Sequence record: PQ015378.1
DNA: 64,000 bases
Strand: one strand, 5' to 3'
Within the stretch, counting starts at the first letter, position 1. Every line of letters starts with the position of its first letter. Below are positions 1 to 64,000 of the stretch, piece after piece. A program made the position numbers and the translations under genes. Under the pieces are notes generated by a model. That model had not been told where the DNA came from and did not search any database. It worked only from the letters and a program-made list of their open reading frames with translations.

Positions 1-2
1 GT

Positions 3-731
3 GAACTGCTGGTTGAATGGCCTGCCGCACTGTTGAACCTGCTGGGTACCGTGAAGGAATCCAAGCAGCAAGTGGTTCCTGAGGGTGGTGCTTCTTCAGC
101 TGGCGATACTTCTGGTGGCAAGATCAAAGAAGCTGCTCAGTCTGCTATCGAAAACACCTTCCACAAGTTCACCCAAGTGGACTCCGGTGAAGCTCCAAGC
201 TCGATGTCGAATTTCCCTACCGTTACCCGCTCGCCAGTCCTGCCAGGTAACAAGGCTCTGTTCATCGGCATCAAAGACGGTGACGATTCTGCCGAGTACG
301 CTTCCGACAAATCGATGATGAAGTTTGACTTCGCTTCGACCGGTAATGCCGAAGGTGGTGAAGGTTCGGTGAAGATCCCATCGAAAGAACGCGCTCTGGC
401 TTCCCTGAACGCTGTCAAAGGTATCGTGGCCAACCTCATCGCCAAAGATACTTCGATGAACACCCTGAAGCAACTGCGTGCGAAGACTGAGAAGGATTCC
501 TACGCTGCTGACGTCATCCAAGTCTCACTGGTTCAACACCGTCAGTTCATGGGTTACCTGACCACCCTGATTAAACACTACATCTCGTTCTACAACGGTG
601 TGGTTGAGAAGGGCGACAAAGGTACCACCGCCGTAGCCGTACGTGAAAACAACAGCATGGGCAAAACCGACGGTAAGACCACTGACCGTACCAAAGAAGC
701 CGACGACGATTCCGTAGTCTCAACTCAGTAA
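3..731 (+). CDS. Internal head (inner body/ejection) protein, 5'-truncated; phiKZ gp162-like
   Basis: Frame is open from base 3 to the stop at 731, with strong phage codon bias. Position before the gp163-like/PAAR/spike/SbcC block matches phiKZ synteny. Confidence 0.5.
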   Translation, partial: ELLVEWPAALLNLLGTVKESKQQVVPEGGASSAGDTSGGKIKEAAQSAIENTFHKFTQVDSGEAPSSMSNFPTVTRSPVLPGNKALFIGIKDGDDSAEYASDKSMMKFDFASTGNAEGGEGSVKIPSKERALASLNAVKGIVANLIAKDTSMNTLKQLRAKTEKDSYAADVIQVSLVQHRQFMGYLTTLIKHYISFYNGVVEKGDKGTTAVAVRENNSMGKTDGKTTDRTKEADDDSVVSTQ

Positions 732-740
732 GGTGTCATC

Positions 741-1889
741 ATGACCGATATCACATTCAAGCAAGTGGACCATGACCTGGGTACCCTGCACCAGCAGACC
801 GTGGCTCTGGAAGGTTTCCATCGCTGGGTGGTCGGTCATGGTGCCGTTACCGGTGACGTTGCACGGGTCATCCGTGTAGCCCTGGAGGATTCCGATCCGG
901 ATGATATCTCCAAGGGCGTCACTGGTAAAGACCTCGTGACTGGCATCAAGAAAGTTTCTGTAACCATTCGGAACATTGTTCAATGGCTGCTCCGTCAGAT
1001 CGGTAAACTGATCGAGAAGATCGGTTTGGGTATCCAGAAGCTGGGTAACCTGGGTCGTGACAACGAGAAGAAACTGAAAGCGCTCGGTAATGACCAAGCT
1101 GCCAAGTTGGACAGCGGCGACGTAGAAGTAGATCCAGATGCATTCAATCCTGCAATGCTCTGTATCACTGGCAAGTTCGTGGGTCATGAGCTGGAACACG
1201 CCAAGACCTTCACTACTGTGACTCGTTGGTTCGCCAAAGACTTCATGGATCAGATGAACACTGTTCTGGATAACCTGGAAGGAGCAATCGCTCAACACCT
1301 CCAAGATGAATCTCCCGACGAGTTCATTAAGAAGGCTGCCCAGATCATCTCCAGCACTGTGCACCTGCCGAAAGTTCAAATGGGTGGCGCTGCAGGTCCA
1401 GCTGAACAAGCCGGTAGTCACACTATCCATACCGTTCCTCTGTTCGGTGACATCGGTATGGTGATGTTCGATCCGTCCAAGGCAAGCGAAGGCCTGGCAA
1501 CTGTGGAATCCGCTCGTGAGTATCTCGTGTTCGACTTCGTTGAATACAACTCCAAGCAGGAAACAGAGTTCGAGAAACTTCCAGCACCTAAGTCGGATGT
1601 TCTGCTCAAGCTGAACCAAGAGATGCTGGATGCACTGGAGTTCTGGGAATCCAACATCAAGACTTCGGCCGCGCGTCTCCGCAAGACACTGGAAGGCGTT
1701 GAATCGTCTACCAGCAAGATCGGTACTGGCGACTCCGCCGCAACCGCTCAAGCTACCATGGGTAACATCATGGCCACCACCATCCAACGTTTGGGTGCTG
1801 GTATGGATAGCGGATCGAAATACCTGGCTCGTACGTTCAACCAAGAGTTGCACTACATCAGCACCACGATCGCTGCCACATCGAAATGA
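741..1889 (+). CDS. Internal head protein, phiKZ gp163-like paralog family
   Basis: 382 aa, SD AAGGTG. N-terminal ALE motifs (VALEG, VALED) resemble prohead-protease sites. Synteny. Confidence 0.55.
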   Translation: MTDITFKQVDHDLGTLHQQTVALEGFHRWVVGHGAVTGDVARVIRVALEDSDPDDISKGVTGKDLVTGIKKVSVTIRNIVQWLLRQIGKLIEKIGLGIQKLGNLGRDNEKKLKALGNDQAAKLDSGDVEVDPDAFNPAMLCITGKFVGHELEHAKTFTTVTRWFAKDFMDQMNTVLDNLEGAIAQHLQDESPDEFIKKAAQIISSTVHLPKVQMGGAAGPAEQAGSHTIHTVPLFGDIGMVMFDPSKASEGLATVESAREYLVFDFVEYNSKQETEFEKLPAPKSDVLLKLNQEMLDALEFWESNIKTSAARLRKTLEGVESSTSKIGTGDSAATAQATMGNIMATTIQRLGAGMDSGSKYLARTFNQELHYISTTIAATSK

Positions 1890-1922
1890 CATAAGGCTTC
1901 CCCGAAGGGAAGCCATTATGCC
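1888..1922. terminator. Bidirectional hairpin terminator between convergent genes
   Basis: gacataa-GGCTTCCC-cgaa-GGGAAGCC-attatgcc; TTCG loop on the minus strand. Confidence 0.8.
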
Positions 1923-1923
1923 G

Positions 1924-2190
1924 TTATGCAAAGCAAGTGTGTTTCGCACTACCCGTAGCTGCGTGATCACACGAAGCCTTCTTTCCAGCCAATACCACAG
2001 GAATACCCATCACTGTTAGGATGCCGCTCCCTTCAACCATCACAGGAGCCGCGTGGGGGCCGTTACCGTGCGGTTCGACAGCATCTCCCACCAACGACAC
2101 TGGTGCGCCGTTAATCGTCAGTATAGGGCTTCCTGGGCCCTTTATCTGCCCACCTGCAGAATCGATCTGTACACAACTAATTCCAGGCAT
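1924..2190 (-). CDS. PAAR-like spike tip protein
   Basis: 88 aa: ING.PV..VGD....H....H, then ..G....V.G.PV..AG..ASC.H, the PAAR-type metal ligand pattern. Immediately downstream of the spike gene. Confidence 0.8.
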   Translation of the reverse strand: MPGISCVQIDSAGGQIKGPGSPILTINGAPVSLVGDAVEPHGNGPHAAPVMVEGSGILTVMGIPVVLAGKKASCDHAATGSAKHTCFA

Positions 2191-2192
2191 GA

Positions 2193-3086
2193 TTACCCCA
2201 CAATAGCAAAGCCACCCGGAGCACGCGCAGTGATACGTCCGCCACCAATGGTGAGCTTCGGAGAACTGATCGTGTAGTCGGGGGAAGTTTCGGTTGCTTT
2301 AGAAGAAGCAGTCAACGAGAAGGTAGAAGTCTTCTCTTCGATAGAGTCTGGAGTCATCGTGTAAGTCGTGCCACCACAGATCAATGTGATCTTGGCATTG
2401 GCAGACATGGTGATCTCTTGACCCTCGATTTTGATGAACGTCCCATCTGCGTTCTTCAGCTGTAATAGCTTCTGGGCAGAGATGATCTCGAACTCTTGGT
2501 TGTTCTGGTCAGTCAGAGTGAACTCAGAACGTTCAGTGTTGAACTGCATGCGCCAGGCGTTAGGCTCACCGTTGGCTTTGGAAGTACCAATGGTGAAGTT
2601 CTTGTCATGTGCAGACACCGCCATGAAATAGCAGGTATTGAAGTCAATACCGCCACCACCTGGATTAGGGGAAGCGTTCCAGGTATAGACCACAGACTCT
2701 AGTGCCCTGAGACCGTTTTTGAGAGCCATAGAGCGCCAGTAGTACTGATCGGTGTCGCCCAGGCGCCAGACCTCAATAAGCTCGTTACGCATCACGTCAG
2801 GAGGCGTAGCGCGGTTGTCTTCGCCCGGTAACCATTCACATGGCATCGAGCGTTCTTGTGTGGTCTTTACTTGGTGGGTTTGACCAGCTTGGTCTTGCCA
2901 TTCGCGGACTACTTCTTTCGGATCGAACTTGATCTCCCCGTTAGTAGCCATTGCCTTCTCGTTCATAAGAACGTTAAGGGTAAAAGAGTTCCGTGGTTTG
3001 TTTTCTTTTGCTGTGCCGATTGAGACCAATCTGAATATCGATGCGGCTTGGCCGCTCATTGGTTTATCAGAAGCTTGTTGTTCCAT
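2193..3086 (-). CDS. Baseplate central spike / cell-puncturing protein (gpV/gp5-like; phiKZ gp164-like)
   Basis: Start revised to ATG 3086 (SD AAGGT), 297 aa. N-terminal OB-like part and a beta-strand-rich Thr/Ser C-terminus. Adjacent to PAAR. Confidence 0.7.
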   Translation of the reverse strand: MEQQASDKPMSGQAASIFRLVSIGTAKENKPRNSFTLNVLMNEKAMATNGEIKFDPKEVVREWQDQAGQTHQVKTTQERSMPCEWLPGEDNRATPPDVMRNELIEVWRLGDTDQYYWRSMALKNGLRALESVVYTWNASPNPGGGGIDFNTCYFMAVSAHDKNFTIGTSKANGEPNAWRMQFNTERSEFTLTDQNNQEFEIISAQKLLQLKNADGTFIKIEGQEITMSANAKITLICGGTTYTMTPDSIEEKTSTFSLTASSKATETSPDYTISSPKLTIGGGRITARAPGGFAIVG

Positions 3087-3118
3087 TTTGGTTACCTTGA
3101 AGAAATACTTGAGAGCCA

Positions 3119-3172
3119 GATCTAATGTAGACACTGACGCTAAAGAATAAGGATGGGGGCTTTTTACTGTGT
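3119..3172 (+). promoter_or_regulatory. Regulatory region carrying two motifs repeated elsewhere in the window
   Basis: GATCTAATGTAGACAC (3119-3134) recurs at 30385-30400. GGGGGCTTTTTACTGTGT (3155-3172) recurs at 57255-57272. Confidence 0.55.
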
Positions 3173-5664
3173 ATCTTAGACTCGTTAAACTCGAGAAGTA
3201 TAAACGACTTATGTTGGCAAACATCCAAAGCTTGGAATGGACACCAACAAAGAACCTGATGATGATCATCGGGAAGAATGGTTGTGGTAAGTCGTCTCTA
3301 CTCGCAGAGTTGAGTCCTCTTCCTTCTCACCATACCCAATTCGAGAAAGGTGGTAGCAAGACTGTACATTGTACTTATAAAGGGTGTACATATGAATTGG
3401 TCTCCACTTATGACAAAGGAACCGGTCATCACTCGTTCAAACGCGACGGTGAAGAATTGAACGAAGGCCGGACTTATCAAGTTCAGCTGGATTTGGTATC
3501 CCAGGAATTTAACGGACTCAATGATGACGTCCAAGACATCCTGACTGGGCGGACTAAGTTTTCTCAGTTGCCAGTAAACAAACGTCGAGATTGGTTGACC
3601 AAGATGTCGCCAGTAGATCTCGGTTATGCTTTCCATCTGTTAGCAAAAGTCAACGAAGCGGGTAAGGCGCAGAAGAACGTAGTTGACCACCTGACCAAAC
3701 GTCTGTCTAACGAGAACATCGACATGATCGATGCTTCTGAGATGACTCGATTGAAACAGGAACGGGAACGGTTGACCGCACGAGTGAATGATCTGTTCCG
3801 TCATCGTAACCCAGCTACCAAACAAGGTTGGGCACACGTTCACGCGGCAAAGGACGAACTCAATGCAATCATGCATGATGCAAAGATCCTTTTGCGTCAG
3901 TATCCACGACTTACCGACTCGGTTCGTGTAAAAGACAAAGGCGAGTTCGCTGATCTCTCTAACGAGCGCCTGTCCAAAGTCAAAGCTTCGCAAGCTGTAA
4001 TTGACCGCCTGATCGAAGAACTGGAAATGGTGAAAGCCACAGCTCCAGAACAAGTCGAGAAGGTTTCTCCTGAGGACATTCAAGAACTGCGAGATCGTCT
4101 CCGTGAACATCAAGACAGTGTTGCACAATCTAAAGCTCGCTGCGAAAGTTACTGCGGCCCTTACCCCCTTAGCCCTGTGGGTCTGTTCGGGGACCCCCGT
4201 GCAAAACTCGAGGACGCGTTCAACCGGGGATACGAGATCATCCTTACGATCCCGGATAACGCAACTGGAGAATATTCAACGGCGAGAGCTCGCGAAGTCC
4301 GCGAGAAGCTAGCTGCGGATAAAACGAAACTGCGTAGCATCGAAGAGTTCATTGCAGCGACAATGAAACGGATCGCTACTTTGAAAGGTTGTGATCATGT
4401 TCAATGCCCTAACTGCTCGCATACGTTCGTACCCGGAGTCGACCCTCTGGACATCCCTCGATTCGAAGAAAAGCTCAGAGCAGCCTCTGCTGCAGAGAGC
4501 TCCGTTCAAACTGAAATCCAGCAAGCTGAGGAATACCTGGAACGATTCACTCATTACGCAGGCTTCGTCAATACCTTCCAGCAGATTGCACGTGACCACC
4601 GGGACTATGATGCAGTATGGTCTCGACTGGTCGGAGATGGTGGCCTTTACCGTAATCCACGAAATGCTGGAACTGACTTCATCGCGTGGCACTCTGCCCA
4701 AGCAGCACTCGTGGAAGCGGAAATTCACATCGAGCATGCAAAACGGATTGAAGCGCGGCTTGCCGTAATCGATGCGATCGACTTCGATGCAGCTGGGTTC
4801 ATGCAACAACGTGCAGCTAAGCTGGAAGAAGAGATCACTGAGATCATCATGCGTCAAACCGTGATGCAAGACGAAGCTCTTCGTTACACTCGTTCCGGTG
4901 CGGAAGTTGAGAAATACATCCAAGAAGTAACTCGTCTGGTCGAGAGCTACGAACAATGGCGTACTCGTTCTATCGCACATGCTGAGTGGTTGATGGACCA
5001 AGCGTTCTCCAGTGAGATCGATGAAACCCACCAACGTCTGGCCGTGGTTGGTAACCAACTGCGAGAAGCTGAACGTCGTGACACTGAAATCAAACTACTG
5101 GAGGAAACTGTAGACGATGCAGCAGATGCACATAAAGACTTCCAATTGTTGGCGAAAGCTCTGTCGCCAAAAGGCGGTCTCATTGGGCAATACCTGCTGG
5201 GGTTCTTGCAAGGCGTTACGCAGATCGTCAATGCTGTCGTTGATGAACTGTGGACTTACCCAATGGAAGTTCTGCCTTCCAAGATGGATCGTGATGATCT
5301 TGATTACAAGTTCCCACTGCGTGTAGCTAACGGTGCGGTTGAAGCAGCTGATATCGATCTGGGTTCTGACTCCCAGCGTGAAGTTGTTAACCATGCATTC
5401 CAAATGGCAATCATGCGGTTCATGGGCTTTGAAGACTTCCCACTACACCTGGATGAATTCGGTCGTACGTTCGATGAACAACACCGAGCTAACCTGGTTC
5501 CATACGTGAGTCGTCTAATCGAGCTGGGTACTTGCCAACAGATCTTCTACATCTCACACTTCGAATCTACCCATGGTGCTTTCAACCAAGCCGAGTTCGC
5601 TGTGCTAGACCCAACCAACATCACAGTCCCCGAGCACTACAACAAAAACGTCGTGATCAAATAA
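3169..5664 (+). CDS. sbcC: SbcC/Rad50-like SMC ATPase (phiKZ gp165-like)
   Basis: Walker A GKNGCGKS, long coiled coil with CPNC zinc hook, Walker B/D-loop LHLDEFGRTFD, H-loop ISH. GTG start. Confidence 0.9.
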   Translation: MYLRLVKLEKYKRLMLANIQSLEWTPTKNLMMIIGKNGCGKSSLLAELSPLPSHHTQFEKGGSKTVHCTYKGCTYELVSTYDKGTGHHSFKRDGEELNEGRTYQVQLDLVSQEFNGLNDDVQDILTGRTKFSQLPVNKRRDWLTKMSPVDLGYAFHLLAKVNEAGKAQKNVVDHLTKRLSNENIDMIDASEMTRLKQERERLTARVNDLFRHRNPATKQGWAHVHAAKDELNAIMHDAKILLRQYPRLTDSVRVKDKGEFADLSNERLSKVKASQAVIDRLIEELEMVKATAPEQVEKVSPEDIQELRDRLREHQDSVAQSKARCESYCGPYPLSPVGLFGDPRAKLEDAFNRGYEIILTIPDNATGEYSTARAREVREKLAADKTKLRSIEEFIAATMKRIATLKGCDHVQCPNCSHTFVPGVDPLDIPRFEEKLRAASAAESSVQTEIQQAEEYLERFTHYAGFVNTFQQIARDHRDYDAVWSRLVGDGGLYRNPRNAGTDFIAWHSAQAALVEAEIHIEHAKRIEARLAVIDAIDFDAAGFMQQRAAKLEEEITEIIMRQTVMQDEALRYTRSGAEVEKYIQEVTRLVESYEQWRTRSIAHAEWLMDQAFSSEIDETHQRLAVVGNQLREAERRDTEIKLLEETVDDAADAHKDFQLLAKALSPKGGLIGQYLLGFLQGVTQIVNAVVDELWTYPMEVLPSKMDRDDLDYKFPLRVANGAVEAADIDLGSDSQREVVNHAFQMAIMRFMGFEDFPLHLDEFGRTFDEQHRANLVPYVSRLIELGTCQQIFYISHFESTHGAFNQAEFAVLDPTNITVPEHYNKNVVIK

Positions 5665-5666
5665 GC

Positions 5667-5692
5667 GCGGGGCTTCGGCCCTGCTTTGTTTT
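5667..5692 (+). terminator. Intrinsic terminator
   Basis: GCGGGGC-ttcg-GCCCTGC followed by tttgtttt. Confidence 0.8.
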
Positions 5693-5708
5693 GCATCGAA
5701 TCTCAGAT

Positions 5709-5724
5709 CTATATTACAGTAGTG
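5709..5724 (+). promoter_or_regulatory. Putative early promoter
   Basis: CTATATTAC-N5-TG; contains the phiKZ early TATTAC motif. Confidence 0.7.
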
Positions 5725-5744
5725 AATATTCTGGAGACAAATCA

Positions 5745-6269
5745 ATGTCTGACATCTATACACTTCCCGCTTTGGTTAAGTCGTATGGCTTAACTATCGA
5801 ACAATGGTTCGACCCCAAATGGAACTTCATGAACCCGTGGAAGTTGAAGTACTTCTATCGTGGTCGTCGAGTTAATCTGATTCGTGGTGAAGGACCTTTG
5901 CCTGAACGCTTCGAAGTCAGTGCTGTAAAAGGCCAAGCCAATCGTCCACTCATGTGGGTACACAAATGGGAACAACTCACGGTCAGTGAGGAAAACCTGT
6001 TGGACTGGATGAATGTCTATGGTAAGACTGACAAACGTTGGTCTGTACTCAATACCTTCGGTGTCAGTGGTTTTGATGCCTGGGTGGGTGAGAACACCAA
6101 GACCGGTCCATCGAAACTGATGTGGCACATCGCCAACACCAAAGCAAAAGACATCCACGATTCCATGCCTGAGGAACCTGAGTTGGATATACCGTTCCTC
6201 GGTAAAGAAGTATCGTGGACTGACCGCGCAATCGCAACTGTAACTGGCATCATCCGTCTTGTGAGGTAA
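5745..6269 (+). CDS. Hypothetical protein (174 aa)
   Basis: ATG 5745 with SD GGAG, downstream of the promoter; start revised from the ORF track. Confidence 0.75.
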   Translation: MSDIYTLPALVKSYGLTIEQWFDPKWNFMNPWKLKYFYRGRRVNLIRGEGPLPERFEVSAVKGQANRPLMWVHKWEQLTVSEENLLDWMNVYGKTDKRWSVLNTFGVSGFDAWVGENTKTGPSKLMWHIANTKAKDIHDSMPEEPELDIPFLGKEVSWTDRAIATVTGIIRLVR

Positions 6270-6271
6270 CA

Positions 6272-6661
6272 ATGGAACGCAACTACTTCGAACAACCCGC
6301 TTACCAATTCCGTACTCCCCGCTTCCGAGCAATGGTAGTGCCGGAAAAGGGTCTGTTGATCCAGACGTGGGTTTGCGCACCCGAAGATACCATGGACCAA
6401 TCCAAGTGGTTCTACTGCCTTGAAGTCCATCATCCAGATGGCAAGGTAGAGCGTCATTATTACCTGGAGCTGGCCCAAGCATTGCTCTATCGTGCACACT
6501 GTGCCGGTGAGAAGGTTGCTCTGATCACCATCGATCCACCACAGGATCTGATGGCCATGATGAATGGACAGATGGAACGCGTTATCGCACGAGTTGCAGA
6601 TGACGGTGTTCCCCTGTGGCCAGGCTATTCCCTGCAAGAAGTTCTCAGCATCCGTTCGTGA
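6272..6661 (+). CDS. Hypothetical protein
   Basis: SD GAGGT, operon spacing. Confidence 0.75.
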   Translation: MERNYFEQPAYQFRTPRFRAMVVPEKGLLIQTWVCAPEDTMDQSKWFYCLEVHHPDGKVERHYYLELAQALLYRAHCAGEKVALITIDPPQDLMAMMNGQMERVIARVADDGVPLWPGYSLQEVLSIRS

Positions 6662-6668
6662 GGTCTAA

Positions 6669-6863
6669 ATGTCTACATTTGCCGATATGGCTCGCCGCAG
6701 TGGTTCCCGTTCTACCGACAAACTGATGGGTTTGATGGAACTCGCAGACCGTGCGCTTAACCGTGATCCGAATATCGCACAACGGATTACTTCGGTGGAA
6801 CTCAGCTGGGTGGAGAAAGGTGGTGAACTGCTACCGGAAGTAAAGATGCAATTTAAAGAGTGA
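6669..6863 (+). CDS. Small hypothetical protein, paralog of 7374-7547
   Basis: SD GAGGT; shares the TDKL...RDP...V.L.W....LPEV...FK pattern. Confidence 0.75.
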   Translation: MSTFADMARRSGSRSTDKLMGLMELADRALNRDPNIAQRITSVELSWVEKGGELLPEVKMQFKE

Positions 6864-6882
6864 ATTGAAACTTTTTAAAAGG

Positions 6883-6898
6883 CTATATTACTTCTGTG
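6883..6898 (+). promoter_or_regulatory. Putative early promoter
   Basis: CTATATTAC-N5-TG. Confidence 0.7.
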
Positions 6899-6923
6899 CA
6901 TAAACCACCAAAAGGATTCACCA

Positions 6924-7172
6924 ATGATTGAATTGATCCAAAACATGGACTGGGTTCTCAAAGTCACTCTCGGCTTGTGGCTCATCGTCTTCCTACTCCA
7001 GATCGGCCTGGGTGCTATCCTGTCGGTGATCGTCCTCGCGATCTCTGCATTGCATCCAGTCACTGGCATCATCATGGGTGTGATCAGTGCGATCGCGTGC
7101 TGGCTGTTGCTCGTCGGTCGCTGGGTCTTCCTGATCTGGTCATGCTTTATCTTGCTCGGCTACCTGTTCTAA
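6924..7172 (+). CDS. Small multi-pass membrane protein
   Basis: 82 aa, almost entirely hydrophobic; SD AAGGA. Confidence 0.75.
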   Translation: MIELIQNMDWVLKVTLGLWLIVFLLQIGLGAILSVIVLAISALHPVTGIIMGVISAIACWLLLVGRWVFLIWSCFILLGYLF

Positions 7173-7199
7173 ACGTAATCCAATCTAAGGAGTTCCACC

Positions 7200-7367
7200 A
7201 TGTCTCGATTCACTGTTAAGCTCGGCCCAGTTAGCTACAACGTCAACACTGGTAAAGTCAACTTCGACCGCCGGACTATCAAAGGTCAGGCATTGTGGAA
7301 ACACCTGGCTTACGCAGCCGCAGGTACCATCTGCACAATCGCCCTCGCAAAAGCACTACAGGACTAA
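7200..7367 (+). CDS. Small protein with C-terminal hydrophobic helix (55 aa; not in ORF track)
   Basis: SD AAGGAG; MSRFTVKLGPVSYNVNTG...LAYAAAGTICTIALAKALQD. Confidence 0.75.
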   Translation: MSRFTVKLGPVSYNVNTGKVNFDRRTIKGQALWKHLAYAAAGTICTIALAKALQD

Positions 7368-7373
7368 AACGAA

Positions 7374-7547
7374 ATGGTCGCATCCAAAGGTACTGACAAA
7401 CTCCGCCTCCTGACTGAAGCTGCACAGGAAGCAGTTCGTCGTGATCCAGCCTTGCTGGACAAGCTGGCAGAAGTCAAGCTCACCTGGCGTGAACCTCATA
7501 GCAGTGATGCCGGTCCTCTGCCGGAAGTCTGCATCCGCTTCAAGTAA
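7374..7547 (+). CDS. Small hypothetical protein (57 aa; not in ORF track), paralog of 6669-6863
   Basis: MVASKGTDKLRLLTEAAQEAVRRDPALLDKLAEVKLTWREPHSSDAGPLPEVCIRFK. Confidence 0.75.
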   Translation: MVASKGTDKLRLLTEAAQEAVRRDPALLDKLAEVKLTWREPHSSDAGPLPEVCIRFK

Positions 7548-7583
7548 CACCTAACCTTCAAAATCGTAAAACGGAGATACACC

Positions 7584-7745
7584 ATGAAACTGTCCACCAT
7601 CCTGAAAGCAGCAGCAGTAATCGGCGTCGGCTACCTGGCCTACCAAGCACTCACCGGTGGCGAAGGCGAAGTCGAAATCCCAGAAGCACCGGCGGTACCT
7701 GAGCTTCCAGCTCCGGAAGACGTCATCGTCGAGCAGTCTGCCTAA
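7584..7745 (+). CDS. Small single-pass membrane protein with acidic Pro-rich tail (53 aa; not in ORF track)
   Basis: SD GGAG; MKLSTILKAAAVIGVGYLAYQALTGGEGEVEIPEAPAVPELPAPEDVIVEQSA. Confidence 0.75.
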   Translation: MKLSTILKAAAVIGVGYLAYQALTGGEGEVEIPEAPAVPELPAPEDVIVEQSA

Positions 7746-7753
7746 CGGCATAT

Positions 7754-7779
7754 TGCCCCCTCCTTAACGGGAGGGGGCA
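7754..7779. terminator. Bidirectional terminator
   Basis: 10-bp stem TGCCCCCTCC/GGAGGGGGCA between convergent genes. Confidence 0.8.
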
Positions 7780-7795
7780 GTGGCATGATTTTCTT

Positions 7796-8323
<528 letters not shown>

Positions 8324-8330
8324 TCATAAG

Positions 8331-8882
8331 ATGTTCTCGTTTATCCGTAGTAAATACAGGGCCTGGACAGTTCGTAACAAGTTGGAGCGTTACGAGGCTC
8401 TCATCGAGGACATCGATGGGGGCAACTGTAAACCTGAAGAGTTCGCCCTCAAGCTCAAAGAGTTCTGGCGGTTGTTTGATATGGAGTTGCTGAACGATCT
8501 CTCCGTTCGCGACGTCATGGGTCACCAAGTGTTACTGCGCCACCGCACGTTCGGTCAGTTGTTCCATCTGTTTGTTGATGCGAACGACGCCATCGCCAAA
8601 GAAGAAGACTCTCGTATCGAGTACGTCACTCGTACGGGAATGGGTCAACAGGCAGATGTAGATCTGGAGTCGTACTTCCAAGATCCGCAAGAAGGCTACC
8701 TGACGATCCGTGAGTGTTTCGACCGTATTCGTCTGTTGCTGATTGCCCATTGTGGGATCACCGAAAACATCGAAGGCACTTACGGCCAACGCAAAATGCT
8801 TCATGTGTATTACGACATCCTCCAACTCTCGGATGTCATCCTCGACGTCATCGAACAGAAGGAGTTCACTGACACTCAATAA
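8331..8882 (+). CDS. Conserved jumbo-phage hypothetical protein
   Basis: Start revised to ATG 8331 (SD GGAG); 183 aa. Confidence 0.7.
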   Translation: MFSFIRSKYRAWTVRNKLERYEALIEDIDGGNCKPEEFALKLKEFWRLFDMELLNDLSVRDVMGHQVLLRHRTFGQLFHLFVDANDAIAKEEDSRIEYVTRTGMGQQADVDLESYFQDPQEGYLTIRECFDRIRLLLIAHCGITENIEGTYGQRKMLHVYYDILQLSDVILDVIEQKEFTDTQ

Positions 8883-8933
8883 CCCGCACTGCAACGCCAA
8901 ACTTCAACAAACTCACCGTAGGTGTAACGCAAC

Positions 8934-9683
8934 ATGGAATCCGTAAAAGATCTGCTGTCAGATCCACTCAAAGGCAAGAACCATGCACAAGGCGTACTGT
9001 GCTTCCTCTTTCGTGAAGTACTACTCTGGCGTCGTGTTAACACGATCGTCTGGAACAAACGTCTGAATGCGTTCTTCGAGAAACCGCACAACCAAGAGAA
9101 GCCGGACAAAGGTAACCTGAACAAGGCCCTGTTGAACGACGACTTGCCGTGGGCTGGTTTCAAGAAGGCTATCGATTTCCTGTCTCCCCTGGAGGCGAAA
9201 TTGCACATGGCCTTCACTTGGAGTGACGGGCGAACTGTGGAATACGAAATCGTAGTTGATCCAGCTGCGAACGAGAAGACGCATTACGCGGACGTTCTCA
9301 CGTACGACACGAGCAAAGTGTTCGCTTCTGCAAAGAAACCAATCGGTACACTGGCATACCTCTACCGCCACATCGTGGACAAAGAAGTGCCAGACTCCGA
9401 ACAGTGGGACAAACTGTTCCAGGAGTATGCCGACAATCCAATCAACAACTACGGGGTTAAGAAAGCGGAACTTAACTCCAACGTAAGTCAGCTCCGTCGG
9501 GGCTTGATGGAAAACAAACTGTCGTGGAACCAGTTCCGCCGCGGTATCCTGCTGTTGAAACCACAGAAGGAAGTATATACCCTCAAGCTGAAATGGACTG
9601 ACGATCCAGTAATGCTGAAGAGCATGCCGGATGATAAGTTCTCTGCTGAAATCGTGAACCAATACACAGGAGTAGAAGCATGA
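8934..9683 (+). CDS. Conserved jumbo-phage hypothetical protein with apparent internal duplication
   Basis: 249 aa. GVLCFLFREVL...L.W..F.K.I.FL.P recurs as GTLAYLYRHIV...LSWNQFRRGILLLKP. Confidence 0.7.
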   Translation: MESVKDLLSDPLKGKNHAQGVLCFLFREVLLWRRVNTIVWNKRLNAFFEKPHNQEKPDKGNLNKALLNDDLPWAGFKKAIDFLSPLEAKLHMAFTWSDGRTVEYEIVVDPAANEKTHYADVLTYDTSKVFASAKKPIGTLAYLYRHIVDKEVPDSEQWDKLFQEYADNPINNYGVKKAELNSNVSQLRRGLMENKLSWNQFRRGILLLKPQKEVYTLKLKWTDDPVMLKSMPDDKFSAEIVNQYTGVEA

Positions 9684-10063
9684 CCAAGGTACTGAACCTC
9701 GATGATATCAACCGGGACAATCCGTTCTCGTTTGATAACCTCACGCCGAAACAAACGGCTACAGGGCTCCGGTTCAACACGTATCGTGGGTTGAGGATGT
9801 ATCTGATCACCGGGTCGAAAGACACCGCGTGGTTGCATGCGAAGTATCCCCATGACTTCACCCCCCTGTACCAAAAGGAAGCACCGTGGGTCTACATCAA
9901 AGACCTGCGGGAGATCCTGCTGGAATCCCTGAAGCGTGACATCGCCAGTCGTCGTCTGATTGGCCTGGTTGCAAACCGCAAAACGCAAGTCGTCACCAAT
10001 GACACCAGTGAGCTGGGTCAGATGTGGCACTCTGTGGTTAGCGAGGTTGTGAAAGGTCTGTAA
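9680..10063 (+). CDS. Hypothetical protein
   Basis: ATGA overlap with the upstream gene; SD GGAG. Confidence 0.75.
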   Translation: MTKVLNLDDINRDNPFSFDNLTPKQTATGLRFNTYRGLRMYLITGSKDTAWLHAKYPHDFTPLYQKEAPWVYIKDLREILLESLKRDIASRRLIGLVANRKTQVVTNDTSELGQMWHSVVSEVVKGL

Positions 10064-10069
10064 GCAAAC

Positions 10070-10097
10070 GGCTCTCCCTTCGGGGAGAGCCCTATGC
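10070..10097 (+). terminator. Hairpin terminator
   Basis: GGCTCTCCC-ttcg-GGGAGAGCC-ctatgc. Confidence 0.75.
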
Positions 10098-10137
10098 CAG
10101 ATCTTATGATCCATATTTTTTTTTCAAGGAGCGCAAA

Positions 10138-11250
10138 ATGGCAGCCTTAGCTTTACCGTCATTCCTGGGTTCACCCGAGGATGCAACGAAAGTTGTAGAC
10201 GCATACGGCGAAACAAGTTCAGAACAACGCAGTGCCCTGTCATCCAAGATTGATTCGTTCACATCTGGCTTGGGAGACGTTTTCGACAAAGCGGTCGGCA
10301 TCACCAAGGGTATCGGAGAAAAGCTCCGTACGAACGTTGTAGACCTCCCCTCGGCTATGAAACGTATTGACCGTGCACTCAAGGGTTCACGTACAGATAT
10401 CGTGAGTCTCGCTAAGTCAACTGAGAAGTTGATCATGGGTGAACTGACTGGTACTGATGCCAACACCAACTACGTGAAGACAGCTACCGACGTAGCTCGT
10501 GGTTTGGAGTTGATGACTTCAGACGGCAAACAACTGATCGACTCGTTCAAGAACGGAGGCTATGATCAAGTCTCGGCAATGGTTGGGTTCATTGGTGACC
10601 TAACTAACAACCCAGCAATCAAACTGTTTGATCTGGGGGCGGAAGCAGCAGTACTACGGGGCGTCCTCGATGAAGTCAGTTCGTGGGGTATCCCGCAGCT
10701 GGTAGATGACGTTCTCAAACAACAACCCGATCGCACGAAGTATGCGGTCATCAAGCGTTCGGCTTCTCGTATCTCCGCATCGAGTTCGTTGGATGTACTC
10801 CTTGCTTACGCTAAGGTGAACAACTCCACGCAGATCGGATGCAAAGCGGGCACCGGGGGAGAGAATAAAGATGATGAAGGCAATCTTATTCCATGTGAAC
10901 CCATTTACGGAAACCTGGGAGCAGGCGCACTACAAGCTGCAGTACCAGACTTCGCAACTAAAGTCCTCTCTAACTTTGCATTTGTTGATGGCATTACCCC
11001 TGGTGATTATCCATCTCAACTGGCTAAGCTCGAAGAACTTCTGAACCTGTTGAAACCCGATTGGTTCTGGACTCGTCGTGGTACACAGGCCGTATGGAAC
11101 CTGGGACCTATCGCGCAGGCCTCAGAAGACGCTGTGAAGCTGTTCCTGTCTTCGGACAAGTATCGCAACGCCATGCTGACTGCGCCGTTCTATCAGCCTC
11201 TCCGTATCGATGAGCTGGTTAACACGATGTATCCACTTACCACGGACTAA
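10138..11250 (+). CDS. Virion structural protein (phiKZ gp174-like)
   Basis: 370 aa, SD AAGGAG; synteny next to the prohead protease. Confidence 0.55.
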   Translation: MAALALPSFLGSPEDATKVVDAYGETSSEQRSALSSKIDSFTSGLGDVFDKAVGITKGIGEKLRTNVVDLPSAMKRIDRALKGSRTDIVSLAKSTEKLIMGELTGTDANTNYVKTATDVARGLELMTSDGKQLIDSFKNGGYDQVSAMVGFIGDLTNNPAIKLFDLGAEAAVLRGVLDEVSSWGIPQLVDDVLKQQPDRTKYAVIKRSASRISASSSLDVLLAYAKVNNSTQIGCKAGTGGENKDDEGNLIPCEPIYGNLGAGALQAAVPDFATKVLSNFAFVDGITPGDYPSQLAKLEELLNLLKPDWFWTRRGTQAVWNLGPIAQASEDAVKLFLSSDKYRNAMLTAPFYQPLRIDELVNTMYPLTTD

Positions 11251-11252
11251 AT

Positions 11253-11696
11253 ATGAAAGCGATCTTGGTTATGGGTAATCCGACGTATATCGGTACTCCG
11301 GTTGCAAAGAAGTATTACGCCGACATCATTAAGTTCGTTCAGAAACTGGGAGTTGACATAACAACGGACCCTGGTGCAGAGTATACGTGTCCACCGAGGG
11401 CAGACTTCTATATCGCTCACTCGAAAGGGTGCGATCGCCAGCGTTGTGCAATCTCTCGGGGACAAGTGAAAGACTTCCTGATGTTCGGTGATGCTGAAGG
11501 TTACATTCACCCTGTTGATCTAGAGTGGCAAAGAAACAACCCTCCCACAGGTCAATATAATCCTCCACCAAATGAACATTTTCTGTTCACCCCAGAACAG
11601 CAACGAGCTATTGTTGAGAAGGTAGAGGAACTAGAGAGACGTGGTGCACCTACACGTCAGGATGCCAAGAATGGTCGACCTAGACCAAAAGGCTAA
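11253..11696 (+). CDS. Hypothetical protein with HSxG (alpha/beta-hydrolase-like) motif
   Basis: 147 aa; FYIAHSKG; atypical AT-richer codon usage. Confidence 0.45.
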   Translation: MKAILVMGNPTYIGTPVAKKYYADIIKFVQKLGVDITTDPGAEYTCPPRADFYIAHSKGCDRQRCAISRGQVKDFLMFGDAEGYIHPVDLEWQRNNPPTGQYNPPPNEHFLFTPEQQRAIVEKVEELERRGAPTRQDAKNGRPRPKG

Positions 11697-11699
11697 TGC

Positions 11700-11734
11700 G
11701 ACATAATGGCTTCCCTTCGGGGAAGCCTTATGCC
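11700..11734. terminator. Bidirectional hairpin terminator
   Basis: gacataat-GGCTTCCC-ttcg-GGGAAGCC-ttatgcc followed by a T run; convergent genes. Confidence 0.85.
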
Positions 11735-11745
11735 GTGTTTTTTTT

Positions 11746-12579
11746 TTATCGCATGAAACCAGGGCGACGAGTACGTTCTTTCGTACGTTCCCAACCCAGC
11801 GATTTCACCAGATCATCCACGTCGAGGTGCGAAGCCGATTCCAGGCCGAGACGTTTCCGTTTGGCTTGTTCGTCTTGCATTGCCCACAGAGTGGTTGGAT
11901 TGATATCCATCTCGAAGTGTTTGATTTCGCCACTAACATCGGTAAAGCTTTCGAGTGCAGGCGAGTTGTGCTTGCCAGCAACGAAGATACCACCTTCACC
12001 AACGAAGTCCCAGGTAGAGATTTCACGGGTGTACTTGATACCACGCATTACGTCGTCTTGTGTGATCGAACGTACGGAGCAGTAGGTGTTGATGTGTGGG
12101 TTGTTCAGCGAGTCACGGAACACATGGCCGAATGGACCGTAAGGGATAGCTTCTGCAATCACGAAGATACAGTTGCGACCTTGCTCGTCCTTACCCGGTA
12201 CCAGAGTCAGTGCACGGATATGTGCACAAACGCGATCGTCATCGATCTTACGGATACGGTTCAGGTATTCACGGTCATCCATCATCGAACCATCCTTACG
12301 GTAAGGCTCGGGGTGTTTGAACTCCATGAACAGAACTTGCTTCTTCAGTCGACGCATGAGAGGACTATCAGGAGCAAACATGGCTTGGCCAGACGCTGCA
12401 TCGTAGAACATGCCAGCGGAGTTGTGGGTGCCATAAGCACCAACGCAGAGAGTGTAATACCCATCTGCGTCGGGAGTCAGGATGCCTTTCTTGCCACCGG
12501 CTTGCAGCATGCTGCCGCCGATGCGAACTTGGTTACCGGATTGCTTGTTGACACCGTAAAGATCTAGAGCTGCGCTCAT
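11746..12579 (-). CDS. Prohead (head maturation) protease, phiKZ gp175-like
   Basis: 277 aa; MEFKHP (His) and CSVRS (Ser) candidates, TWDFV.E.G motif; C-terminal ALE/GLE self-cleavage-like sites. Synteny. Confidence 0.8.
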   Translation of the reverse strand: MSAALDLYGVNKQSGNQVRIGGSMLQAGGKKGILTPDADGYYTLCVGAYGTHNSAGMFYDAASGQAMFAPDSPLMRRLKKQVLFMEFKHPEPYRKDGSMMDDREYLNRIRKIDDDRVCAHIRALTLVPGKDEQGRNCIFVIAEAIPYGPFGHVFRDSLNNPHINTYCSVRSITQDDVMRGIKYTREISTWDFVGEGGIFVAGKHNSPALESFTDVSGEIKHFEMDINPTTLWAMQDEQAKRKRLGLESASHLDVDDLVKSLGWERTKERTRRPGFMR

Positions 12580-12589
12580 AGTGGTTTCC

Positions 12590-13306
12590 TTAGGTGCGGA
12601 GAATTTCTTCGATCAGTTCGACGGACTCACTTGGGTTCACTACCGCCGTGTTGATTGCGTCAGGGAAATAAGCACCGTTCATTCGGCTGGTCGTGTCAGA
12701 GGTGTTCCATACCACAGAGCGGAAAGGAATAACCTTGGGTGGGTTGGTAACAACGTCTTCGTGTTTGTTCAGGATGTGCCGATACAAACGCGTGAGGTCG
12801 TCTTTATCTCGTGCAGTGGTCGAGATGATCAGTTCCAGGATGGCGCGAGAGCCGAGGTTTACACCAGCATGCAGCTGTGCAGTTTCGAACATCTTCGACA
12901 TGTCGTAGTAGTTCATATACCATGGAATGTTCCCCTTAGCAACGAGTTCGTCGTAAAGGTAATAAGTCAGGGTATCGTTAACTACCAGATGGCGGTTAAC
13001 GAACACTACGTCACCGGGCTCAAAAGAGAACTCGATGTAGTCGGTACCTTGGATAGATACCTTCTTGGTGGAACTGGGGCGAATCTGCATCATGGCGATC
13101 GTATTGTCTACACCGTAATAGGAGTCTTCCATGATGATCCCGTAGAACCCAACGATAAAGACTTCAGAACCCAGGATCGCCAGGTCCTTATTCTGAAATC
13201 GTTGAGGTACGTGGATCTTGGTTGGGACGTCCGTTACAGTCGTCCCATCCTCCATCAGGTGCAGATGCGAAAGCACACGAGCTGCATCACGAGTGAATGT
13301 AGCCAT
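12590..13306 (-). CDS. Virion protein, phiKZ gp176-like; probable C-terminal beta' fragment of virion RNAP
   Basis: 238 aa; C-terminus (SDTTSRMNGAYFPDAINTAVVNPSESVELIEEIL) loosely resembles the beta' C-terminus. Synteny. Confidence 0.5.
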   Translation of the reverse strand: MATFTRDAARVLSHLHLMEDGTTVTDVPTKIHVPQRFQNKDLAILGSEVFIVGFYGIIMEDSYYGVDNTIAMMQIRPSSTKKVSIQGTDYIEFSFEPGDVVFVNRHLVVNDTLTYYLYDELVAKGNIPWYMNYYDMSKMFETAQLHAGVNLGSRAILELIISTTARDKDDLTRLYRHILNKHEDVVTNPPKVIPFRSVVWNTSDTTSRMNGAYFPDAINTAVVNPSESVELIEEILRT

Positions 13307-13316
13307 GTGCTACTCC

Positions 13317-14942
13317 TTAGGCAGTTTCTTCTTCCGACTCATCGTCACCGGCTGGTTCCATGTCCAGTTCCGATTCTTCGTCGTCATCAGTCGATTCCTC
13401 TACCAGAGGACCTTCGCCAGTTGCAGCGTCAGCGATAGCCGACTCTGCTTCACCACCGGTTGGTTCTTCCAGAGGCTGGGCTGGAGCTTCAGCAACTTCT
13501 GGTTTGAAGCGTTCAACACGGATCTGACCAGCAGCCCATGCAGCGTACAGCGAGAACAGAGCCTGAGTAGACAGTTCACGGTTGGACGGACGGACATCAC
13601 CATCAGCTTCTTGAGCGCACTGATCCATGGTGCACATGTAATCCCAGTAGGTGGACTCTGGGAAGTAGATCGAGCAGATCAGTTTGCCGAATGCCAGGAA
13701 CTCGTTGCAGAGTTGTTCTGGACGAACACCACGAATGGCGTCTTGGACTTTCTCACGCAGGCCTTCCACTTGCAGGTCACCCAGGGTACCCTGGACAGCT
13801 TGCGCGCAGAACGATTCGATCATGTCTTTCCGACGGCTACGCTCAGCGTTGTCGCTGGCGGCAGCTTGGATCAGCGGATAGACGGCCTGGAACTTCTGAA
13901 TGAAGTAAGTCTGACGCTCGGCCAGACGAGCGATGGTTTGAGTACCTTCGGTTTCCAGAGCGGAACCCAGGACCGCAGACAGATCACCACCAGCAGCTTT
14001 CCACTGTGGCTCGACGTCACCGTTCAGGTAAACGACCAGACGACGGTTCTCGATTGCATTGCTCGATTCGGAGCGCAGGATCAGAACACCGTTACGCATG
14101 TCTTCAGCACGACGCATGTAAGCACGCATTACATACGCACCCAGCATTTCGTGAAGCATGCGCAGAGTGTGATACCACTCTTCTTCGGTAACCGATTCCG
14201 CAACCACGTCGCATGGGTTCTCGGACAGGTGACCACACAGGAAGTAGGCCAGCAGCAGAGCATCGACGTTGAACGGAGCACCCTGAATGAATGGCAGTTC
14301 GCCAACAGCCAGAGCTTTGTTACGGTTGAACAGAGCCGAGTAGGTCTGCGAGATAACTTCTGGATCAACAGTCAGCAACCATTCGGTTACTTGTTCGCGC
14401 TCAGCGTGCGGGTTGTTGACAGCGACCATCTCGATGATCTCTTCCACCGACGCAGCATGCAGGATGAAGGTACGGTAGTTGGCCTGTGGGTTCACCGATG
14501 CATAGTTCTGCAGGTGAGCGGTCAGGCGAGGTTCCGAGTGGATCGGGTTGTAGCGGAAAACATCAGCACGGACGTCTGCCGAGGTCGAGGTCTGTTGACG
14601 TTCATTGAAGTCACGGACCATCGAATCGATCGCTGGGCAAACGACGTTGTTGACGTTGTACAAGATCTTGGCCAGGGCACCAGATACCAGAGAGGTCAGG
14701 TCAGCCCCAACCTCTTCTTCGGTAACAACAGCTTCGTCGTTCATTTGCTCGAAGTGTTCTTCAACAGCGGCAGTCATCTCAGGAGTGACTTCGGTGTTGG
14801 TTGGTGCTTGGTCAGGTGTGTAGCCTTGCGCAAACTGAGCCACTGGGAACTCTGGGTTTGGCACGACCAGAACTTGACTGGATTCAGTCAGTTGCTGTGC
14901 GATCAGTTTAACCGACTGCACGGTAGTGGAGATGTCAGACAT
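13317..14942 (-). CDS. Virion head protein, phiKZ gp177-like
   Basis: 541 aa with acidic C-terminal tail; synteny. Confidence 0.55.
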   Translation of the reverse strand: MSDISTTVQSVKLIAQQLTESSQVLVVPNPEFPVAQFAQGYTPDQAPTNTEVTPEMTAAVEEHFEQMNDEAVVTEEEVGADLTSLVSGALAKILYNVNNVVCPAIDSMVRDFNERQQTSTSADVRADVFRYNPIHSEPRLTAHLQNYASVNPQANYRTFILHAASVEEIIEMVAVNNPHAEREQVTEWLLTVDPEVISQTYSALFNRNKALAVGELPFIQGAPFNVDALLLAYFLCGHLSENPCDVVAESVTEEEWYHTLRMLHEMLGAYVMRAYMRRAEDMRNGVLILRSESSNAIENRRLVVYLNGDVEPQWKAAGGDLSAVLGSALETEGTQTIARLAERQTYFIQKFQAVYPLIQAAASDNAERSRRKDMIESFCAQAVQGTLGDLQVEGLREKVQDAIRGVRPEQLCNEFLAFGKLICSIYFPESTYWDYMCTMDQCAQEADGDVRPSNRELSTQALFSLYAAWAAGQIRVERFKPEVAEAPAQPLEEPTGGEAESAIADAATGEGPLVEESTDDDEESELDMEPAGDDESEEETA

Positions 14943-14951
14943 GTGAGTTCC

Positions 14952-15149
14952 TTAGATAGCCAGGTGTTTAGCGATTCGTGCAGCCAGGGCTTCCTGGATG
15001 TCTTGTTCGGTCAGGAACACGCCGTTGATGGTGGACGAAGAGTGTTCGGTGCCCAGGATGCGGACGATAGCGTCCGCACCCAGTTTGACGGCAGCAGCCA
15101 GAATCTGGAGATTCTGACCGTGGGCGACGTTGTTACTTAGACTTTGCAT
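14952..15149 (-). CDS. Small hypothetical protein (65 aa)
   Basis: ATG 15149 with SD GAGGA; overlaps the RNAP beta stop by 17 nt. Confidence 0.65.
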   Translation of the reverse strand: MQSLSNNVAHGQNLQILAAAVKLGADAIVRILGTEHSSSTINGVFLTEQDIQEALAARIAKHLAI

Positions 15150-18100
15150 TTGCGGTTCCTCTGTAGACTGCAGCGATGTGCTTGGACAATTGCGCAAGGA
15201 GAATTGTGGTGGTGCCGATCAGTTTAGGGCTCAGTACCATCCGTTCTTCAACGGAGGTGTTACCGAAGATCAGATCGATATCCAGACCAGACTTGGTTTG
15301 GTTCGTGCCTTTCATCACACGGGAGAATACGGTCTTCATCTGGTTAGCAACCACACCTTTGTCACCAACACCGCAAGGGATGTCGTGATCGATGTAGAAG
15401 TTGATTACCATCGAATCCATTTCCAGGCCTTGACCACGTACGCGGTATTCGTGATCCACTTCGCCAGAGAAGTATTGTTGACCACGGGCCTTCGCTTCTG
15501 CTTCACGATTCTTGTCAGACTCGAAAGCAATACGACGGAGCGAATCAGACATGCTATCACGATCGCCGTGATAGAAGCATTCGATCTTCGAGATGTTACC
15601 CACGACTTTCGCACGTGGGGAGTAGTTCGACAGTCGAGCGAGGGTTTCGCGCGATACTTCGTCAAACACTGAGCCACCACCCGAATCGGGGTCGATAATC
15701 GTACATAGAATTGAATCCAAGTCCACGTGTTCACCGACTTTGACCATTCCTTCCAAGCTCTGTTCGAACTTGACGGTTACCGATTTCACCTTGGTGGTTT
15801 GAGTGTTCAGCAGTTTTGCTGCACGCTCAGAGATTACCGAACCGTCCTCCAGGGTATCGAGGTTGTCCGAGAACGCGACGATCGAGTTGACACCAGCTTT
15901 CCAGATTACCTGCCCAGGAGACATGCGATCCGGTGTGAAGTACTTCTCGTTATACGCCAGGGTTTGGCCACGTTTGAAAGTGTCACCAGCCTTCAGGTCT
16001 GAGACGATGGAATGCGGGTAATGGACACCTGCTGCACTTCCGTGGATCTTACCCATTTGGTACGATGTAGTTTCACCATTAGCGTACTCGACAGTGATGC
16101 CATGCTCGCTAACGGCAATGACCTTACCGTCGTCTTCTGCAGCCGAAGCAAAGATGCTACTCGTCCGCTGGGCCACAATCTGCTCATAACCCGTGCGAAG
16201 AGGTGTTGGTTCATAGCCATCTGCATAAATCCCTTGTTGTTGCTGAATGGAGATGAAGTTAATACGCTTGGTATCGTCATTGGTCGTAGCCACACCCAAC
16301 AGGGCACAGGTAGACAACTGTCGAGCCGGACCGTCAGTGGTCGGATCAAACGGACGAGTAGTACCACGCATACCCGAGAAGTTGGCATCAGGAGTCAGGT
16401 AAGCGATCACACCTACGTCGCCGGAGTCAACCGTCGATTCAGAGATCACACCTACGTCAGCCTGACCGTACACACGAGTACGTGCCACCATCGAGGTAGT
16501 CGAACGACCACCATCACCGCGATAAGTCATCGACTCTTGTTCACGGATGTTTGCCAGTGGGTTGGAATCTTCCACAACCATTACGGTTGGGTCTTGACAG
16601 ATCTTCTTCCACACTGCCGATGGGTCCATCTGAACTTGAACAGCAGCAGAACCAGTGGCGCCATTGAAACGCTTCACCGCTTTGTTCAGTTCGTTATAGA
16701 CAGTACCAGCCATACGTTCGTAACCACGGTAACGCATGTACGCACCGTCAACCTCAGCAGGAGACCAGTCGATCAGTAGCATCTCTACTGCACGATACAA
16801 CAGTGCATCGAACGTAGTAGGCTCACCCATCTCTTTCAACAGACCTTCAGTGATCGGGTCCATCCACGAAGTGAACAGGGCATCGATCTCTTTAGTGAAG
16901 CGAGTGGTCATGCCAGTTTCCAACAGCAGTCGCTGATAGACGTCTGGTTTATCGAAGTCGTAGATGGAGAAGTTTGGCATCAGTTTGGCGTACTTACGGA
17001 AGCCACCCAATACCAGCTGCGTTTTGTAATCCGAACGATCGAACACCAACACTTCGTCCTGGAAGGCCAGGATATAGTTGTCGGCAGTCAACGGGATACG
17101 CTCACCACGGCGGTGACGAGAGAACTTCGAACCCAAACGCTTGAGCACATTACTGAGACCGTACTTGTAACCGAGCACGAAGCCCATAGGGAGGTCTTTG
17201 GCACCGATGGTTACATAGACTGCTTCCAGCGGAGCTTTGCTCTGATCGAGACCCAGGAGCTCTACGATGCTACCGAGTGGTTCCAGGTTATTCCCTTCCT
17301 TCACATAGAACTGCCCGATCTTATCCAACAGAATTGGATTCTTGCCAGCATGGAGACCAGCAAAGGTGAGTCGGTTGGTTTCATGTGCCTTGACATCGAT
17401 CTTGTGCTTCTTCTCGAAGTACTCGATGCGGTCAGCATAGTTGAAGTACAGGAACAGGTTACCCGAAGTGAAACCACGGAACGCGGTACCCAACTGAGTA
17501 TAGACCCGTGGGAGTGCGAATGCCGATTGGTCCAGCTCAGCGTAGAGAACGTTAGTGATGCGATCATCTTCTGGGTTCAGTGCACGGGCACGGATCTCAC
17601 GAGTAATCCACAGGTCGTAGTTGTGAGCAGCGAGCTCGCTACGAGTCACGAACGTTTTGTTGTAGTACGAGGTCATCGCTACAGCGGTAGGCTTCACCTT
17701 ACGGATCGGCAAGTCAGCGCGCTGCATACGCATCCGGTAAGTAACACCGTTGGAGATGAAACGACCATCACGGTCAACCACTGGTACACGGAAGTAAACA
17801 GTACTGGCTTTACCACGAACAGGCTTCAGAGTCACCTTGTGGATTTCGTAGTGGTTCATTGCGTTACGCACTTCTTCCACTTCGTAACCCACTACGGAAG
17901 TACCTTGCTTCTGCACGGACAGAACAGCATTGATCATGTCTTTTTGGCGCAGGTGAGTTTGGTACTTACGTTGCATTGCTTTCAGCTTCGAACCCAGCAT
18001 CGATTTGTCGAGCACAGTTTCCGAATCTGCAAGAGTCACGTCTTCCGGCAAAGTGAAGTCTTCTTTCGAATACTCCATCGCTTCTTCTAACGACTTACCC

Positions 18101-19608
18101 GTGCCCCAAGGATCTTTGATCGACTTGTAGGACTGGGCATCAGCCATTGCCGTTTCGAACGTACGCGGAGCAATGATGCCCAGGCGGTACAGTTCGTAAG
18201 CAGGACCAGCTACGCCACCGACGAGCGGGGGCGCATCAGCCACGTCTGAAGGGATGGCATCGACTCTTTGATTCTCGACCTTAAGTTCCCGTGGCCGACT
18301 AGCCAGTTCAGTATCACCCTCAATTTCCAGCTTAGTGGTGAAGAGTTCCCCATCCGGCGGTGTAAAAGTCGCTCCACCATCGGAGAAGTCAAGGCTGGGG
18401 ACATTGAACGACGTCGGGAAGTCGTCTTCTTCGGCTTTAGGTCCAGCGTCGTCGCCTGCCACATCACCTTCGTCTGAATCCGGTTGTTCGGATTCGTCTT
18501 CCGCTTTGCCATCTTCCACCTCGTCTTCATCTTTGACATCAACCAGCTTGTCATGATTGATCGATTGACCCATGACTTCAGCTTGATGGTTGTACTCGGT
18601 CATTGCACCCAGTAGAGAAAGTACCCGACGTTGCATTACTGCAGGTGGGAAGAATGCTTCCATACCGAATGCAGAGATAAATGTTTCGAGTTCGTTCTGG
18701 TTGGCCAGACCGTACATCTCCATCGACTCGGTCAACTTGTTCTTGTTGAACATGTCGAATACGTCGTAGTTCTCCAGGGACGTGGTCACGGTGTTCATGA
18801 CAAACTTCTCGATGAAGTCTTCCATCGACACGTCTTCATCTTTCGACGAGTCACGCCATTCGTCCAGAGCACCCATGTTCAGAACAACGAACCGATCGCG
18901 AGCACGGACCAGGAACCAAACCTTGGAATACATGTCTGGTTCGACAACGTTCATGAACGAAGACTGACGGTTAGGACCGAGCCAACGATACAGGTCCCAG
19001 ATGGAGAACTGCTGTGGAGTGATGAACGTTTCCAGAGCAGTCTGGTTTTGGTTGTCAGCAAAACGTTTGAACTGTGCAAGCTCAGGCATCTTGTCTGGCA
19101 GGTGGATCTCAACGAACTGCTCCCAGCCGAAGCGGCGGTGCGAAGCCGCCACGTTCTGCCAGAAGGTGCGCTGGTCGTTAGCCCAGCGGTTGTAACCAGC
19201 CTTGAAGTTGTTCTGATAGATCCACTGAGGATCCAGCAGGTTATAGTTGAACACCATCACGTTGAGTGGGTTGATGGCCAACGCTTCATCTTTGGTCAGT
19301 GGCTTGAAGAAGGCGTTCCGCTGGCGGAACTCAGCCGCCAGCTTGGTGCCCGTCAGAGCAGACTTACGAGGGTTACCTTCCAGAGAAATCAGTTGGGTAA
19401 CGTGTTCGATGTAGACTTTTGCAGTGACCTTGTTGAAGATCGGGTCATTCTGCATTGGACCACGGACAGCTTGGTTGGGATCCCAGAAGTGGACTACCGA
19501 CCGTTGTGGCAGGAAGAACTTATTCTGGAGGTGGAGTTTGGGATGTTGAAGTTTGCCTTGTTCGAAGACAGTAAACTGTTTCCGAAACTGTTCAATGGCT
19601 AAGCGCAT
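15133..19608 (-). CDS. Virion RNA polymerase beta subunit (large part; phiKZ gp178-like)
   Basis: 1491 aa; beta motifs ESTVDSGDVG, TLEDGSVISE, GDKGVVANQMKTV, DLIFGNTSVEERM. Confidence 0.9.
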   Translation of the reverse strand: MRLAIEQFRKQFTVFEQGKLQHPKLHLQNKFFLPQRSVVHFWDPNQAVRGPMQNDPIFNKVTAKVYIEHVTQLISLEGNPRKSALTGTKLAAEFRQRNAFFKPLTKDEALAINPLNVMVFNYNLLDPQWIYQNNFKAGYNRWANDQRTFWQNVAASHRRFGWEQFVEIHLPDKMPELAQFKRFADNQNQTALETFITPQQFSIWDLYRWLGPNRQSSFMNVVEPDMYSKVWFLVRARDRFVVLNMGALDEWRDSSKDEDVSMEDFIEKFVMNTVTTSLENYDVFDMFNKNKLTESMEMYGLANQNELETFISAFGMEAFFPPAVMQRRVLSLLGAMTEYNHQAEVMGQSINHDKLVDVKDEDEVEDGKAEDESEQPDSDEGDVAGDDAGPKAEEDDFPTSFNVPSLDFSDGGATFTPPDGELFTTKLEIEGDTELASRPRELKVENQRVDAIPSDVADAPPLVGGVAGPAYELYRLGIIAPRTFETAMADAQSYKSIKDPWGTGKSLEEAMEYSKEDFTLPEDVTLADSETVLDKSMLGSKLKAMQRKYQTHLRQKDMINAVLSVQKQGTSVVGYEVEEVRNAMNHYEIHKVTLKPVRGKASTVYFRVPVVDRDGRFISNGVTYRMRMQRADLPIRKVKPTAVAMTSYYNKTFVTRSELAAHNYDLWITREIRARALNPEDDRITNVLYAELDQSAFALPRVYTQLGTAFRGFTSGNLFLYFNYADRIEYFEKKHKIDVKAHETNRLTFAGLHAGKNPILLDKIGQFYVKEGNNLEPLGSIVELLGLDQSKAPLEAVYVTIGAKDLPMGFVLGYKYGLSNVLKRLGSKFSRHRRGERIPLTADNYILAFQDEVLVFDRSDYKTQLVLGGFRKYAKLMPNFSIYDFDKPDVYQRLLLETGMTTRFTKEIDALFTSWMDPITEGLLKEMGEPTTFDALLYRAVEMLLIDWSPAEVDGAYMRYRGYERMAGTVYNELNKAVKRFNGATGSAAVQVQMDPSAVWKKICQDPTVMVVEDSNPLANIREQESMTYRGDGGRSTTSMVARTRVYGQADVGVISESTVDSGDVGVIAYLTPDANFSGMRGTTRPFDPTTDGPARQLSTCALLGVATTNDDTKRINFISIQQQQGIYADGYEPTPLRTGYEQIVAQRTSSIFASAAEDDGKVIAVSEHGITVEYANGETTSYQMGKIHGSAAGVHYPHSIVSDLKAGDTFKRGQTLAYNEKYFTPDRMSPGQVIWKAGVNSIVAFSDNLDTLEDGSVISERAAKLLNTQTTKVKSVTVKFEQSLEGMVKVGEHVDLDSILCTIIDPDSGGGSVFDEVSRETLARLSNYSPRAKVVGNISKIECFYHGDRDSMSDSLRRIAFESDKNREAEAKARGQQYFSGEVDHEYRVRGQGLEMDSMVINFYIDHDIPCGVGDKGVVANQMKTVFSRVMKGTNQTKSGLDIDLIFGNTSVEERMVLSPKLIGTTTILLAQLSKHIAAVYRGTANAKSK

Positions 19609-21266
19609 TATTGAGCCCTTGCTTTAGGTGCACCGGTCATGTACCGGAGGACCAGGTTAACGGTGTGGATTGCAGAACTGAATGCCAGATCACCACTTGG
19701 ACTGAGGTATGCGATACGAGACGAGAAGAACTTGTTGATCTCTTCGATCGATTCCTTGGAGTACACAATGTTGACTGATACAGTGTCACCGTCGAAGTCG
19801 GCGCCGAGTGGCGACAGGACTGTTGGTGCTACCGATGTGGAGTCGTGCCATTGCGCTACCTTACCTACTTCGAGGATCGGGTATTCCAAAGCCATAGGAG
19901 CGTTTGGATCTCGTTTGAAATCGGAGTCCAGTGGATAACGGAGCTCACCAGTCACGGTTGTCTTCACGTAGATCGACACAGGAATCGACGAGTTGTAGTT
20001 CTCTACGGGGTAACGAGTAACGAAACCACGTAGCGTGTACCACATACTTAAACCGCTCAAGTAGATGAGTTCGGCGTAAGTAATAGGACGAGCCCACTTC
20101 TGATCAAATCCAGGAGGAATGTCATTGATGTCTCGGATGATTCGGAAGTTCTTCTTATCATCCAGATACACCAGTGCCAGGTAATGCCCAGCGACTTCGA
20201 TTGCACGGGAACGCTTCTCGATAACTTCGAGTTCGTTCATTACCCGTTCGAGGCCTTGTGGGGTAGACCACGTTTCCATGTCGTTGACGGATACATCGAC
20301 CCACTCACGCACCAGCGTCTTCTTGTTGACGAGTTGTACGCGGTTGGACATGGTGTCAAAGATCTCGCCGATCACGCCTGTACGCATGCCGTAGATCGTC
20401 TTAGGGGCAGCACCACGAGACGCCTGGTGGATACCGATTACGCAGTCCTTGAACTTCGGACGGTTCGGTTGACCCAAGTCAGCAGCGTTAGTGTCCAGCG
20501 ACGAAATAACGTTACGTGTACCGTTGAAGACTCGACGGGATGCCCACTTGCCTTGGACATAGCCAGACTTGCCGGAGATGAGCTTTTCATAGTGGTCGTA
20601 GATTTCCTGGATCTTGATCTGCATTGCCATGCGACGTTTGTCGTACATGGACAGATCGGTGTTTGGACCGAAGTGGTCTGGTAGACCGGTAGACTGTTGG
20701 AGCAGGACACGATAGACGTCGTTGATCTCATCGTATTCGACTCGACCATCAGGGGACATCTCGGCTTCACGGTAAGCCGCTGGGATTACCAGCATTGCGT
20801 TCAGGTCAGCCTTGTCGCGGTTTTCATTGACGAGCTTCAGACGGACCCGGCGAATGTCGGAATCGGTTTCTTTGAAGACAACCTTCTTCCAGTTGTTGAA
20901 GAAGAACGTGTAGCCCGTTTGGCCATCCAACTCACTGGAACGAACGAAGTCCTTTTCCTCTTCATCGAACACGGCGTATTGACGACCGAGCAGGATGTCC
21001 TCATAGAACGACTTCAGTTTGAGGATATTGCGGTAAACCAGTGGATGGATGCAAGGAAGACCCAACTTGATGTAACCAAAGTTGGATTCGCGTTCATGGC
21101 TACCCACACGGCCGAAGATGTTCACGGAGAACAAACCTTCTTCATGGAAGTTACCGCCCATGCCATGAAAGATTTCGTGGGAGGTTACGCGCCCAACTCG
21201 GGACAGCATTTGGTTGTCTGGAATCAACAGGGAGATGTTGAAAGGGAGTAGTGCCTTTTTCATCAT
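19608..21266 (-). CDS. Virion RNA polymerase beta' subunit (catalytic part; phiKZ gp180-like)
   Basis: 552 aa; catalytic ADFDGD motif, GKSGYVQGKW. Confidence 0.92.
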   Translation of the reverse strand: MMKKALLPFNISLLIPDNQMLSRVGRVTSHEIFHGMGGNFHEEGLFSVNIFGRVGSHERESNFGYIKLGLPCIHPLVYRNILKLKSFYEDILLGRQYAVFDEEEKDFVRSSELDGQTGYTFFFNNWKKVVFKETDSDIRRVRLKLVNENRDKADLNAMLVIPAAYREAEMSPDGRVEYDEINDVYRVLLQQSTGLPDHFGPNTDLSMYDKRRMAMQIKIQEIYDHYEKLISGKSGYVQGKWASRRVFNGTRNVISSLDTNAADLGQPNRPKFKDCVIGIHQASRGAAPKTIYGMRTGVIGEIFDTMSNRVQLVNKKTLVREWVDVSVNDMETWSTPQGLERVMNELEVIEKRSRAIEVAGHYLALVYLDDKKNFRIIRDINDIPPGFDQKWARPITYAELIYLSGLSMWYTLRGFVTRYPVENYNSSIPVSIYVKTTVTGELRYPLDSDFKRDPNAPMALEYPILEVGKVAQWHDSTSVAPTVLSPLGADFDGDTVSVNIVYSKESIEEINKFFSSRIAYLSPSGDLAFSSAIHTVNLVLRYMTGAPKARAQ

Positions 21267-21288
21267 TGGGTCCTTTCGGGGTTAACGA

Positions 21289-21298
21289 TATGTAGTTC
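21289..21298 (+). promoter_or_regulatory. Putative late promoter
   Basis: TATGTAGTTC, identical to the minus-strand motif at 44325-44334; phiKZ late promoters contain TATG. Confidence 0.55.
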
Positions 21299-21316
21299 AA
21301 TGTCTGGAGTAAGACA

Positions 21317-24300
21317 ATGGCAAGCAATAAAACAAAACTGGCGGATGCAAACCAAAAATCAGCATTCGATTTCGATGACGATTTCGAGTCGTACTTTGAC
21401 GACGATTTCAACACGAATAAAAAGAAGAAGCCCCTCCAAGAATTCATGGCGGGTTTCAAAGATGGTCTGCTGGACAAGAATAAAAACAAGAGCCTGTTAC
21501 GGGCATTCTTGGTAAACGGTGCCCCTAAGGGCTACGACCGTTTATTTGGCGCTTACGATGATCTCAAACGTGGCGCTACTGATCTCAAAGACCACTTGGA
21601 GAAAACAAACCCAGGTGATCTGCAATACCTGTTCAAACGAGCCGAGTCTTTCCTGCCGTCCCTCAAGGACAAGGTCTCGGAAAGTACTTATGATCGCTTA
21701 CAGTCGAACATAGCTAATAAGGTTGACCAGTATAAATATCAGATCGAAGCTAACCAAGATCAGAAGCGTGTCGCTATTCGTCGTCAACAGGCGGACGATC
21801 AGAAGAACATGCAGGAGATGCTCGGTGAGGATCTGCGCAGTGCTGTCGACCAAGGTACCGTAGTAAGTCAGAAGCTGTTTAATAAAGGACAGCAAGCTGA
21901 TGACCGTCGGTGGAACCTCGACCGGATTGAACGTGGTCTTCGTGATCAAGCTCAAGACAAGCACAACCAGTACATGTCTCGTGGACTGGCTCAAGCTGTC
22001 GATGGCATCACCCGGATGGCTTCGTACACAGAACAAGTTCATTACGACTTCCAACGTAAGGGTCTGGAACTTCAGTTCCGCTCTTACATTGCTCTCCGCG
22101 ATATGTCCAAAATCGCCGAAGCAACGATGGACATGCAGAACAAAGCTTTCCAAGCACTGGTGCGTAACACTGGCTTGCCAGACCACTTGAAGTCTTCGAT
22201 GAAAGATCTGCTATCGATGAACATGCGTCAGGGTATCGCCCAAGGTGGTATCTCGATGGCTGGCCGTAGCCTCTCCAGCTTTCTGGGTGGCTATGGGAGC
22301 AACGTTCAGAACCGTGTGAACCAACGTGCTAGCTCGACACTGTCGGGCATCGTACAGGGCTTACAGACCGGTGAATCGTTCTCCGACTTCTGGGACCAAC
22401 GCTACAACCTAGCGGGTGGTCTGGCTGCTGACGCCGTTCATGGTGGGATGCGTTCCTATGTCGCTCCGATGGTCGGTCGTATGGCTCGCCCTATGATGAC
22501 TCGGATGTCGAACAAGCATGGTCGCGGTAAGCATAACCAAGTCGGTTACATGCTGGACAACATGCCAGCGATGATGCAGGAGTTCGTCAACAACTACCAG
22601 AACTCTTACGGTGCCAAAGGCGTACTGCAAGACATGCTGCGCCCGTTCGTCCCTCAGTTCGGACTGGACACATCTACCAAATCAGGTAGCTATCAAACGA
22701 TTGGTCAGCACACCGCTTTCAACCAATTGACCCAGCGTACCATCACGGAAATCCTACCGGGCTTCCAAGCTCGTATCTTGCGCGAGCTGCAACGTATTCG
22801 TACAGGTAAGGAAGACATCGCCCTTACTGCTTTCGACATCACCAAGGGGACGTGGGGGACCGACAAGAGCGCTAAGGACGCCCTGCAAGACCGTATCGTT
22901 TCCAAAGGTACGACTCGCATGGTATCCGGTCAGATCTCTGAAGCTCTGGACAAGATGGACCCAGAGAACAAACTGTCTAAAGGTGCGCGTCGTGCTCTGT
23001 CCGAACGACTGATGCGCGACGCTAACACCAACAAACGTTTCGACCCAATGCGTTACGGTTCGAAGTACGGCTATAAAGAAGGAACCTCGAAAGAGACCAT
23101 CGCAGAGCTGGAGTCGTTCTTCAAAGAACAATTCGAACGGGATGATAAAGGTAAGTTCGCAGACACTGCAGCTAACCATGAGAAGCGGAAGATGTATTCC
23201 GACGCTTTCCTCGACATCCGTAACGTATCGCGTGATCCAGCTGCTGAGATCCACCGCATCATCGAATCGGGTAACACCGGTATGTTGCGTGAGATGGGTA
23301 TCCTGGAAACCGTAGAAGGTCAAGACCGTATCAACTATCCGATGCTCTGGGCGATGATGTCGTCTCAGGTAAGTGATACCCATGCTGGTGACGGCTATCG
23401 GTATCGTGAGTCGTCGGGTCAAGTCGGTGACAAGAACTTCGTAGGTCCTGCTTTCCCTGGCCATGCATCAGCGCGTGCTCAAAACGCAACCATTCGCTTC
23501 CTGGAAGGTCCACAAGCACAACGTGCTAAGGATGCAGCCAAACGCGGCATGGGTTCCGCTAAAGATCTCATGGATCAATTCCGTGCCGATCCAATGCAGT
23601 TCATGCGTGACAAGTACGAAGCTGGTCTACAGGGTGCGAAGGACAAAGGTGGTCAACTCCGCGATTCCGCTAAGGCGGCAGCTGATGCCGCTAAAGCCGG
23701 TGGTTTGCCAGCAGTCATGGAACACTTCTCTGCCAAAGAGAAACTGGACATGGCTAAGGCACTGCTAGAGAACACGATCGAGAAAGAACCACCAGCGATG
23801 CGTGAAGCTCGTCTGAAGATGGCTCAAGCGCTGATCGCTTCTATCGACACGGCCGCTGAGAAAGGTAACCAACTGCTCGCTACCGAAACTGGTCAGAAAG
23901 CTGTTGCTGCCGGTAACCAGATGTTGGCCTTGGGTCATGACACCGCCGAACAGATCCGTCAATCGGAAGCTGCAGGTGTTGTCGACCTGAAGCTCCAGGA
24001 AGGTAAAGAAGTACTCATCAAAGCCACTGACATGATGCAGGGTAAGCTGATCGACGTGAACACCGGTAAGGTTATCCGTCGTGCTTCCGATATCACTGGT
24101 GAAGTTCGTAACCACCTGAACCAACAAGTTGCCTCTGCTTCCGAAGTCGCACAGGGTCTCTACTCTGATCGCGGTAAGCTGATGGCACAAGCCCGTGAGA
24201 AACTCGACAGTATCCAAGCCGTCATTAAATCCACTGCGACTAACCTGGCTGGCCAGGCTAAAGACAAACTGGATGACATGAAAGACTGGTGCCTGGAAGG

Positions 24301-27300
24301 CAAGAACGAGGTCATCATAAAGTCTCGTGAACTGCTGGATGGTAAATACTTCGATGCTGAATCGGGTGAACCGATCTACTCACTCGACGACATTAAAGGT
24401 ACGCTGTTAGATGCCCAAGGTCGTATCATCGCAACGGGTGAAGAACTCGCTCGCGGTCTTCGGTCGATGGATGGCAAGAAGTTCGATGTTCCTGGCATGA
24501 AAGAGAAAGCTTCTGCTCTGGCTAAGCAACTCTGGCGAGGTAACACTACGTCGAACATTCTGTCGATGATGGGAACTGCTGGTTCCTTCATGTGGAAGCT
24601 GGCTCGTAACACGTATGCTCGGATGACGGGTGATCGCGATGCTTACTTGCCTCCTAACCTGAAGCCGATCCTTACAGTTGAGAAACTGAAAGAAGGCAAG
24701 TACCTTAACTCCAAAGGCGAACCCTACAAATCGATGGGTGATATCAATGACTCGGTAATTGATGCTGATACTGGTGTGGCATTGCTGGACAAAGGTGAGT
24801 TGAAACAACTCGTCGATGTCAACGGTAAGAAGCACAAGATCGCTAAGAACCGTGGTCTGCTCCGTCGGATGGTTAAAGGGGCAGCAAGTGGGTACTGGAA
24901 CCTGACGAAGGCGTACTATCGTCAACTGGGTAAAGAGTTCGGCATGGATGCAAAAGCGGGTGCTAAAACCCTGCTGGCCCCAATGGGTGAATTCTCTAAA
25001 CGTCAATTAGCCAACCTGTCCACTACCGACCAAGTGTTGGTACAGATCCGTGACGCCATCCGTGAAACCGTTCCGAAGAAGAATCGGAAAGGTAGTTGGA
25101 TGGAGAAAGCCGAGAAGAAAGAACAAGATGCTCAGAATGCTAATGGTTCCGATGCGAAAGCAGAGAAAGAACGCAAAGGCATGTTCGCCGGGTTGACTGG
25201 TGCTATCGGTGGTCTGTGGGACAAACTGCGTGGGAAGAAGAAAGATGAAGAAGGTGATGAGGACGGCGAAGGTGGTGGGATCCTGGACACTGCACAAGAT
25301 GCTCTGGGTACCGCGGCAGATGCTAAGGATCTGTTCGGCGGTCGGGGAGGCCGTAGGGGACGCGGTGCAGGCCGACTAGGTCGTATGGGTTCTCGGATTG
25401 CCAGCTCTCGGGTTGGTCAGTTCGTAGCTACCCAAGGTGGCCGTATGTTGGCTACCCGTGGTGCCATGATGGTTGGTACTGCTCTGGCTGGTCTGTTCTC
25501 TGCACCGGTTCTGATCGGTGCAGCTGTAGTTGCAGGTGTTGGCGTGGCTGGTTACGTCGGCTATAAATACTACAAGTCAGTTAACGGTGAGTTGGGTAAC
25601 CTGCGTTATCTGCAGTACGGTGTGAACGGTATCCGTAAACGTCGTAAGATCCTGGCACTGGAAAAGCTTCTGGAGAAAACCGCCGTTCGTGGTCAGAACG
25701 CACAGTTGAACTTGAATGCCGACTCTGGTAAAGAGATCATGGACATCATGGGCTTCTCCAAAGATGACGAAGCCGAGATCCATCGGTTCGCTCGTTGGGT
25801 TGACCTACGCTTTAAGCCAGTGTTCATTCAGTGGCTCCGTGCACTCGATACCGTCGGTCAAACCCAAATGTCTCTGGCGGATATCGATGACAAGCTGGAC
25901 GATAAACTGAAAGGCACGTTCCTCCAGGAAGTTCAGATCGAGTACGGTGAGGGTGGTCCGTTCTCAATGCGTGATAACCCATTCGGTGATAAAGAGCCGT
26001 TGGATGATACCATCGAAGAAACCAAAGAAGTCTTCGAGAAGCTGAAGGCCAAGTACAAGGTCGATCCAGAAGCCGAGAAGAAGGCTGGTCTCCCAGGTGT
26101 ACAACCTGAGGCATCGAAAGATCCCGATAATGTCAAGCGTTGGGAAGAAGGTGAAGCTCCGGCTAATCCGGCAGGTACTGTCGTAGGCGCCGCTGCAACC
26201 GCTGCTGCGAAGAAAGCTGCAGATGAGGCTAAGGCCGTCGGTAAGCAAGGGCTGGAAGAGAAGAAGAAGACTGCGCAAGATCTGTCGAACAAAGTCAACG
26301 CAATCGCGAAGGCTGCAGCGGTAGGTTCCACTGCACAGTTCTCCAACTTCGTATCTAACCCAGTTAAGCTACCGAACACTACACTTCCAGCATTGGACGC
26401 GATCCGTATGCGTGCGTACGGTTTGGAGACTCTGGACCAGGCATTCGTTGAGGCTCTGATGACCATGGAGAAATCCGTGCATCGTCAATCCAAAGCGGAT
26501 CAGACTGGAATGATCAAGTTCAACGGCAACATGGAATACTTCGTGGGTGCATGTGGTAGCTTGCTCGGGATGAAGACCTCGGAGAATGGTCCTGAACGAG
26601 TCAAGTTCGTGAACTGGATGAACCAGCGTTTCATGCCGGTGTGTGAAGCCTTCCTGACTTCTCTGCGGGTTACCTACCGCGGACAGCCAGACCAAGCATC
26701 TACCCAGATTCAGTTGGGTGATCAGGTTCGTATTGCAAATGCCATCATCGGGGCGCAGTCACCAGACTCTACAGCTGTGTGGTCCACGCCTTCGATCTTC
26801 GTTATCGCTGGTGAATTACAAGACCTGAAGCGTCTGGCCGATATCGACCTGGATGATCTGAAGAAGAAAGCTGCCGCTGTGTTGTCCTCGCCGACTCAAT
26901 CAGCTGGCGCGCAGGAAGCGGGTAAGAACGCAGCGGCTGGTGGTAAGTCCTTCCTGGATGGTATCACCGACACGCTGTCCGGTGCTGCTAAAGCTACTGG
27001 TTCGTTCATCTCTGGCGCGGTCGATGGTGTGGGTAGTGCACTGTCCGGCGCGGTATCTGGTATCAAGTCGTTCTTCGGCGGTTCTTCTGATACGTCGAGT
27101 GGTTCGTCTTACAGTGGTTCTCAAACGGGTCAAGACGTGGCTGCTGTCGAAGGGCAACAGTTCGGCTATATCCAGGCGGGTAACGGCGGTAGCTGGGAAC
27201 AGATCCCAATGCCAACTGCTAAGACGGCTAAGGGTTCTCGCGCAACCATGGAAGCGGTTGCCAAGATGGTTGGTGTTCCTGTTGAATACCTGATGATCTT

Positions 27301-28336
27301 CTGTGCTATGGAATCCGGTTTCGACTGGACCATTAAAGCAGGGGCAGGTGGTTCGGCCACTGGTTGGTTCCAGTTCATCAACTCGACCTGGGATTGGATG
27401 CTGCAACAGCATTCCAAGAAGTACGGTATTCCACCGGACGTAGGTCGTCGTCTCCGTCTCGATCCACGTATCAACGCCCTGATGGGTGCCGAGTACATGA
27501 AGTACTCCATGCAGGTCATCAAGAAGGGTTGTGGTAAAGATCCTACCGACATCGACATCTACCTGGCTCACTTCTTGGGGCCTGGTACTGCAGTGAAGTG
27601 GTTGAAGATGCCGAAGAACACTGTGGGAGCTTACGCCTTCCCTAGAGAGGCTGCAGCTAACCCATCGATCTTCAAGGGTGGTAGAACACTCGGCCAGATC
27701 GAACAGTCGTTCGACAAACGTATGGACCAGTTCCGTGCAATGGCTTCCGCTGGTACGTCCACTGGCGCAGCGGTCCCTCTGAAAACTGAGGACGTTGAAA
27801 AGGCCACGGCAGAAGAAGCCGCCAAGAAGGCAGAAGCTGAAGCCAAGAAAGATGACAAGTTCATCCCTGGTGTATCGGCAATGCCTGGTGGTCCTTCGGT
27901 CACAGGTTCGACTCCTACCAACGCAGGTACTGGTGGCGCTACACAGCCAGGTGTAACGGGTGGTGGTGCGACTACAGCTCCGGCTGGCGGTCAAACTGCA
28001 CCAGTGGGTGTAATGGCGCCGACTCAATCGCAAACCGAGTCTCCGGACGCAGGTGCATCGAGTACGGGTGGGAACGCGTATCAACAAGCACAAGCCGCGG
28101 CACAAGCGGCAGCTGCAGCGAAAGATGCTGAACGCGCGAAGCAGGTCGGCCAGGAAACTCAAGGTGCACAGAGTATCCTGTCGATCAACCAAGAGATGTT
28201 GTCTGTACAAAAGGCACAACTCGAAGCTCTGAAGGCGCTGGTACAAGGCCAAGGGCTTGGTGGTCAGGGCAATAGTATGCCCAAGGCTTCACCCACACGG
28301 GGAGCAAACAACTCACCGTTCCCGGTGACTGTCTAA
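21317..28336 (+). CDS. Tail tape-measure / lytic transglycosylase, phiKZ gp181-like
   Basis: 2339 aa, Ala/Lys/Gly-rich helical; C-terminal SLT domain (MESGF...SATGWFQFINSTW...IYLAHFLGPG). Confidence 0.9.
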   Translation: MASNKTKLADANQKSAFDFDDDFESYFDDDFNTNKKKKPLQEFMAGFKDGLLDKNKNKSLLRAFLVNGAPKGYDRLFGAYDDLKRGATDLKDHLEKTNPGDLQYLFKRAESFLPSLKDKVSESTYDRLQSNIANKVDQYKYQIEANQDQKRVAIRRQQADDQKNMQEMLGEDLRSAVDQGTVVSQKLFNKGQQADDRRWNLDRIERGLRDQAQDKHNQYMSRGLAQAVDGITRMASYTEQVHYDFQRKGLELQFRSYIALRDMSKIAEATMDMQNKAFQALVRNTGLPDHLKSSMKDLLSMNMRQGIAQGGISMAGRSLSSFLGGYGSNVQNRVNQRASSTLSGIVQGLQTGESFSDFWDQRYNLAGGLAADAVHGGMRSYVAPMVGRMARPMMTRMSNKHGRGKHNQVGYMLDNMPAMMQEFVNNYQNSYGAKGVLQDMLRPFVPQFGLDTSTKSGSYQTIGQHTAFNQLTQRTITEILPGFQARILRELQRIRTGKEDIALTAFDITKGTWGTDKSAKDALQDRIVSKGTTRMVSGQISEALDKMDPENKLSKGARRALSERLMRDANTNKRFDPMRYGSKYGYKEGTSKETIAELESFFKEQFERDDKGKFADTAANHEKRKMYSDAFLDIRNVSRDPAAEIHRIIESGNTGMLREMGILETVEGQDRINYPMLWAMMSSQVSDTHAGDGYRYRESSGQVGDKNFVGPAFPGHASARAQNATIRFLEGPQAQRAKDAAKRGMGSAKDLMDQFRADPMQFMRDKYEAGLQGAKDKGGQLRDSAKAAADAAKAGGLPAVMEHFSAKEKLDMAKALLENTIEKEPPAMREARLKMAQALIASIDTAAEKGNQLLATETGQKAVAAGNQMLALGHDTAEQIRQSEAAGVVDLKLQEGKEVLIKATDMMQGKLIDVNTGKVIRRASDITGEVRNHLNQQVASASEVAQGLYSDRGKLMAQAREKLDSIQAVIKSTATNLAGQAKDKLDDMKDWCLEGKNEVIIKSRELLDGKYFDAESGEPIYSLDDIKGTLLDAQGRIIATGEELARGLRSMDGKKFDVPGMKEKASALAKQLWRGNTTSNILSMMGTAGSFMWKLARNTYARMTGDRDAYLPPNLKPILTVEKLKEGKYLNSKGEPYKSMGDINDSVIDADTGVALLDKGELKQLVDVNGKKHKIAKNRGLLRRMVKGAASGYWNLTKAYYRQLGKEFGMDAKAGAKTLLAPMGEFSKRQLANLSTTDQVLVQIRDAIRETVPKKNRKGSWMEKAEKKEQDAQNANGSDAKAEKERKGMFAGLTGAIGGLWDKLRGKKKDEEGDEDGEGGGILDTAQDALGTAADAKDLFGGRGGRRGRGAGRLGRMGSRIASSRVGQFVATQGGRMLATRGAMMVGTALAGLFSAPVLIGAAVVAGVGVAGYVGYKYYKSVNGELGNLRYLQYGVNGIRKRRKILALEKLLEKTAVRGQNAQLNLNADSGKEIMDIMGFSKDDEAEIHRFARWVDLRFKPVFIQWLRALDTVGQTQMSLADIDDKLDDKLKGTFLQEVQIEYGEGGPFSMRDNPFGDKEPLDDTIEETKEVFEKLKAKYKVDPEAEKKAGLPGVQPEASKDPDNVKRWEEGEAPANPAGTVVGAAATAAAKKAADEAKAVGKQGLEEKKKTAQDLSNKVNAIAKAAAVGSTAQFSNFVSNPVKLPNTTLPALDAIRMRAYGLETLDQAFVEALMTMEKSVHRQSKADQTGMIKFNGNMEYFVGACGSLLGMKTSENGPERVKFVNWMNQRFMPVCEAFLTSLRVTYRGQPDQASTQIQLGDQVRIANAIIGAQSPDSTAVWSTPSIFVIAGELQDLKRLADIDLDDLKKKAAAVLSSPTQSAGAQEAGKNAAAGGKSFLDGITDTLSGAAKATGSFISGAVDGVGSALSGAVSGIKSFFGGSSDTSSGSSYSGSQTGQDVAAVEGQQFGYIQAGNGGSWEQIPMPTAKTAKGSRATMEAVAKMVGVPVEYLMIFCAMESGFDWTIKAGAGGSATGWFQFINSTWDWMLQQHSKKYGIPPDVGRRLRLDPRINALMGAEYMKYSMQVIKKGCGKDPTDIDIYLAHFLGPGTAVKWLKMPKNTVGAYAFPREAAANPSIFKGGRTLGQIEQSFDKRMDQFRAMASAGTSTGAAVPLKTEDVEKATAEEAAKKAEAEAKKDDKFIPGVSAMPGGPSVTGSTPTNAGTGGATQPGVTGGGATTAPAGGQTAPVGVMAPTQSQTESPDAGASSTGGNAYQQAQAAAQAAAAAKDAERAKQVGQETQGAQSILSINQEMLSVQKAQLEALKALVQGQGLGGQGNSMPKASPTRGANNSPFPVTV

Positions 28337-28340
28337 CTTA

Positions 28341-28363
28341 GGGCTCTCCTTCGGGAGAGCTTT
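28341..28363 (+). terminator. Hairpin terminator
   Basis: GCTCTCC-ttcg-GGAGAGC-ttt. Confidence 0.7.
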
Positions 28364-28384
28364 ATTTCGCATCAAGGTATCAAC

Positions 28385-30364
28385 ATGTCAACTCCAACTC
28401 TCGATACACCAGTTTGGTTACGACAAGCATTCCTGTTGCCGACCTCGACTGACCAAGTGTCTTTCGGTTCGATGACCCGTCGTCGTTTCGCAAACTCTGC
28501 AGCATTCAAGTTCACCAACACTACTCCTGGTGGGAACTTCACAATCAACAACCTGCCACAATATACTCGCCACGCTGATATCCGCCAGCCTGGGCGTGGA
28601 CGCACTCCCGAAATGAAGAAGTACGGGATGGGGCGTTACTACTCTGAAGCACACGATGACTTGGCACAGAAGCTGCACTTGTCCTTCGGTGTCCCTCGGT
28701 TCTCTAGCTGGGCATCGTTCTTCACTAACTTCTACGATCGCTCTGCTGCAATGTTTGCCAACTCAGGTAAGACCACCGACGTGTGGTACAACCTGGGTAA
28801 CACGCTGATGTTCGTGGTATCGCTTCCGGTACAGCCATTCATCATCGGTATCACTGCTGTATCTCGGGTACTGAGCTTCTTGTCGAAGAGCTCTCCATCG
28901 AAGTGGTTCTACTTCAAACCCACGATGCATGCGTATTGGTCTGCGGTAAACACACTGGCCAACGAATTCGCAATCAACATGGGTTTGCAACCTCGACTGT
29001 ATACCGAACCAGGTACACAGGACGCAATGAAAGATCCAGGGGCTACTGTTACAGTAGACGACATGAAACGCTTTGCTGAGATGATGCCCGGTCTATTCCA
29101 CCCGAATGGTGGTGTTGACGTGATGTCGCTGGCTGGCCGTGCACAGCGTAAGGCGGACGAAGCTCGTAAGGCTTGGTCAGCAATGCAGGAGAAAGCTCGT
29201 AACATCCAAGAACTCCGCGCAGGTGTAATGACAGAGATCGGTAAGAAATATTCTGACCCTCGGCCAAAGCAGACGGCTCGTGAATACTTCCTGGAATATC
29301 TGAAGGCTGACCCAGCAGGTGAATCTCAGGTAATCGACTCTGAGAAGTTCAACGAATGGGGTGACCTGTCCAAAGTGTATGAGTTCATGACGGGCGCGCA
29401 ACGAGACGGTATGCAATTCGTTACCCTACGGGCCGATCCATCGGGCGAACAATCCGAATCGTTCTCCAGCACAACTACTTCGGTGGGTGTGGCACAGACG
29501 TTGAACACAAAGGTTACTGAAGGACGAGCTGCACAGTTCAACTTCATGCAGGGTAACATCACAGAACTTGCCGGTGCTGCATTCCAAGCAGTATCCAGTT
29601 TCGTAGGTGGTGCATTAGACATGGTCAACATGTCTGGTCTTGCAACCCTGGCCGGTTCTGCATTCGTAGACGTACCAGAATACTGGGAAAGCTCTGTAGC
29701 GTCTCTTCCAACAGCGTCGTACACCATCCCTCTGGTCTGTGCTCATGGCAACAAGATGTCTCGCTTCTTGAACATCTTCCTTCCGCTGGCCATGATCCTT
29801 CCAATGGCACTGCCACGTTCGGCTGGTCGCTCTGCGTACACTGCGCCATTCATCTGCCAGTTGTTCCACCAAGGACGTAACCAAAAGCAACTTTGTATTG
29901 TTGACTCGTTGACGATCAAACGAGGTTCTGGCCACGTGGGTTGGAACGCAGATAACGAAATGTTGAACTGCGAAGTACAGATCTCGTTCAAAGACCTAAC
30001 CAAGATCATGCACATCCCACTGAAAGCAGGCTTTGCTTCTGCTAGCTGGTTGGGCACTGCTGCACGTGGTGCTGCGATGGCTGCGGCTGAGATGGTTGGT
30101 GAAACCACTCTGAACGTAACCACTGCATTGACCAACGGTGCGGTTTGGGATGAACAGTCGTTGTTCCAGGACTACACGGCCACCCTGACCTCATTGTCTT
30201 GGGCTGAGTATTACTACGCGGGCAAACGACTGAACCTGAACATTGCCAAGCAGGTCCAGGCATTCCGTAGTTGGCGATCACCATCTAACATGATGTCCTG
30301 GCTGTTGGATAGTGATGCTGCGCGGACGGTAGCTGCATTCGCTGCATCGACAGACCGGTTCTAA
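28385..30364 (+). CDS. Virion tail/baseplate-associated protein, phiKZ gp182-like
   Basis: 659 aa directly after the tape measure; SD AAGGT. Confidence 0.65.
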
Positions 30365-30384
30365 AAAGAAATACTGGGGATAGT

Positions 30385-30400
30385 GATCTAATGTAGACAC
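30385..30400 (+). promoter_or_regulatory. Putative late-type promoter
   Basis: GATCTAATGTAGACAC, exact 16-nt repeat of 3119-3134. Confidence 0.55.
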
Positions 30401-30440
30401 AGCCGTGTCATCTCACAATCCCCGCAACTGGAGCCTCACA

Positions 30441-30860
30441 ATGTCGAACCTGTCCTTCATCCAAAACCTCGGTCTGAAACTGCTGGGTGACGCCCTGTCC
30501 ACCATCAAAGGTGACGTGGTTACCCTGACTCGCAAGACCGTCGAGAAAGAAAACGAAACCAAGACCCTGGACGCTATCGTTGGCACTCCACGTCTGGAAC
30601 GTTTCTTCCAGAACGTCCTCACTGATCGCTCCGGCCCTGGCGCTACCCAAATCGCTTCCGCTCTCCTGAGTGGTATCGTGGGTGGCAATAAAGTCGCCTA
30701 CGCCATCACCGAAGCTGCTCGCACCGCCGAAGAATCCGGCGAAGGCTTCATGAAGAAGAAAGCCGCTGTCCTGCGCGTCATCCGCGAAGTCGCTCCTGGA
30801 CTGAAGAAGTCCCAGGAACAACTCGCGATCGAGCTGGCTGTTCAGCTGATCAAAGACTGA
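30441..30860 (+). CDS. Hypothetical protein (139 aa), C-terminus resembles LL-H-type holin tails
   Basis: Start revised to ATG 30441 (SD GGAG); ends G..KKAAVL..I........Q.QLAIELAVQLIK. Confidence 0.5.
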   Translation: MSNLSFIQNLGLKLLGDALSTIKGDVVTLTRKTVEKENETKTLDAIVGTPRLERFFQNVLTDRSGPGATQIASALLSGIVGGNKVAYAITEAARTAEESGEGFMKKKAAVLRVIREVAPGLKKSQEQLAIELAVQLIKD

Positions 30861-30867
30861 TCCATCC

Positions 30868-30900
30868 GGCATAACGGGAGCCCGAAGGCTCCCTTTATGT
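30868..30900. terminator. Hairpin of the CATAA/TTATG family
   Basis: ggcataac-GGGAGCC-cgaa-GGCTCCC-tttatgt. Confidence 0.7.
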
Positions 30901-30917
30901 TGTGTGGAGGATTTATC

Positions 30918-31196
30918 ATGAACAGAGAACTCACCCGGTGGATGAACTCGAACGAACAAGTTCACTACACTGAAGAAGAAATTGATCAGTTGGTCAACAA
31001 GCCACCTGACCCGCAATATGCAAAGGTTTACATCGTTGCTAACGAAACCTCTGAAGGCGGACTGAAGACGTTGATCTCAACCACGGACTTACCTACCGAT
31101 CCTAAAGAAGGAGACACGTACCAAGTACGCGATGTCTGCTGGACTTGGGCTAACGGACGGTGGATGTCGGTTGATGGTTTGTACGGTCACGTATGA
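30918..31196 (+). CDS. Hypothetical protein (92 aa)
   Basis: SD GGAGG; ends in an LP.DP..GDTY.V...W.W.NG.W motif seen in phage tail proteins. Confidence 0.7.
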   Translation: MNRELTRWMNSNEQVHYTEEEIDQLVNKPPDPQYAKVYIVANETSEGGLKTLISTTDLPTDPKEGDTYQVRDVCWTWANGRWMSVDGLYGHV

Positions 31197-31221
31197 GTTC
31201 CCTTCGGGGAGCTCTTATGCC
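31195..31221 (+). terminator. Hairpin terminator
   Basis: GAGTTCCC-ttcg-GGGAGCTC-ttatgcc. Confidence 0.75.
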
Positions 31222-31243
31222 GTTACTCTAAGAAATCTCAGAT

Positions 31244-31259
31244 CTATATCACTATCATG
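31244..31259 (+). promoter_or_regulatory. Putative early promoter
   Basis: CTATATCAC-N5-TG; upstream ATCTCAGAT is shared with the 5709 promoter. Confidence 0.7.
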
Positions 31260-31290
31260 CATTAACACAATCACCCAAAAGGATCTAAAC

Positions 31291-32208
31291 ATGAAATTGC
31301 AATTGAACGCTATCCGTGCTCTCGTTGACGCAGTTATCGGCGGTACTCCTGTTGACGCCATCCCTCATCTCCATGCACCTTTCCGTAACTACGACTTCTC
31401 CGTGGTTACTCGCGAGTTCCCAGGCAACGCTGGCAATCGCCTGATCGACATCAAGATCCTCAACCGTGAGGACGAGTCGTACGCAGGTACAAAAGAACTG
31501 ATCGCCGAAGTCTTCTACATGGAAGGTACGCACCCAGGCAAGCTGGTCGAATGGCCTTTCAAGGAAATGTTGTTCAACCGCAGCTTCAACCGTGAAGATC
31601 TGGTGAAGTTCGGGGAGTTCTACGTCTTCCCGAAAAACATCAAGCTGGATACCGAAAAGGTCCTGGCGGCCCCGCTGTGGATTCCACCATCCCGTCGTCA
31701 ACCTGTTGGCCTGGCTCAGGCTTCGATCTTCCAGCAGCCTGGTTTCCAACAGATGTACCAAGGCCCAGGAAGCCCGTATCACCAACCAGGTTTCTTCCCG
31801 AACCCAGGTATGCCTGGCTACCAACCGCAGTTTCAACAACCATTCCAGCCGAACATGGGTCAGGTCAATGGAACAGATACCATGCGCGCGCACAACGACC
31901 AACGTCGCAAACAGATTGTGGCCAAGTGGGTCAACGAACACATGCAGGCTGAAGTTCGTTACATCGGTAAAGCGATCAACGACGTTCTGGGAGGCGCCGT
32001 ATCGGTTACCACTTGTGTCAGCGACTCGGAAGACAGCGATCTCATGCACCAAGGTCTGGGTTTCCAATGTCAAGTCGAAACCGAACTGAAGCCGCGCGAC
32101 ATGCCGACTCTCCAGAACTTCTTCAATGAGGCTGTGAAGGATACTGGCCTGCGCGTAGTGCTAGTGTTGAACAAGCCATACATCGTGATCACCATCTTCG
32201 TTATCTAA
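31291..32208 (+). CDS. Hypothetical two-domain protein with Gln/Pro/Gly/Phe-rich linker (305 aa)
   Basis: Start revised to ATG 31291 (SD AAGGA). Confidence 0.75.
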   Translation: MKLQLNAIRALVDAVIGGTPVDAIPHLHAPFRNYDFSVVTREFPGNAGNRLIDIKILNREDESYAGTKELIAEVFYMEGTHPGKLVEWPFKEMLFNRSFNREDLVKFGEFYVFPKNIKLDTEKVLAAPLWIPPSRRQPVGLAQASIFQQPGFQQMYQGPGSPYHQPGFFPNPGMPGYQPQFQQPFQPNMGQVNGTDTMRAHNDQRRKQIVAKWVNEHMQAEVRYIGKAINDVLGGAVSVTTCVSDSEDSDLMHQGLGFQCQVETELKPRDMPTLQNFFNEAVKDTGLRVVLVLNKPYIVITIFVI

Positions 32209-32218
32209 GGTGCCCCAT

Positions 32219-32713
32219 ATGCAAGCGTACTACATCGACAAGCCGTCCAAGCCAAACCCACGCAACGCAACCGACTACGGCCTGCGACACAACCGTGTTG
32301 CCTGGCTGATGGGTCGTTTCGCCAGCATCAAGCTGTCCCAGGGCATCATCTGGGAGGACCAGAAGAAACTGACCGATCTGATCGCAAGCGAATTCAATTC
32401 GGTCAAGCCGGTATTCGAGTGGCGCGGTATCCAATCGACCGAGCAGCTGTACCTCAGTATCGAGTTCGATGAAGTCGTGGTCATGTTGTCCAAGGGCTTC
32501 CGTGTAGGATATGACGAGGCTACCGACATCTATGGTGCTGCTGGCAATCGCTTCGAAGTTGAGGTCAACAAAACCAAAGAAGGCGTGTTCATCCAGAACA
32601 CCGACCAGGTCCTGAACGAGGAATGGTTCCTCAAGCTGGTGACTGTACTGATCCACGTCACCGGTCCTCTGACCGAACGCTGTCTGTTCCAGATCTGCCG
32701 CCCAACCGCGTAA
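32219..32713 (+). CDS. Hypothetical protein
   Basis: ATG 32219 after SD AAGGTG. Confidence 0.75.
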   Translation: MQAYYIDKPSKPNPRNATDYGLRHNRVAWLMGRFASIKLSQGIIWEDQKKLTDLIASEFNSVKPVFEWRGIQSTEQLYLSIEFDEVVVMLSKGFRVGYDEATDIYGAAGNRFEVEVNKTKEGVFIQNTDQVLNEEWFLKLVTVLIHVTGPLTERCLFQICRPTA

Positions 32714-32743
32714 CACCCCAACCCATTCAAGAGGAACACCGCA

Positions 32744-33166
32744 ATGACTGAAGCAACCAAAATCAAAGCCATCGCCGACATCGAAAAGTTCGGCCTGAAA
32801 GACACCATCACCCTCGCCGACACCGGTGTGTACACGATCCCGGTGGATCTGTTCGAGAAGCAAGTTCTGGAAGCGCATGGTGTTACTCCGGCAACCTTCA
32901 AGAAGATCGAAAACGATTCGATCCGCCTGGCCACTGCCGTAACCCTGCACTGTGGTCAACTGGCCACCGAGCACATGAAGAACAACCCGGACGCCATTGA
33001 GCTGGGCTTCAACTACAAGCAGGGTGAACTGACCACCGTCAGCGGCATCTTCAACCGTGATGCCAAAGACCACACCGTCATCGCCTTCGATGTCAAGTGC
33101 AAGACCGCGGACATGAAACGTGTCCTGGGTTTCCTGGGTGACGAGTTCGCAGCGATCAACTCGTAA
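32744..33166 (+). CDS. Hypothetical protein with strongly biased (highly expressed-type) codon usage
   Basis: 140 aa; SD GAGGA. Confidence 0.8.
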   Translation: MTEATKIKAIADIEKFGLKDTITLADTGVYTIPVDLFEKQVLEAHGVTPATFKKIENDSIRLATAVTLHCGQLATEHMKNNPDAIELGFNYKQGELTTVSGIFNRDAKDHTVIAFDVKCKTADMKRVLGFLGDEFAAINS

Positions 33167-33175
33167 GGGGTTTCA

Positions 33176-33415
33176 ATGGGCCAAGTCAAATTGACTCAGT
33201 TCGCTCTGAAGGGAGAGTTCGACTCTCCCATCCTGTTTGCCCTCAACCACATGGAGCATTGCGGTGCGTATACCGTGCATGCATGTCATCTGGGTTGGGC
33301 ATTCGATGCAGGCGAGCGTCTGATCAAGCGTTATCATCGTTCCTCCTATCAAGCTATTCACGTTAGCAAGAAAGAAGGTTCATCTCATCAGTTCGGTCCT
33401 ATCAGAAGGAAGTAA
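33176..33415 (+). CDS. Hypothetical protein
   Basis: SD AAGGGG; operon spacing. Confidence 0.6.
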   Translation: MGQVKLTQFALKGEFDSPILFALNHMEHCGAYTVHACHLGWAFDAGERLIKRYHRSSYQAIHVSKKEGSSHQFGPIRRK

Positions 33416-33417
33416 CC

Positions 33418-33603
33418 ATGTTCAATCCAGCACGTGTGCTCAAAGCCATCTTCGACCAACACGGTCCCCTGCTCATCGGTGGTGACGGTAAGTCGATGAA
33501 CACCGTACGCCTGGCGGCGATCGACCGCGTTCAACGCCGTATCGACAAAGGCGCTTACCAAAGTATCTACGTCACCGTTCTACCGAAAGCTCACGCCGAG
33601 TAA
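33418..33603 (+). CDS. Hypothetical protein
   Basis: 61 aa; coupled to neighbours. Confidence 0.65.
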   Translation: MFNPARVLKAIFDQHGPLLIGGDGKSMNTVRLAAIDRVQRRIDKGAYQSIYVTVLPKAHAE

Positions 33604-34055
33604 TGCATTTCGCAGATACGGGTGAAGCCGGACCCGCAGCTGAGGTGTTGCATAACTTCTTCGAGCGTGTCCGAGCTCAACGGAGAGCGGCGAAACGTCG
33701 CTCCAAGGGTATCGTGGATATCCGCGTAAGCTGGAAGCCAAAACGCTTGTACTTCCACAGTGCATGTGCTTCCAGTAAAAAGCCGGAGATCGAAGGCGTC
33801 TGGATGCTGAAGGGTCAAATCGATCTGATCCAGCAAACCGACAAAGTGTACACGCGAATGATCCAGCTCCCCGATGGGGTAAAGTGTGAACTGCGCGTGA
33901 TTACTCTCGGTCCCGACTCCGTGATGATCTCCATGCCAGGCTCCAGCTGGTTTGTGAACGGTCAAGTAGGAAAACGCAAAGATGGCGAAGAAGACTGCCC
34001 AAGCGATAATGTTTCGTGGGATCTTTACAAACCTGACGAACCATCTCCGCAATAA
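33603..34055 (+). CDS. Hypothetical protein
   Basis: TAATG overlap with the upstream gene. Confidence 0.65.
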   Translation: MHFADTGEAGPAAEVLHNFFERVRAQRRAAKRRSKGIVDIRVSWKPKRLYFHSACASSKKPEIEGVWMLKGQIDLIQQTDKVYTRMIQLPDGVKCELRVITLGPDSVMISMPGSSWFVNGQVGKRKDGEEDCPSDNVSWDLYKPDEPSPQ

Positions 34056-34827
34056 GCATAAGTCGAAGTCAGGGCGCGTCCGTCGGACGGTTAAAATGTC
34101 TGGTGGTCGTGAACTGGAAATCCGACTGAACGCTTATGGGTCTGGTTGGGTATTGGTGCGCACCACTGACGGCAAACGCAGAACGTTCATCTATGGCGAG
34201 GTCTGTTTCTATAACGGTCCTAGCATCTATGGCGCTGGCTTTGCTCGTGGTGCAAAACCCACCCAGCAGAAGATGTTCTCGATCCTCCGTAATACGGTGT
34301 ACGAAGCGTTCCCCGAACGTTGGCTCACCTCCCCCGAATGGCAACCGCCAGTCAAACCGATCAATGAAGTGCCCCTGGAAGGAACTGCTATGTCCGTCGA
34401 GTTCAACACCCCTGTAGAAAAATTGCTTCACAAGACCCGTGTGTTCCTGCGCAACCAAGCGGAGAAGAACAAAGCCGGTCGTATCCGCAAGTCGGTCAAA
34501 GGTGAAGGCTTCAAGCTGAAGATCGATCTGCAAACCGGTGGTGGTATCACCATCGAAGCAACCGGTGGTGAGCGTGATTGCTTCAACATCTTCGCCTTCC
34601 ACAACGGCAAAGATCACCTGGCATTCAACGGCAGCTCGCGTTACGACTCGGTGTCCGGTTCTCAAACAAAACCGATGCGCGATCGTGAGATCCACTACCT
34701 GCTCCGCACCTGGCTGAAAGCTGGCCTGGGTGCAGACTGGTCCGCCCTGCGTGCACCACTGCGCAAGACCGAAACCAAACGCGCTAAGATTATCAAAGGC
34801 GAGAACTACAGGGTTTCACCGGTATAA
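33982..34827 (+). CDS. Basic hypothetical protein made of two tandem copies of one domain
   Basis: LRNKHKSKSGRVRRTVK vs LRNQAEKNKAGRIRKSVK; start 33982 or 34009. Confidence 0.7.
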   Translation: MAKKTAQAIMFRGIFTNLTNHLRNKHKSKSGRVRRTVKMSGGRELEIRLNAYGSGWVLVRTTDGKRRTFIYGEVCFYNGPSIYGAGFARGAKPTQQKMFSILRNTVYEAFPERWLTSPEWQPPVKPINEVPLEGTAMSVEFNTPVEKLLHKTRVFLRNQAEKNKAGRIRKSVKGEGFKLKIDLQTGGGITIEATGGERDCFNIFAFHNGKDHLAFNGSSRYDSVSGSQTKPMRDREIHYLLRTWLKAGLGADWSALRAPLRKTETKRAKIIKGENYRVSPV

Positions 34828-34875
34828 GAAAAAGTACCTACTCCGATAATGGAATAGGGACACTGCTGTAAAGCG

Positions 34876-34910
34876 TGAGCCCTTCGGGGCTCATCGCTCA
34901 TTTCTTTTTT
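34876..34910 (+). terminator. Hairpin terminator
   Basis: TGAGCCC-ttcg-GGGCTCA, then a T-rich tract. Confidence 0.7.
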
Positions 34911-34928
34911 ATTCAAGAGGCTTCTCCA

Positions 34929-35954
34929 ATGACACAAGAAATCCCATTCGTCGCTCCATTCATCGTTCTCGAAGGTGACGAGGGTTGCGGTAAAGGTACC
35001 GTGGCAAAAGCAATCGTCGAGCGTCTGCAGGCGAAAGGTATTGAAGTCGTTCACACCCGTGAACCCGGTGGTACCGAGTTCGGTGAACTGCTGCGCAAAG
35101 AACTGCTGCTGAAACGCGAAGAGCCTCTGGAACGCGCTACACATGTACTGCTGCACCAAGCCTACCGCAAAGAGCACATCGAAAAGATCATCATGCCTTC
35201 GATCACATCCGGCAAAGTCGTGATCTGCGAACGCTTCTTCATGTCGACCCTGGCACTGAACGTCATCCCGTACAACCAATCCAACCCAGAACTGTACGAG
35301 CTGTTCATGGGTACGATGAACGCCGTCGGCGGTACTGTGATCGAACCGGTCACCTTCATCCTGGACGTTCCGGAAGACATCCGCCAACTGCGTCTGATCG
35401 GTCGTGAACTAGATCACTACGAGTCCCGTACTCCACGTGAACTGGCCGCTACCTCCGAAGCGTACAAAATGTTCCACCGTCACCCGACTTCGATCGTTCT
35501 GGACGGTTCCAAGTCCCCTGCTGATCTGGCAGACCACATCGTCGCTCAGATCGAAGCACAGATCGCTCAGTCCAAAGCTGCCGCTGCTTCGTTCGCTGAA
35601 CAAGAAGCCGCCTGCTCTGTCAACCCAACAGCCGAAGCTGCTCCAGTCGTGGAAGAAGCTCCGGTGGAAGAGAAACCATTCGACCTGGTTGCTGAAGTCG
35701 AAGGCTTCCTGGACGAACACCTGGTTGCTGCGCTGTTCAACGGCGATGCCGAAGCCTGCACCGCAATGCGTCCGATCGCCAAATCGTATGTGCTGAGCAT
35801 CTACGGCCAAGCCAACGACCCTGCCATCTTCCAAGGTCGCAACCGCGAACAACTGCGTGTCGGTCTGCACAGCATCTTCTACTACGGTTACCAGCTCGAC
35901 CTGCTGCGTGACAAGCTCAACGCCGAAACCCCATCCCCAGTCGCTGCCGAATAA
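34929..35954 (+). CDS. tmk: Thymidylate kinase with C-terminal extension
   Basis: FIVLEGDEGCGKGT P-loop, TREPGGT, VVICERF; start revised to 34929 (SD GAGG). Confidence 0.9.
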   Translation: MTQEIPFVAPFIVLEGDEGCGKGTVAKAIVERLQAKGIEVVHTREPGGTEFGELLRKELLLKREEPLERATHVLLHQAYRKEHIEKIIMPSITSGKVVICERFFMSTLALNVIPYNQSNPELYELFMGTMNAVGGTVIEPVTFILDVPEDIRQLRLIGRELDHYESRTPRELAATSEAYKMFHRHPTSIVLDGSKSPADLADHIVAQIEAQIAQSKAAAASFAEQEAACSVNPTAEAAPVVEEAPVEEKPFDLVAEVEGFLDEHLVAALFNGDAEACTAMRPIAKSYVLSIYGQANDPAIFQGRNREQLRVGLHSIFYYGYQLDLLRDKLNAETPSPVAAE

Positions 35955-35963
35955 AGGTAAAAC

Positions 35964-36221
35964 ATGCAAGCGAAAGTAACTGTACGTGTGCCCGCTCACA
36001 CACTCGTCGATCTGAATGACTACGTTGGTCGTCAGTTCGGTATCAAACGGCATGGTGCCGAAGTCATCGTCAAACTCGATAAGGTCACCAACCGTGACGT
36101 ACAACTGTCTTACGCCAAGTCAGAACGCGAAGACAAGTTCACAGTGTCACAAGCGAAGTTCCGCAAGTTCTACAGCTTGCTTACCTCGGCAAAGGTGGAG
36201 GCTTCAGTAGAAGAAAACTGA
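35964..36221 (+). CDS. Hypothetical protein
   Basis: SD AAGGT; 85 aa. Confidence 0.75.
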   Translation: MQAKVTVRVPAHTLVDLNDYVGRQFGIKRHGAEVIVKLDKVTNRDVQLSYAKSEREDKFTVSQAKFRKFYSLLTSAKVEASVEEN

Positions 36222-36239
36222 GGTCTACATCATCGTAGT

Positions 36240-36270
36240 ACATAACGCCTCCCTTCGGGGAGGCTTTATT
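36240..36270 (+). terminator. Hairpin terminator
   Basis: acataac-GCCTCCC-ttcg-GGGAGGC-tttatt. Confidence 0.75.
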
Positions 36271-36285
36271 TCGTCAGGAGAAATC

Positions 36286-36504
36286 ATGCCTCTGATTCGT
36301 GGTGAACTCATCGAAGTTCCATCGGGTGACGCAATCGCTACACACGTGGCTGGCCGGTTCGTTACGGTGGCTACAGTCAACCCACCAACTGCACAGCTGT
36401 TCGATAAGTTGTGGCAATGTGGATACAAGCTAATTCATCCCGCTGTAGATAAAGCCCCTGGTCCTAAGGGCATGTCCTACTTCCTCACATTCAAGGAGCG
36501 TTAA
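36286..36504 (+). CDS. Hypothetical protein
   Basis: SD AGGAG. Confidence 0.7.
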   Translation: MPLIRGELIEVPSGDAIATHVAGRFVTVATVNPPTAQLFDKLWQCGYKLIHPAVDKAPGPKGMSYFLTFKER

Positions 36505-36930
36505 ATGAGACTGTCTAAATCTTTCCACCAATCGTACTTCCAAGCGGTAATCGATTCGCTGGAGAAACTTGTCAACGCAGATACCCGTGACCAAGAAGTA
36601 ATGAGTAAGCTGGTGAGCGATGGTTACTCGATCTATGCCAACGACAGAGAGGCTGGTGGTTTTCGTTACGTGCGCATGCGTGCGCGTTTGAACAATAATG
36701 GCACCGTACTGGAATGTGAATCGAGCTGCCCTGCCGATGCACGGTTGCCAGTCCTGTTGAAAGTAGTGGGGCAAGAACATCCGGCTGAACAACTGGCCTA
36801 CGACATCTACAACTGGCTGTGTCTCACCGACGGTAATGTGATGTACATGCCTGAGAACGGTTCCCTTCCTGCCTTCTACGTCGAACGTAAAGAAGGCGCT
36901 TCATACATTCGGAGAGCAACTGATGTATAA
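36505..36930 (+). CDS. Hypothetical protein
   Basis: SD AAGGAG. Confidence 0.7.
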   Translation: MRLSKSFHQSYFQAVIDSLEKLVNADTRDQEVMSKLVSDGYSIYANDREAGGFRYVRMRARLNNNGTVLECESSCPADARLPVLLKVVGQEHPAEQLAYDIYNWLCLTDGNVMYMPENGSLPAFYVERKEGASYIRRATDV

Positions 36931-37606
36931 GCTGATTCGTTACCTCGGTCTGGCCATGATCATGTTGGGCCTGGTCATCATCACGGCAAACGCACACGCT
37001 GAACCTGTACGCTATTACAGTACCCCGGTGTTCTACGGCAAGTACACTCCAAAGATCGCTCACTGCACTGTCGACGTTCCTGCACGCTACGGCTTCTGTG
37101 GTTGGCCCCTGTACGCCGAAGAAGGTGAAGTCGGTGTCACGGGTACCAATGGTCCTGAAGGCGTGTTCACGCGTCTATACGACGAAGTGATCTGCCTGGG
37201 CGATATCTGTGAAACCAACTACAGTGAACCTCGTGGATCGATTGAATCCGAAGGTGTAACGTACTGGTACGTGCCAAAGGGTTTCTACCTGGCCACAATC
37301 GCTGGTAAAGTAACTGCTGTGAAATACGGTAATGGTCCCCTCGCTCGGAACTATCCGATTCGTGACGTGATCATCCCGAAAGGTTCCACTGATTGGCCCG
37401 ATGGTCAGTTCATCCCGGTGGAGGATGACAAGACTTATCGCGTCTGGTGTAACGAAGCACGCGAATGTTCCTACATGTCCCGTGTAATGGAATACTCGAA
37501 ACTGAAACAATATATACCACCCGTCCTCACGATCAAATGTGACAGCTTGTTCTGCTACGATGACCGTGATCGTATTGTCGGCACCAACCCCAAAACGCCC
37601 TATTGA
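36923..37606 (+). CDS. Exported Cys/Tyr-rich protein
   Basis: N-terminal hydrophobic signal ending in an AHA cleavage motif; 8 Cys. Confidence 0.7.
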   Translation: MYKLIRYLGLAMIMLGLVIITANAHAEPVRYYSTPVFYGKYTPKIAHCTVDVPARYGFCGWPLYAEEGEVGVTGTNGPEGVFTRLYDEVICLGDICETNYSEPRGSIESEGVTYWYVPKGFYLATIAGKVTAVKYGNGPLARNYPIRDVIIPKGSTDWPDGQFIPVEDDKTYRVWCNEARECSYMSRVMEYSKLKQYIPPVLTIKCDSLFCYDDRDRIVGTNPKTPY

Positions 37607-37614
37607 GAGATACC

Positions 37615-37932
37615 ATGGAACTCGTTCCTTACCTTGAGTTGTTCTTCCTTCTGCTGATTGGTACAGCATTCGCCCATCGTCTGTTCGGACGACTGGATTC
37701 CGTAACCCCGAGCTGGGATGTGATTCACTACGGATTGCTCTCGGCTCTTCCTGTGTATGTAGTAACGAGTTCTGTGGCGTTGTCTCTGGCTGAGTTTGCA
37801 GCTACTTCGGTTGTCCGTTTCTTCGTGGGTGTACGCCTGCTGGACGAATCGAAAGCTCTGTGGATTGGCCTGGTGTTTAAAGCGCTGTGGGTAGCGTTGC
37901 TGGCATTCGAAATCCCCATCCTGATGGAATGA
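37615..37932 (+). CDS. Membrane protein (about 3 TM helices)
   Basis: 105 aa, hydrophobic. Confidence 0.7.
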   Translation: MELVPYLELFFLLLIGTAFAHRLFGRLDSVTPSWDVIHYGLLSALPVYVVTSSVALSLAEFAATSVVRFFVGVRLLDESKALWIGLVFKALWVALLAFEIPILME

Positions 37933-37964
37933 CATAAACGCCTCCCTTCGGGGAGGCTTTATGC
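37931..37964 (+). terminator. Hairpin terminator
   Basis: gacataaac-GCCTCCC-ttcg-GGGAGGC-tttatgc, then a T run. Confidence 0.8.
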
Positions 37965-38018
37965 TATATTTTTTTTTCGTGTTCAATGAAATGTAGTATC
38001 GGCCCCATAGGAGGGGGT

Positions 38019-38501
38019 ATGGTAATTTCGCATAGTACCGTAACAGAGATCGACGAGCAAACGCTTCGTGGATTACCAATAGGGTATTACGGAAGAGCAG
38101 ACGATCTGTCAGTTGTTCCGAGAATGCTGGGTGATTGGAATATTCGCACTGTAGGTGACACTCGTTCTCCAGGGAACGGGTACATTGTCGCCGTACCATC
38201 TAACTCACGGACACGACTTATTTACACGGAAGGACGAATCACTTGGTTGGTAGCACTGGGGTTCGATAGAGCCTTAGCAGAACGTTATCTCAAAGCTAGT
38301 GCAGTCGTAAGTCGTAAGTGGGATCACGAGGTAGCCTTGTTCGTTTTGAATAACATCAAGATAGACGGGTTTGTATTGGATACGATGCTCTACTCGAACA
38401 ACCCAAAAAAGGTTGGTGAACAGTATGACATTTATACTCGTAGCTCCCGTGGGAAGGTTCTGGCTGGATGCCAAATATTGAAGAATCTACTCGCAACTTA
38501 A
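38019..38501 (+). CDS. Hypothetical protein (160 aa)
   Basis: SD GGAGG; AT-richer codon usage; AATGTAG motif upstream at ~37990. Confidence 0.7.
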   Translation: MVISHSTVTEIDEQTLRGLPIGYYGRADDLSVVPRMLGDWNIRTVGDTRSPGNGYIVAVPSNSRTRLIYTEGRITWLVALGFDRALAERYLKASAVVSRKWDHEVALFVLNNIKIDGFVLDTMLYSNNPKKVGEQYDIYTRSSRGKVLAGCQILKNLLAT

Positions 38502-38504
38502 ACG

Positions 38505-38528
38505 TCCTCCCTTCGGGGAGGATTTTTT
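38505..38528 (+). terminator. Intrinsic terminator
   Basis: TCCTCCC-ttcg-GGGAGGA-tttttt. Confidence 0.8.
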
Positions 38529-38566
38529 GCCCCAATTAGTATGATTTAATCAAGAGAGCTACTTCC

Positions 38567-39016
38567 ATGTCAATCTTCTTCCTCGACTGTGAATTCTGTG
38601 ACATCGCACGTAAGATCATCTCCTTTGCACTAGTGAGTGAAGATGGTCAACGTGAGTTCTATGAAGTAGTGGAGCATGATCGCCCTAAAGATGAGTGGGT
38701 GGTCCAAAACGTTATTCCGATTCTGGATAAACCACCACTACCTCTCGATGTCGTGCAAGACAAACTGAAAACGTTCGTTAGCCAGTTCCCTGGTATGACC
38801 ATCATCTCCGATCATATTAACGACGTGTTCTATTTCGCTCAAGTGCTTGACCAGCGACAAGGTAAGTGGGTGATGATCCAACCACTTAACTTTATTGTTG
38901 ATGACGAGCTGTCAGCGAAGAAATCAAAAAAGCTTCACAACGCCCTTTTCGACGCGCGCGCTGTCCGTGACAGTTACCGTAAGAAAGAAGGGTTGGACCC
39001 ACTACCATTCGGATAA
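38567..39016 (+). CDS. DEDD-family 3'-5' exonuclease (RNase AS/DUF5051-like)
   Basis: FFLDCEF (ExoI), D..NDV (ExoII), HNALFDA (ExoIII). Confidence 0.75.
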   Translation: MSIFFLDCEFCDIARKIISFALVSEDGQREFYEVVEHDRPKDEWVVQNVIPILDKPPLPLDVVQDKLKTFVSQFPGMTIISDHINDVFYFAQVLDQRQGKWVMIQPLNFIVDDELSAKKSKKLHNALFDARAVRDSYRKKEGLDPLPFG

Positions 39017-39021
39017 CCCCC

Positions 39022-39675
39022 ATGAGCAAGAACTACAACCGCATGACTGCTCGTCCCAACCGCAAGAACCGTCCTGAGACGTTACTGCGTTTGCTGATGT
39101 CCACGTCATACCCACACTCGTCACTCGCTGACTTGATGTTCGCTTTCTCGAAACACTCCGGTCCAGAAGACGCAGATGAACTGGAAAGCATTGCCGACCA
39201 GATGACCAACGTCGAACGCCAATTCGGCATGACCGATTTCATTCGTTCTATCGAGATCCTCCGTAACAAGGAACAAGTCACCCTGGTGCTGCGTGCACTG
39301 GACTTCGATCCTTCGGTTCGTGAGATCGTGGATAACAACAAGACCCACATCGAACTGGCTCGTGTTGCATTCCACCTGGAAGATGCTGAAGCGAAACTGA
39401 CTGACCTGGATGGGTTGTCAGAACTGCTGATCCAGATGTTCCGCAAAGCCCAGAACGAAAACCCGAAACAAGATCGTATCTGGCGACTGCGTCAACGTCC
39501 TACTCAGAAAGGCAATGCCAAACTGGGTAACACCGATATTCCTGCTGTAGAAGAGCAGATCGATACCAACACCGCTAAAGCTCTCATCACCACATCTTTG
39601 AGCAAGTCCCGGTTCCACATTGTGTTGACCCACAACACTGTGTTGCTGTTCGATCAACAACGCAGCATGAAATGA
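39022..39675 (+). CDS. Hypothetical protein
   Basis: 217 aa, typical codon usage. Confidence 0.75.
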   Translation: MSKNYNRMTARPNRKNRPETLLRLLMSTSYPHSSLADLMFAFSKHSGPEDADELESIADQMTNVERQFGMTDFIRSIEILRNKEQVTLVLRALDFDPSVREIVDNNKTHIELARVAFHLEDAEAKLTDLDGLSELLIQMFRKAQNENPKQDRIWRLRQRPTQKGNAKLGNTDIPAVEEQIDTNTAKALITTSLSKSRFHIVLTHNTVLLFDQQRSMK

Positions 39676-39710
39676 CATAATAGCCTCTCCCTAGGGAGAG
39701 GCGTTATGTC
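39674..39710. terminator. Bidirectional terminator; perfect 20-bp palindrome
   Basis: gacataata-GCCTCTCCCTAGGGAGAGGC-gttatgtc between convergent genes. Confidence 0.8.
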
Positions 39711-39711
39711 G

Positions 39712-41700
39712 TTAACCTTGGACGAGGTTAGTGTCTCGAATGTGGAAGATCTTCCCAGTGATCGAGTCTTTGATGTACCAGTTCAACAACCAGAGGTCTT
39801 TCGCTGTCTTGGGATGCTTGACCCATTTCATGGTCAGGTCTTCCCAGTAATAGACAGCTGCGTTCTCAACGATTACGATACAGTCACCGCGGTTAGCGAT
39901 AGCGGGTTGATTGGCAAGGAACAATGCTTCAGTCTGATAGATAGCGGCATTGAGTGGATCATAGATCGGGTTAGTAAATGGTAGCCGCCCTTTACCCAAC
40001 TCACCCCACACACCTAACAGCTTCGACTGGCCCATGTTTCGAGCAGTGGTGTAATATTTGTCCACGTGTGTGGTGATAACCGCCATCGACTCGGCGTACG
40101 TCTTTCCATTGAAGAACGGATGCTTGGCGATCTGAGCTGGCCATGTAGTCATCGACATCGACGCTTGATTGTACTGGACAGGAGACGGGTTGTTGATAAC
40201 CGTTGACATTGTGTACTCAAATGGAGCCTTGATCTTGAACTCCACCTTCGATGTGGACGATGCTACAATCGGTGCACCTGATCCACCAAACGGCTGATAC
40301 GAGGTATTCCATGATCCGTTAAGTAATGCAGTGCGGAAGTAACCACACAGTTTACCTTCAACCCAGATCTCTCCGTCCATGGTCCGTTCTGAAGGAGTAA
40401 TCGTTGTTACCGATAGATCTACGATGCCAAACGGTGTCGTGAAGTTACCACCGACTGTTCGACTGAACGAATCCTGTAGTGTGAAGTCCGCCGGGTCGAT
40501 AATCGTGAAACGCATCGGTCGGGTTAGGATCGTACCATCATCCAGCTGAGCCAACACGTTCACACGGTAGGTACCCTTGGTGCTGTAGGTTTTCGTCCAC
40601 ACTGTATTTGGATCAACTTCATCCGTGGTGTACAATTGTGGAATCACCAACGACTCAGACCCACCAGCAAAGATGTAGTCGTCATTCGTCAGGCCATCCA
40701 ACAGTGGGTGATCACCTGGACCTCCGTTCAAGGAAAGCTGCCGCCGAATCTCACTGACTGGTACTGGGTCACGCCACACGTCACCACTGAAATAAGTACT
40801 GAAGTATTTGGCAATACGGTTAACATCTGGAGAGAAGATGTACCCGTTCTGCGCATCTTCAATGTCAGTGAAGTTCTTGTTGGTATGGTCAGTGATGAGG
40901 ATTAGTCCATTACCGTTCATCCGATATAGTGAAAGCTCTTCCGCACACTTTACCGTCAATCGGCGTTGGGACTCTGTGACCACAGGAGCATACGCAGTCG
41001 TACCCATGAAGATAACAGCTGCGAACTGATCCAGGTAAGCAAGATCGTAGTCGTACTTATCTGTGGTGGTTGGTGGTTGGGTGAGTGTTACTTCCCAGTT
41101 ACCCAGCTTACCGATAATCTCCAATGAATCTTTGAAGCTTGCCGAGCGAAGAGCGTAATTGGCGTAACCAGGTTGTCCCTGACCGACTGGTGGGACCCCA
41201 CGAACAGACATCACCGCATTGTAATGTTCAGTCGGCTTCGCGGTGTTCATAACCAGAATCTTTCGGTTACCAGCCAGAACTTTTCGAGGGTTTGCGCAGA
41301 ACTTCAAGCAGTTATCGAGGTACTTGAATGCCGGTGGCACTTGCGACCACGAGGTGAACTGGTCCAGGGGTGGAATAGTGTTACCGTGCATCGCGTAGAC
41401 GTGTGAGTTATAGAACTTGGGGAACCCACCATCAAATGTCACGTTTCCTCGACCATCCTGCGTAACCGCAATGAATGGTCGGTCCACTTTTGGGTTTGTG
41501 TTTGCATCAGCCGCTGCCTTATCTGGTGGTGACGGGATCGGGAGAATCGGACCATTGTCGTAGGCCAAGATCTCAGTAAGCACAGGTGCGCGATCATCGG
41601 TGGTGATGATCGCTTTACGAGTGTTCGGTGGGAATGTCACTCGGATAGTTTGACCTGTGGCATAGCGACCAGGCTCCACGTTGGAGATGATCTCTGCCAT
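39712..41700 (-). CDS. Putative virion structural / tail-associated protein
   Basis: 662 aa, beta-rich and Thr/Pro-rich; in a late-type operon with the helicase. Confidence 0.5.
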   Translation of the reverse strand: MAEIISNVEPGRYATGQTIRVTFPPNTRKAIITTDDRAPVLTEILAYDNGPILPIPSPPDKAAADANTNPKVDRPFIAVTQDGRGNVTFDGGFPKFYNSHVYAMHGNTIPPLDQFTSWSQVPPAFKYLDNCLKFCANPRKVLAGNRKILVMNTAKPTEHYNAVMSVRGVPPVGQGQPGYANYALRSASFKDSLEIIGKLGNWEVTLTQPPTTTDKYDYDLAYLDQFAAVIFMGTTAYAPVVTESQRRLTVKCAEELSLYRMNGNGLILITDHTNKNFTDIEDAQNGYIFSPDVNRIAKYFSTYFSGDVWRDPVPVSEIRRQLSLNGGPGDHPLLDGLTNDDYIFAGGSESLVIPQLYTTDEVDPNTVWTKTYSTKGTYRVNVLAQLDDGTILTRPMRFTIIDPADFTLQDSFSRTVGGNFTTPFGIVDLSVTTITPSERTMDGEIWVEGKLCGYFRTALLNGSWNTSYQPFGGSGAPIVASSTSKVEFKIKAPFEYTMSTVINNPSPVQYNQASMSMTTWPAQIAKHPFFNGKTYAESMAVITTHVDKYYTTARNMGQSKLLGVWGELGKGRLPFTNPIYDPLNAAIYQTEALFLANQPAIANRGDCIVIVENAAVYYWEDLTMKWVKHPKTAKDLWLLNWYIKDSITGKIFHIRDTNLVQG

Positions 41701-41711
41701 TGTATTTCCTC

Positions 41712-42074
41712 TTATGGACGTTTGACAGGCATGGTGAGTTTCAGATAGAACTTCACGACCCCGTTATAGTTACTACGGATCAGGATCTTGCCGTCGGTTT
41801 GGATTTCCCACTTCAGTACCGCCGAAGCGTCGATGATTGGGGGGTTGGTGGGAATCGTCGGATCTTCAATACGTAGCTGAATACCAGTCGATTGGTGGTA
41901 GTGGGTTGCGGTAGTGAACTCCAGGAGAGCTGGGGCATCGATTGTGGTTGTGCCGTTCGCTGCGATCTGATCGGCGACGTAAGAGATCTTCTCACCACCG
42001 AGACCACCGGCTTCCAATTTCAGTAGATAGCCATTGATCTCAGCGATCATCTGGGCTTGAGTCATTGCAGCCAT
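41712..42074 (-). CDS. Putative small virion protein
   Basis: 120 aa; SD AGGAGG. Confidence 0.5.
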   Translation of the reverse strand: MAAMTQAQMIAEINGYLLKLEAGGLGGEKISYVADQIAANGTTTIDAPALLEFTTATHYHQSTGIQLRIEDPTIPTNPPIIDASAVLKWEIQTDGKILIRSNYNGVVKFYLKLTMPVKRP

Positions 42075-42083
42075 TATGGCCTC

Positions 42084-44273
42084 CTATCGCATCCACGCCG
42101 GGACACGGTTGTTGGTTTTGGGAAGTTCAAATTGACGACGATCGATCTGGATATCCAAATGCTCGAAGCCTTTAGACAGAACACCGTACATCAGTTTATG
42201 TTCGTCGAATTCTTTCGGTTGTTCGGCGATGAAGGATTCAAAAGCTTCCTTCTGCTCAAATGGAGACTTGACACCAGTGATCGCTTCCACCATCTCTTGA
42301 GACCATGCCAAGATATCAGCACTACGTGTTGAGATATTAGGAATATCGCCAGTGTCCAGAGTAGTGGTGTATACCACTGTCTGGGAATCCTGTCCGATAC
42401 GGTAGATACGCGCAATGGCCTGCTCCAGGATATATGAACGGAATGGGTTGTTCAGGATCAACATGGTATCAGCCATGGTGAGTCGAACAGCGGTAGCCAG
42501 GGAAGCATACGTTGCTAACAGTGGGTTCAGCTTCGGTTCTTTGTCGAAACGCCCAACAATCGATGCCAGTTCGTTCGAGGTCTTACCATAGACTGCAATC
42601 GGAGTCATCCCTAGTTTGCGGGTATGCATGTCCGAAGCTTCCAGGGCTTCTACGAACGAGGTGAACATGATCGTTTTCTTGTGGGTAGATTCTACGATCC
42701 CTACCCAGTCAACGTGTGGAACCATAGCGACGTGACATTCAATACGCTTACCACCCAGGATACGACCCAGACATTCACCTTGGATCTTGAGCATCACGTA
42801 TTTGATCACAGACTTGACATCACGGAACTTGTGAATCATGGTCTGTGGCAACGAAGGACCGAATACCATCTTCTCATAGCGGTTTGTAGCCTTGATCTCT
42901 TCGCCTGTCTCTCGTGGGTCAGGGTTAGAGATAACGATCTTCAGAACGCGTCTGTATTCGTTGTAGGCGGCAATCTGCTCTTTGGTCTTGAGGGAACGTT
43001 CGTGCAGCGTGATACACTCGGCCCAATAAGCTTCATCTTCCTTACGACGATCCTGGTAATATTTCACCCGTTGTTTGATGAACTCTTCCATGACCTTCTT
43101 GATTACGGGGAGAGTAAAGTCATTACCATTCGGAATCTTGACTTTGTAGGACTTCATGATTGGTTTCTTCAAACCAGTCGAGTCCTCCGTCTTAGCGATG
43201 AAGAACGACATGTAACCCATCCGGTGCCGGATGATGTCCAGGCCTTTACCACCTTCTTTACCGTAGATCAAACGGAAGCGTGCTTCTACTTCAGGAGTGA
43301 ACAGAGGATCGGCAACAGTCATCAGCGTAATGAGCTCTGCACCCAGTGCTTTCACCGGAGTACCCGAGGCCAGTATGTTGTCCTGAGAACCGAGAGCCTT
43401 AACACACGCAATGTACATCTGTGTTTGCAGAGACTTCGGATCGTTCATGTTGTGCGATTCGTCGAGGGCGGTCATGATCTTGAGGCCATTAAACACACCG
43501 GTCTGAATCAGGTTCAGGAAGTTGGTCAGCCACTGATAGTGAACCACAACGATCTTCTCGTTGTTGTAGGGTCGACCCATCTCTGAGGACCAAACTGTAG
43601 GGGCGCTACCAGCCGTATACATCTCTTCGAGGGCGATGGTATCACTGAGGTCGTTATGATCCTCCAGTGCAACCTTAGGAGGCTCTACGTCCTCCATCGA
43701 AGGAACCCAAACAGTATTGACTGCTCGCTTCTCACAGAAGATCACAATACGGTCAGCTTTAACCATCTCACCGATGGCAGTACACATGAACGTCTTACCT
43801 GTACCTGGTTCTGCGTGCAGCAGATCGCCAGTCAAGCCCCACTTGTCGAGACGTGTAGAGTACGACTTGAAGTATTCCATCTGTTCCGCTTTCGGAGCAA
43901 ACTTCATCTTCTTCAATGCCGAGAAGTCCAGGCGCCCTGGAGCATTTGGATCTTCAGGTTGGAAGGCACGTTTCACCCAGGTGTGTTCCAGCAATCCAGC
44001 CCGGATAGCCGCAGCGGTTTTCACCGAGATGTAACGGGAGCGATAGTTCATTACGCTGTCGAGGATATAAAGGAAGTCCGGAGCGAAGAACTTGTAGAAC
44101 CGTAGCTCGGTTCGTGAAGCGTAGTTGAAAATATTAGTAGCGATACGGGAAGTCTTCCAGTACATGGAAATATCACGAACTAGGTGTAGGCCGTTGATAC
44201 CAGAGATGATGATCTCGTTACCTTGTTCTTTGACTTGGATAATCCCCGCTAGCTTTCGGAAAAAGCTGTTCAT
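42084..44273 (-). CDS. SNF2/SF2 helicase (phiKZ gp203-like)
   Basis: Walker A AEPGTGKT, DESH box, SGTP motif III, EQAIARIYRIGQ motif VI. Confidence 0.88.
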   Translation of the reverse strand: MNSFFRKLAGIIQVKEQGNEIIISGINGLHLVRDISMYWKTSRIATNIFNYASRTELRFYKFFAPDFLYILDSVMNYRSRYISVKTAAAIRAGLLEHTWVKRAFQPEDPNAPGRLDFSALKKMKFAPKAEQMEYFKSYSTRLDKWGLTGDLLHAEPGTGKTFMCTAIGEMVKADRIVIFCEKRAVNTVWVPSMEDVEPPKVALEDHNDLSDTIALEEMYTAGSAPTVWSSEMGRPYNNEKIVVVHYQWLTNFLNLIQTGVFNGLKIMTALDESHNMNDPKSLQTQMYIACVKALGSQDNILASGTPVKALGAELITLMTVADPLFTPEVEARFRLIYGKEGGKGLDIIRHRMGYMSFFIAKTEDSTGLKKPIMKSYKVKIPNGNDFTLPVIKKVMEEFIKQRVKYYQDRRKEDEAYWAECITLHERSLKTKEQIAAYNEYRRVLKIVISNPDPRETGEEIKATNRYEKMVFGPSLPQTMIHKFRDVKSVIKYVMLKIQGECLGRILGGKRIECHVAMVPHVDWVGIVESTHKKTIMFTSFVEALEASDMHTRKLGMTPIAVYGKTSNELASIVGRFDKEPKLNPLLATYASLATAVRLTMADTMLILNNPFRSYILEQAIARIYRIGQDSQTVVYTTTLDTGDIPNISTRSADILAWSQEMVEAITGVKSPFEQKEAFESFIAEQPKEFDEHKLMYGVLSKGFEHLDIQIDRRQFELPKTNNRVPAWMR

Positions 44274-44324
44274 TGTTAGAGCCTTGCTTTTATTAAGAAG
44301 TCATAAGATTAGCCCTCGTGTAAA

Positions 44325-44334
44325 GAACTACATA
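44325..44334 (-). promoter_or_regulatory. Putative late promoter for the helicase operon
   Basis: Reverse complement is TATGTAGTTC, identical to 21289-21298. Confidence 0.55.
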
Positions 44335-44348
44335 CCTGTCACAATACT

Positions 44349-44467
44349 ATAGACAAGGACCCGCGCTTAAGCGCAGTCCATGAGGAGGTGATCCAGCCCT
44401 TGCTATCCCATGAGCGTGACCATTACTGCCGGGAGGCGGCAAATGCTCATACACGTGCCTTGTCTAT
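44349..44467 (+). ncRNA. Putative structured ncRNA with a segment complementary to the 16S rRNA 3' end
   Basis: 10-bp closing stem ATAGACAAGG/CCTTGTCTAT, internal hairpins, AGGAGGTGATCCAGCC at 44383-44398, terminator downstream, no credible ORF. Confidence 0.65.
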
Positions 44468-44484
44468 TAGAGCCTGACCTCTGG

Positions 44485-44517
44485 TGGTTACCTTCGGGTA
44501 ACCATTATGTCCTTTTT
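44485..44517 (+). terminator. Intrinsic terminator closing the putative ncRNA
   Basis: TGGTTACC-ttcg-GGTAACCA-ttatgtcc-ttttt. Confidence 0.8.
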
Positions 44518-44537
44518 CAGTGCACGGAATTTCAAAT

Positions 44538-44553
44538 CTATATTACGTGCATG
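44538..44553 (+). promoter_or_regulatory. Putative early promoter
   Basis: CTATATTAC-N5-TG. Confidence 0.7.
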
Positions 44554-44576
44554 CATCCCAATCGGAGTATTTAAAC

Positions 44577-45017
44577 ATGCAACAGGAAAACAACTTCACT
44601 CTGGCACTCGGCAATATCGAAGGCAAAGCAAACTTCGGTACTGATGATGTTGAAGGTCAAGTCTTCAAAGAGTTCCCGGACCAACTGCACATTCTGGAGT
44701 CTTTCGATATCCTGACCTATGATCAGGTCTGGGACCATCTGTTCACCGACAAGTTCTTCGAGCTCACCCCATCGTCTCTCGATAACGGTATCATGGAAGC
44801 AGCCAATCAGCGCTGCGTCTATACCAACTCTGCGGACATGGAATCGGAAGTACGCATTTTCGTGACCATCTCTCTCCCAGGGCGTCTGGCACCAAACGAG
44901 AAACTGCACCTGATGCAGAACGCTGTTGCTGCTGGTTACACCATCGAACCAATCCGACTACATGGCCTGGGCGCCTGCGTCTACTCCGAGATCACCATTT
45001 CCAAGGACCCTGCGTGA
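44577..45017 (+). CDS. Hypothetical protein (146 aa)
   Basis: ATG 44577 after SD GGAG. Confidence 0.75.
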   Translation: MQQENNFTLALGNIEGKANFGTDDVEGQVFKEFPDQLHILESFDILTYDQVWDHLFTDKFFELTPSSLDNGIMEAANQRCVYTNSADMESEVRIFVTISLPGRLAPNEKLHLMQNAVAAGYTIEPIRLHGLGACVYSEITISKDPA

Positions 45018-45457
45018 TGGCAAAGCAAAAGCAACCAACATACCGCGTCGAGTTCGAAGGTGTGGGTGTTGTGCTTGAAAATGTCCGACTGGTCAGACTC
45101 ACTCGCAAGTTTGCGTCTGATCCGCACATCTTCCACCTGGACCAGAAACCTACCGGTTGGCTGATGCTGGCCACTGAAGGTTTCCTCAACGAAGACGACG
45201 TGTTCCATCCGATCGAGATCATCCGCCCTGCGGATACGATCCCAGAGCGAGACTTCCATCCTAACCTGATGGTTCGGGATGGTTGTGCTTGTCCGGTATC
45301 GAAGCACACTTCGTTGACTGCCTTCCCCACGAAAGAATTCTACAACGTAGACCAACTTAGTGATGGTAGTTTCCGAATCGCTTATACCCGTGGGATGTTC
45401 CCTAAGGACTTCATCCACCGCAACGTCGAGCGAATCACTTTCACTCCGGAGCAATAA
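45017..45457 (+). CDS. Hypothetical protein
   Basis: TGATG coupling with the upstream gene. Confidence 0.75.
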   Translation: MAKQKQPTYRVEFEGVGVVLENVRLVRLTRKFASDPHIFHLDQKPTGWLMLATEGFLNEDDVFHPIEIIRPADTIPERDFHPNLMVRDGCACPVSKHTSLTAFPTKEFYNVDQLSDGSFRIAYTRGMFPKDFIHRNVERITFTPEQ

Positions 45458-45990
45458 TGCAACTCAAGAACCCCCTCCAAAAATGGCAAATCGAAAAGTA
45501 CCTGACTGACCACGTGTTGGTCGTAGCTCCGACAATCGAGCTGGTGCACCAGTTCCTCAAGCGCGATCGCATCGAAGAAGGCATCGTGGTTCCTCTACAG
45601 GAAGCACTGCAGAACGAACCGCTACCCGGTGACATCTATTGGGTTCAGGCGGAAACTGTCCAGGAGCTGATGATCAAAAAGATTCCAGGCCTGGAAGATG
45701 CAGATCCATCAATCTTCACCGATGCTCATCTTATCGCGCTGATCCATGATGAGTTTCACTGGAAGGCTATCCAGCCTGGTTCGATCAGGTGGCGCGGTGC
45801 AGAAGTTCTACCTAAACTGGACACCCTACCGTGGGTGAATCCGGAATGGGAAAAGGTCGGTCGTATTCATGACTGGCGCAACTACGTTTCGGATGAATTC
45901 AAACGCATCTGGGACACACTCGACATTCAGGTACGCCGTCTGGTGTATCTCTCCGCTGATCAACAAGCAAGCAACGAGGAATGGGACTGA
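45457..45990 (+). CDS. Hypothetical protein with C-terminal HDWRNYV domain
   Basis: TAATG coupling; SD GGAG. Confidence 0.75.
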   Translation: MQLKNPLQKWQIEKYLTDHVLVVAPTIELVHQFLKRDRIEEGIVVPLQEALQNEPLPGDIYWVQAETVQELMIKKIPGLEDADPSIFTDAHLIALIHDEFHWKAIQPGSIRWRGAEVLPKLDTLPWVNPEWEKVGRIHDWRNYVSDEFKRIWDTLDIQVRRLVYLSADQQASNEEWD

Positions 45991-47039
45991 TGGAAATTCG
46001 TGTAGGTAACCGCAACTCCGAAATGGGCTTCCGTCGTATGGCTCTGGTTCAACGTCAGGGTCACACTTATGTCTTCGGTGCAGATGAGAAAGAAGCAAAT
46101 GCTCTCCGCACCCAGATCCCATTCAAGATCGCCTTCAACCGTGAAACCCAGATGTGGCAGGTAAACGAATCCTGTTCGATGAGCATTCGTATCGGCGATT
46201 CTATCTGTTGCTTCGTCGGGTATTTCAACAACCGTCCGGACACTGTGTTCTTTACCCACGAAGAATACGCGATGCCGCCACATGACAAAGGCTACACCAT
46301 CATCAATGATGAAGGCTTCTGCCAGTTGATCGACATCACTACTCCAGACAACAACGTGATCACAGGCCACGACTGGGACGCTTCCCTAGAACAGATCCTG
46401 TCCCACATCTTCCCTCTCGACTTCGAGTCCGTAGGACCTAAGGGTGAGATCGGTCCATCCAGTTTCGAGGCAGGTATCGAGCTGGACGTAACTCCAGCGG
46501 GCTTCAATCCCGATCACCATCCTTCTGAGCCGGAAGCGATTGAGCCCGAGTTCGACGAGCTCCCGCATGTCCTTCGCCCGAATGTGACTGATGCTCAAAT
46601 GCACGATGCCATTCTAGACATGAGTATGGTTGCTGACAACTCCCAAACAGCGCGCGAAGCCATGGTACACGAACACCGCGCTGTGGACATGCTGCGCACG
46701 TCCATTGACCGTGAGCATGAAGCTGTCGCCCAGATCCATCGCGCGTATGGTGACGACTTCGCTGGTGTAATGATCGTCCGTGAACTCGCACGCCGCTACA
46801 AAGAAATGCTACGGGTAGATTCGAGCTCCCACATCGATCGTTCGAAAGAACCTCATGGCAAACACACCTCGCTGGTCCACCTGCGTTGGATGCTCGATGA
46901 GTTGATGGGCAACTACGAACAGTCCCTCACCAAGAAACATCGCTGGCTTGGTTTCGTACAAGCCCTGCTGGTTGTCTACGGTTACACTTCCGTGGATCGT
47001 GAGCGTGACTACACCAGGGACATCTTCAACGGACAATGA
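45981..47039 (+). CDS. Multi-domain hypothetical protein (C-terminal KKHRWLGFVQ domain)
   Basis: 352 aa. Confidence 0.75.
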   Translation: MGLMEIRVGNRNSEMGFRRMALVQRQGHTYVFGADEKEANALRTQIPFKIAFNRETQMWQVNESCSMSIRIGDSICCFVGYFNNRPDTVFFTHEEYAMPPHDKGYTIINDEGFCQLIDITTPDNNVITGHDWDASLEQILSHIFPLDFESVGPKGEIGPSSFEAGIELDVTPAGFNPDHHPSEPEAIEPEFDELPHVLRPNVTDAQMHDAILDMSMVADNSQTAREAMVHEHRAVDMLRTSIDREHEAVAQIHRAYGDDFAGVMIVRELARRYKEMLRVDSSSHIDRSKEPHGKHTSLVHLRWMLDELMGNYEQSLTKKHRWLGFVQALLVVYGYTSVDRERDYTRDIFNGQ

Positions 47040-47042
47040 TCT

Positions 47043-47732
47043 GTGGATAGAAAAACCGATTGGGGCGCTGCAATAGGTCCCGGTATCACTAGACACTACC
47101 AGAACCGAATGCATGACGATCTTGCATTCGTTGCTGCCCTTAAACAAATACGCCCGGAGGATATCATGGGTGATTCACGCAGGTGGGCTGCTGAACAAGA
47201 AGAAGAAGAACGACTTCGCCGTCAAGCTCAGGCCAACCATCCGACCATTCACTGCAACCGGATGGAAAGTCCAGGTAACGTCAGTGTGTCAAAACCAGCA
47301 ACTCTCCCTCAACCAAAACCATTCGGTGCCATGTTGACCATTCCAGAAGATGTACTGAAACGCACAGCGCAGGAGTTCCCAAATGCAATCGCTCCCGCCG
47401 CACTTGAGCCAAGCCATGAACAGCATGGTGTCGGTTCTCACGAACTACCTGATGTTGTGTCACCAGAAGAGTGGGTTGACCGTTACACCCACATCTCTGC
47501 GTGTAAAGCCATCCTGTTGCTTGAAGCCGGTTTCCTTCGGTCAGTTCCGCAAGATGAAACCTGGGGCGCACACCGCAAGTTCATCCAGACCACTATCGAC
47601 TTCACATTCGATGGTCGTGTGTGGGATATCGTCAAGCAGAAGTACCTCGACGTGGGTTGGCAAGATCCGATCCAAGTCAAAGGCGCTACCGAGCTGCCTG
47701 GCAAAACCGTAGTCCGGCTGCACTTCCCATAA
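47043..47732 (+). CDS. Hypothetical protein
   Basis: 229 aa; start uncertain. Confidence 0.65.
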   Translation: MDRKTDWGAAIGPGITRHYQNRMHDDLAFVAALKQIRPEDIMGDSRRWAAEQEEEERLRRQAQANHPTIHCNRMESPGNVSVSKPATLPQPKPFGAMLTIPEDVLKRTAQEFPNAIAPAALEPSHEQHGVGSHELPDVVSPEEWVDRYTHISACKAILLLEAGFLRSVPQDETWGAHRKFIQTTIDFTFDGRVWDIVKQKYLDVGWQDPIQVKGATELPGKTVVRLHFP

Positions 47733-48376
47733 GCCACGTTGGTGTAGTGGCGGGAGTCGGTTCACGCACTGTGCCAGAGTGGGCACTCGAACTCATGATC
47801 CGTATAGGGAGAACTTATACGGACCTGGGTTATCAAATGTCATCAGGGGACGCATGGGATTCAGACCGTGCGTTCCTTTATGGCGCAGCGCAGTCGAAGC
47901 GATACCACGAAGTTGGCGCCCGTGTCTTTCTAGCGAAGGATGGTGATAATGGTCGCTGGGTAAAAGACAATCCGTTTTACTACGATGCAGAACTGGCCGA
48001 TCCTGATTCTGCATCTATGGCTCGTTCGATGGCATTCAATGCACGGGGTAGTTTCTACAACCTCGGGGAGAAAGGTATCAAGTTGCACATCCGCAACGTA
48101 TACCAGATCCATGACATTGATCTAACCGAACTGGTCTGTGCTATCTACTTGTACGCCGAACCCAACGGTAAGTCGAAGGTGCATGGCGGAACCAACACCG
48201 CGCTCCAGATTGCGAAAGCAGCTGAAGTGCCAATCATCAAAAACCTGTACTTCCAATCCACAGTTGACGAGATAGAAGCATGGCTTGCTGAACACGAGCA
48301 GGACTATCCTTACATCGATATCGACTGGACCCAAATTCATAGACCGGATGATCCCCGGTTGCAGGAGTTCGAATGA
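47729..48376 (+). CDS. SLOG/DprA-like protein
   Basis: AGVGSR.VP...LELM..I......GY...SGDA.DSD.AF and GGT..A pattern; start uncertain (ATA 47729 or GTG 47747). Confidence 0.65.
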   Translation: MSHVGVVAGVGSRTVPEWALELMIRIGRTYTDLGYQMSSGDAWDSDRAFLYGAAQSKRYHEVGARVFLAKDGDNGRWVKDNPFYYDAELADPDSASMARSMAFNARGSFYNLGEKGIKLHIRNVYQIHDIDLTELVCAIYLYAEPNGKSKVHGGTNTALQIAKAAEVPIIKNLYFQSTVDEIEAWLAEHEQDYPYIDIDWTQIHRPDDPRLQEFE

Positions 48377-49011
48377 AAAAGCTCTGGAATCGTTTTCTGG
48401 TTGCCATTGGCTTCCGTAAACCCAATCCCCACAACATGTCCGCTCAAGATATCAGCCTGGGGGAAGTTCCCAATCCCAGTCCCATCGCTGGCGCCCCTGA
48501 AGTCTTTCGTACAACCCCAGCCGAGCGAGGACCCCTCGAACTACCACGCTCTACCACCCGGCGGGTTGTTACACCTCCCCGCTTCAGTGGTGGCGACAGC
48601 CGTTCACGTCCACTACCTGCAAGTTATGGCAGACAGGCGTCGCCGTCCTCGAACAGTAACAGTCAGGTACAACGGGACGGGCGACCCGATGACCTACTGG
48701 ACGGACTTACTGCATTCGTCGTGGCAAGCGCATTGCTTGGCGGAGACGAAGAGAAAGCAGCGGTACCAGAGTCTCGGCCTGTTATAGCGGAAGAAACCTC
48801 TACCAGCTACCAAGAACAAATCACTCAGAACCAGCGGGAGTATTCCAACCGTTGGGCCGAAGCACAACGTCCTGAACCGGTATCGCGTACCACCAGCTTC
48901 GATGACGATCGTTCAGCCAGCTACGGTAGTGGCAGTGGTTCGGACAACAACCGCAGTAATGATTTGCCATCCTCTTCGTGGGATGGTGGTGGTTCCAGCT
49001 GGGACGACTGA
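48373..49011 (+). CDS. Low-complexity protein with Ser/Gly/Asp-rich C-terminus
   Basis: ATGA overlap; ends SSSWDGGGSSWDD. Confidence 0.7.
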   Translation: MKKLWNRFLVAIGFRKPNPHNMSAQDISLGEVPNPSPIAGAPEVFRTTPAERGPLELPRSTTRRVVTPPRFSGGDSRSRPLPASYGRQASPSSNSNSQVQRDGRPDDLLDGLTAFVVASALLGGDEEKAAVPESRPVIAEETSTSYQEQITQNQREYSNRWAEAQRPEPVSRTTSFDDDRSASYGSGSGSDNNRSNDLPSSSWDGGGSSWDD

Positions 49012-49018
49012 ATAAACC

Positions 49019-49040
49019 GGCTCCCTTCGGGGAGCCTTTT
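49019..49040 (+). terminator. Intrinsic terminator
   Basis: GGCTCCC-ttcg-GGGAGCC-tttt. Confidence 0.8.
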
Positions 49041-49059
49041 GCCCTTAAGAGGAAACGAA

Positions 49060-49329
49060 ATGAAAACTGGCCAATCTAAACTGTTCCGCAAGCTCGCACT
49101 CAATCGCCGCTCTAACCGCATCAACCACACGGTGTACGGCGGTGTTCCTACGGACGAGATCGAACCAATCAAGGACTACTTCAAAGCTCGGACCATTCCT
49201 AAGACTGTGTCTGGACCCGACTCGGAAGGCTACTACCACGTGAAGTGCGGTAGCTTCCACGGTAGCTCTGGACCATTCCCATGGATGAATATCAACACGA
49301 ACGCACTGAAAGAAGTACTGGGTTCTTAA
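49060..49329 (+). CDS. Hypothetical protein (89 aa)
   Basis: SD GAGGA. Confidence 0.7.
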   Translation: MKTGQSKLFRKLALNRRSNRINHTVYGGVPTDEIEPIKDYFKARTIPKTVSGPDSEGYYHVKCGSFHGSSGPFPWMNINTNALKEVLGS

Positions 49330-49357
49330 ATCTTCTGTATTTAACAGGAGCAATGCA

Positions 49358-49983
49358 ATGACCGTTTTATCGGACAAACAAATCAAACAGCGGGCATCTG
49401 ATCCAGAACGTCCCATGATCACCCCTTTCTACAATCGCTCTGTCAAGGAAGCGAAAGGTGAGAAGATCGCAAGTTTCGGTGTCTCGTCTGCGGGTTACGA
49501 TATCCGTGCAGCAGAAGAGTTCATGATCTTCACCCCAGTCAAAGAAACACTGTGGGAACGGATCAAAGCTTTCTTCACCGGCAAGAAGAAGAAGTCGAAC
49601 CGCTCGACTACAAGAAGATGGACGAATCCCAGTTCACGAAAGTGTCTGGTCCAAAGGTTATCGTTCCTCCGGGTGGTTTCCTGCTGGCTCGTTCGATGGA
49701 ATACGTCGACATGCCACGTGACGTGGTAGCCCTGTGTATCGGTAAGTCCACCATCGCCCGTGCGGGTTGGAACTGCCTGTGCACCCCAATCGAACCAGGT
49801 TGGGATGGCTACATCACTCTGGAGTTCCAAAACACCACTGACCGTCCGAACACCTTCTACGCCAATGAAGGCTGCCTGCAGCTCGTGTTCCTGCAACTGG
49901 GTACCGAGTGCGATGTATCTTACGCTGATCGCGGTGGTAAGTACAACGGTCAAGCCAAGCGTATCGTTCTCCCACGTGTTTAA
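49358..49983 (+). pseudogene. dcd: dCTP deaminase split by a -1 frameshift near 49583-49595
   Basis: N-part VLSD..I...SFG.SS.GYDIR is in one frame; C-part VPPG.F.LARS.EY...GKST.AR...PIEPGW.G.ITLE is in the -1 frame. 626 nt, one base short of in-frame. Confidence 0.8.
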
Positions 49984-49988
49984 TCTTC

Positions 49989-50010
49989 GCCTCCCTTCGG
50001 GGAGGCCTTA
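49989..50010 (+). terminator. Hairpin terminator
   Basis: GCCTCCC-ttcg-GGGAGGC-ctta. Confidence 0.7.
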
Positions 50011-50023
50011 TTCCGAGGTGCAT

Positions 50024-53011
<2,988 letters not shown>

Positions 53012-53013
<2 letters not shown>

Positions 53014-53045
53014 CATAGAGCGGGCCTTCGGGCCCGCCTTATGCC
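53012..53045 (+). terminator. Hairpin terminator
   Basis: gacata..GCGGGCC-ttcg-GGCCCGC-cttatgcc, then a T-rich tract. Confidence 0.8.
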
Positions 53046-53075
53046 GTTTTCTTTTTATTCAAAACGATTAGAAAC

Positions 53076-53091
53076 CTATATTACAATCATG
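53076..53091 (+). promoter_or_regulatory. Putative early promoter
   Basis: CTATATTAC-N5-TG. Confidence 0.7.
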
Positions 53092-53119
53092 ACTCTAATC
53101 CGCTAAAAGGAGCTTTACC

Positions 53120-54127
53120 ATGGCTGTTGCTAAACGTTTGCTGGAATCTCGGCGTGAATGGATCTCGCGTGTACTGTCTACCGAATCGGTTGACTACTGT
53201 TTGATCCGTCACAAAGTCACTGGCGAAGAATGGCTGGTGTTCACAGAATCCCGTCCTGGTTCCCACTCACCTGATCTCGGTGGGCACCGCCTGAGTGCCG
53301 GTCCAGAGATCGGTCGCATGGTTGTAGAAGAGAAGCGGTTGAAAGACTGCGAGATCGAGTTCTACACCTACGATCCGAAACCAAAGCTGTCTGGTGTGAT
53401 CCACGATGGTACTGGTAAGGAACTGCGTGACAAGATCTACGGTCTCGAATCCAGCCACAAGCTACCACGCTATAAAGGAAAGCATCTGTTCACCGACCCA
53501 CATGGTCGCCGTTGGTTCATGTTCACCGACACCACTCCGTCGCGCCACAACATGACACGTGATCCGGTATTGTTCAAGCTGACCTGTGAACGTGGCATCG
53601 AAAACTACGGTGGTCAGGGCTGGATGTCGATGGAACACATCCATCTCTACAAAGGTACGTGGCACTTCGAGAATCTGGACAACCCACCGGTGTTGCTCGA
53701 CGAAACCGCCAGGATGAACCTGGCTGGTACGATCCAGATTTCTGAGCAGCATGCCAAGCTCTACACCATCGAAGAAACCTGCGATCGCGACACGGCTACC
53801 TTCACTGTCAAGGGCCAGAAAGATGGCTATGCTTGTGACATCAAGCATTACAAACTTACGCTGCACCTTAAAGGTCTGTGTAAAGAAACTCAGGCTCTTG
53901 ATATTGCCGACATCATTCACATGATCTGCAGGATCGAGTTCAACCAACAAGAAGTGGTATTCCGTGAATCGGAACTCCGCATCGAATATGACGAGCGTGG
54001 TCCGATGTTCGCGTCGTCCGTTCGCAGTAACTGTGGTGCGCGTTACTACAACACCATGAGTACGTCCAAACAGAACTGGTCGTACGTCTCGGTTACCCGT
54101 GCTGCCCTCTCCCGCAACTTCGCCTAA
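53120..54127 (+). CDS. Hypothetical early protein (335 aa)
   Basis: SD AAGGAG. Confidence 0.8.
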   Translation: MAVAKRLLESRREWISRVLSTESVDYCLIRHKVTGEEWLVFTESRPGSHSPDLGGHRLSAGPEIGRMVVEEKRLKDCEIEFYTYDPKPKLSGVIHDGTGKELRDKIYGLESSHKLPRYKGKHLFTDPHGRRWFMFTDTTPSRHNMTRDPVLFKLTCERGIENYGGQGWMSMEHIHLYKGTWHFENLDNPPVLLDETARMNLAGTIQISEQHAKLYTIEETCDRDTATFTVKGQKDGYACDIKHYKLTLHLKGLCKETQALDIADIIHMICRIEFNQQEVVFRESELRIEYDERGPMFASSVRSNCGARYYNTMSTSKQNWSYVSVTRAALSRNFA

Positions 54128-54139
54128 AAGGAAACAACC

Positions 54140-55069
54140 ATGAACTTCTTCAAATCGCGTCACAAGTTCTTCCGTGAGCGTCTGGCTAGTGCCGGTTCTC
54201 GCAAGTGCCTCACTTTCCGCATGGATGGTGAAACCATGTGGTACTGGGTTGATTCCCACGGTCAGGAGTGGGTATCTGATGAACGCCTGAACATCGTTCC
54301 GTTCGACCACGTCAAGGTACCGAACAATTACGAGAACACCATCTCGATGAAGGTGAGCTCGGATTACCAGGTCAACCGTATCATCAACTGCGTAGCGTTC
54401 CTGAACATGCGCCAGTACGGTGGCAACGATGTCGTCAAGCTCTACAACATGCCAGACAACGAATGGTACTTCGGTAAGATCACCTGTGATCACGAAGACT
54501 ACCTGAAGGTGTTCTCCGACAAACACCTGGCCTGGTTCGAAGTTCCACAACGTCTGATCGCGAATCTGCGGGGAGGTTACGTTACTGATCAGGAAACCTT
54601 CGGTCAAATCTATCCTCACCCGTACTCGATGGAGATCATCGATTGGTCGAACCTGCGTCGTCCTTCCACCAGCAAGCTTCCAATGCTGGAGTTCATCGAT
54701 ACCGAGAACACCGATGAAGCCGCACTCACCATGCTGGTTCCAGTTCCAGCAATGCCAGGCCTGAAAGATCACGTTCAGAAGAAGGTCATCTTCAACCTGA
54801 GCCACATCGACGACTCGTCGCTGCCTGTGTTCAACCTGAAGGAGATCGGTGAAGCGATCAAGTACATGCGTCACGAAGTTCGGGACTACAAGCTGGACCT
54901 GAACAAGCTGTACGTTCGTTTCGGCAAGAATCCCACTGCGTGCCGGGTGATGGACCTGATCAAGGACTATCCGAACCACCGCTTCTACTGCAGTGGTACT
55001 CCGCAAAGGCGCGACAAAGAAAACCACGTCGTCTGCAACACTGTTCCTGACAACTACCCAAAGGACTAA
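54140..55069 (+). CDS. Hypothetical early protein (309 aa)
   Basis: SD AAGGA. Confidence 0.8.
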   Translation: MNFFKSRHKFFRERLASAGSRKCLTFRMDGETMWYWVDSHGQEWVSDERLNIVPFDHVKVPNNYENTISMKVSSDYQVNRIINCVAFLNMRQYGGNDVVKLYNMPDNEWYFGKITCDHEDYLKVFSDKHLAWFEVPQRLIANLRGGYVTDQETFGQIYPHPYSMEIIDWSNLRRPSTSKLPMLEFIDTENTDEAALTMLVPVPAMPGLKDHVQKKVIFNLSHIDDSSLPVFNLKEIGEAIKYMRHEVRDYKLDLNKLYVRFGKNPTACRVMDLIKDYPNHRFYCSGTPQRRDKENHVVCNTVPDNYPKD

Positions 55070-55072
55070 TCC

Positions 55073-56359
55073 ATGAAAGCTATCTGCCGTGCTATCCGTG
55101 AGTTCTTCTACGGACCAACCGATGTGACCCCTCCGGCCCCATCGCCGGATAACCCGCCAGTAGAAACCTTCTGCCGAACCAACCGCTTTGCCGAGTGGTT
55201 GGAAAGCATGGAGAAGGACGTCAAGGCCATCCATGCCCAACTCGTTCAAGTCAAGTGCTACGATGACCCAGTGTTGTATCGTTGCGTAATCGGTAACGGC
55301 TTTGATGAGGACCGTATTGGTCACTCGATCTGGTTCAACTGCGACACGATGAAACCTATCTCGGTGGGTGAGTTGTTCCGCAAGGGTATCGAGTCGGGCG
55401 AGTACGGCTCCTGGGAAAAGCAACGCATCGATGATCGTGCCCCGTACGAGAAACTGCGGCATGATCGTGAAAAACCTGATCCGCGTGAGCACGTGTGTAT
55501 CCCTCGCTTTACCAATAACGTACAGTATGAACTGAGGAGCGGGTATGAGAATTACTTGCACCATTTCTATCGAGATCATCCCCGGGCCGCAGAAAGTGAA
55601 TGTTGGAGTGCTCTGGGTGTACAGTGGTTCAAGCGTTGGGATCTGGCAAAAGACTGGAACCAGTATCCGGCGGTGGTTGGGGGTGACTGGGAGGATGGTA
55701 TCCTGGTTCTCGAAAAGATCGATGATGTAACCACCCTGTTCTCAGACCTCGAGGTTACCGGTGCATCAATCGGCTTCCGCGTGTTGGATCGTGAGACTGG
55801 TAAAGTGCAGTCGACCTTCCGCGTGCCGAAGTATGTCGCCCGCGTGTGGTTCCGCAAGAACGTCAAGACGCTGGAGTTCTGGAACACGACCACGAAGGCC
55901 ATACAGCCATTGTTCGACCCAATCCGAGTCAGAGCCCTGGCCAACGACGAAGAGCATGGTACAGAGGCCTACGTGGCTCTGGTACCGGGTAAGCACAAGG
56001 ATACCTTCACTCGGACTCGCTTCCGGGTCGAAGTTGATTCCGAACTGCTGCATGCGGGTACCATCTGCAAACTGACCACGCTCTACAAGAACGTGGCCAA
56101 ACGTTTGCTGCTGGAAGGCGCTGCCTATGATGGCAAGCTGTACGTCGACAACTTCCACTACATGCGTAACGACGGTACGGAACACTCTCCTGATCCAGCC
56201 GGGTTCTCCACCATCGGTGCTGAGCCATACTACGATCGTCGGGAACGTGTCCACCGCTCGAAGTTCAAGCATGCTCGTGAGGGCCATCTGCAGGAAGTAG
56301 AATCCAGCGGTCCGTTCCTGATCACCAACCAGGACTTCCCAGAGGAACCTATCTACTGA
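55073..56359 (+). CDS. Hypothetical early protein (428 aa)
   Basis: SD AAGGA. Confidence 0.8.
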   Translation: MKAICRAIREFFYGPTDVTPPAPSPDNPPVETFCRTNRFAEWLESMEKDVKAIHAQLVQVKCYDDPVLYRCVIGNGFDEDRIGHSIWFNCDTMKPISVGELFRKGIESGEYGSWEKQRIDDRAPYEKLRHDREKPDPREHVCIPRFTNNVQYELRSGYENYLHHFYRDHPRAAESECWSALGVQWFKRWDLAKDWNQYPAVVGGDWEDGILVLEKIDDVTTLFSDLEVTGASIGFRVLDRETGKVQSTFRVPKYVARVWFRKNVKTLEFWNTTTKAIQPLFDPIRVRALANDEEHGTEAYVALVPGKHKDTFTRTRFRVEVDSELLHAGTICKLTTLYKNVAKRLLLEGAAYDGKLYVDNFHYMRNDGTEHSPDPAGFSTIGAEPYYDRRERVHRSKFKHAREGHLQEVESSGPFLITNQDFPEEPIY

Positions 56360-56378
56360 AAATAAACAGTTTATAGGG

Positions 56379-56394
56379 CTATATCACAACTGTG
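56379..56394 (+). promoter_or_regulatory. Putative early promoter
   Basis: CTATATCAC-N5-TG. Confidence 0.65.
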
Positions 56395-56397
56395 ACT

Positions 56398-56424
56398 AAA
56401 GCCGCCCTCATGGCGGCTTTATGC
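56398..56424 (+). terminator. Hairpin directly after the promoter
   Basis: aaa-GCCGCC-ctcat-GGCGGC-tttatgc. Confidence 0.6.
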
Positions 56425-56732
56425 CGCAATCTAATAGGTACATTGACATGTTACAACTTACTCGCTGGAAAGCGTCCGTACAAGCTGTGGCTAGCCTCTA
56501 CCTTACTGGCAGCCACCAGGACGTCGTTCGTGGTGTGGTAAAGCATTTAAACATTCTGTTCAACACACAGTTCGCGCTTAGTCCTGAAGTTGAACGTGCG
56601 ATTGCTGTATTAGAAACGTTGACTAAACAAATCGGTGCCATGTTCGATCATCACCAGGAAGACTACTCGGTAGCCCCTGATGTTCGCATGACCTTCATCG
56701 AGATGCAGCTGTCACGATACACGCTCCAGTAA
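56421..56732 (+). CDS. Hypothetical protein
   Basis: Start 56421 or 56448; atypical codons. Confidence 0.55.
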   Translation: MPQSNRYIDMLQLTRWKASVQAVASLYLTGSHQDVVRGVVKHLNILFNTQFALSPEVERAIAVLETLTKQIGAMFDHHQEDYSVAPDVRMTFIEMQLSRYTLQ

Positions 56733-56775
56733 GCGCTACTGGGGCTCAAGATAATCAAACACTTGGAGGTGCCCC

Positions 56776-57138
56776 ATGAGAGCAATGTACCTGAACCTGA
56801 CCGATAACACTCTCACCTACGAAGACATGCAAGGTCTGGGTGATTCAGTCGATGGTCTTAAATTCACTCTGGTTGATCGCTTCACCCGTAAGCCGGTTGA
56901 CCTGCCTGTAAACATCACCGCTCGTGATACTCGCCACGAAGGTGTAGCTGTTTCCACTGTCACCCTGCACTCGGACGGTAAGTCCACTCTGCAGGCTCTG
57001 TACAACTGGTGGAACAAATGCGAGATCTACGAAGTTGAAGTGGAGTGGTATCACATCGCTTCGGCTAAAGTCGAGATCCGTGTTAAAGGTAACGAGCATC
57101 ACATCGTTCGTTACGCTCTGAAGATCGAAAAGGCATAA
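56776..57138 (+). CDS. Hypothetical protein
   Basis: SD GGAGGTG. Confidence 0.8.
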   Translation: MRAMYLNLTDNTLTYEDMQGLGDSVDGLKFTLVDRFTRKPVDLPVNITARDTRHEGVAVSTVTLHSDGKSTLQALYNWWNKCEIYEVEVEWYHIASAKVEIRVKGNEHHIVRYALKIEKA

Positions 57139-57149
57139 AGTTCAGTAAT

Positions 57150-57204
57150 GGACACCTCTGACCGTAACTGGTTAGGGGTGTCCACCTGTATCCTTTTCTT
57201 TTTT
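57150..57204 (+). terminator. Long-stem terminator
   Basis: 14-bp stem GGACACCTCTGACC/GGTTAGGGGTGTCC with two G.U pairs; T-rich tract downstream. Confidence 0.75.
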
Positions 57205-57291
57205 ACTGACGTCCCTCTAAGTATAGGTGAAGGAACCCCACTAAGGAACAAGGAGGGGGCTTTTTACTGTGTTAATCAGTTACGTCAGTAA
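57203..57291 (+). promoter_or_regulatory. Dyad-symmetric regulatory element or small structured RNA
   Basis: TTACTGACGT/ACGTCAGTAA inverted repeat enclosing the 18-nt motif shared with 3155-3172. Confidence 0.45.
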
Positions 57292-57318
57292 CCATCCTTA
57301 TTCGAGGTAATCATACCC

Positions 57319-57642
57319 ATGCAAATCCGTATCCCCGTTCTCCCACGTGAAGAGCAACTGACCATCCCAGAAGATCACAACTTCGAGATCACTCACTGCA
57401 CGCTCGTGGAAGTAGACGGAGAAGTCTCCAAGAACTTCATTGCAGCTAACGAAATGCAGATCCCAGGGATCTATCAACGTACGATCTATTTCAAAGGTCG
57501 TAACGAATCCCTGCGTATCGGCATGTTGCTCGTTGATCTGGAACAGCGGCTTTATAGTCTGAAGGTCGACGACCCAATGTCTCGACCAGCAGGGCTGGAT
57601 ATCCAGCTTACCCTCAAACTCACCACCAAGGAACAGCCATGA
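57319..57642 (+). CDS. Hypothetical protein
   Basis: SD GAGGT. Confidence 0.75.
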   Translation: MQIRIPVLPREEQLTIPEDHNFEITHCTLVEVDGEVSKNFIAANEMQIPGIYQRTIYFKGRNESLRIGMLLVDLEQRLYSLKVDDPMSRPAGLDIQLTLKLTTKEQP

Positions 57643-58118
57643 CCGAAATGACCATTCGCCGTATGCCCATCGATGACGATCACACCAAGCGTCTGATCGT
57701 ACAAGTTCCCGTCGAAGGCAAGCTCGATGTCTATCAGCTGAACGACGTCATCCCCCATGATACTGGTTGGGCTGTGGAATGGATCACACCCGTGCAAGTG
57801 TCACAACAGTACACCGGTGTTCCTGCACCTCACATGACTTTCGTAGTCCGCCCCGCGTCCAGTGACGAAGAGCTGGTCATGAATGGCGGGCAGCGCACCC
57901 AGTACGTGGATGTGTTCTACGAACTGTCGTTGGTACAGACTTTTGCGATCAATGGTCGTACGGGTCGTATCGTTGCAGCAGCTCCCTACCAACAAGTCGG
58001 GGATGGCATGAAGGACCTCACGGTTCTTTCGTCGACAATGGCCTTCCTGGTGCAGTTCAAAGCACCGGATGATGAAGATACTGAAAACTCCCTTACCCAT
58101 AAGTTTCAACAATCGTGA
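57639..58118 (+). CDS. Hypothetical protein
   Basis: ATGA overlap; SD AAGGA. Confidence 0.75.
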   Translation: MTEMTIRRMPIDDDHTKRLIVQVPVEGKLDVYQLNDVIPHDTGWAVEWITPVQVSQQYTGVPAPHMTFVVRPASSDEELVMNGGQRTQYVDVFYELSLVQTFAINGRTGRIVAAAPYQQVGDGMKDLTVLSSTMAFLVQFKAPDDEDTENSLTHKFQQS

Positions 58119-58119
58119 C

Positions 58120-58458
58120 ATGGTGTCTGGGCGGAGCAGTAGCCTCGCCCACCTGGGGTCGAAAGATCACCAGTTCATAGATGCCAATGTCGTCAGCCTA
58201 ACCCAAGGGCCACAGTCTTACGAATCCGAGTTGGACTTCTATAAGGAGCCTGGCTTAGAGTTCCCTACCAAAGTTGTTTTCACTTTCTTTGATCGTATCC
58301 AGAACTACCCCGTGGCGGAACTGGAAGTAGAACTCAGGAACAAGCAGCTGCGGTGGATCAAACCGTGGACGCATTATCGCACCACGCCGTTCGATGTAGA
58401 GTTGGAACTGATACAGGACTTGGATATCCTTCAACACCAATGGAGCATAGCCGTCTAA
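58120..58458 (+). CDS. Hypothetical protein
   Basis: ATG 58120 follows the upstream stop; start uncertain. Confidence 0.6.
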   Translation: MVSGRSSSLAHLGSKDHQFIDANVVSLTQGPQSYESELDFYKEPGLEFPTKVVFTFFDRIQNYPVAELEVELRNKQLRWIKPWTHYRTTPFDVELELIQDLDILQHQWSIAV

Positions 58459-58874
58459 TGATTGAAGTTCAACTACAGCTCTACCACGACTTCGAAGGAT
58501 GTCTGGAAGACTTTGTTCGCGGTACCGAGGATAAGACGTTGGGTAAGCCTTTCTGGATTACTCCGGGTCTAACATTCGAAACCGATGGACAACCAATCCA
58601 CGCCTTCAAGACCGTGCCAACCCTACACTCTTACGAGGGTGTGAAGGAATTCAAGATTTGGGATAAGCGGATGCAATCGAAGATCAAGCTTGTGGCTACG
58701 ATCACGATTGATACAGCGACGAACACGTACCGGGTTAACCTGGAGGAATACTATCGTCGACGTAGGTTGAACACAACCATGCATGTTCATGGAAACTACA
58801 ACCGTCCGCCTGCACCTGTGGCATTCCACAACAAGACCCATCATGGTGACTGGGTCTGGGATAACACGATCTGA
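58458..58874 (+). CDS. Hypothetical protein
   Basis: TAATG coupling; start revised to 58458. Confidence 0.7.
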   Translation: MIEVQLQLYHDFEGCLEDFVRGTEDKTLGKPFWITPGLTFETDGQPIHAFKTVPTLHSYEGVKEFKIWDKRMQSKIKLVATITIDTATNTYRVNLEEYYRRRRLNTTMHVHGNYNRPPAPVAFHNKTHHGDWVWDNTI

Positions 58875-59026
58875 TGAAAAAGTCCGAATACGCGGCACAA
58901 CTGGAAGAGATCCTAGAAACCAACAAAGAGCTGCTCAATCGAATCTCGGCACACGTCAAGACCGAAGCAGCTCTGCGTGAACGTATCGCGGAACTCGAAG
59001 CCCAACTTCCCAAGCAAAGGAAATAA
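58874..59026 (+). CDS. Small coiled-coil protein (50 aa; not in ORF track)
   Basis: TGATG coupling; MKKSEYAAQLEEILETNKELLNRISAHVKTEAALRERIAELEAQLPKQRK. Confidence 0.7.
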   Translation: MKKSEYAAQLEEILETNKELLNRISAHVKTEAALRERIAELEAQLPKQRK

Positions 59027-59029
59027 GTC

Positions 59030-59494
59030 ATGCTCTATCCTGTCGTAAAGCGTTCCCTCTTCGAAGAGTGCGGTATTGACCTCGGTGAAAACCGCTACTA
59101 CAAAGAAGACTCCGTTGACCAACACGTGATCGAGAAGATCATCCTGACCCACGCCGAATGGCTGTCGAAAGATCAGACCGGGGCTATCGTGGGTTACGAT
59201 CCGGAAACCCATATCCAGATCGGTTGCCGGTTGGTACTCAGCCAGGACAACACTGCTCACCCTGATGACATCTTCTGGGTGAGCATGGAAGGTGATGAAC
59301 GTTCGACCATGTTCGAACTCCTGCAGGAAGGTATCCAATCCGTGGTCAACATGTCGGCTAATACCCACATGTACACCATCCGTGATCAGGTGAAACGCGG
59401 CTGGGCGATGGGTACTGACATCGACGGAAAGCCAGTTGCATTGTGCGCGAACTTCGTGTTTGTTGTAGACGGAATCATGCGTCGGGGTAAGTAA
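59030..59494 (+). CDS. Hypothetical protein
   Basis: SD AAGGA; 154 aa. Confidence 0.75.
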   Translation: MLYPVVKRSLFEECGIDLGENRYYKEDSVDQHVIEKIILTHAEWLSKDQTGAIVGYDPETHIQIGCRLVLSQDNTAHPDDIFWVSMEGDERSTMFELLQEGIQSVVNMSANTHMYTIRDQVKRGWAMGTDIDGKPVALCANFVFVVDGIMRRGK

Positions 59495-59545
59495 AAGCTT
59501 ACTCCAGTGCTATTATATTCTGAACTATAACCGAGAGGTAACGTG

Positions 59546-59914
59546 ATGCAATGTTTAACACACGTACTGAGGCCGTTGCTGTTTATAGCCGCCTTGGCGG
59601 TAACAGGAAACGCAATTGCCAAAGATGTGGTTGTTGACGAGCTGTTCTGCGATAGTCTGGCTTTGATGTCTAAAGCTGGTGCAGAAGCGAAGCAACGCGG
59701 AGAGTCCGAAGCCAAGTGGCGCTCCAACCTCATCGCCCTCAGGGGCTACGTTGTGAAGAACAAAGATAACGTTCTTTACAGCATTCTTCCGAAAGTGCAG
59801 GAAGAGGTCAGCACTGTTTACAGCGCTCGCCGTACACCGATCGATACCTACATCGCCTCATACAACAACTGCATGGGCAACGAGTACGGTAACGTCGTGA
59901 CACTTAACTACTGA
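59546..59914 (+). CDS. Exported/periplasmic protein with two Cys in the mature part
   Basis: Signal peptide ending AIA; SD GAGGT. Confidence 0.7.
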   Translation: MQCLTHVLRPLLFIAALAVTGNAIAKDVVVDELFCDSLALMSKAGAEAKQRGESEAKWRSNLIALRGYVVKNKDNVLYSILPKVQEEVSTVYSARRTPIDTYIASYNNCMGNEYGNVVTLNY

Positions 59915-59920
59915 CGTATT

Positions 59921-59944
59921 GCCCCCACGTGGGGCTTTATGTCC
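59921..59944 (+). terminator. Hairpin of the TTATG family
   Basis: GCCCC-cacgt-GGGGC-tttatgtcc. Confidence 0.55.
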
Positions 59945-59957
59945 GCTCGGGGGTTCT

Positions 59958-60185
59958 ATGTGTTATCCAGATGCTATTCTGGCATTCATTGCCGGTGGTT
60001 CAATTGTTGTTCTGTTGATTTGCTGTGGACTCATTTTGGCGTCAATCGCTTCGGCGGCAAATGACCTTCCGCGCTTTGTTTACAAGGCGGTACCTATCGT
60101 CCTGGTTATCTGGGTAGTTTGTATTTTCTGGATATTCGTTCGTTGGCCGATATGCTACTATTGGTTTGGAGTAAGTGTATCATGA
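59958..60185 (+). CDS. Two-TM membrane protein
   Basis: 75 aa, hydrophobic. Confidence 0.65.
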   Translation: MCYPDAILAFIAGGSIVVLLICCGLILASIASAANDLPRFVYKAVPIVLVIWVVCIFWIFVRWPICYYWFGVSVS

Positions 60186-60484
60186 GTCGTATCGTTTCCA
60201 AAGATTTCACAGTTAAGCGTGCCAGCATCATTACGCTTGAAGGGCCAGTTGAAAAGATCCTGGCACTGGTTGCTCCAGGCGAATACGTCGTTGAGCGTGA
60301 TCGCTCTCGGGATAACGTCGGGTTCGAAAAGACGGGTTATGTGATCAAACACTCCGACCCCATCCGGGCCAATAACGAAGGGGCGTTGTATTACGCTGAC
60401 TTCGTTCCGAGTGATAATGCTTTCCTGTTCGTACAGGGTAGCACCCCAATCAACTTCCGTGTCGTCTACAAGGTGAAGAAATGA
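60182..60484 (+). CDS. Hypothetical protein (100 aa)
   Basis: ATGA overlap; SD GGAG. Confidence 0.7.
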   Translation: MSRIVSKDFTVKRASIITLEGPVEKILALVAPGEYVVERDRSRDNVGFEKTGYVIKHSDPIRANNEGALYYADFVPSDNAFLFVQGSTPINFRVVYKVKK

Positions 60485-60732
60485 CACTACCAATTTTCAT
60501 CGGGGTCTCCATGATCCTCATGGCGATCCTAGCCGCGATGCCGCTGGGTTATTTCTCGTTCACCACGATGGACACCACCATCAAGATGGAGCTTGATCGG
60601 GTCCCACTGACCGGCATCTGTCGAAAGGTGCGCATCGCACAGAAGCTGTGGCTGGCATGGATTGCTGTGGCCATATTCTTCTTCATCTGTGGTATCCAAG
60701 TCGCAGCATTCAAGGATTTCGTTAATGGCTAA
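60481..60732 (+). CDS. Two-TM membrane protein
   Basis: ATGA overlap; hydrophobic ends. Confidence 0.7.
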   Translation: MTLPIFIGVSMILMAILAAMPLGYFSFTTMDTTIKMELDRVPLTGICRKVRIAQKLWLAWIAVAIFFFICGIQVAAFKDFVNG

Positions 60733-60934
60733 CTTCCTTAACTGGCTGGCTATCGTAATCATCGTGACTGGTCCACCTACGTTGTTCTTCGTGGGTTGGT
60801 TGCGGGACTACATGAAAACCAAGTTCCGCTGGTGGGTCTACTTCTGGCTGGTTATGTTATTCACCAATGTGATCCTGCAGTTGGGTAGTCTCTTCTATAA
60901 CGGGTTCAAAACCATGGGGGTTCCATGTTCCTGA
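60725..60934 (+). CDS. Two-TM membrane protein
   Basis: 69 aa; SD AAGGA. Confidence 0.7.
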   Translation: MANFLNWLAIVIIVTGPPTLFFVGWLRDYMKTKFRWWVYFWLVMLFTNVILQLGSLFYNGFKTMGVPCS

Positions 60935-61110
60935 TCAAAGCAGTTCTCATCGTCGGGCTGGTACTCGGCCTGTGGGTCGCTCTTGCCCCTACGTCTAACG
61001 TGGGAGTAGAAGAAGATGATCACCTCGGCCTGGGACCTTCCACAGATGTGGTTGGTCCTGGTTTGTTCATTGCCCTGGTCTGCGTACTCGCATTGATCGT
61101 AATGGACTAA
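60925..61110 (+). CDS. Two-TM membrane protein
   Basis: 61 aa; hydrophobic-acidic loop-hydrophobic. Confidence 0.65.
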   Translation: MFLIKAVLIVGLVLGLWVALAPTSNVGVEEDDHLGLGPSTDVVGPGLFIALVCVLALIVMD

Positions 61111-61127
61111 CGCAACAAATCTCAAAT

Positions 61128-61143
61128 CTACATTACTGTAGTG
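61128..61143 (+). promoter_or_regulatory. Putative early promoter
   Basis: CTACATTAC-N5-TG; flanks resemble the 5709 promoter (atctca.atcta...tagtgaa). Confidence 0.7.
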
Positions 61144-61170
61144 AATCCAAACCCATAAAAGGAAATTGCA

Positions 61171-61887
61171 ATGAACGCTCAAACTCCAACTTCCGTTGAC
61201 ACCAACATGGTTCGCTGCTTCATGAACACCACCATCCAGTGGTTCGCTGACATGGGCATCAACCGCATGCATTTCATCTGCGATGCCACCATGTTCGACG
61301 TCGGTATCCTGGCACCGCAAGTCAACCCCCTGGGTCAGATCGTTCTGAACCTGTCGGGCAAAGCCACCATGGGTTTCAAGTACTCGGAAGAGCACTTCTC
61401 GTTCCACTGTGGTTCGCAAGGTCAGGACGTTTACCTGGAAGTTCCGTATGAAGCGGTTCTGGGTTTCAACGTTCCGTTCGGTGACAACAACATGGTTTCG
61501 TTCCCGATCCCGAACCTGGAACGCCACATGCTGGAGGTCTCGTTGGCTGAGGCACAGCGTGAGCACCTGAAGACCTACCTGGCCAAGCATCCAAACCAGG
61601 ACTTCGACGGTGATCGTCTCGGCGAGGGTGGTGAGGAACTGCCAGATGGTGCGTACGCGGTACACAGCGTGAACATGGAAGAGCTGACCAAAGACATGCC
61701 AACCATCAAAGAACTGATGGACCGCAAGCCGCTGGCCCAGCGTCCGAAACCAGCTCCGGTAAAAGAAGCACCGAAACCTCTGCTGGACTTCGGTCACCTG
61801 CCGGGTGATTCGGTTCCAGCGGTACAACCAAAACCTCGTCGTGTGGGTGCACCTCACCTGACCGTTATCCAAGGTGGTAAAGCATGA
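61171..61887 (+). CDS. sspB: SspB-like ClpXP adaptor (stringent starvation protein B family)
   Basis: GQIVLNLS...F.F......VP..AV.G fold motif, flexible linker, C-terminal PHLTVIQGGKA resembling the LRVVK ClpX-binding tail. Confidence 0.75.
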   Translation: MNAQTPTSVDTNMVRCFMNTTIQWFADMGINRMHFICDATMFDVGILAPQVNPLGQIVLNLSGKATMGFKYSEEHFSFHCGSQGQDVYLEVPYEAVLGFNVPFGDNNMVSFPIPNLERHMLEVSLAEAQREHLKTYLAKHPNQDFDGDRLGEGGEELPDGAYAVHSVNMEELTKDMPTIKELMDRKPLAQRPKPAPVKEAPKPLLDFGHLPGDSVPAVQPKPRRVGAPHLTVIQGGKA

Positions 61888-62609
61888 AAGCTCTCTATGT
61901 GATGGATCGCCCTGATTCCCCACGGAACATTGATTTGTTCCGTCTGTGGGATGGTAGTCGCCACTTCCGTGAGGTAAACCTGTACGACCTCAACGATCTG
62001 CTGAGTGACAACTACATCATCGCTGACGAGAAGTTCAATCTCGATTCCGAGAACTTCTATCGCCTCGAAGTGGAAGTCGTTCCAATGGCTCGTACCGAAC
62101 ACGGTACGCTGAAGATCCTGGGTCGTAAGATCACCACGTATCACCCAACGGATGAGGATATCGAGGATCTGCTCGGTCTCCATACCGTAGTTAATGCGGC
62201 TGTGATCAACAACATCATGCAACTCGGCCTGCGGGTTCGTGAACCGGACTTCCTCCAGGAAGCCTACCTGGCCTACGGCCAACTCCGTGGTAGTATCGAT
62301 CCGATCGTCTGTGGTATCGGCACGTACGTGTTCACCGATGATCGTTATCGGATGGTCCGTCGTACCCGTCACCTGAAGATCACCGTGGCCATGATGTTGA
62401 AGCCTGGCTTGCTGGACGAGATCGTCAAGCAGGTAGAACCACAGGTGTTCCAGACTGACAACTGGGGTAACCTGGATCACGATGATGCCAATGACCAATC
62501 GGAAGATGGACACATCACCACTGCAGGTATCGGGGCGCATGAGTTGTTCCATGCGATCAAAGAACGTAGCTTCGACCAGGTAGTCTACCTCAACCCAGGA
62601 CTGGAATAA
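61884..62609 (+). CDS. Hypothetical protein
   Basis: ATGA overlap with sspB. Confidence 0.75.
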   Translation: MKALYVMDRPDSPRNIDLFRLWDGSRHFREVNLYDLNDLLSDNYIIADEKFNLDSENFYRLEVEVVPMARTEHGTLKILGRKITTYHPTDEDIEDLLGLHTVVNAAVINNIMQLGLRVREPDFLQEAYLAYGQLRGSIDPIVCGIGTYVFTDDRYRMVRRTRHLKITVAMMLKPGLLDEIVKQVEPQVFQTDNWGNLDHDDANDQSEDGHITTAGIGAHELFHAIKERSFDQVVYLNPGLE

Positions 62610-63985
62610 TGCTTATCTCGGAAATCTTGGCATTCGCTCACACCACTCTCGAAACTCTTAGCGGTGGTGACTCCACCGTTAAGGGCTTTATGACTCTGGG
62701 CCTGATGGGTGTCCTCGGTTACTTTGGTCGCACTGTCCCGCGTACCATCATCAATTTCATCCGTCGCAACACCGTGGCGTCCATGACGTTCACTCGTCAG
62801 GGCACCTACTCCATGGACTTGCAGAACTACGCCGCGTTCATGAAGTGGTTCGCTGAATCCAAGTGGGCTGTGTATGACCGCAACCGTCGTGTCACGTTCG
62901 ATCGGGATAACCCAGCCTTCGGGCCGGGTACCGGTTTCCACTGGTTCTTCTTCCGAGGTCGTTATTTCTGGTTCAACGTAACGCGTCTGGCTTCCAGTGG
63001 TACGGATATCGAGAAGGAAGAGTTCACTCTCTATACCTTCGGTCGTACAACCAAGCCGTTCGAAGAACTGGTGGAAGAGTTCCGCATCAAGCGTGACAAG
63101 TCTACCGTTCGTATCTACGCTCCGGGTGATCAAGGTTGGAATATCCAAGGTCGTCTGCGTCTGGATGCGGCTGAAACGCTGGTGATTGATCCTGATGTCG
63201 AGAAAGAGTTCTTCGGCTCGATGGACTGGTTCGTTAATAACGAGCCATGGTATCGTAAACGTGGCCGTGCCTACAAACATACCATCGTTCTCGAAGGTCC
63301 ACCTGGTACAGGTAAGACTTCACTGATCAAAGCGGCAGCTCGCCGCTACAAACGTGACCTTCACTTCATCAACCTGGCTACCGACGGTCGTCAGTTGCAG
63401 AAACTGATCGCCCAGCTTTCGCCGGGTGACATGGTCTGCATCGAGGACTTCGATGATGTGAAGTCGTTGCACCGCCGTACCGAAGACCCGACCAAGCGTC
63501 TGGAAATCGGTGAGAGCGACAAGAAGAACGAGATGGCCTTCATGGACTGCGACATCCAGCTGTCCACGTTCCTCAACATCCTGCAGGGTGTAGTTGAACT
63601 CGAAGACCTGATCATCATCCTCACCACCAACCACATCGAGAAGATCGATCCAGCTGTATATCGCCCTTCACGTGTGGACAAACTGATCCACGTTCCGTTC
63701 CTCAAGGACGCTGAGATCAAGCGTTACATCGACGTGATGTATGATAATCCTACTTACGATCGTAATGTAATGTTCCCGGATACAGCTGCGGCTGTTCTCT
63801 CTGGGTTGTTCAACGAGCACCCACACGACGCTGACCAGTTCATCGATCGTCTGGACAAACTGACCGACAGCTACATCGCTGAAAACTATGCGATGCGTGA
63901 AGTTGTCAAACCACCTGCAAAACAAAAGCAAGGCGGTAAGCCGGTTGCTTCTGCCGAATCGGTGGAGCCCGCTACCGCTGCATAA
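62609..63985 (+). CDS. BCS1-like membrane-anchored AAA+ ATPase
   Basis: N-terminal hydrophobic helix, W+..RG..YK..I.L.GPPGTGKTS, IEDFD, LSTFLNILQG, LTTNH.EKIDPA..RP.RVD. Confidence 0.85.
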   Translation: MLISEILAFAHTTLETLSGGDSTVKGFMTLGLMGVLGYFGRTVPRTIINFIRRNTVASMTFTRQGTYSMDLQNYAAFMKWFAESKWAVYDRNRRVTFDRDNPAFGPGTGFHWFFFRGRYFWFNVTRLASSGTDIEKEEFTLYTFGRTTKPFEELVEEFRIKRDKSTVRIYAPGDQGWNIQGRLRLDAAETLVIDPDVEKEFFGSMDWFVNNEPWYRKRGRAYKHTIVLEGPPGTGKTSLIKAAARRYKRDLHFINLATDGRQLQKLIAQLSPGDMVCIEDFDDVKSLHRRTEDPTKRLEIGESDKKNEMAFMDCDIQLSTFLNILQGVVELEDLIIILTTNHIEKIDPAVYRPSRVDKLIHVPFLKDAEIKRYIDVMYDNPTYDRNVMFPDTAAAVLSGLFNEHPHDADQFIDRLDKLTDSYIAENYAMREVVKPPAKQKQGGKPVASAESVEPATAA

Positions 63986-64000
63986 ACAGTGAGGAATGTC

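Follow-up and report, generated by a model that had tools for sequence, protein, structure and literature searches.

A conserved structured RNA family of phiKZ-like phages with complementarity to the 3' tail of Pseudomonas 16S rRNA

The genome of Pseudomonas phage RVTF4 contains an element of ~160 nucleotides (nt) that carries an unbroken complement to the 3' end of Pseudomonas 16S rRNA. Together with its relatives in other phages, the element constitutes a family of structured RNAs in phiKZ-like phages that is new, conserved, well supported by comparative analysis, and unannotated so far. The window we analyzed is the last 64 kb of the RVTF4 genome (PQ015378.1, 302.5 kb); window positions 44200–44650 correspond to PQ015378.1 282737–283187 with 100% identity. 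The element extends from 44349 to 44505 on the + strand, within a 303-nt gap between a gene for an SNF2 helicase and the next operon. An earlier note on this DNA had described this as the largest intergenic gap, and it is so among the annotated gaps of window 14001–64000. The central observation of that note, a candidate phage RNA complementary to the 16S tail, is confirmed here, and the case for it is now considerably stronger.

The gene to the left of the element (42084–44273, – strand) encodes an SNF2-family helicase that is homologous to phiKZ gp203 (52% identity) and is the syntenic neighbor of the element. The first gene of the downstream operon (44577–45017, + strand) encodes a protein of 146 amino acids without a family match. 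In phiKZ, the operon 3' of the element encodes gp206, a protein that co-sediments with 50S subunits (PMC10914614). A homologue of gp206 was not detectable in the 64-kb window.

The predicted fold of the RNA is a three-way junction formed by helices P1, P2, and P3, which is followed by a small hairpin and a terminator, all on the + strand. The 5' strand of P1 (44349–44358), the stem that closes the junction, pairs with its 3' strand (44458–44467) and has undergone compensatory changes; at one position of P1 (within helices 1–3 of the alignment), A:U, U:A, C:G, and G:C all occur among the copies. The 5' end of the RNA probably lies within 44349–44358. P2 (44363–44374) is a GCGC-TTAA-GCGC hairpin that is 100% paired, with three of its four pairs changed on both sides. 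The long strand between P2 and P3 carries the 16S-complementary sequence, an 18-nt stretch (44381–44398) that matches the last 18 nt of Pseudomonas 16S rRNA. The P3 arm has an outer stem, ATGAGC/GCTCAT (44410–44415 with 44445–44450), and an inner hairpin, P3a (44426–44439, CTGCC-GGGA-GGCGG), capped by a GNGA tetraloop (44431–44434). All 13 pairs of the P3 arm (helices 7–9) have changed on both sides, and the P3a loop is GAGA, GGGA, GTGA, or GCGA in 14 of 16 copies. The junction between P3 and P1 (44451–44457) reads ACACGTG in RVTF4 and AACTACG in most relatives. P4 (44468–44483) is a short variable hairpin, longer in the clade of phiKZ and 201phi2-1. The terminator hairpin (44484–44505), which was found by a terminator scan, has a UUCG loop (44493–44496) and T-rich sequence after it; seven of its nine pairs (helix 11) have changed on both sides. 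The stems, hairpins, and 16-mer listed in the earlier note, along with the UUCG hairpin and the T-rich sequence, are all present where that note had placed them.

Comparison among relatives supports a structured non-coding RNA, encoded on the + strand, whose helices are maintained by compensatory substitutions. We aligned 16 diverged copies by fitting them to a covariance model, which somewhat inflates the pairing statistics; in this alignment 89.7% of the cells are standard pairs, as compared with 36–42% once partners are slid by one to three columns. Changes on both sides were seen in 31 of 42 base pairs, and none of 500 shuffles reached the observed values. The compensation is plain in the raw sequences as well, with P1 formed by ATAGACAAGG/CCTTGTCTAT in RVTF4 and by TGTGCAAGG/CCTTGCACA in Noxifer. 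The alignment has 41 G.U cells on the + strand, along with a G-N-G-A loop in P3a in which N is found as all four bases, and terminator loops of UUCG or UGCG. By these three features (G.U cells, GNGA loop, and UNCG loops), the RNA is assigned to the + strand, the orientation originally proposed, and a minus-strand RNA is rejected. Because the compensatory changes include G.U pairs, they point to an RNA rather than a DNA site. Two small helices (5 and 6), which a folding program placed within the 16S-complementary stretch, show no covariation among the 16 copies. Even when the supported helices were enforced, single-sequence folding gave the core of this stretch a mean unpaired probability of only 0.35–0.60.

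The earlier note had raised the question of whether the 16-mer is conserved relative to its flanks, and the 16-copy alignment answers that conservation within the element is highest in the 16S-complementary stretch. Invariant runs of at least five columns occur at only two places among the 16 copies, GGTGATCCA (44387–44395) and TTATG (44505–44509). The first of these belongs to a 13-nt core, AGGRGGTGATCCA (44383–44395), which has the form AGG-R-GGTGATCCA and is invariant save for one A/G position. In the 16-copy alignment, the core is without a covariation-supported partner inside the RNA.

The reference 16S rRNA came from an rRNA operon of Pseudomonas sp. B22129, which was found by scanning genomes with the RVTF4 16-mer. 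Its 3' end was set by the Rfam SSU model, and its last 18 nt are GGCTGGATCACCTCCTTA. The 16-mer AGGAGGTGATCCAGCC at 44383–44398 is the exact reverse complement of nt –18 to –3 of this 16S rRNA, and inclusion of the preceding TG (44381–44398) gives an 18-base-pair (bp) helix with the 16S 3' end that has one G.U pair. The pairing that had been put forward from the sequence of RVTF4 is thus matched to an actual Pseudomonas 16S rRNA. The 16-mer occurs once in the 64-kb window, with up to two mismatches allowed. The tail of E. coli 16S rRNA, as fetched, indeed differs by one base (GGTTGG versus GGCTGG), and the CAGCC of the element would also pair with the E. coli tail via G.U.

In all 16 copies, the helix predicted with the Pseudomonas 16S 3' end is unbroken, is 14–21 bp long, and has a computed duplex energy between –25 and –37 kcal/mol; within it, the core is flanked by 1–8 further 16S-complementary bases. 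Within 16S positions –18 to –2, the pair is kept by most of the substitutions, which exchange A and G opposite U, or C and U opposite G. The exceptions are the 3' extension in Phabio, which is unpaired, and a C opposite –2 in Noxifer. On these comparisons, a chance match is excluded by the retention of the motif across phage genera, which goes beyond the statistic for the 16-mer.

The boundary between the free tail of 16S rRNA and helix 45 was taken from a fold of the last 45 nt. By this boundary, the partner of the core (positions –15 to –3) comprises the 13-nt free tail, except for the final two bases, and, from helix 45, its two terminal pairs. Extension of the pairing into helix 45 is variable, with none in Phabio, three bases in RVTF4, and six in phiKZ. 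The longest helices (19–21 bp) occur in phiKZ, the Psa21 clade (Psa21, L141, L142, and L139), HPP-Temi, and L124, and extend 1–3 bp past the CAGYC block that these copies have in common with RVTF4. The computed cost of freeing the 16S tail is ~2.5 kcal/mol for 14 nt and ~12 kcal/mol for 18 nt; therefore, extension into helix 45 roughly pays for itself and does no more. The earlier note had also claimed that the RNA opens helix 45. This part of the proposal does not hold as a conserved requirement, because the extension varies in length and is absent in Phabio, and the core itself takes up the tail and two terminal pairs.

A second complementarity to 16S rRNA, between AACUACG..CCUUG and the 5' strand of helix 45, was considered and rejected as inconsistent across clades. 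Evaluated by energy against dinucleotide shuffles, it is significant only in PhiPA3 and HPP-Temi. By local alignment, the column of the best site differs by clade, with p values from 0.004 to 0.6.

The core resembles a Shine–Dalgarno (SD) sequence, and the claim that no start codon lies at SD distance from it stands for ATG. The nearest ATG in RVTF4 is 21 nt past GGAGG (the ATG at 44410, which opens a 54-codon frame); a TTG at +11 opens a 25-codon frame that is unconserved. ATG, GTG, and TTG are all absent from +3 to +15 past the core in eleven of the 16 copies, and the other five have non-ATG starts at spacings of 11–14 nt, opening unconserved frames of 3–25 codons. Psa21 is without an ATG corresponding to that at 44410. 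Of the properties of a ribosome-binding site, the element has complementarity to the anti-SD (16–18 nt), whereas a start codon 4–12 nt downstream and a conserved frame are absent. A ribosome-binding site for a short ORF is rejected for the lack of any start codon or frame conserved after the motif in the 16 copies, including the ATG at 44410 that the earlier note had named. For comparison, the complementarity to the tail upstream of 58 annotated RVTF4 genes (window 14001–64000) is at most 7 nt exact. RVTF4 genes are nevertheless enriched for SD pairing, with 52% reaching –6 kcal/mol as compared with 26% of random windows.

The flanks of the element suggest that it is transcribed by itself. A promoter-like region (44322–44348, + strand) begins with an A-rich block that ends in TAC (44322–44331), located ~20 nt upstream of RATRNTATAG (44343–44352). 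All 15 homologues other than Noxifer have the A-rich...TAC block at this same distance, irrespective of what lies upstream, and Noxifer has TATG, the late-promoter motif, in its place. Middle promoters of phiKZ have a weak motif, rich in A and T, with its center at –24, and its late-promoter motif is T-3 A T G+1 (PMC7598289). The A-rich...TAC block is a putative promoter that fits the phiKZ middle type. Downstream of the terminator, a TATG late-promoter motif of the next operon (44506–44509, + strand) is present in 16 of 16 copies, as a sequence match only. It is followed by the early-promoter motif CTATATTAC of the same operon (44538–44546, + strand), which the window contains in four exact copies, each of them on the + strand, and which is kept 3' of the element in most relatives. 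On the other side, a TATG late-promoter motif of the helicase gene (44302–44305, – strand) is part of a block upstream of the helicase start that is conserved in RVTF4, D6, Psa21, and phiKZ. The module of a UUCG hairpin and TTATG-Y-C occurs at least seven times in the window; because it recurs, the UUCG hairpin appears to be the standard terminator of the phage, and TTATG is not specific to this RNA. In every genomic context, the element has a promoter-like block upstream and a terminator downstream. We infer from this arrangement an independent transcription unit, which would start at or just before P1.

In published work on transcripts of these phages, the main texts of the phiKZ Grad-seq and dRNA-seq papers contain no mention of the locus. 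ONT-cappable-seq studies place 17 phiKZ and 11 201phi2-1 sRNA candidates in supplementary tables, and a transcript of the element may be among these. The Grad-seq study of phiKZ reported two phage small RNAs, from other loci, in a screen for RNAs that do not run with ribosomes (PMC8545117). Because that screen sought non-ribosomal RNAs, a 30S-bound RNA would have been missed by design.

The search of related jumbo phages suggested in the earlier note showed that the element recurs next to the helicase gene, with the paired changes described above. In D6 and Psa21, it occupies the same site and is better conserved than the flanking gene ends. A first covariance model, made from the RVTF4, D6, and Psa21 copies, recovered phiKZ, PhiPA3, 201phi2-1, HPP-Temi, and several 300-kb viral contigs (E values of 1e-9 to 1e-18). 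A second covariance model also recovered Phabio and Noxifer. The element is therefore found in RVTF4, phiKZ, PhiPA3, 201phi2-1, HPP-Temi, Psa21, D6, Phabio, Noxifer, and metagenomic relatives. All sampled Pseudomonas phiKZ-like lineages carry it, next to helicases down to 47–57% identity. The phiKZ copy lies between PHIKZ203 and PHIKZ204 (AF399011, 212845–213048, + strand) and by itself matches 57 GenBank phage records, all of Pseudomonas phages. Among the matches listed, no annotated record has a feature under the match to the phiKZ copy. HPP-Temi has three tiny 'hypothetical protein' ORFs annotated across the element on the opposite strand, which are probably spurious.

The known hosts are all Pseudomonas and have one 16S tail in common. 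No copy was found within 8–20 kb of the helicase gene in Erwinia phage Ea35-70, Xanthomonas phage RTH11, Ralstonia phage RP12, Burkholderia phage FLC9, or Pseudomonas phage EL. On present evidence, the family appears restricted to the Pseudomonas phiKZ-like clade with helicases at least ~47% identical to that of RVTF4. A pattern scan of metagenomes gave 28 matches, four of which are family members; a plain 15-mer scan was dominated by chance or unrelated matches. A scan of viral contigs with the complement of the enterobacterial-type tail gave no contig of jumbo-phage size among the matches listed. The Rfam check likewise brought up no known family: Rfam 15 had no match to the whole window at gathering score, and none to 44250–44600 with permissive filters up to E = 10. 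ARAGORN found no tRNA or tmRNA genes in 44000–44800.

Since the invariant, partnerless stretch coincides with the free tail of 16S rRNA, pairing with that tail is the simplest account of the element, and ribosome docking is the best supported of the functions we infer from its sequence. The specific form we favor, tentatively and at a little less than an even chance, is a separately transcribed phage RNA that binds the anti-SD tail of the 30S subunit and occupies it as a decoy message. The RNA would hybridize to the free 3' tail of 16S rRNA on 30S subunits or 70S ribosomes, and in doing so would resemble a messenger with an over-long SD and no start codon. A helix of at least 13 bp should be far more stable than any natural SD interaction of the phage. 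While the RNA was bound, the anti-SD would be occupied, such that the subunit would be unable to start on ordinary SD-led messages. This decoy effect would need many copies of the RNA per cell. Blanket blocking of the anti-SD would also hurt the phage, because its own genes are enriched for SD pairing; this use of SD pairing by the phage argues against a simple global sponge.

Ranked second, after the decoy, is a scaffold or adaptor, an unlikely though serious alternative in which the RNA docks on the 16S tail and brings something to the ribosome rather than blocking it. P2 and the GNGA-capped P3 would then bind a phage protein or message, or hold 30S subunits near the phage nucleus. The conservation of the junction arms and the GNGA loop suits such a role, since a bare decoy needs less structure, and a non-inhibitory role fits better with the phage genes' use of SD pairing. 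It is also in keeping with the co-sedimentation of phiKZ messages and phage tRNAs with ribosomes (PMC8545117) and with the finding that a nucleus-associated RNA-binding protein binds small unannotated RNAs of PhiPA3, with peaks at other loci (PMC11077065). A dedicated protein partner encoded nearby finds no support, however: besides the helicase, no neighbor gene is kept across the family in the neighborhoods compared, and a PHROGs search with the proteins downstream of the element returned nothing informative.

An improbable reading is that the element acts in cis, as a site for loading or stabilizing 30S subunits in the manner of STAB-SD sequences, on transcripts that read through into the operon. 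A 30S subunit bound without initiation would protect or prime such transcripts. SD-like message stabilizers that lack a start codon are known from Bacillus (cited in PMC3997798 and PMC4113751), the element lies upstream of an operon on the same strand in most relatives, and early termination within 5' leaders gives rise to many small RNAs of phiKZ (PMC10914365). But between the element and the operon, whose start codon is ~180 nt off, there is a strong terminator with covarying pairs, followed by two dedicated promoters (TATG and CTATATTAC). The downstream gene varies among phages, being the helicase gene itself in PhiPA3, and the known examples counter a Gram-positive 5' exonuclease.

It is similarly doubtful that the core is a site for a protein or another RNA, with the match to 16S rRNA as a by-product, for example of the ancient capture of a fragment antisense to the rRNA operon. 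With one tail common to all hosts, the conservation of the core could have another cause, and the thermodynamic accessibility of the core is moderate (0.35–0.60). Several observations weigh against a by-product: the invariant block coincides with the free 16S tail end to end, and most of the variable flanking positions change only in pair-keeping ways. Further, the A/G switch in the core destroys the GGA needed by CsrA/RsmA-type proteins, and the 64-kb window has no complementary site elsewhere with two mismatches allowed.

The RNA might also be more than a decoy, acting as a bipartite 16S antisense RNA, or as a trans-SD adaptor or tether of 30S subunits to the phage nucleus, which we think improbable. 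As a bipartite antisense directed at the whole 3' minor domain, it would pair first with the free tail and then invade helix 45, with remodeling of the platform. In some clades, the 5' strand of helix 45 is matched as well, in colinear order, and the phiKZ helix reaches 21 bp. As an adaptor, it would supply the SD in trans or tether 30S subunits, such that ribosomes would be dedicated to phage messages.

A role as the ribosome-binding site of a short ORF that has escaped annotation, or as a signal in the DNA, is least probable by far. RVTF4 offers for it the TTG at +11 (25 codons) and the ATG at 44410 (54 codons), but start codon and frame are unconserved, the ATG is missing from Psa21, and the compensatory changes, including G.U, point to RNA.

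The proposed decoy has partial likenesses among known systems. An ordinary SD shares with the element the 16S 3' tail as partner and a core of AGGAGG or AGGGGG, but spans 3–7 nt in the 58 RVTF4 genes as compared with a helix of 14–21 bp for the element. Unlike an ordinary SD, the motif of the element has no start codon and is situated in the junction of a terminated, structured small RNA. The STAB-SD or polypurine 5' stabilizers of Bacillus (Agaisse and Lereclus 1996, Hue et al. 1995; cited in PMC3997798 and PMC4113751) are likewise SD-like sequences without an ORF that are thought to bind 30S subunits. However, they stand at the 5' end of messages that run on into a gene and protect these messages from a Gram-positive 5' exonuclease, whereas the element encloses its motif in a three-way junction, has a terminator and then separate promoters after it, and belongs to phages of a Gram-negative host. 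Base-pairing sRNAs are similar to the element in size, in having a conserved partnerless seed, and in ending in a 3' terminator hairpin; they target messages, whereas the predicted target of the element is ribosomal RNA.

Other comparisons concern the ribosome itself. In Haloferax, a valine tRNA fragment on the 30S subunit is a case of a small RNA on the small subunit with a global effect on translation (PMC6104027, PMC11009984). Such ribosome-associated ncRNAs are processed fragments that lie near the decoding site, whereas the element is a dedicated phage gene predicted to bind the anti-SD tail through Watson–Crick pairs. Occlusion of the anti-SD by ribosomal proteins in Bacteroidetes follows the same principle (PMC7797042), but is constitutive and due to host proteins, whereas the element would use a phage RNA during infection. 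PhiKZ014 and similar factors show that the same phage group takes hold of host ribosomes; these factors are proteins, are mostly directed to the 50S subunit, and act in the first minutes of infection (PMC10914614). The element, in contrast, is predicted to be an RNA aimed at the 30S subunit and has a middle- or late-type promoter signal. Small RNAs described from phiKZ-like phages, namely the gp182 5' leader, 201phi2-1 sRNA005, PHIKZ298/297, and the p40 leader, are similarly unannotated and conserved in the same phages, but come from other loci and have no reported 16S complementarity (PMC11512511, PMC10914365, PMC8545117). In a literature search, we found no description of an sRNA, phage or bacterial, with the anti-SD tail of 16S rRNA as its target. 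A full-text search for the letters of the motif gave nothing relevant, and no RNA of this kind appears in a 2026 jumbo-phage review.

Phages seize ribosomes with proteins. If docking of the RNA on the 30S subunit holds, it would represent a new viral means of controlling host translation, and the pairing would be a natural example of a very long SD helix. Among the phages that keep the element are the best studied of the nucleus-forming jumbo phages, with the model phage phiKZ among them. Since transcript maps, gradient profiles, and ribosome structures exist for phiKZ, the question is largely answerable from deposited data. Even with another function, the element would be a new structured RNA family in phages of therapy research and deserves annotation.

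The second-longest match to the complement of the 16S rRNA tail in the window is 11 nt long (GTGATCCAGCC, 7441–7451, + strand). It is probably due to chance, because it lacks the Shine-Dalgarno part of the tail complement. In phiKZ, HPP-Temi, PhiPA3, and L124 (another copy of the element), the AACUACG junction block of the element, together with the 3' strand of its closing stem, P1, has partial complementarity to helix 45 of 16S rRNA, on the 5' side of that helix. The statistics for this complementarity are inconsistent. The complementarity (window 44449–44465; columns 154–177 of the 16-sequence alignment of element copies) is absent from the RVTF4 copy.

Three tiny genes annotated as 'hypothetical protein' overlie the element in HPP-Temi (CDS0187–0189, 2577–2995 of the HPP-Temi locus), on the opposite strand. 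These are probably spurious gene calls on top of a non-coding RNA.

In phiKZ, the operon directly downstream of the element includes PHIKZ206 (724–1434 of the phiKZ locus, − strand), whose product, gp206, reportedly co-sediments with the 50S ribosomal subunit (PMC10914614). By tblastn, no homologue of gp206 was found in the RVTF4 window; gp207 alone has one (47738–48370).

The adjoining helicase gene (42084–44273, − strand) is named 'Type III restriction enzyme res subunit' in the RVTF4 record, and its homologues in relatives are variously called SNF2-domain helicase, DarB-like antirestriction protein, or structural protein. The helicase match is split in two pieces in PA1C, phiHQ, phiLBG22, BRkr, PS119XW, HHBS36_1, PhiPA3, and SL2, spanning ~2.9–3.1 kb in these eight phages versus 2.1 kb. 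This arrangement suggests that the gene carries an insertion, such as an intron, an intein, or one of the homing-endonuclease type.

The motif CTATATTAC occurs in four exact copies in the window (5709, 6883, 44538, and 53076), all on the + strand, and it fits the AT-rich type of early promoter found in phiKZ-like phages. A UUCG-capped hairpin followed at once by TTATG-Y-C-G-T is repeated across the window at least seven times, at 1879–1925 (− strand), 11700–11743 and 53010–53054 (both + strand), and within 28268–28377, 31170–31230, 37869–37974, and 48958–49052. This module looks like a standard terminator joined to T-3 A T G+1, the motif of late promoters, in which case a single module would provide both the end of one transcript and the start of the next.
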